Of a stretch of DNA of 25,656 bases, positions 1 through 25,656 are shown in pieces. Numbering within the stretch: the first letter of the stretch is position 1; the number at the start of each line of letters is the position of its first letter. The DNA is from Cystobasidiomycetes sp. EMM_F5. Its lineage: Eukaryota. The notes under the pieces were generated by a model. It was not told the DNA's origin, did not search any database, and saw only the letters and a list, made by a program, of their open reading frames with translations. The stretch covers positions 186,001 through 211,656 of the forward strand of contig JBPGPT010000026.1 in the NCBI GenBank assembly GCA_051047955.1. The letters run 5' to 3'. Made by a program: the position numbers and the translations under genes.

Positions 1-531
1 TCGGAGTCTTCTGATCAGGACTACGACTTGCACGCCGACTCGAGAAGGTCAAGGGAGGTATCGCCCGCCTTTTCCGAGGCAGATGTAACAGATCTCCTAC
101 AGGAGGGCGACTATCGAGATCTGACACCAATGCTCATCGCACACATGCAAGCGGGCAACGGCAGTAATTCTCCAATGACACGACAACGCTACAGATCCCT
201 GATGCCGGGAACGTTTGCCCAAAGCACATCCGAGACGGCGTTGACTACCGCGATTGCTATTCGGCGGCGAAAAGGCACATCGCCAGTACCGCCCATAGGC
301 AGCACAACGCAGAGGGATGTCTGGGACGACTCGACCTTCCAGACGTCGTCTCTGTGCGTAGTCTGCTGCACGGAACAGAGGAGCATCGTACTCTGGCCGT
401 GTCGCTGTCTGGCGCTTTGCAACGACTGTCGTTCCGAATTGGCGGCCCGCAGTACGATGGCCGGCGGGATGAACACATGTCCGTGCTGCCGCGCGACTGT
501 TCAGGGCTACTCTCGCATTCACATCCCGTAG
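1..531 (+). CDS. ASI3: C-terminal part of an Asi1/Asi3-like RING E3 ubiquitin ligase (5' end lies outside the window)
   Basis: Frame +1 is open from base 1 to TAG at 529-531. The C-terminal RING CVVC-x7-LWPCRCLALCNDCR-x2-L...CPCCRATVQGYSRIHIP matches the Asi1/Asi3-type 'WPCRC' RING variant, in which the usual His ligand is Cys. Confidence 0.75.
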   Translation, partial: SESSDQDYDLHADSRRSREVSPAFSEADVTDLLQEGDYRDLTPMLIAHMQAGNGSNSPMTRQRYRSLMPGTFAQSTSETALTTAIAIRRRKGTSPVPPIGSTTQRDVWDDSTFQTSSLCVVCCTEQRSIVLWPCRCLALCNDCRSELAARSTMAGGMNTCPCCRATVQGYSRIHIP

Positions 532-697
532 GAAGTGCAGCATATATTCCTGCTTGTATCGCTATTTGTTCCTAAAGACCGATCGTTGGCCTGTCATAAT
601 TTTATTCTATGCATTACACTTTCATTGCGAAACTGCCATCTCGCTGCTGCGTCTGCTTCTGTGTCCACCATTACAGAGCAGTATAAACCTGCCAGCC

Positions 698-3600
698 ATG
701 ACTTCTGCGCTGGCGAGGCAGTTGGCCAACATTGGCTCGCTCGATGCAGCGCGTTTGCAGAGCTCGTCGAGCAAATCTCGAGACTCGTTTCTCTTTCCAG
801 CGAGGCAGGCAGCGTCTCTGAGCACCAACGACGTCCACTCTCTCGGGCTGAATGGCTTCCTGGCACTCGCTGCAGACGACTCGCGGCTGGCGAAATTCGA
901 AAATCAGATATTTAGCGAAAAGGCAAAGACGACAGACCGGACCCTGCTCACCAAGGAGGAGGACGAAAAGCTCGACAGGATAATAAAGTCTCTCTTGAAC
1001 CACTTGGCCTCCCGCTTTCTCGTCAAGAATGCAGCAAAAGTGCTGGAATGGCTCATTCGGAGATTTAGGTTGGTCAATGCTGCAACCTTGCTTCACATTG
1101 CAGGCGCTCAGTGATTGTATCCTCCAGAGTCAATGAATTCAATGCTGAAGACCTCTTCCGGGTCATTTTGCCATATCACGAAACTCCACAATTTGCACAA
1201 ATGCTGCAGATCATAAAGCTCGAGTAGGTCCTAGGCTGCCAACTGGTAGCCATGTGCAATACCCTGACGCTCGCTGGTCTGTGTCTAGTGACGCCAAGTT
1301 TCAGGCATTCAGCGCAGTCAAGCAGGCCCTGCAGCCCTTACCGCGTTTGCACCTGATTACGGCCATGAGAAAATCGCCAGATTTGCTCCGTTTCATCGCG
1401 ACAATGATTAGGCCCGCCCTAGCCGACGCAACTATTTATCCTTCTCTGATAACATTCTGGACTAGCAGCCTGGTCGGGTACCTCGATGCCATTCAACGCA
1501 TCGATGAAGGTGTTATGGCGATATTGCTGCCAACCCTGGTTGACACGCTACAGGCGCGCAACGAGGACGTTCTCCTCGCCGGCCTCATCGTACTCAGTCG
1601 CATGGTAGCCAAAGTACAACTCGCCAGCGATGCCGTCGAGCTCTTCATGACGTGCATTGTTTCACGAAGAACAATGGACCAGAGTCCGGAAACGGTTGAA
1701 GCATGCATCACTGCGCTCATCGTCTTGGTGGAGTCGCAGTCAAATTCCTCGGACATTCCAACAAAAGTGCTCACTGCGTTTATTCGAACAAAGCACGCAC
1801 AGACTGCTTTGACCGAATTGTCAAAGTCCTATTCGGCAAGTCGACTCCTACAGATCTTGTTCCGATCACTGGCCATAGCAGCCGAGGACGACGAAGCTGC
1901 AGCTACAGTTCTGATGGACACGCTGGGTTTCGCTGGGTGTCCCGATCAGATGGTGAATACGGGACTGTCGAGTCTCATAGACTGCTATATCACCTCGGAG
2001 ACAGCCCGTCCGGTTATACTTCGCGTGCTCAATGCCATGTCTCAGCACTCTCCGCAACAATACCACGCAGCTTGTGCCGCTCGCCTTTCGGACGGCAATC
2101 ATGAGACAGTTGCATCTATCAAACAGCTCCAGTCAGCTGTAGCAGGAGTGAGTGACATTCCTTCGCGGCAGGCACGATTAGGACTTATTTGTAATCTTAC
2201 AGTACGGTTTATTCGGTATGTCTCGACCTGACGACACCGACATCGCAGTACGGCTCAATTCCAGCGAAGAGGAAGCTCGAGCAGAAGCACTCCGCCAGCT
2301 GCTCAGTGCGTGCGTCAACGAGACTACCGACGAGGTCTCTGCTGTTCTTTGCGATAAAATCGTAGACCGGCTGCGCGATCATTCGGTAGCCGTCACTGCC
2401 GCTCTATTCTCGCAAGATGGTCGTCAAACCCTTCACAAAGTTGCTGTGCAAGCGCCTGAAGCTGTATACGATGCGTGTCTCTACGTGATATCGAGTTCCG
2501 AAGCTCCTCGGTCGTCTATACTGGCACGGATGGCTTTTCTCAGCAATGATTTCCTTCTCTTGCACACTGCCGCCGGCGTGTCAGACTGGCGCCATCAGAT
2601 ACTATACGAAGTCATATGGCCAAGAATCATGGCCACAAAGGCCAATTATAAGCTATGGACCGGGGTTTGGGACATTCTAGATGAATGTTATTGCAACTTT
2701 CCTCTACTCGCAGGCTGTGAAGGCATTCCGCGTGGCAAGGGACTAGAGGCTGCACGCAGTTTCAATGACGCTTTGACGTCCCAAATTGCTGCAAACATAC
2801 AGCAGGACGAGACGGATGCGCAGGATCGAGTACAACAAACTGTGTTGGACCACCTACAGGATATCTCGGAAGTTGCGATGAGTGCAAGGATATTGAGCGG
2901 TCTGCTAGCAGAGCGTCTTGTGCGCGTGCGACCCAGCGTCCAGTTTGTACACAGCATACTGAAACTCGAGTATGCCGGTCATCACATTGTCGAGAACCTT
3001 GACGATACGTCAGAGTCTCAGTCAATGACGCACATACTCGATGCCGCGTACAGCAAATCGGCCTCCGGCAATACATTGACGAAGCTGCTCACGACGCTTA
3101 CTTCTATAGCGATCGTTTCGCTCTCGATCCCGCCGAAGCAGCGTTGTGTCTGGCTCGCCAACAGACGATATGACACGCCAGATCAAGCAATATCCCGCGC
3201 TGCTGCTCTGGCAGTGTATCACAAGCTGCATCAAGTCGGCCTATCAAAGAAGGTGACTACGGCGGCTTGGCAGAACTTTATTCAGCGAGTCGTCCGGTCA
3301 GATTCTCTAGCTTTTTTTGCATCCATCTTTACAACAGAGCAGGCGCCACTCACGCTCCGCCTGGAGGCGTTGAAGGACACGTTAGCCTACCTGGAAGCGA
3401 GCAGATCTGCTGAAGGCGCGAAGCGAGACAACGATTATCAAACAATCCTGCCGTTCGTCCTCCTTGCCCTGACTAGTGACGATCGAAGCATCAGAGAAGG
3501 AGCTCTCGAGATCGTGCACGGTATACTGCAATCGGCAAAGCAGGTAAAGCAGTCCCAAAGCGCCCAGCGCATATACGCATTTGATGGCATATATGGTCAT

Positions 3601-6600
3601 CAAGCCAGCAGTACGTTCTTACCTGGCCTTGCTGTTCATGGTGACTAATGCCATAATTCTCGCAGAAGGTCTACAGTACCTCAGCGTCGAGCAGTTGTGC
3701 AAGTATGCACAAGCTATTATTGACGCGAAAACGCAGATTCTCCTGGATCCTGGACATTTGAAGACAGTTCATACCAGCGATTTGGAAGACAAGACAGCGA
3801 AGAAGAGACTCGCAGTCTCTGACGCAGTCATACAATACATTGCATCCCATGCTACTGCTTGTGCAAATCTTCGCGCGTCAAGCACGCTGCTGTCGCTTGT
3901 CGCGGAATTGGGTCGACCCAGCGTCAAATTGCTTGCTTTTCTGCCCATGTTGAAGTCTTCGCAATCGGAACATGTCCTCGATACAGGTCATGCATCAGTC
4001 TCACAGTACGCGTATAACCTCGCCTCTGTGTTACGAAATATTCCCCGATCTGGTCTTACAGCCGACGTGTTTGATACCGTGGTCACGATCTTGCAATCAA
4101 ATACCACCAATGGTAGGATGCAGTGGTTTACATTTCGACTATGAGAGCTGATACAAGTCTATAGAGTACGCAGTGGCCGTCAGGAACGCTGTACGCGCCG
4201 CTATCAGCAGCGCGGCCTTTTCGCATTTTTCCGTTCAACAGCAATGCGATATATTGGCTGTACTCGTCAGAGTGGGCATAGCTGGGAACAACGTATGTTG
4301 GGAAACAAATCTCCATGTATCCAGGCTGACTGGACCGCGGGCAATAAATAGGAGGATATGATTGATAGCAAGGCAGCTTTGCGCAGACTTCAGCCAGAGG
4401 GCGAAACGGCTGCTTTATATCTGGAATCCCTACTCGTGCCGCTTTCACAGCAAGATGTGCACGCGAAAAGGGCCAAAGCGCAACAAGGGTACGTGCATTA
4501 CTTTTCGAATCCTACAAGATGCACATCAAGACTCCGACACTGACCCGGTTTTTATGCCATTGCAATAGACACACCACGACTCTCGGTACACTAAAGGCGT
4601 TAACATGCTTCTTCGAGAATGTGACGAGTGACCATCTGGCGCCGACGTCAGCTCTATTGGCCGTCATTCTCGATATTCTGGCCGTCATTGTCGAAATGCA
4701 GGCTGCGTTGCAGCCAGAAAGTCCATATATAGCACAGCTATTGATGAATGCCCTTGGCACGGTTGCTATACGGGCTGCAGTGAGTTCGTCTTTATACTCG
4801 ACCGCACACATCTGATGTCTGGCCAGGATCAGTCCGTGCGCGTCGACGACAGAGTTCGCATAAGTCCGGTACTAGAAATGCTACGCGGTAGGCTACTTCT
4901 TCTTGGTCTGCAGAAGATAGACTAGCTGACCAATCCCGCAGTCTCTCAAAATCAGCAAAGTGCCAATCAAGCCCTGAACCTCATCGCCGACCTTGTCTAC
5001 CTGGCTCCTGAGCAGGTTGTACAGAACATAATGCCTATATTCACCTTCATGGGAACAAACATACTTCACAGGGATGACGCACACAGCTCCAGAGTCGTGG
5101 ATAAGGTATGTTCGGTAGTTTGATATCGGCGGATAATCGTCATTGAATGCGGTCAACAGACTATTGAACGTTTGCTGCCGGCGCTAATCAGATATCGCCG
5201 AAAGCGGTCTGCCAATGCGGCGAGTATGGTTGATGAACTTACGGACTTGTTGCGCCTCTTTGTGGAGGCGGCCAATCACGTACCTAAACATCGCCGGAAC
5301 CGGTACGTTACACGAGCTGTTCTATACTGGCACGTTATTTACTGTTCTGGACAGATTATTCGTTCACTTTGTGGAAGTCTTGGGACCGCGAGACTTCCTG
5401 GCGCCAGTGTGCCAATTGCTCCTGGATAAGGTCGCTGTTCGCTATATGAAAAGCAAAGACATTGCACTGCTGGAACTGCCTGCAGGTGTCATGGCGGCAT
5501 TTCCAGCCAACATGCAGACATCGGTCAGTATCACCTAAATGCTCACACCTGTTCGTGGCATGTATGCTAAAATGTATGCATTGCAGGCCCTCAATCATAT
5601 TATGGGTGAACAGATCAAGCGTATCGATATGCTCAATGTCGATGGTAGCGACACATCTCGTGCGAGCACCCCTGCCAGCACAGATAGTCCGGCTTTGCCT
5701 GTAGCCATCAGCCGAAGAACGATTTTGGCTTCTCTGGCTTTCATCGCATCTACTTTCGGTAATACAGCTTTCATCAGCAAATTTGATCAGGCTCGGACTG
5801 CGTCTAGCGAAGACCTGGAAGTGGAATTGCAACATCTCGTTAAATTGACGCTTGCAGTTCATACGACTACTCCAAACAGACTCAGCGAGCCAGACGTGCT
5901 AGTATTGAGATCAGGTTGCGATCAAGTAGTTCTTCATGCTACTAGACTCTTGCCTACGAGCATGCTGGCAGACTTGGTCAGAGGGCTACTGGAATCGAAT
6001 CCTGTAAGTTCTGACACAAGTTCGGATACGTGATACCTGCTTATCGTTACATATCAGCTCATTCAAGTTGCAATTGGGCTATTGCATTCAAGATTACTCA
6101 ACGCCAAAATGCTCAGAAGGGCAGAGCTCGCAGATGTCCTCATACAAGCCATGGAGTGCCTTCGCAGCAGGTACACCCAGTCGGTCGGCAAAGCAGAAAG
6201 ATCCAATGTCCTCCGATATATGCGGATGTTGGCTGCTCATTGCGAAGGTTCCGAATTGACCGCTTTGTCTGCTGCTGTGCGAGATGTCTTGAATGGTTTG
6301 GACAAAGAGGAGGATCTATCGGTCCTTGCACATGCCGTCTCGTTTGCCGGAGAATCCATGTGCGTTCAGGATTGTTTTCATCTTTGTCATCGGCGACGTG
6401 GGACTGATCCTGCTTAATTGTTACGTCGCTCAGACCACGCATGGGCGCTCGGATCATACCGCATGTGTCGGCCATAATTAAACATAGCTTACATTCTATC
6501 AAAGTGGCAATACAAGCAACGGCGGTATCTCTAAAAATTCGTCGAGGAGCAATTGCTGCGGCTATATCAGCTTTGGAGGCGGTCGTCAGAGGGGCGCCGA

Positions 6601-7872
6601 CCTTTGTCACCCCGCAGATCCCGGCTCTATTGCAGCTGGCTACCGATATTGACATAATAGCATTCCAGGAAGCTGGCGCAGACGACAAGATCAGCACTGT
6701 TCGAACGCAGCTAATCTCTGCCATTACGAAACACATAGGCAGTGGCTTGCTGTTCAGTGCCATCCATCGTCACTGGCTACAGATTGAGCAAACAACGCTT
6801 GCGGTAGGTCAAAAAACTACAGTACGTCAATTGCGCACTGACAATGTTTACCGGTCAGCCGATGATCGCAACGGTCGATCTACTGAGCAAGGCTATTAGA
6901 ACGCTCGGTTCCAGCGCTATAGGTGAAATCTATAAAACTGCATTCCAAACCATGCTTGCGATGTTTGATGTCCGATCAAAAGACAGCATTGCAACAGAGG
7001 TTCGTTTAATGCATCTTTACGCCCATGAGTAGTCATTTTGCTGACTATGAGGTTCCTAGGATGTTGTTCTTCTGGAGAAAACCGTTATAACCTCTTTCAT
7101 GCACATGGTGCTCAAGCTCAACGAGGGAACGTTTCGTCCACTCTTTTTGCGCCTCTACGACTGGGCGACTGTGGAAACAGAACCAAACACGGACCCGCAC
7201 TTCTCGCGAAATACCGTCCTCTTCTCTATAATGGATCGTATGCTAGCACAGTTGAAGGTATGGCTTGAGATTCGATCGCATGTTTTTGCCTGACGCCCGT
7301 TGAATCGTCAGAGTATCGCCATTCCCTACTACACCTACCTGCTTGACCAAGTCGCCGGTCTTCTGGGCCACGCTGATGCCCCACCTGGTCTGCAGCGTGT
7401 TATTGTGACATCGCTACGACGAGCTTTCGAGCATGACGAGAATGGCTTCTGGACAGCACCGCGTTTGAGCAAAATCTTACCGTCCCTTGTCTTCTATACC
7501 TGTCACTCAACACCGTCGCAAGCTCTCGACATTGAAAATAGGCGTGCCGTTTTGGTGGCCGCTGCGCTGGCTGCGGAAGAGCAGGAAAATACTCTACACG
7601 CACTGCTGCGAGCACTGCTAGACGCGACGCGTTCTGATCTGGAAAGTACCCAATTGGCGGCAGTAGATGGTCTCCTCAGCCTATGGCAATCCCAGTCGCA
7701 AGCAGCGCTAGCCGCTTACAGTGCAGAGAGCATGCCATTCCTCGTGGAATTGCTCGAGGTCGGCGGCGAAGTCGCAACTACTACAAAACAGCTTCTACAG
7801 ATAATGAATGCTGATGATGTCGAAAGCTCAGCTGGTACCTCAGAAAGTGATGTAGATATGGATGAAGATTAG
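698..7872 (+). CDS. UTP10: U3 snoRNA-associated protein 10 (HEATR1), t-UTP/SSU processome subunit, about 2060 aa
   Basis: Hand-spliced exons: 698-1068, 1128-1223, 1289-2147, 2203-3610, 3666-4112, 4165-4292, 4352-4488, 4569-4779, 4827-4887, 4942-5105, 5160-5302, 5355-5523, 5587-6003, 6058-6359, 6434-6803, 6859-6999, 7060-7257, 7312-7872. Total is 6183 nt, in frame, with all introns GT-AG. Hallmark motifs: MTSALARQL, KVLEWLIRRFRVNEFN...LPYHETPQF, IMPIFTFMG...RDD, HVPKHRR, and BP28CT MVLKLNEGTFRPLFLRLYDWA. Confidence 0.95.
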
Positions 7873-7984
7873 GCTAAGGTTTACTCAGTCTAAGCATACT
7901 AGTCGAGCAACAACACAACACGTAGCTAGCTAAACATTGATCCGAATAGACATACCACTAAATAAATTCCACATTGAAACCACC

Positions 7985-10900
7985 TCATACCGCTGCGTTG
8001 TGCTGTGATGCCTGGGATATGGCCAATTGCACAATAGGCGATTCGATTTGAGGAGTTTGCGCAGACTTCGGTGTGGCTAAACCGCCTGTTGCATCCTCAA
8101 CCAGTGAATTGATGAGGTCATCATCGATATCGACATCCATATCATTACCTTCGTCGTCTTCGGCTTGCGTTGTACTGGCAGGCGTTTCGGGAGTGCTTAT
8201 GACTGTGTCGGTGCTCTTGGCGTGTCTGTGATGGCGATGCGAGGATTGCTGCCGCTCTGCGTCCTTATCTCTGTACCGAGAGGAGGAGGTGGAAGCAGAA
8301 GACACCTTAATGCCTTTGCGGGCAAGGAGCTGAGCGCAAAATCAGCGACCAATATAGAGATCTGCATGCAGAAGAAGACCTACTTTGCCGACCCACTCCT
8401 TCACGTACTCCTTAATTTTGCCTTCTGACTTTTTATCGAGCGCATCATACGTTTCCGTGGAATAATGAGGACGCTTCTTTTCTTTGTCGCAAAGAGTCTC
8501 GCACACCTCCTTTGCTCTCCGTTTGAATTGCTCGGATTCAAAATGTTGTTTATACTTACTCATGGTCCTGACAACGATGGTGCTGAACAGCCGGTACATC
8601 TTCTTCTCTTTGGACGCGTTTTCCTTTTGCAGTCGCTTTTGTCGACGAGCGTCAGCTTGAGCTTCTGCCAAAGCTGCAGCATTTGCTGCCTCAAGAGCAG
8701 CCTTTGCTTCGGCTTCCGCCCTAACTCGGCTGATGATGTCGTTGACGTCCACAACCTGTGCTTCGCGATGTTTGTTGGCTTCCCGCAACTGAACAGCCGG
8801 AGAAGGAACAATCGGCGAAACCATGCCAGTGAGAAGCGATATGTACTGTATTCCACCTTCTACTCCGCTTCCTGGGTCAATAAAGTCTATGCGCCATCCA
8901 TCTGGAGCAGGTGTGATGCGCGGTTTTGGTTTTGATGTGTTGGAGTTCTGTGCGACTATTGCCTCTGGTTTGATAAAAGCAGGTAGATTCAGACTCTCGT
9001 CAAGGTCGTCTTTCTCCACCTTGGCACGGTTGTTGTATAGTGATGTTGTAGCAAACTCGGCTTGGTACTGCGCTAACGACTCCTGCGATTCAGTCGCATT
9101 CCTAGTACCTTTGGGTATCCGATACCCCATTTCCAGCGCCTGCCACATCTCTAGCAGTTGTTGGGCAGATTCTTCGACAGCTGCATCAGTACTATGGGAC
9201 AGATCGGTGATCTTGGCCTCGATGTTGGTAGACATAAGCTTGTTACGGGTGATGAGGGGCCATTGCTTGAGGATGCCAATGACATCAAGTGTTATCTCCT
9301 TGTCTGCCGCGTAATCATGCAATATCGTGCTCATCATGTTGAAGCCGTGCAGCCGCATCAGTTGTCGTTGCACAGCTGCTTCTTGTGTCATTAGAATACG
9401 GGCTAACAGCTTTGTCAGGATTGATCGATTTGAAGCGTATTGTCTGCAAGCCAGCGCGACCTTCTGCGCGTATTCAATGGCTATAGGCGTGAGGTCCGGC
9501 TGTACCAGGCGTCAGCAAAGGCGGTGAAACACGGGATCCGTCAAGCTCACATTGAAGTCTTCATCCAATTTCTTGGATTTCTTCTTTTTGGAACCTTTCA
9601 ATTTGCCCTTGTCCACCTCGTCCGTGATGCCGAGCGCTTCGTATGGCATACTGTTAGTTGAAATAGGAGTGGGTATGTATCGATTACTCACCATCAAGCA
9701 GCAGATCGTCCATTCCGTCTACATCTGTCTGCGTCTTACCGCCGATGAAGCCCACACAGTTGGGTTCGCCGCAGAAGCATTCCTGTGCTTCGTGTCCATA
9801 TCGATCAACATTATAATTGAAGGTGAGTTCTTCGTTTGCGAATATCTTGCGTTTTGTGAAGATTCCCATTCGCAAACGCCGTCCAACAACCCATTTTGCT
9901 ACATAGCAATTTGGTGCACAGGAGTGATTCAGAAAGCGTCCCTTGCCTCCTCGCTTTGTGGCATCAATAAACTATGGGAAGATGTCGGACAGAGTGCTTT
10001 GCAACCTCATGCAAACAGCCTACCTCGTCCTTTTGCAGCATCATGAAATAGAAATGCCGCACGCCTTCGTCGAAGTAGTCCTTCATGCGTTTTTGAAAAG
10101 GCTTCTCGCTGATTATGTCGCCTAGATACTCAATGACGAAAGCGTCTCTGTTTAGTGTGTCAGATAGTGTGCCGTAAAGACTGTCAAGCGTTCACGGTTC
10201 AAACCCACCTCGGCATATCTTCCCTCGCACGAACTCCAAACCCCTTCTTCTCGGTAAGCACGATATCGAACGGCGCATACTCGTACCGCTGAAACCTAGA
10301 AGGATATATGACCATCAGCAGGCAGCACGGCGGAGTGCCAACGCGTTGAAACGACTCACCGCTGATTTAGACAATGGGATTTACATCGGCAGTCAGACTT
10401 GAGACACTCTGTCTGCGTTAGGCGATTGATACAATTGCTGCCGCATGCACTGTCGGGATCGTCTGGAAGACAGTCAAATTCGCCACATTAACCTCCTTGC
10501 CGCGAACAAGGCTCTGGATAGACTGACCTGGCCTGTAGATACATTCGCATTGCATTGAATCTTCTTGCTGGTGAGCGAGACCAATTTGCTTGTTCTGATA
10601 CCAGTTGTCTTTGAGCTCCTCGAAAGTATTCAGCGCCTACAAACGGCAGCAAGCCATACATGACAACCGTGGTGAGATGCAGTGCGCGCAGCTACAGCTT
10701 TCGGCGGAACTTACCTCTCTCTCTGAGATAGGTAAATGCTCTATCGACATAGGTTGACCGGGCTTTCTGAGCTTCAGCTGCTCCCGCTTAAGATCCTCTT
10801 CGTCTGAGTCACTTTCAGATTTCGGCGAGGCTGATCTGCCTTTACTAGACCCGGGACTGTGCCTCCCCAGCTTACTACTACCCGCCTCTGGCATGACTGA

Positions 10901-11311
10901 CTTCTTGTCGTCGTCCATTTCGAAATTGAGGTATCGATCAACGTCGGGCTGCGGTTTAGGCGGTACAGCTATCGAGGAGGTTTTGACGGTGTGTGCGGAG
11001 GCAGAGCTTGTCGACAATCGGTCGATATGATCCAGCGGCTCGCTTTTTACTATATTTGTGTCCGTTGAGCTCATCTCGGATGCGTCTGTTTTCAATCCTA
11101 CTCCGTTTATTGGTTTAAATGGAAACGAGCCATTCAATCCGCTGTCGGCGTGCGGCGGACCGCCATTCATTGTCACGGACGGCCCACCCATGGCTTCATG
11201 GTATCGAGAGCTGCCGTCCTGATAGGCTTCTTTTATGTCGTTGAATATCGCTTCGTTCTGTTTTGAGGCGCTGGCGGTCGAGTGGGAGTGTCCGTGATAG
11301 CTTGCCTGCAT
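7985..11311 (-). CDS. SET2: Histone H3K36 methyltransferase Set2 (AWS-SET-postSET, degenerate WW, SRI), about 948 aa
   Basis: Exons on the minus strand: 11311-10715, 10636-10528, 10462-10360, 10295-10209, 10147-10024, 9971-9692, 9636-9551, 9499-8384, 8329-7985 (2847 nt, in frame). AWS: CEC...[15 protein letters not shown]...[18 protein letters not shown]...YFMML...[21 protein letters not shown]...EELTFNY. Post-[24 protein letters not shown]-like: [13 protein letters not shown]...[18 protein letters not shown]. Confidence 0.95.
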
Positions 11312-11963
11312 CACTACTAGCGCAGCAGGCAGCTCAGGGAAACGACTACTCAAACCCTATTCTTTGCCCGTCGTAGGAGTACTATACACGAAGAGCTTTC
11401 CGGACGGATGGACAGCTGGCGATGGTAGCTCAACAAAGCGCTCCCTGCCTCAAGGCGGGTCCCTCGTACGGTCCTGAGCGATTGCAAATCAGTCTCAGGA
11501 TATCCAGATATTTCAACAGAGGACTGACCGTCAGCTCACTTTGCGCTCGGAGTGTACGTTCTTCCAAGCACTACAATATCGAAACAGCCAGAAGTGGGGA
11601 AGAGCGATACTCGTAGTGCGTTCGAGCGGGCTAGAATAAACAGTGAGCCCAGCAGGCAGTATGCAGCAGGTTTCTCGATAAACGGGTTGGAGTGAAACCA
11701 ATACTTCGCCACCAAAACAGACTGCAATATGTTAAAAGGCGAAAAGTCGCAAACGAGTCGAGCCTAGGGCACAACAGACATGAGAGCATTGATATCTACA
11801 GACCATATTTCTGCTTTTGCAAATGGTCGAAGAATGTACGAACCAGTTTGGGAAAGCAAATAAATACTAAGTGAATATGTATCTTTTGTTGAGGCTGATG
11901 CCGCACAAAGCAGGTTCTGGGTACGTACTCATAGCAGCCGTAACTTCTGCTAGATATCGAAGA

Positions 11964-13047
11964 CTAAGCCGAGGCACTGGACGAAGCGGCAGGGACGAGC
12001 GAAGCAGTTGATGACGCGGAGGCACCGAACGTAACGTTCGAAGGGGCGGGGATGGCCGTGTAGGGCCTAGTGGCACCGGTCAGAGTATATGCGGTACTCA
12101 CGAGTACCTGCGTGCCGCTGAGGATGACCTCTTGACAGCTGGCTAGTGTAGAGTTGGTCGTTCCGTTTTGCGCAAGAATTTGACACATGGCCAAATCTGT
12201 TGTAAGGGATAGCACACTTATCAGCACATAAGGAATTTTCGCGTAGTAACGGCAGCAGTACCAGATAAACCGTTGTATCGGATATTCTCAGCGATAGCAG
12301 ATGGACCCAGAACCAGATCGTCCGTGATGGTCGCTGTGACTGTTGCATTGGCTGCAGCCAGAGTCGTAGTGACGACTGCTTCAATAGTCGTATTGACGCC
12401 GCCAGTAGACTGGATCAAGTACGTTCGATTGACTGACGACAGTACATTTGGTCGGAAAGCCGAGATTGTAACGGGCGCTGTTCCAGTAACTCGGGCAGCT
12501 GATGCTCCAGCACCTGATGTGACGCTTGATGCCGGGGCCGACGACGATCCTGGTCCAGAAGACGATGACGAAGCAGCTGCCGAAGAGCCAGATCCACCGG
12601 TGAGAGCGCTGCAACTGTAGTATTCTTTAGAAGAGGATCAAACGCCATGCGAAGAAGCTACTTACGCATCGATGAGCTGCTGAACTTGTTGCTGCTGCGA
12701 GGTAGAGATGCTTGCGCAGCTGACGCAAGCCTGAACACTGCTGAGGAAGCCGGAAGAAGAGCAGATGCATGAGACTGTAATATATCGGCTTAATGTGAGT
12801 ACCGCGAAAGTATCGCACGCTCGTAAGGAATTTCACACACCTTGCTGGGCTGCTGGCTGACTCTGGCAAGTTGTTGCAGCAGTGACGACAGATTGACAGG
12901 ACGATATGCAGTCACCTGTACGCGTACCGTCAGCTTTGGCCGCGACTAGCGACCTCTTCACGACGCACTGGAAGCTTGTGGTACTGGAGTTGCCAAGACC
13001 TGAACGGCTGCGAAAGCGACAAACGGCAGTATAGTGAGGCGATACAT
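11964..13047 (-). CDS. Secreted glycoprotein with an N-terminal 8-Cys CFEM-like domain, a Ser/Ala-rich linker and a C-terminal 2-Cys beta-rich region (about 280 aa)
   Basis: Exons on the minus strand: 13047-12969, 12915-12841, 12774-12666, 12614-12262 (the donor could instead follow 12271, same frame), 12196-11964. Signal-peptide-like start MYRLTILPFVAFAAVQVLA-TP. Then CISSC-x9-C-x10-CIC-x11-CVSC-x17-C. Sequons include NRT, NTT, NAT, NGT, NST and NVT. Confidence 0.8.
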
Positions 13048-13111
13048 GGTGAAGTTGGTAGATGTAGTTCGCTGAAGTATCAGAAAAGCCGGCTCCAACT
13101 GAGGAAGGGGA

Positions 13112-13145
13112 CAGAGGAGGAAGAAGAAGAAGAAAGAAAAAGAGA
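13112..13145 (-). promoter_or_regulatory. Pyrimidine-rich (CTT/CT) tract in the core promoter or 5' UTR of the CFEM-like gene
   Basis: The plus strand reads gaggaggaagaagaagaagaaagaaaaagaga, about 65-100 nt upstream of the minus-strand ATG at 13047. CT-rich tracts are common near fungal transcription starts. Confidence 0.4.
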
Positions 13146-13621
13146 CGGTCAAGCCAACGAATGAGGTAGTCAGCGGTCCTCAGAGGTGGTACCGGTTATG
13201 GTAGTCGGCTTCCAATGCTGTGCCTGAATACTTTTTGGATCCATTCGTCAGTAGGACGCTGATGCAGCTTCTTTCAGCGTCAAGAGGCGATGCAGGACTG
13301 CTCAATGACGAGCTCGAGACTGGCGCTGTCCTGATCATGACAGCCGGCTGATTACACAGAGCTGCGTTGCTTGGGTCCATTGGAGCTAAGTGGAGGTCCG
13401 GTTGGAGATGCTGGCTCGAGCATGCTCTCAAGAACTCGACAATATCGGCCAGCGAGCTCAAAGCCTCACAGGATGGTTCAGCTACTGTAAAATGGCGGCT
13501 TCAAATGTTCCAATCTCCACAAGCCGAAGTTTCTAAGTCTTCAGGCCATTTTGCGGAGCTTCACAAGCGAACAGCTACCATCTCCTGGCCATCTCTCGAA
13601 GACTAATTATATGAAGACCGT

Positions 13622-13948
13622 TCATAATGCACGCTTGTGACTTCCAATTGAATCTCCCGCTGTCGCTAACCTTGCCTGCTCTGGTACTGCCCACACAAAC
13701 AGGCCTCGCAATACGACCCTGTCATGCTCATAAGCAACATAGCTGATCCTGATGTCATCATCAACAATCAATGTGTTTTGCAAAGTCCTTGGCCGAAGCA
13801 CACATGTAGTCGCCCAGAACAGAATGAATGGGTTGCCCAACTCGATTCTGAAGTGCATAAAATGCGGCGATATCAACACTCGCAATAGACAGATCGTCGC
13901 ACCGGTGGTTCTGCGCCTTATACGAGAAGGGAAGAATTCGATTCGCAT
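13622..13948 (-). CDS. Orphan protein E, probable divergent member of the family at 16.5-20.2 kb; ends uncertain
   Basis: 108-aa beta-rich ORF. (YQI)MRIEFFPSRIRRRTTG resembles B YIVKDVPATIQLHRTTG and D FRIDSVPAKYKI. VLISPHFMHFRI resembles D VEIPKFFFRI. DIRISYVAYEHD resembles C DIIIQHAGGREGD. Confidence 0.4.
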   Translation of the reverse strand: MRIEFFPSRIRRRTTGATICLLRVLISPHFMHFRIELGNPFILFWATTCVLRPRTLQNTLIVDDDIRISYVAYEHDRVVLRGLFVWAVPEQARLATAGDSIGSHKRAL

Positions 13949-14482
13949 AATTTGATACTATTTCCGACCCCACCGTCTGCGAACTTCACGAGTCGTGTTT
14001 CATTGGACTCGAGCGTTGGCAAAAGCGATAACGCTTGCTACCTGGAATCTGCAAGAGCCGAACATGTTACGTTGTGGTCTAAGAATTCCTCGTTATGCTT
14101 TTTCTGGCACATTCGGCAAAGCCCAGCGTACCTCGGCGCAAAGATTGCTGTACATGAGGGACAGTGTCAAAGTAGCACCACGCTCAGACACTCAGACATT
14201 GGATGGAGTGGCGTACTCCATCTGCTGCCACGTAATACTCCAGCCGGCCTAATGTATTTACTCTCGCAGTAACACCTTGTGCAAGGCTTGCACGCACCAC
14301 ATCGAGCTCAGTGAAGCCTCATAATATACAGCGAGGCGTCAGTGCATGCATGCTGTACGCTGAGCTCTGCTGTGCTTGTAAGACTGTCAGTAGTGCTGCC
14401 CCGCAATCAGTTTGTGCTATTGAAGCGGTCACGTGCTTCGAAGGACTCTGCCAAAATTCTGAACAGTCAGTTGTTTGAAATA

Positions 14483-16113
14483 ATGGACGCTCACTCCGAC
14501 GCTGCGATGAGCATTGACGCTGCTGCTCCTGCTGTAAACGGCACCAAGAAGCGCAAACATGCCGGCGCTGCGGAGGGCAGTCAGTCTGCTGGGAAACCTG
14601 GGCCATCGTCTTTGGCCAGTTTTGCAGTATCCGACGACAACGTCAAGGACGCGCTGAGGCCGCTCATGGCCAGCTTGCCGGCATTAGCTCTGCCAGCGGA
14701 GACGCGCCTGAGCCTGTTCACCGAAGGCGGTATTGCTGCGCCGTCAAAGGACAAGGGCAAAGGAAAGGGCAGAGCATCGTCGATGCTGCACGGCGAGTCC
14801 GAAAAGCTCGACTGGCACTCTTCGAACCGTCTCTTTGGCATCCAAGATGGCGGAAACCTCGGGCAGCTGGACGACGTATACGGCGCCGCAGGCAATGACG
14901 ATGGCGAATGTAGCGCTGCCTACGCTCTCGCCCTGTATGATCCCGCGTCTTCTACGATATCCCTCGTCAGCACTCCGCTCCACATTATGCAGCACATGCC
15001 GAAACGTTTGAGAACTCTGTCCACTTTGGCGGCCTTGTCAGAACCAGCGACCAGCAATCTCGCAGCCCGTACGGCCCTCGGTCAAGAGTTTGGCACAAAG
15101 AAGGCAAAGCGAGCCATACAAGCTGCCGAGAGGAACAAGGTCGATGCGGGCGCAAAGGATCTTCAGCTTGTCCAGGATGTCCTCATGGAGAATCTCGACG
15201 CCGGTCTCACAACCCTGCCTGCATCCAGTCCAGTCAAGGGCATGGGGCCAGGCGTGTCTAGCTCCGTTGATATTACGGCCCTCGTAGAAATGGCAAAGAA
15301 GACGGGCATGCCAGTGCCCGACACCACCGCATTGAAGGCAGAATCGGTCTATCACATCTTTGGGGAGATCATACTAGACAAGGAATGGGAAGCCATCAAT
15401 CCAAGCCCTGTACTCAAAACACCCGCAAGCGACGTGTCTCAAGCGCTCAGCAGATTACCCTTCTATCACAGCACTTGGATCAACGATCGCGTCCGGCACC
15501 TTCTATCGCCTCAAATGGCCGACTTAGACAAGAAGGAACGGTCACGACGACTTGGCGCTCTGCTGTGGTTATCAGGTATTCTCGCTGTCAAATCGCACAG
15601 GGGTAGAGTGGACGTCAGTAGCGACGAGCAAATGCAAAAGCAATTCCGTCGGCATTCTGCAACAGTAACACCTGAGTGCATGCGGAGCTTGTTTGAACGG
15701 TTCTGCGAGAACATCAGAGGCACTTCACAGTAAGTCTGACTGCATCAAACAATTGTGTCACCTCCTCTGACCGTACGTTCCGCTACAGCTACCAAAACAC
15801 CTCCGTCTCGGAATCTCGCTTGATTGCTCATTTCCTGGTAGTCGCGCTGTACCTCGACGACTATACCAATCTCGACATTATTACCATCTCGAAAGATCTG
15901 AGTATACCGGCAAAACGGGCTTCAGAATTCCTGCACGCTTTAGGTGCACGACTACTAACGCCAAAAGCGGTAGACTTGGCAAAGATCACAGCGGCATGGC
16001 AGAACAATGGTTATACCGTGCCCACTGGCAGCGTCAAACTCAAAGTGGCGACGCTCAAAATACCCCTTGACTTTCCCCGCGAGAGGCGAGGGAAAGCGCC
16101 AGCTAAAAGATAG
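14483..16113 (+). CDS. RPA49: RNA polymerase I subunit A49 (PAF53/POLR1E), about 523 aa
   Basis: Exons 14483-15729 and 15789-16113, with intron GTAAGT...CTGAC...TACAG (1572 nt, in frame). Motifs: YALALYDP, ARTALGQEFGTKKAKRAIQAAERNKVD, P.PD.TA...ESVY, ISKDL...F.ALGA, and ATLKIPLDFP. Confidence 0.9.
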
Positions 16114-16506
16114 ATTGTTGTCAACGAAGACAGCATAATCACAATCTCGTCTCGAACCGTCTTTTCATTGCGTGGGATCCCTCCTTACCGCATCAGCTCG
16201 ATATGAAGTCGATTTTGTGGACATTCTTTCCGAGGCAATACAGCACCTTCATCTTGTCCTGCTAACTCAATTTCATAAGTCCCGTGTAAATCAGAATTGC
16301 TCTCACAACGTCGCGGGTCCTTGTCGTGAAGGCGGTTCCAATCTACCACATTCTATTGTTCAAGTCTGCTTTTGCATAGTTTCGCATGGTACACCGCTCA
16401 AGCCTCATCTTATCGATCTCCCAGAAGACTCTACTTACTCGTTGCATTACCGCTTCCCGAACACGAAGTTCCGTTCCGAAGACGACTTTTGACGCACCTT
16501 GCGACA

Positions 16507-17197
16507 TTACAAGGATTGTCTTCTTTGCAGGTGGGAAGCCTCCTCAAACCTTTGTCGATCGAAATAACCGCCAGCGCTTTGGGTATGCAAGGAGCTTGAG
16601 CCGGACGACGCAATCACTGACCGCTGCGCCGACAGCGCCTGCTGCGATGACCTACGCTGCAAAGTCTGTCTGCTAGGACGGCGTGAAATGCTCGGCGTGT
16701 CCAGGAAGCGACCTTTGTTGGTAGCATCAAGTGGACCCATGGCGGCGTCCGGGACAGTCGATCTCTATCGTAATGTTTCAGGAGCAAGGTGTCAGTGTAC
16801 TCGATGGCACAGAGGCTTAGTGACCTACACTCGGCTTGATCGATAGTATCTTGTCTATTCTATACTCAGTAAGCCCACCTGATCGGCTCCTGGTCGGATA
16901 GCACAGAAGATCCACCAGTATATGCGCTGATTGAGTATTACCCAATACTGAGTCAGCCATGAACCACTCGCGACCAGGCGACGTGTCGCGGTCTGCGTTG
17001 CGGCGTGGTCTAGGGATTTCTAAGTGTGATACCCGAGTACTCGATGCCCATTCCGTCTGTTCGGCGCGTATGGTGAGGGTGATCCAATGCGTTCTGAATG
17101 AAGCTGGACCAATGGTTGGATAAGAATGCCTAGCAAGACTTGCTGGAAAGTTTGTCAAGTGGAACGGCGTCGAAAGGGGTGCCTTAAGCCCAAGCAT
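16507..17197 (-). CDS. Orphan family protein A (about 208 aa)
   Basis: Exon 1 is 17197-16829. A phase-0 intron at 16828-16765 (GTAGGT...ACTGAC...GATAG) joins it in frame to the 16764-16507 segment, which is the ORF-track 16507..16740 frame. Family motifs: PFHLTNFPA, LEIPRP, WFM, and ILVDLL...EYRIDKIL. Confidence 0.6.
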
Positions 17198-17591
17198 GCC
17201 TAGTTGTTAACAACTTTATAGGTGTTCAGAGTAAAGCAAGTCTAAACGACGCGATGCTGATCTATGCCATAGCTGCTAGGCTATGCACCATGTCAGCCAA
17301 CGACATTACAACCTGACATGTCCGTCGCTGTGGCAGTGCCAAAGAGTCCGTTTCAACGATGGATCTCGGCTGCATTCGACTTTTGGGCCCTCGATACCGG
17401 GCTCCGCCATCACTCGAATAGTATTGTAACATCTGGATTGGTCAATGTGTATTCTCACATGTACACACGTTGCGCTGTAGACTAATCCTTCTATTGTCCC
17501 CGATTCAGTTCCGACAACAGACAGGAGGGGCCGGAGGCAACAGAAGTCTAGCACTTGTGAGGTTTCCGGGTCCTGGTCATAAGATGTGACC

Positions 17592-18130
17592 TCACAAATT
17601 CAATGTTGACATACTGCTGTCGGTACTATAGCGACGGTGGCTGATTTGACTGCGCAGGCTGGCTTGTGATCTAGCGCGGCGAGGTCCAATAGGCCTGATA
17701 GATGCAACCTTGGCCTGTAGTGCCTGTGTACGCCGCATCAGACGAGCTTATAGGTATTGCAGGTTTGAACAGACTCTACCTTCCACATGCCCTGAAAACG
17801 CACGATATTATAGGACGAATGCGAAGCATCAACGGGTTGGATTATCAAATTCAGGAAGACGCTATACACTGCAGGAGCTATCTTGTTCGGTATGGCTCGA
17901 CACATTTGCCAGTCCAGGTCCGAAAGTCCGAATCCGTGAGCTGCGCCTGCGGGGCCCAACGTTACTGAAGGGATGCAGACCTGGCGAGACGAGCCCGATG
18001 CTCGGAAGGGCGGAATCTCAACGGCTATTGATTCCGTAGTCCACAATCCCAGCAACCCAGTCGTGCGATGCAACTGGATCGTTGCGGGCACATCCTTCAC
18101 TATGTAAAGCGGAAGCGGAGTGGATGCCAT
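17592..18130 (-). CDS. Orphan family protein B (about 160 aa; 3' splicing ambiguous)
   Basis: Exon 1 is 18130-17780, the intron ends at the acceptor at 17724 (CTGAT...ACACAG), and exon 2 is 17723-17592 with the phase-0 GTAGAG donor. An alternative GTCTGT donor gives a different tail ending at 17600. Motifs: PLYIVKDVPA, VEIPPF, WQM, and VFLNLIIQP...YNI. Confidence 0.6.
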
Positions 18131-18622
18131 CTCTGAGCCTGATGGCCGACGGAATAATCAACACGTATATTAAAAAGTCAAGAGCAGAGAGCGAGGGCAG
18201 GTGCTATCCAGAGCGGTAATCTCATTGAATGGCTGTGCTGCTCGCTGTGCTGCTGGCAGTGTTGTGGTAAGACATATAAGTGACTGGGATGATGCCCAGG
18301 TGGCCATCTCCGCGTCAATAACATTGTGGAGCTATCGTTTGCTAGGACCACTCGTTAATGAGCTGGAAGGCTCATTCGCAGTACCAGTATAGCTGGGTCT
18401 TCATCTCTGGTGATTCAGGGAGAGTGTGTTTTTTGAAAACCGTTCAGGAGGGATTAGGCGTAGCGAACATCGGCAGGGGAATTTTAGTCACTAGTACGGA
18501 ATTTTGTTAGGGCCTGGCTAGAAGTACAGTGTCGCTGTGTTCCACGATTCGCCCGTCGGGACGCTGTTCAGCTCTGCCGGAAATATGGAGAGGCGGTGAC
18601 CATTCCCGGATTCGCATCGTTG

Positions 18623-19111
18623 CTACGACTCTGAAGGATTTACAGTAGTAGCGCGGTCTGCCGGCCGCGAGGGCGGAACAGGGATGAACAGGCGCTGCGC
18701 CGTGATAGTGAGAGACTGGAAAATACCATCGTACAATTAGCTGCAGCTGTACTGTTTTCGTCGCGCATAACGTACTCCGGTCGTTCGTTGGGAGACGTCC
18801 AGAACTTGTTCAATCCTGTAATCGCCCTCTCGACCGCCAGCGTGTTGAATGATAATGTCTAGGTATACGTCCTGGAAGGCGCCCTTCGTGGGACGCTTAG
18901 AAAAGCAGTCCCGTATCATCTGAAAGGCGGGCTGCTCTCCGGTCTGTGGTCTCTTGGGTATGCGATACCCTTCAAGTCTGGCCTTGATTGCTCTGCCTGA
19001 ACAAAGGAAGGTGCATTCATCGACCCTGACGAGAATGTAACTGCCATCAACCTGTAGCATGCCACTGACGTTGGTCAGCGAGTAGCGTGGTTGTGAGAAT
19101 TTGGTAGTCAT
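18623..19111 (-). CDS. Orphan family protein C (142 aa)
   Basis: Exon 1 is 19111-18776, followed by a textbook 60-nt phase-0 intron at 18775-18716 (GTACGT...GCTAAT...TTCCAG). Exon 2 is 18715-18623 (SLTITAQRLFIPVPP...). Motifs: PRYSLTNVSG, YRIPKRP, FQM, and VYLDIIIQH...DYRIEQVL. Confidence 0.7.
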
Positions 19112-19704
19112 GACAGGGGAGATGTGGATATCGTTTGGTATGTAAAGATACGGGGCGAGGGACTGGCACTCCGGAGGATACCTGAAGTTCTATTGATGCG
19201 GCTGTGTCTTTCGTATTTCCGATGAAGTTGCGCTGTGTCTAGATGGCTCGGTAAACGTAGCGGAACACAGCGAAGCAGCGCCCAGTGCGAGCGGTGAATG
19301 TATAGTGCAGTGCATGATAAGTGGCTAGATCTGTCCGCTGAAGTTAGACCACCACATCTGGGCAGTCAGATTCCGCTGCTGCGGCTAGAAGAACGCGGGA
19401 ATGAGAACATCACACCTGGAGTTCCGGCACACCCCTCGGATGCTGCTAAATTGAAACTCAGAAATACTTTAGCTTATCTGTTTTCTAGACATATCACAGC
19501 ACTAGCGTTAGCAAGATATGAAAACAGAATATCAATCTTCATATCCATCAAACAAAGAAGAATATACTCGTGTGCGACAAATGATGAGACAGGTAACACG
19601 GAGATGCAGGATGCAAGCCTAGAGCAGCTTATAGTGTTGTTTTGACATTGTCCTTACCACTCAAACACTGACATGCTTGATATCGAGCATTTCAGCGAGC
19701 TCCT

Positions 19705-20215
19705 TCACTTGCGCCGCTTTGGAGTGATGCTAATGCAGGGAGCCTGTGGAATTGGGACGGGGACAATCGCACACTGCTGCTGGGAAAGAGTGCCATACGG
19801 GCGTGCAACCAAAGGTGGGAGCCAGGACTAAGTTATAAAGCGCAGGCTTTTGAGTCGTGTGTAAAACATTCATATTTTCTACACTCACCGCATTCTTTCG
19901 ACGACGCATGGCAATGATCTGCGGATTGCGAATTGCTCCGCCGGCGTCTCGAACGACATCAAGATCCACTTCGATCTCAACCGGATCATCCCAATGTGCG
20001 AGACCAAAGGGAAAACGGTTGATCCTCCTGAGCCAGGATGGCGGCTGACTCTGAATTATTTTGATGTCTGGTATATCCAACGATGTCCAATCCTGGCCAA
20101 TCCGAAAAAAGAATTTTGGTATCTCCACGTAGCGGGTGTCAAACACGAGACTGATCTTATATTTGGCGGGCACGCTATCGATTCGAAATCTCTGGAACGG
20201 GGGAGCGAAGGCCAT
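19705..20215 (-). CDS. Orphan family protein D (about 149 aa)
   Basis: ATG at 20215 (MAFAPPFQRFRIDSVPA). Exon 1 runs to 19889, a phase-0 intron occupies 19888-19828 (GTGAGT...CTTAG), and exon 2 is 19827-19705 (SWLPPLVARPYGTLSQQQCAIVPVP...KRRK*). Motifs: VEIPKF, LDIPDI, and IEVDLDVV...AGG. Confidence 0.6.
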
Positions 20216-20540
20216 TCTGCAGAACTTTCGGGCTCCCTTAAGATACAGTCCTTTGAGTCTCGATTGGTTGGGATAGCTGGAGCCGATAGTAGCAACCAAC
20301 AAAGACCATTTTAGATTCTCAAACGAGGCGCATACTCTTGTACACTTCGGTAAATTTGCGATTCTGTCATTCGCTTGCACCGATGTGGCGATGAAGTGTC
20401 ATACTGCTGTTCCGGAGCAGTGGATCTTGTAAACGTGGCTGTGCTGAAGGCGAGGTTATCAAGCGAATTGGTGCCGTTTCTTCACTGACTCCCGTACCAA
20501 ATGCAATCGAAATTGGGAGCTGATATGTGATTGTGCGATC

Positions 20541-21788
20541 TTACATTTGTCCCCTGAACTGAGCCCACCACATCTGAGCAGGTAGTTTCCAATTCCTCTG
20601 CTGCGGTTGGTTGAACGCGGGACTGAAGACATTGTAGTCAACGCCTTGCAATTGCTGCAGCATGCTTTTGGCAGGTATGGCTGACAAGAACACCGGTATC
20701 AATTGTTTGGGTAACCGCGACAGCCTGCGACCTTGTGCGAGGGCCGCATGCTCTTCGTCGGTCGCTTCTTCAAGGCCAAGTGTCGCTCTTGCTTTTGCTC
20801 GCTCGCCGTCAGCCAGATTGGCCAATTCGTGACTAGCAGTCTGAACAGCGGGAAACGCTTCAGCTAGGGCATTGGCCGACGGAGAACCTGGAATGGGCGT
20901 CTTGTTCAATGCTGGTAGTGCTCGAAACACCTGTTCGTCGACGATGCCGTGCGCACTCGCTACGTCCCGAGGGATTGTTATTGTCCGGTGTGAGCCAGCA
21001 AAGTACGGGATTGAGCGAAGGAGCTGGGCAATGCTGATATATGTCGCCAAGTGAGATAACGAATGATCAATGGTCGAGAGGGGGATATCGTCTACTTTGT
21101 TTTGTCCAGGCTGCAACACCAACTGCATCTGTAGGAGGAGGAGGGGGAGAGCTGTCGACTGTGCATAGCTAACGAGCTCCGAGAGAGAGTTGTAAGCGGG
21201 AGACAGGAGATTACGCTCGCGTGCATCAATCAGCCGATTCAAGTGGTAGTTTGATAATTTGCGACGCTTGGCTGCGACGGACAGAGCGAGGACGGTTGGG
21301 TGTGGAATAGGAGTGGACTATCATGTCATATTAGTGTGCATATTCAGCAAAAGAATACATAGCACCTGCCGTATTCAACGATTGGACAGCGTCTCTCCAC
21401 CATTGAAAGCGTATCTTTCCGAGCTGGGCATTTCGCACAGAGTCTGCGACGTTGGACAGCTCGACGTTGAATGTTCGGATTGCGAGGTAATCATATCTCG
21501 CTTCGTGGGTAGGGTAGAATGATGTGGCTCTATGTGATGTTTAGAATATCTCAGAGGTCACGAACGACAGCTTTCTCCGGCAACACCTACCCACAAATAG
21601 TTTGGGTAGTCGTACTTTTGCACCATGGACAGAGTATGCTGCCTCACTGCGTCGGGCGTGGGCAGACCAGAGCCAGCATCGTCAGTAGAACGACTGCTCG
21701 TCGCATATCGGGCTATCGAGCATATCCTGCAGCGGGACAGCGAGCGACGGAAGACATAGGAGCTGCTGGAAGATGCAGCGTGTTGCAT
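20541..21788 (-). CDS. NDUFAF6: Complex I assembly factor NDUFAF6 (squalene/phytoene synthase fold), mitochondrial precursor, about 376 aa
   Basis: Exons on the minus strand: 21788-21595, 21529-21370, 21317-20541 (1131 nt). Arg/Ser-rich presequence. Motifs: VQKYDYPNYL, YLAIRTFNVEL, GKIRFQWWRDAV, PIPHP..LAL, RLIDARE, LLRSIPY, PVFLSAIP, and DYNVF. Confidence 0.9.
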
Positions 21789-21871
21789 AGTTTGCAATGT
21801 CAGTAATTGGCAAAAAGCAAAAGAAATATTTCATGACGGCATACTCGACATTGTGACTGCTCCGACTGAAT
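21789..21871. promoter_or_regulatory. Very short bidirectional promoter between NDUFAF6 and SGD1
   Basis: Divergent ATGs at 21788 (-) and 21872 (+) are separated by 83 bp. The AT-rich core contains the palindrome GAAATATTTC at 21823-21832. Confidence 0.6.
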
Positions 21872-24799
21872 ATGCCACGATTCGGCAAAGGCCGCCAGTC
21901 GAATGGACAGCAAGCGCCGTATCATGTCCGGAAAACTACGCTGCTGCCAGCTTCGTTGCGCGAAGAGCTCGTTGCAAGTGGCCGTCTTGAAGGGCAACAG
22001 GGTGGAAATGGATCTGATAATACAGGCGTACTCGGGAGGAAACAGCGCAGGAAGGATGACAGGAACGCTAGAAAGAGCAGTGGACAGGGTTCAATACCCA
22101 AAACAAAGCCCGTCAAGCCATCAAGTAATCTCAAATCTGTAATTCATTCCAAACAAAAGTCATCCATATCGACAAACGCAGACCCTTCCTCCTCCAAGCA
22201 GCGTAAACGTGCTCGTTTTCAGGATGATGTAGACGCAAATGTAGACGATGGTCCCAGAGCGTCAACGTCCAAACCTGTAAATGAAAAGACCAAGCCGCCG
22301 CAGGACAACCGGACTACTCTACAACGCATGGTCGATAAACAAGATGCGACAGGGTATGGGAAACATCCTCAAAGCTCGTCGAGTAAATTAACGAAGCCCA
22401 AAGGCTATCGCTCCGCCGTCGAAAAGGATGAAGATTCCGAAATTGCATGGCTCGAAGCCAAACTCGGTGTACGGCGAACTGGTGCAGGCCGTAAACAGCT
22501 AGAGGAGGATGGTCTGGATGGTGCGTCTAGTGAAGTCAGCCGCGCATCCTAGACTAATTGACGCGATTGCACAGACCTTTTCGACGACCTAGACAGGCTC
22601 GATGAAGAATTGTTTGCGGGCGATGACGAGCAAGAAACAGTGTCCGGCTCATCCGACGACGAAGGAGATTCGGACATGTCATCTGACAGCCATGGTCAGC
22701 CAGAGGCCGACTCTGACCAAATTGTCTCGGAAGTGGACGACATAGCGGAGCTTGACAGCGAGTCTGGCGAAGAAGGCACCATTCTGACGGCCGAGACTCA
22801 AGAAGCCATAGCCTCCAATCCTTCTGATGGAAAGGTAGACGCAGCTCTCCTAGAAAAGCAGAAATACATACCTCCAGCACTTCGCAAACAATCGGAACCC
22901 AGCGCAACATCGCTACCAGCCGAAGTGGACGATCCGCAACTTCGTCGACAGCTACGGGGTCTCCTCAATCGGCTTTCCGCAACGTCATTTCCTGCTCTTG
23001 TACTCAACCCTTTAGACCCGAGTAGTCTACACAGCATCTATCTCTCCAAATCCCGTGCAGTCGTGTCTCGGATACTAGTCCGCCTTATCTGCGAGATTAT
23101 TTCCGCACAAGGTGAAGCAGGCGGGATAGGAGACACTCAGGTCGTTGTCATGGCCGGGCTCGTTAAGCTTCTATCGACCGGCATAGTGGGCGGCATGTCT
23201 TCCAATGGTGGAAAGGAGATTGCAGCGTCCGTTGTCGACAGCGTTGTCAAGCAGCTAGACGACGTGGCCGCATCAGACATTGACACGCACAAACAGCGGA
23301 CGAATTTGGTCGGCTTTCTGGCTGTCTTGTACAACCTACAAGTCATTGCGGCGGGACTAATGTATGACCTTATCAGAGAAGCTATCGCGCGTGGGCTGAG
23401 TGAGGAGGATGCCGAGGTCCTGTTGCGTATCTTGCGAGGTGCGTAGGAACAGTGCGGTCGCAATTGGACGTATCCACTAACAGCTGCCGCATGCTTTATG
23501 CAGTCTCCGGGGCTCAGCTCCGCCACGATGATCCAAATGCGCTCAAAGCCATCATCTCCTTGGTCAATGAACAGCAGAAAGGCATCGCTCCTGACTCACT
23601 CACCTCAAGGCAGCGATTCATGCTCGAGACTCTCACAAACCTGCGCAACAACAAGCTAAAGCAGCCCACTGGCGTCACCGCCGACACGGAGGCGAGTCTC
23701 AAAAAGTATATTGGCGGTTTGGCTCGAAAATCGTCTGTTTCTACAGAGCCATTGCGGCTTACGCTGGATGATCTTCGACAGAGCGGGGAGAAGGGGAAAT
23801 GGTGGCTAGTTGGCGCAGCTTGGTCTGGAGATCCTCTTGTTGACAGACACTCAGATATCGCCGTAGGCTCCGGAGCTTACAAATCAGGAAAGGAGGACGA
23901 AAGCAAAGGAAAAGAAGCAGCTTTACTGAAGTTGGCAAGAAAACAAGGCATGAATACCGATATTCGACGGAATGTGTTTGTTGCTGTCATGGGAGCTCAG
24001 GACTACATGGATGCTTGCGAGAGGATCATGCAGCTCAAGCTTACTGAAGTTCAACAACGTGAAGTAGTACGCGTATTGCTGCATTGTCTAGGCCGAGTAA
24101 GCAGCGTACGGCGTGCGTTGCGGCGGGAATAGACGAACTGACTACGCTTTATATGCGCAGGAGAAGGCCTACAACCCATTCTACACGCTCATCATGGCAC
24201 GACTTCCCACGTCGTCACCTACAGGCCTGTCACACTCTTACCAGATCACTCTGCAATATGCACTGTGGGATCTGTTCCGGGAAATGGGCGAAAAGGATGT
24301 AGGAGGATCAGACATGGCTCGTAACACGTCACACGGCACTGTGGATGAGAAGAGATCGCGCAACCTGGCAAAAGCGTATGCATGGTGGATCGCAAAAGCA
24401 GGGTTGGGTTTGACAGTTCTTAAAGTGCGCCGAGGAAAGTCTGTGTTGCATGGGAGTTGGGTGCTGACTACAGCTCCACTCTCTTAATAGCCATTGACTT
24501 TCCAGCTTCTTACTCGCGACACGCGGACCTTCCTCTCAATCCTCTTCTCGTCCTTGATCCTCTCTACACAAACGGATTCACCGCTTCTTATTTCTGTCCG
24601 ATCAGCTTCTAACAGGGATAGCAAGAGTCTTGTGACGCCATTTCTCGCACTCGCAGCGGCCAACGGCGGAGTAGCGCAGGGTGTATACTGGTTCTTGGAG
24701 AATGATAAAGATCTTCGACGGAGTACCGATGAAATTGTGAAGTGGGGTATTCAGAGCGCTATGCAGGCGCTCAGTACTAGTGTATCGTTCATCGTGTGA
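21872..24799 (+). CDS. SGD1: Nucleolar MIF4G/MA3 protein Sgd1 (NOM1), about 892 aa
   Basis: Exons 21872-22520, 22575-23438, 23504-24096, 24161-24424, 24491-24799 (2679 nt, in frame). Motifs: EIAWLEAKLG...EEDGLDDL, KYIPPALR, LRGLLNRLS, GAQLRHDDPNALK, RFMLETLTNLRNNK, KGKWWLVGAAW, ARKQGMNTDIRRNVF, and EKAYNPFY. Confidence 0.93.
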
Positions 24800-24889
24800 T
24801 GCGTATGCTCTTTGCGGTGTATACTAGTTATCGACAGCGTAGTGATTGGCCACTGTCTTACTGCGTCTTGTCATTTTCTAGTCCCACAC

Positions 24890-25159
24890 CTACCGCTTGA
24901 CGAAAGCGGCAGTTGTGATTGTACTACCAGTACTGCCGCCAAACGTGTACGTCGGCCTGTCTATACTTTCGAGGAAGTGCAAGCCTGTCTTGCTCTCCTC
25001 TCCAAACTTTATTTTTAATTCGTCCAGAGTAAAATTGCATGAAGTGATGAGGAACACGCCGTCTTTTGCTAGAAGGTGGGCAATGCGGTGTGGATAGACT
25101 GTCGTTGGATGAGGGATACTGGCATCGTCTGAGGGCGTGAGAGCTATTGCATCGAATGT
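24890..25159 (-). CDS. EFM4: Last exon of protein-lysine N-methyltransferase Efm4/See1 (EEF1AKMT2); upstream exons not readable
   Basis: After the acceptor ...TCTCGCAG the exon reads TFDAIAL...YP.RIA.LL..DGVFLITSCNFTLDEL...F...PTYTFGGSTGSTITTAAF, with the stop at 24890-24892. This matches the Efm4 C-terminal signature (DKG)TFDAI...ITSCNFT...FGG. Confidence 0.85.
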   Translation of the reverse strand, partial: TFDAIALTPSDDASIPHPTTVYPHRIAHLLAKDGVFLITSCNFTLDELKIKFGEESKTGLHFLESIDRPTYTFGGSTGSTITTAAFVKR

Positions 25160-25219
25160 CTGCGAGATAAGACTCGTCTCAGCACAATTTTTTAGCGAGC
25201 TGTGCAAGGCCCGTTTGCT

Positions 25220-25601
25220 CATTGCGTGAAGGGATAAAGGAAGGAGCAAGAAGTTTTTGCCCAGTCATTGACAGGAATATGAAAGAGTAGCAATGGAAAA
25301 CCCGAACGGACGGAATGCGGTGGAAAAATCGAAAGGATAATAACGGATGGTGATGGACAGAACCAAACGGGAAAATAAGGAATGCAAAGGAAAGCATGGA
25401 ATTGAGAGGAATGCACCAGTAAAGAAAAGGAAAAAGGAATGGGAAAGAGGAGAAAAACGGAAAAGAACGGACCGATTCTCAAAGTACGGGAATCAGAAGT
25501 TTAAAACAAGTTGACGACATTGCAGGGAGTTTGGAGAAAGAAAAAAAAAGAGGCAGAAACAGAGAAAAGAGGGAAAAAATACAAGAAAGACATAAATAAA
25601 A
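25220..25601. other. Degraded A/G-rich sequence, probably low-quality read or contig end
   Basis: There is an abrupt shift to A-run, purine-rich sequence exactly where the EFM4 donor and upstream exons are expected. No clean ORF or splice signals are visible. Confidence 0.6.
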
Positions 25602-25656
25602 AAGAAGAAGAAGAAGAAGAAGAAGAAGAAGAAGAAGAAGAAGAAGAAGAAGAAGA
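25602..25656 (+). repeat. (AAG/GAA)n microsatellite, about 18 units, running to the end of the window
   Basis: Perfect aag repeats are directly visible from 25602 to the end. Confidence 0.95.

What the first reader, a model, noticed from the sequence alone, without database searches (positions are those of the whole stretch)
16507..20215. Tandem array of four highly diverged paralogs of an unrecognised ~115-aa beta-rich domain
Seen in the sequence: four co-oriented minus-strand genes spaced about 1 kb apart (A ATG 17197, B 18130, C 19111, D 20215), each with a first exon of 109-123 codons. They share an N-terminal motif (A PFHLTNFPA, B PLYIVKDVPA, C PRYSLTNVSG, D QRFRIDSVPA). Middle motifs are shared in pairs or trios (B VEIPPF / D VEIPKF; A LEIPRP / C YRIPKRP; A WFM / B WQM / C FQM). 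The C-terminal strand-loop-strand motif is A ILVDLL..EYRIDKIL, B VFLNLIIQ..SYNIVRF, C VYLDIIIQ..DYRIEQVL, D IEVDLDVV..NPQIIAM. None has a signal peptide or TM helix, and I see no DNA-level similarity. I do not recognise the family. Inference: an old, fast-diverging, lineage-specific intracellular family sitting among conserved housekeeping genes. That pattern is seen in effector, allorecognition, meiotic-drive and defence loci. The final hairpin would fit an OB-like beta-barrel, which is speculative.
Basis: partly seen in the sequence, partly recalled or inferred. Interest (0 to 1): 0.8.

Follow-up and report, generated by a model that had tools for sequence, protein, structure and literature searches.

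The report
Four orphan ORFs, family unproven
Four small same-strand open reading frames lie between two housekeeping genes of a basidiomycete-yeast-like fungus, but they have no relatives in any database searched and resemble each other hardly more than chance, so a new protein family is not shown.

Summary
The four minus-strand ORFs exist at the stated ATGs (A 17197, B 18130, C 19111, D 20215), each followed by an intron-like GT..AG segment. The quoted motifs are literally present. The family claim is not established. Of 6 pairs, only A-C (4/2000 shuffles) and B-C (27/2000) exceed chance, and unrelated ORF pairs from this window reach those scores in 2% and 5% of cases. D matches none of the others. 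The best four-way block has p about 0.08.

No Pfam, PDB or homologue hit was found for B, C or D in 1.8-5.8 billion proteins. AlphaFold2 confidence is low (pLDDT 51 and 35). Codon usage of A, B and C is below all 33 real-gene segments.

In favour of real genes:
- Four ORFs this long on one strand are rare by simulation (7/2000).
- B, C and D show intermediate 3-base periodicity.

New observations:
- An 85-91 nt relic of the neighbouring SQS_PSY (NDUFAF6-like) gene's 3' end lies between D and C.
- B shows a marginal in-frame likeness to that gene.

Most likely this is a lineage-specific cluster of orphan or proto-genes, not an old beta-domain family. Interest is low. RNA data and relatives' contigs were out of reach.

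The parts
16817..17197 (-). ORF A (126 aa plus stop). Putative first exon 16829-17197, with a GTAGGT donor at 16828.
   Evidence: Codon score -0.058, below all 33 real segments. Periodicity chi2 5.8, like chance ORFs. Atlas recognition 1186.
16507..16764 (-). Putative second exon of A (85 codons plus stop), rich in Ser, Arg and Gln.
   Evidence: 64-nt intron, CTGAC 27 nt before the acceptor. No similarity to the other second exons.
17738..18130 (-). ORF B (130 aa plus stop). Marginal in-frame likeness to residues 53-135 of the neighbouring SQS_PSY gene's last exon.
   Evidence: BLASTP E 2e-4, 21/71 identical; 1/3000 shuffles. Against: phmmer E 2.7, no hit with the family HMM, hhalign nothing. 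Codon score -0.016. Chi2 12.5.
17592..17723 (-). Putative second exon of B (40-43 codons plus stop; acceptor at 17724 or 17715).
18737..19111 (-). ORF C (124 aa plus stop). The only ORF with above-chance likeness to two others (A and B).
   Evidence: Leave-one-out HMM rank 1 of 408. Codon score 0.002. Chi2 12.4. AF2 pLDDT 50.6.
18623..18715 (-). Putative second exon of C (30 codons plus stop).
   Evidence: 60-nt intron GTACGT..CCAG, CTAAT 21 nt before the acceptor.
19730..20215 (-). ORF D (161 aa read through). Putative first exon 19889-20215 (109 codons), with a GTGAGT donor at 19888.
   Evidence: Unrelated to A, B and C. Codon score 0.057, the 18th percentile of real segments. Chi2 14.5. A 262-nt contig of run X2 (kind guessed as RNA) covers 19990-20251.
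19705..19827 (-). Putative second exon of D (40 codons plus stop). Its last 18 codons (19708-19761) resemble the first 20 residues of the neighbouring gene's last exon.
   Evidence: tblastn E 0.072. Smith-Waterman 1/3000 shuffles. This is a lead only.
19326..19410 (-). Relic copy of the last 30 codons plus stop of the SQS_PSY gene. It carries an in-frame stop and a 6-nt deletion, and is sharply bounded on both sides.
   Evidence: D1, D2; E 1.5e-12; tblastn 18/30 identical, E 9e-7; only repeat in the window. The flanks do not extend the match.
20541..21317 (-). Last exon of the neighbouring SQS_PSY (NDUFAF6-like; that name is recalled) gene 'X'. It is the source of the relic.
   Evidence: Pfam PF00494 E 4.1e-16. 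17 homologues at 48-72% identity, one named as a Cyphobasidiales MAG protein.
14483..16113 (+). RNA polymerase I A49-like gene, convergent with the array. Its end at 16113 bounds the 4.4-kb interval.
   Evidence: Pfam PF06870 E 6.8e-38 and 1.3e-13 on two exons.

Best explanation
The 4.4-kb spacer between two convergent housekeeping genes carries a lineage-specific cluster of small, same-strand orphan ORFs. These are proto-genes or young, weakly constrained genes. They are not an old four-member domain family.

B, C and D look faintly coding and A does not. A faint common origin by local duplication is possible for C with A and for C with B. D stands alone.

Any products would be small (142-208 aa), basic (pI 9.4-11.1), non-secreted proteins without a confidently predictable fold. 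I infer no conserved biochemical function. The locus is best read as a place where new ORFs arise and turn over. It has also captured a short copy of the neighbouring gene's 3' end.

Shown: the ORFs, their excess over chance, the lack of homologues and the relic. Inferred: that they are expressed, their youth and their mode of origin.
For: ORF excess: four ATG ORFs of at least 124 codons on one strand occur in 7 of 2000 second-order Markov simulations of the interval.

Intron-like continuation: all 4 have a canonical intron-like continuation of at least 25 codons. By my own classification, 5 of 17 ORFs in non-coding frames of the window do too.

Periodicity: 3-base periodicity chi2 is 12.5 for B, 12.4 for C and 14.5 for D. 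About 10%, 10% and 7% of 401 simulated chance ORFs reach these values, and they lie in the lower third of 33 real segments.

No homologues:
- C: 1 hit (itself) among 5 candidates.
- D: 1 hit (itself) among 14 candidates.
- B: itself plus 3 repetitive, unrelated proteins among 1.84 billion representatives.
- The neighbouring gene, by contrast, finds 17 relatives at 48-72% identity.

No known family: no Pfam hit in any of 83 stop-to-stop ORFs of the interval, apart from the ends of the two flanking genes.

Faint internal similarity: A-C and B-C only, with leave-one-out HMM ranks of 3, 3 and 1 of 408 for A, B and C and 158 for D.
Against: - Codon log-odds of A (-0.058), B (-0.016) and C (0.002) lie below all 33 real 125-codon segments (mean 0.113, minimum 0.009). 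Plus-strand ORFs of the same interval score alike.
- A has chance-like periodicity.
- Atlas recognition is 2102 for D and 1186 for A. 91 of 100 known-family proteins reach 2300.
- AF2 pLDDT is 50.6 for C and 35.1 for B.
- No transcript evidence could be obtained.
- The ORF-count statistic was chosen after seeing the data.
Confidence: 0.4

Rival explanations
1. Non-genic: the interval is lineage-specific non-coding or decayed DNA. A-D are open frames that happen to be long, and the shared motifs are coincidences a careful reader can find in any four 120-residue translations.
For: - Codon usage of A, B and C is below all real segments and equal to that of plus-strand ORFs in the interval.
- No homologues, no Pfam and no confident fold.
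- 4 of 6 pairs are null, and the two best scores are reached by 2% and 5% of 2268 decoy pairs.
- Four-way block p is about 0.08.
- The window holds 57 stop-to-stop ORFs of at least 110 aa.
Against: - Four such ATG ORFs on one strand occur in 7/2000 simulations.
- All four have intron-like continuations.
- B, C and D have periodicity above about 90% of chance ORFs.
- A 4.4-kb tail-to-tail spacer would be unusually long for a compact yeast genome (general knowledge, not tested here).
Confidence: 0.3
2. One reading: all four are real genes and paralogues of one roughly 115-aa beta-rich domain. They arose by tandem duplication and diverged almost beyond recognition.
For: - Same strand and spacing of 933-1104 nt.
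- Similar two-exon layout with phase-0 introns of 60-89 nt.
- A-C 4/2000 and B-C 27/2000 shuffles.
- Leave-one-out ranks of 3, 3 and 1 of 408 for A, B and C.
- Both AF2 models are drawn as mostly strands, but at low confidence.
Against: - D is null against A, B and C in every test, and A-B is null.
- Second exons are null in 6 of 6 pairs.
- The best four-way block is not significant and is not one of the proposed motifs.
- No confident fold and no PDB fold match at E <= 0.001.
- No orthologues that would allow a profile test.
Confidence: 0.2
3. The ORFs, B at least, are strongly diverged or decayed partial copies of the last exon of the neighbouring SQS_PSY (NDUFAF6-like) gene. On this reading the 'family' motifs are what remains of that gene.
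For: - A certain relic of that exon's 3' end lies between D and C.
- B aligns in frame with X residues 53-135: BLASTP E 2e-4 and 1/3000 shuffles. This was the top score of 2268 ORF pairs.
- 19708-19761 resembles X residues 3-20 (1/3000 shuffles).
- The two best non-self phmmer hits of X among 395 ORFs both lie in this interval on the minus strand.
- The same B region (about 12-97) is the best local match for 8 of 17 relatives of X, with scores falling as distance grows.
Against: - phmmer gives only E 2.7 and E 2 for those two hits.
- The 18-sequence family HMM finds none of A-D.
- hhalign of A-D profiles against the X family gives P 0.12-0.79.
- B's search of 1.84 billion representatives returns no SQS_PSY protein.
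- Frameshift-tolerant alignment scores 61 against a shuffled-X null of 54.3 +/- 7.3, maximum 81.
- X against A, C and D is null.
- The relic's flanks are not homologous to X's flanks, so it does not mark a large duplication.
Confidence: 0.1

Closest known systems
Taxonomically restricted (orphan) genes and proto-genes of fungi (concept recalled from the literature, no paper read here)
   Same: - No detectable homologue.
- Short ORFs.
- Codon usage close to non-coding DNA.
- Low structure-prediction confidence.
- Located in a spacer between conserved genes.
   Different: Expression and translation are unproven here. Four ORFs in a row on one strand with a similar two-exon layout is more orderly than typical scattered proto-genes.
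SQS_PSY family (Pfam PF00494), NDUFAF6-like neighbour gene at 20541-21317 and upstream exons
   Same: An 85-91 nt relic of its 3' end lies inside the array. ORF B has a marginal in-frame likeness to residues 53-135.
   Different: None of A-D matches PF00494 or a local 18-sequence profile. Of the 17 family-invariant columns in X 75-135, B keeps 8 by my reading.
Tandem clusters of fast-evolving fungal effector or allorecognition genes
   Same: Tandem, co-oriented, small, lineage-specific and highly divergent.
   Different: There is no signal peptide, no cysteine pattern (1-3 Cys), no NACHT, HET or other known domain, and no demonstrated paralogy for D.
OB-fold and other small beta-barrels
   Same: The low-confidence AF2 models of B and C are drawn mostly as strands.
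   Different: pLDDT is 50.6 and 35.1. The best Foldseek E-value is 0.11, with query-normalised TM-score at most 0.34 among the rows listed and no OB-fold entry named among them.

Membership tests
   2 of 6 pairs are marginal (A-C 4/2000, B-C 27/2000) and 4 of 6 are null. Decoy pairs reach those scores at 2.0% and 5.1%. D ranks 158 of 408 in the leave-one-out test.
   The best ungapped 10-residue block scores 83 against 68.2 +/- 7.9, and 5/60 shuffles reach it. A position-restricted test of the N-terminal motif was not run.
   AF2 single-sequence models: C pLDDT 50.6, B 35.1.
   First exon of 109-123 codons, phase-0 intron-like segment of 60-89 nt, and a short second exon in all four. 21 of 33 ORFs of at least 100 codons in the window also allow such a model.
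SQS_PSY (PF00494) | Match to the Pfam profile at or above the gathering score | tested here: not met
   0 families for A-D at E <= 1. None in 81 other ORFs of the interval.
SQS_PSY (PF00494) | Match to a profile of the neighbour gene's own relatives | tested here: not met
   hmmsearch finds only X and the relic. hhalign P 0.12-0.79.
SQS_PSY (PF00494) | Pairwise similarity to the neighbouring member | tested here: inconclusive
   B only: BLASTP E 2e-4 and 1/3000 shuffles, but phmmer E 2.7. A, C and D are null.
Taxonomically restricted (orphan) genes | No homologue outside the lineage | tested here: met
   C and D find only themselves. B has no credible hit in 1.84 billion representatives. A was checked only in the ESM Atlas, with no usable hit.
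Taxonomically restricted (orphan) genes | Evidence that the ORF is transcribed and translated | not testable with these tools
   No RNA holder is listed. Only three small contigs lie on the interval. No genome or RNA data of the organism is held.
OB-fold / small beta-barrel | Confident model with a structural match to OB-fold entries | tested here: inconclusive
   The model is of low confidence. Foldseek against PDB gives 0 matches at E <= 0.001.

The most novel reading that the evidence does not exclude
The spacer is a gene-birth site. Pieces of the last exon of the neighbouring NDUFAF6-like gene have been copied downstream more than once. At least one copy (B) stayed open in the original frame while diverging almost completely. 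The result is a small array of new, lineage-specific proteins unrelated in fold to their source.
Probability: 0.1. Interest if true: 0.6.

Novelty: new member of a known kind. Interest (0 to 1): 0.22.

Why it matters
If the four ORFs were a real, old, unrecognised domain family, they would add a new fold family in lichen-associated yeasts. The evidence does not support that.

What remains is an example of the grey zone between non-coding DNA and orphan genes in an undersampled fungal lineage. It is of some use for studies of gene birth, but only once transcription is shown. As it stands the finding is ordinary and should not be filed as a new family.

Tried and rejected
- Own genome: none is held.
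- Earlier findings: nothing returned.
- Sequencing runs: no RNA holder is listed. Laying X1 and X2 gave one 50-nt low-identity piece at 14747-14796, two 151-nt pieces at 17228-17548 and one 262-nt piece at 19990-20251. X2's RNA label is a guess, so nothing about expression follows.
- Metagenome scans with X and with its family alignment: no relative in either of 2 scans.
- Profile links: the X-family HMM and hhalign against A-D gave nothing.
- Frameshift-tolerant protein-to-DNA alignment of X on the interval: apparently collinear peaks in the B unit, but the top score of 61 lies inside the shuffled null of 54.3 +/- 7.3.
- Extending the relic's homology into its flanks, and comparing whole units at DNA level: 5 of 6 unit pairs are null. 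C against A gives one 34-nt ungapped match (score 16, null maximum 15 of 100). It is out of frame and not collinear with the protein alignment, so I treat it as chance.
- PDB profile search with A1: 0 hits at E <= 1.
- Foldseek with the C model: 0 hits at E <= 0.001.
- ESM Atlas for D and A: no usable hit.
- Rfam at E <= 1 and tRNA scan: none.
- Isoelectric point does not discriminate: 27% of real segments and 35% of other ORFs exceed 9.4.
- A position-restricted test of the N-terminal motif was not run.
Full report
SETTING

The window is fungal. Pfam places these genes in it:
- an RNA polymerase I A49 gene at 14483-16113 (+);
- an SQS_PSY gene, called X here, whose last exon is 20541-21317 (-);
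- Set2-, UTP10- and MIF4G-type genes elsewhere.

X finds 17 relatives at 48-72% identity. The only named one (57%) is a hypothetical protein of a Cyphobasidiales metagenome-assembled genome. A paper on such genomes was seen as a search listing and abstract start only (PMC8355462). The name NDUFAF6-like for X is my recollection. Only the Pfam match was tested.

A49 and X are convergent. The finding occupies the 4.4-kb spacer between their 3' ends. No whole genome is held for the window.

THE OBSERVATION

- first exons of 123, 109, 112 and 109 codons;
- phase-0 intron-like segments of 64, 80-89, 60 and 61 nt;
- second exons of 85, 40-43, 30 and 40 codons.

The motif strings are literally present. 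There is no hydrophobic N-terminus or TM-like window (maximum 19-residue Kyte-Doolittle mean 1.37), and pI is 9.4-11.1.

ARE THE FOUR RELATED?

BLASTP gives no alignment for A-C, E 1.3 for A-B, E 1.0 for D-B and E 0.002 for B-C over 38 residues.

- A-C scores 40 and is reached by 4/2000 shuffles.
- B-C scores 36 and is reached by 27/2000 shuffles.
- A-B, A-D, B-D and C-D are null.
- All 6 second-exon pairs are null.

Shuffles flatter real translations. Among 2268 pairs of other ORFs of at least 100 aa from this window, 1.98% reach 40 and 5.07% reach 36.

In a leave-one-out test, an HMM built from three ORFs scored the fourth among 107 window ORFs and 300 shuffles. A ranked 3rd, B 3rd, C 1st and D 158th of 408.

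The best ungapped four-way block scores 83 against 68.2 +/- 7.9, and 5/60 shuffles reach it.

So C has a faint likeness to A and to B, A and B have none to each other, and D has none to anything. That is too weak to define a family.

ARE THEY GENES?

Against:
- A codon log-odds model was trained on ten long ORFs of the window, nine of them pieces of Pfam-supported genes. Scored leave-one-out, it gives 33 real 125-codon segments a mean of 0.113 (sd 0.058, minimum 0.009). A scores -0.058, B -0.016 and C 0.002, all below every real segment. D's first exon scores 0.057, the 18th percentile.
- Plus-strand ORFs of the interval score the same as A-D, and no frame of the interval rises to gene level in a sliding scan.
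- None of A-D, and none of the 83 stop-to-stop ORFs of the interval other than the two flanking-gene ends, matches Pfam.
- C and D find only themselves in the 5.8-billion-cluster collection: 1 hit of 5 candidates and 1 of 14.
- B, searched by phmmer against 1.84 billion representatives, finds itself and three repetitive proteins. One is a tandem-repeat translation matched in 14 stretches, and two are large repeat proteins, apparently bacterial by my reading of their sequences. None is an SQS_PSY protein.
- A profile of A-D finds nothing in the PDB sequences.
- The ESM Atlas gives no usable hit, with recognition values of 2102 (D) and 1186 (A).
- AlphaFold2 without an alignment gives pLDDT 50.6 and pTM 0.42 for C, and pLDDT 35.1 for B.
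- Foldseek with the C model finds no PDB match at E <= 0.001.

For:
- In 2000 second-order Markov simulations of the interval, four or more ATG ORFs of at least 124 codons on one strand occurred 7 times. I chose this statistic after seeing the data.
- All four ORFs allow an intron-like continuation of at least 25 codons. Of 33 ATG ORFs of at least 100 codons in the window, 21 do. Of the 17 that I class as non-coding frames, 5 do.
- A training-free test of 3-base periodicity gives chi2 12.5 for B, 12.4 for C and 14.5 for D. About 10%, 10% and 7% of 401 simulated chance ORFs exceed these values, and they fall in the lower third of real segments. A gives 5.8, like chance.

Taken together, B, C and D sit between non-coding and coding. 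A looks non-coding apart from its long second frame.

A LINK TO THE NEIGHBOURING GENE

Positions 19326-19410, between D and C, are a copy of 20542-20632, the last 30 codons and stop of X:
- blastn gives E 1.5e-12 and 74.7% identity over 91 columns.
- tblastn gives 18/30 identical residues, with an in-frame stop and a two-codon deletion.
- It is the only internal repeat in the 25.6-kb window.
- The match ends sharply. The 400 nt on either side do not align with the matching flanks of X.

If a large segment had been duplicated at the age implied by the relic, neutral flanks should still be about 70% identical by my estimate. I therefore read it as a short local copy, not as a marker of a D-to-C duplication.

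Two further likenesses to X are leads only:
- The B ORF aligns in frame with X residues 53-135. BLASTP gives E 2e-4 with 21/71 identical, and 1/3000 shuffles reach the score. It was the top score of the 2268 ORF pairs.
- Positions 19708-19761, the end of D's putative second exon, resemble X residues 3-20 (1/3000 shuffles).

Evidence against these two leads:
- phmmer rates them E 2.7 and E 2 among 395 ORFs.
- The 18-sequence X-family HMM misses all of A-D.
- hhalign finds nothing.
- A frameshift-tolerant alignment is within its shuffled null.
- B's score against relatives of X falls to null with distance.
- X against A, C and D is null.

WHAT COULD NOT BE DONE

- No RNA holder was listed for the stretch. 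The two runs that share words with it contribute only three small contigs inside the interval.
- Two metagenome scans for relatives of X found none.
Synteny in the closest relatives therefore remains unseen.
- A was not searched in the large collections.
- The position-restricted test of the N-terminal motif was not run.

VERDICT

The ORFs are real and their number on one strand is unusual. The claim of four paralogues of one beta-rich domain is not supported:
- One member (D) fails every test.
- Two pairs (A-C, B-C) are marginal.
- No fold is predicted with confidence.
- No relatives exist to build profiles from.

My estimates:
- 0.4: a lineage-specific cluster of orphan or proto-genes with at most partial common origin.
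- 0.3: non-genic open frames.
- 0.1: diverged copies of the neighbouring gene's last exon.

Interest is low unless transcripts or orthologues appear.

Noticed in passing
window 19326-19410 (-) vs 20542-20632 (-): A sharply bounded copy of the last 30 codons plus stop of the SQS_PSY gene lies 1.2 kb downstream of the original, about 75% identical. It has an in-frame stop and a 6-nt deletion, and the stop codon position is kept (TAA to TAG). It is the only internal repeat in the window.
   Followed up: yes
window 21318-21369 (-): The intron before the last exon of the SQS_PSY gene seems to be a 52-nt GC-AG intron (donor GCAGGT, acceptor GATAG). Only this choice joins '...SLNT' to 'STPIPHP...' in frame, and it matches 'NTSTPVPHP' in relative P0009. 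This was read by eye.
   Followed up: partly
window 19708-19761 (-): An 18-codon stretch ending in KRRK plus stop resembles the first 20 residues of the SQS_PSY gene's last exon (8/18 identical; 1/3000 shuffles; tblastn E 0.072). It is a possible second relic.
   Followed up: partly
window 13000-14300: In the sliding codon-score scan this stretch upstream of the A49 gene scores as low as the studied interval (best frame at most 0.07). It may be another gene-poor or orphan region.
   Followed up: no
window 19990-20251: A 262-nt contig of coded run X2 covers the start of ORF D and 36 nt upstream. The run's kind is only guessed to be RNA. The contig has one difference, at 20171, which by my reading is a synonymous third-position change in D's frame. 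No other part of 13500-22500 is covered in that run.
   Followed up: partly
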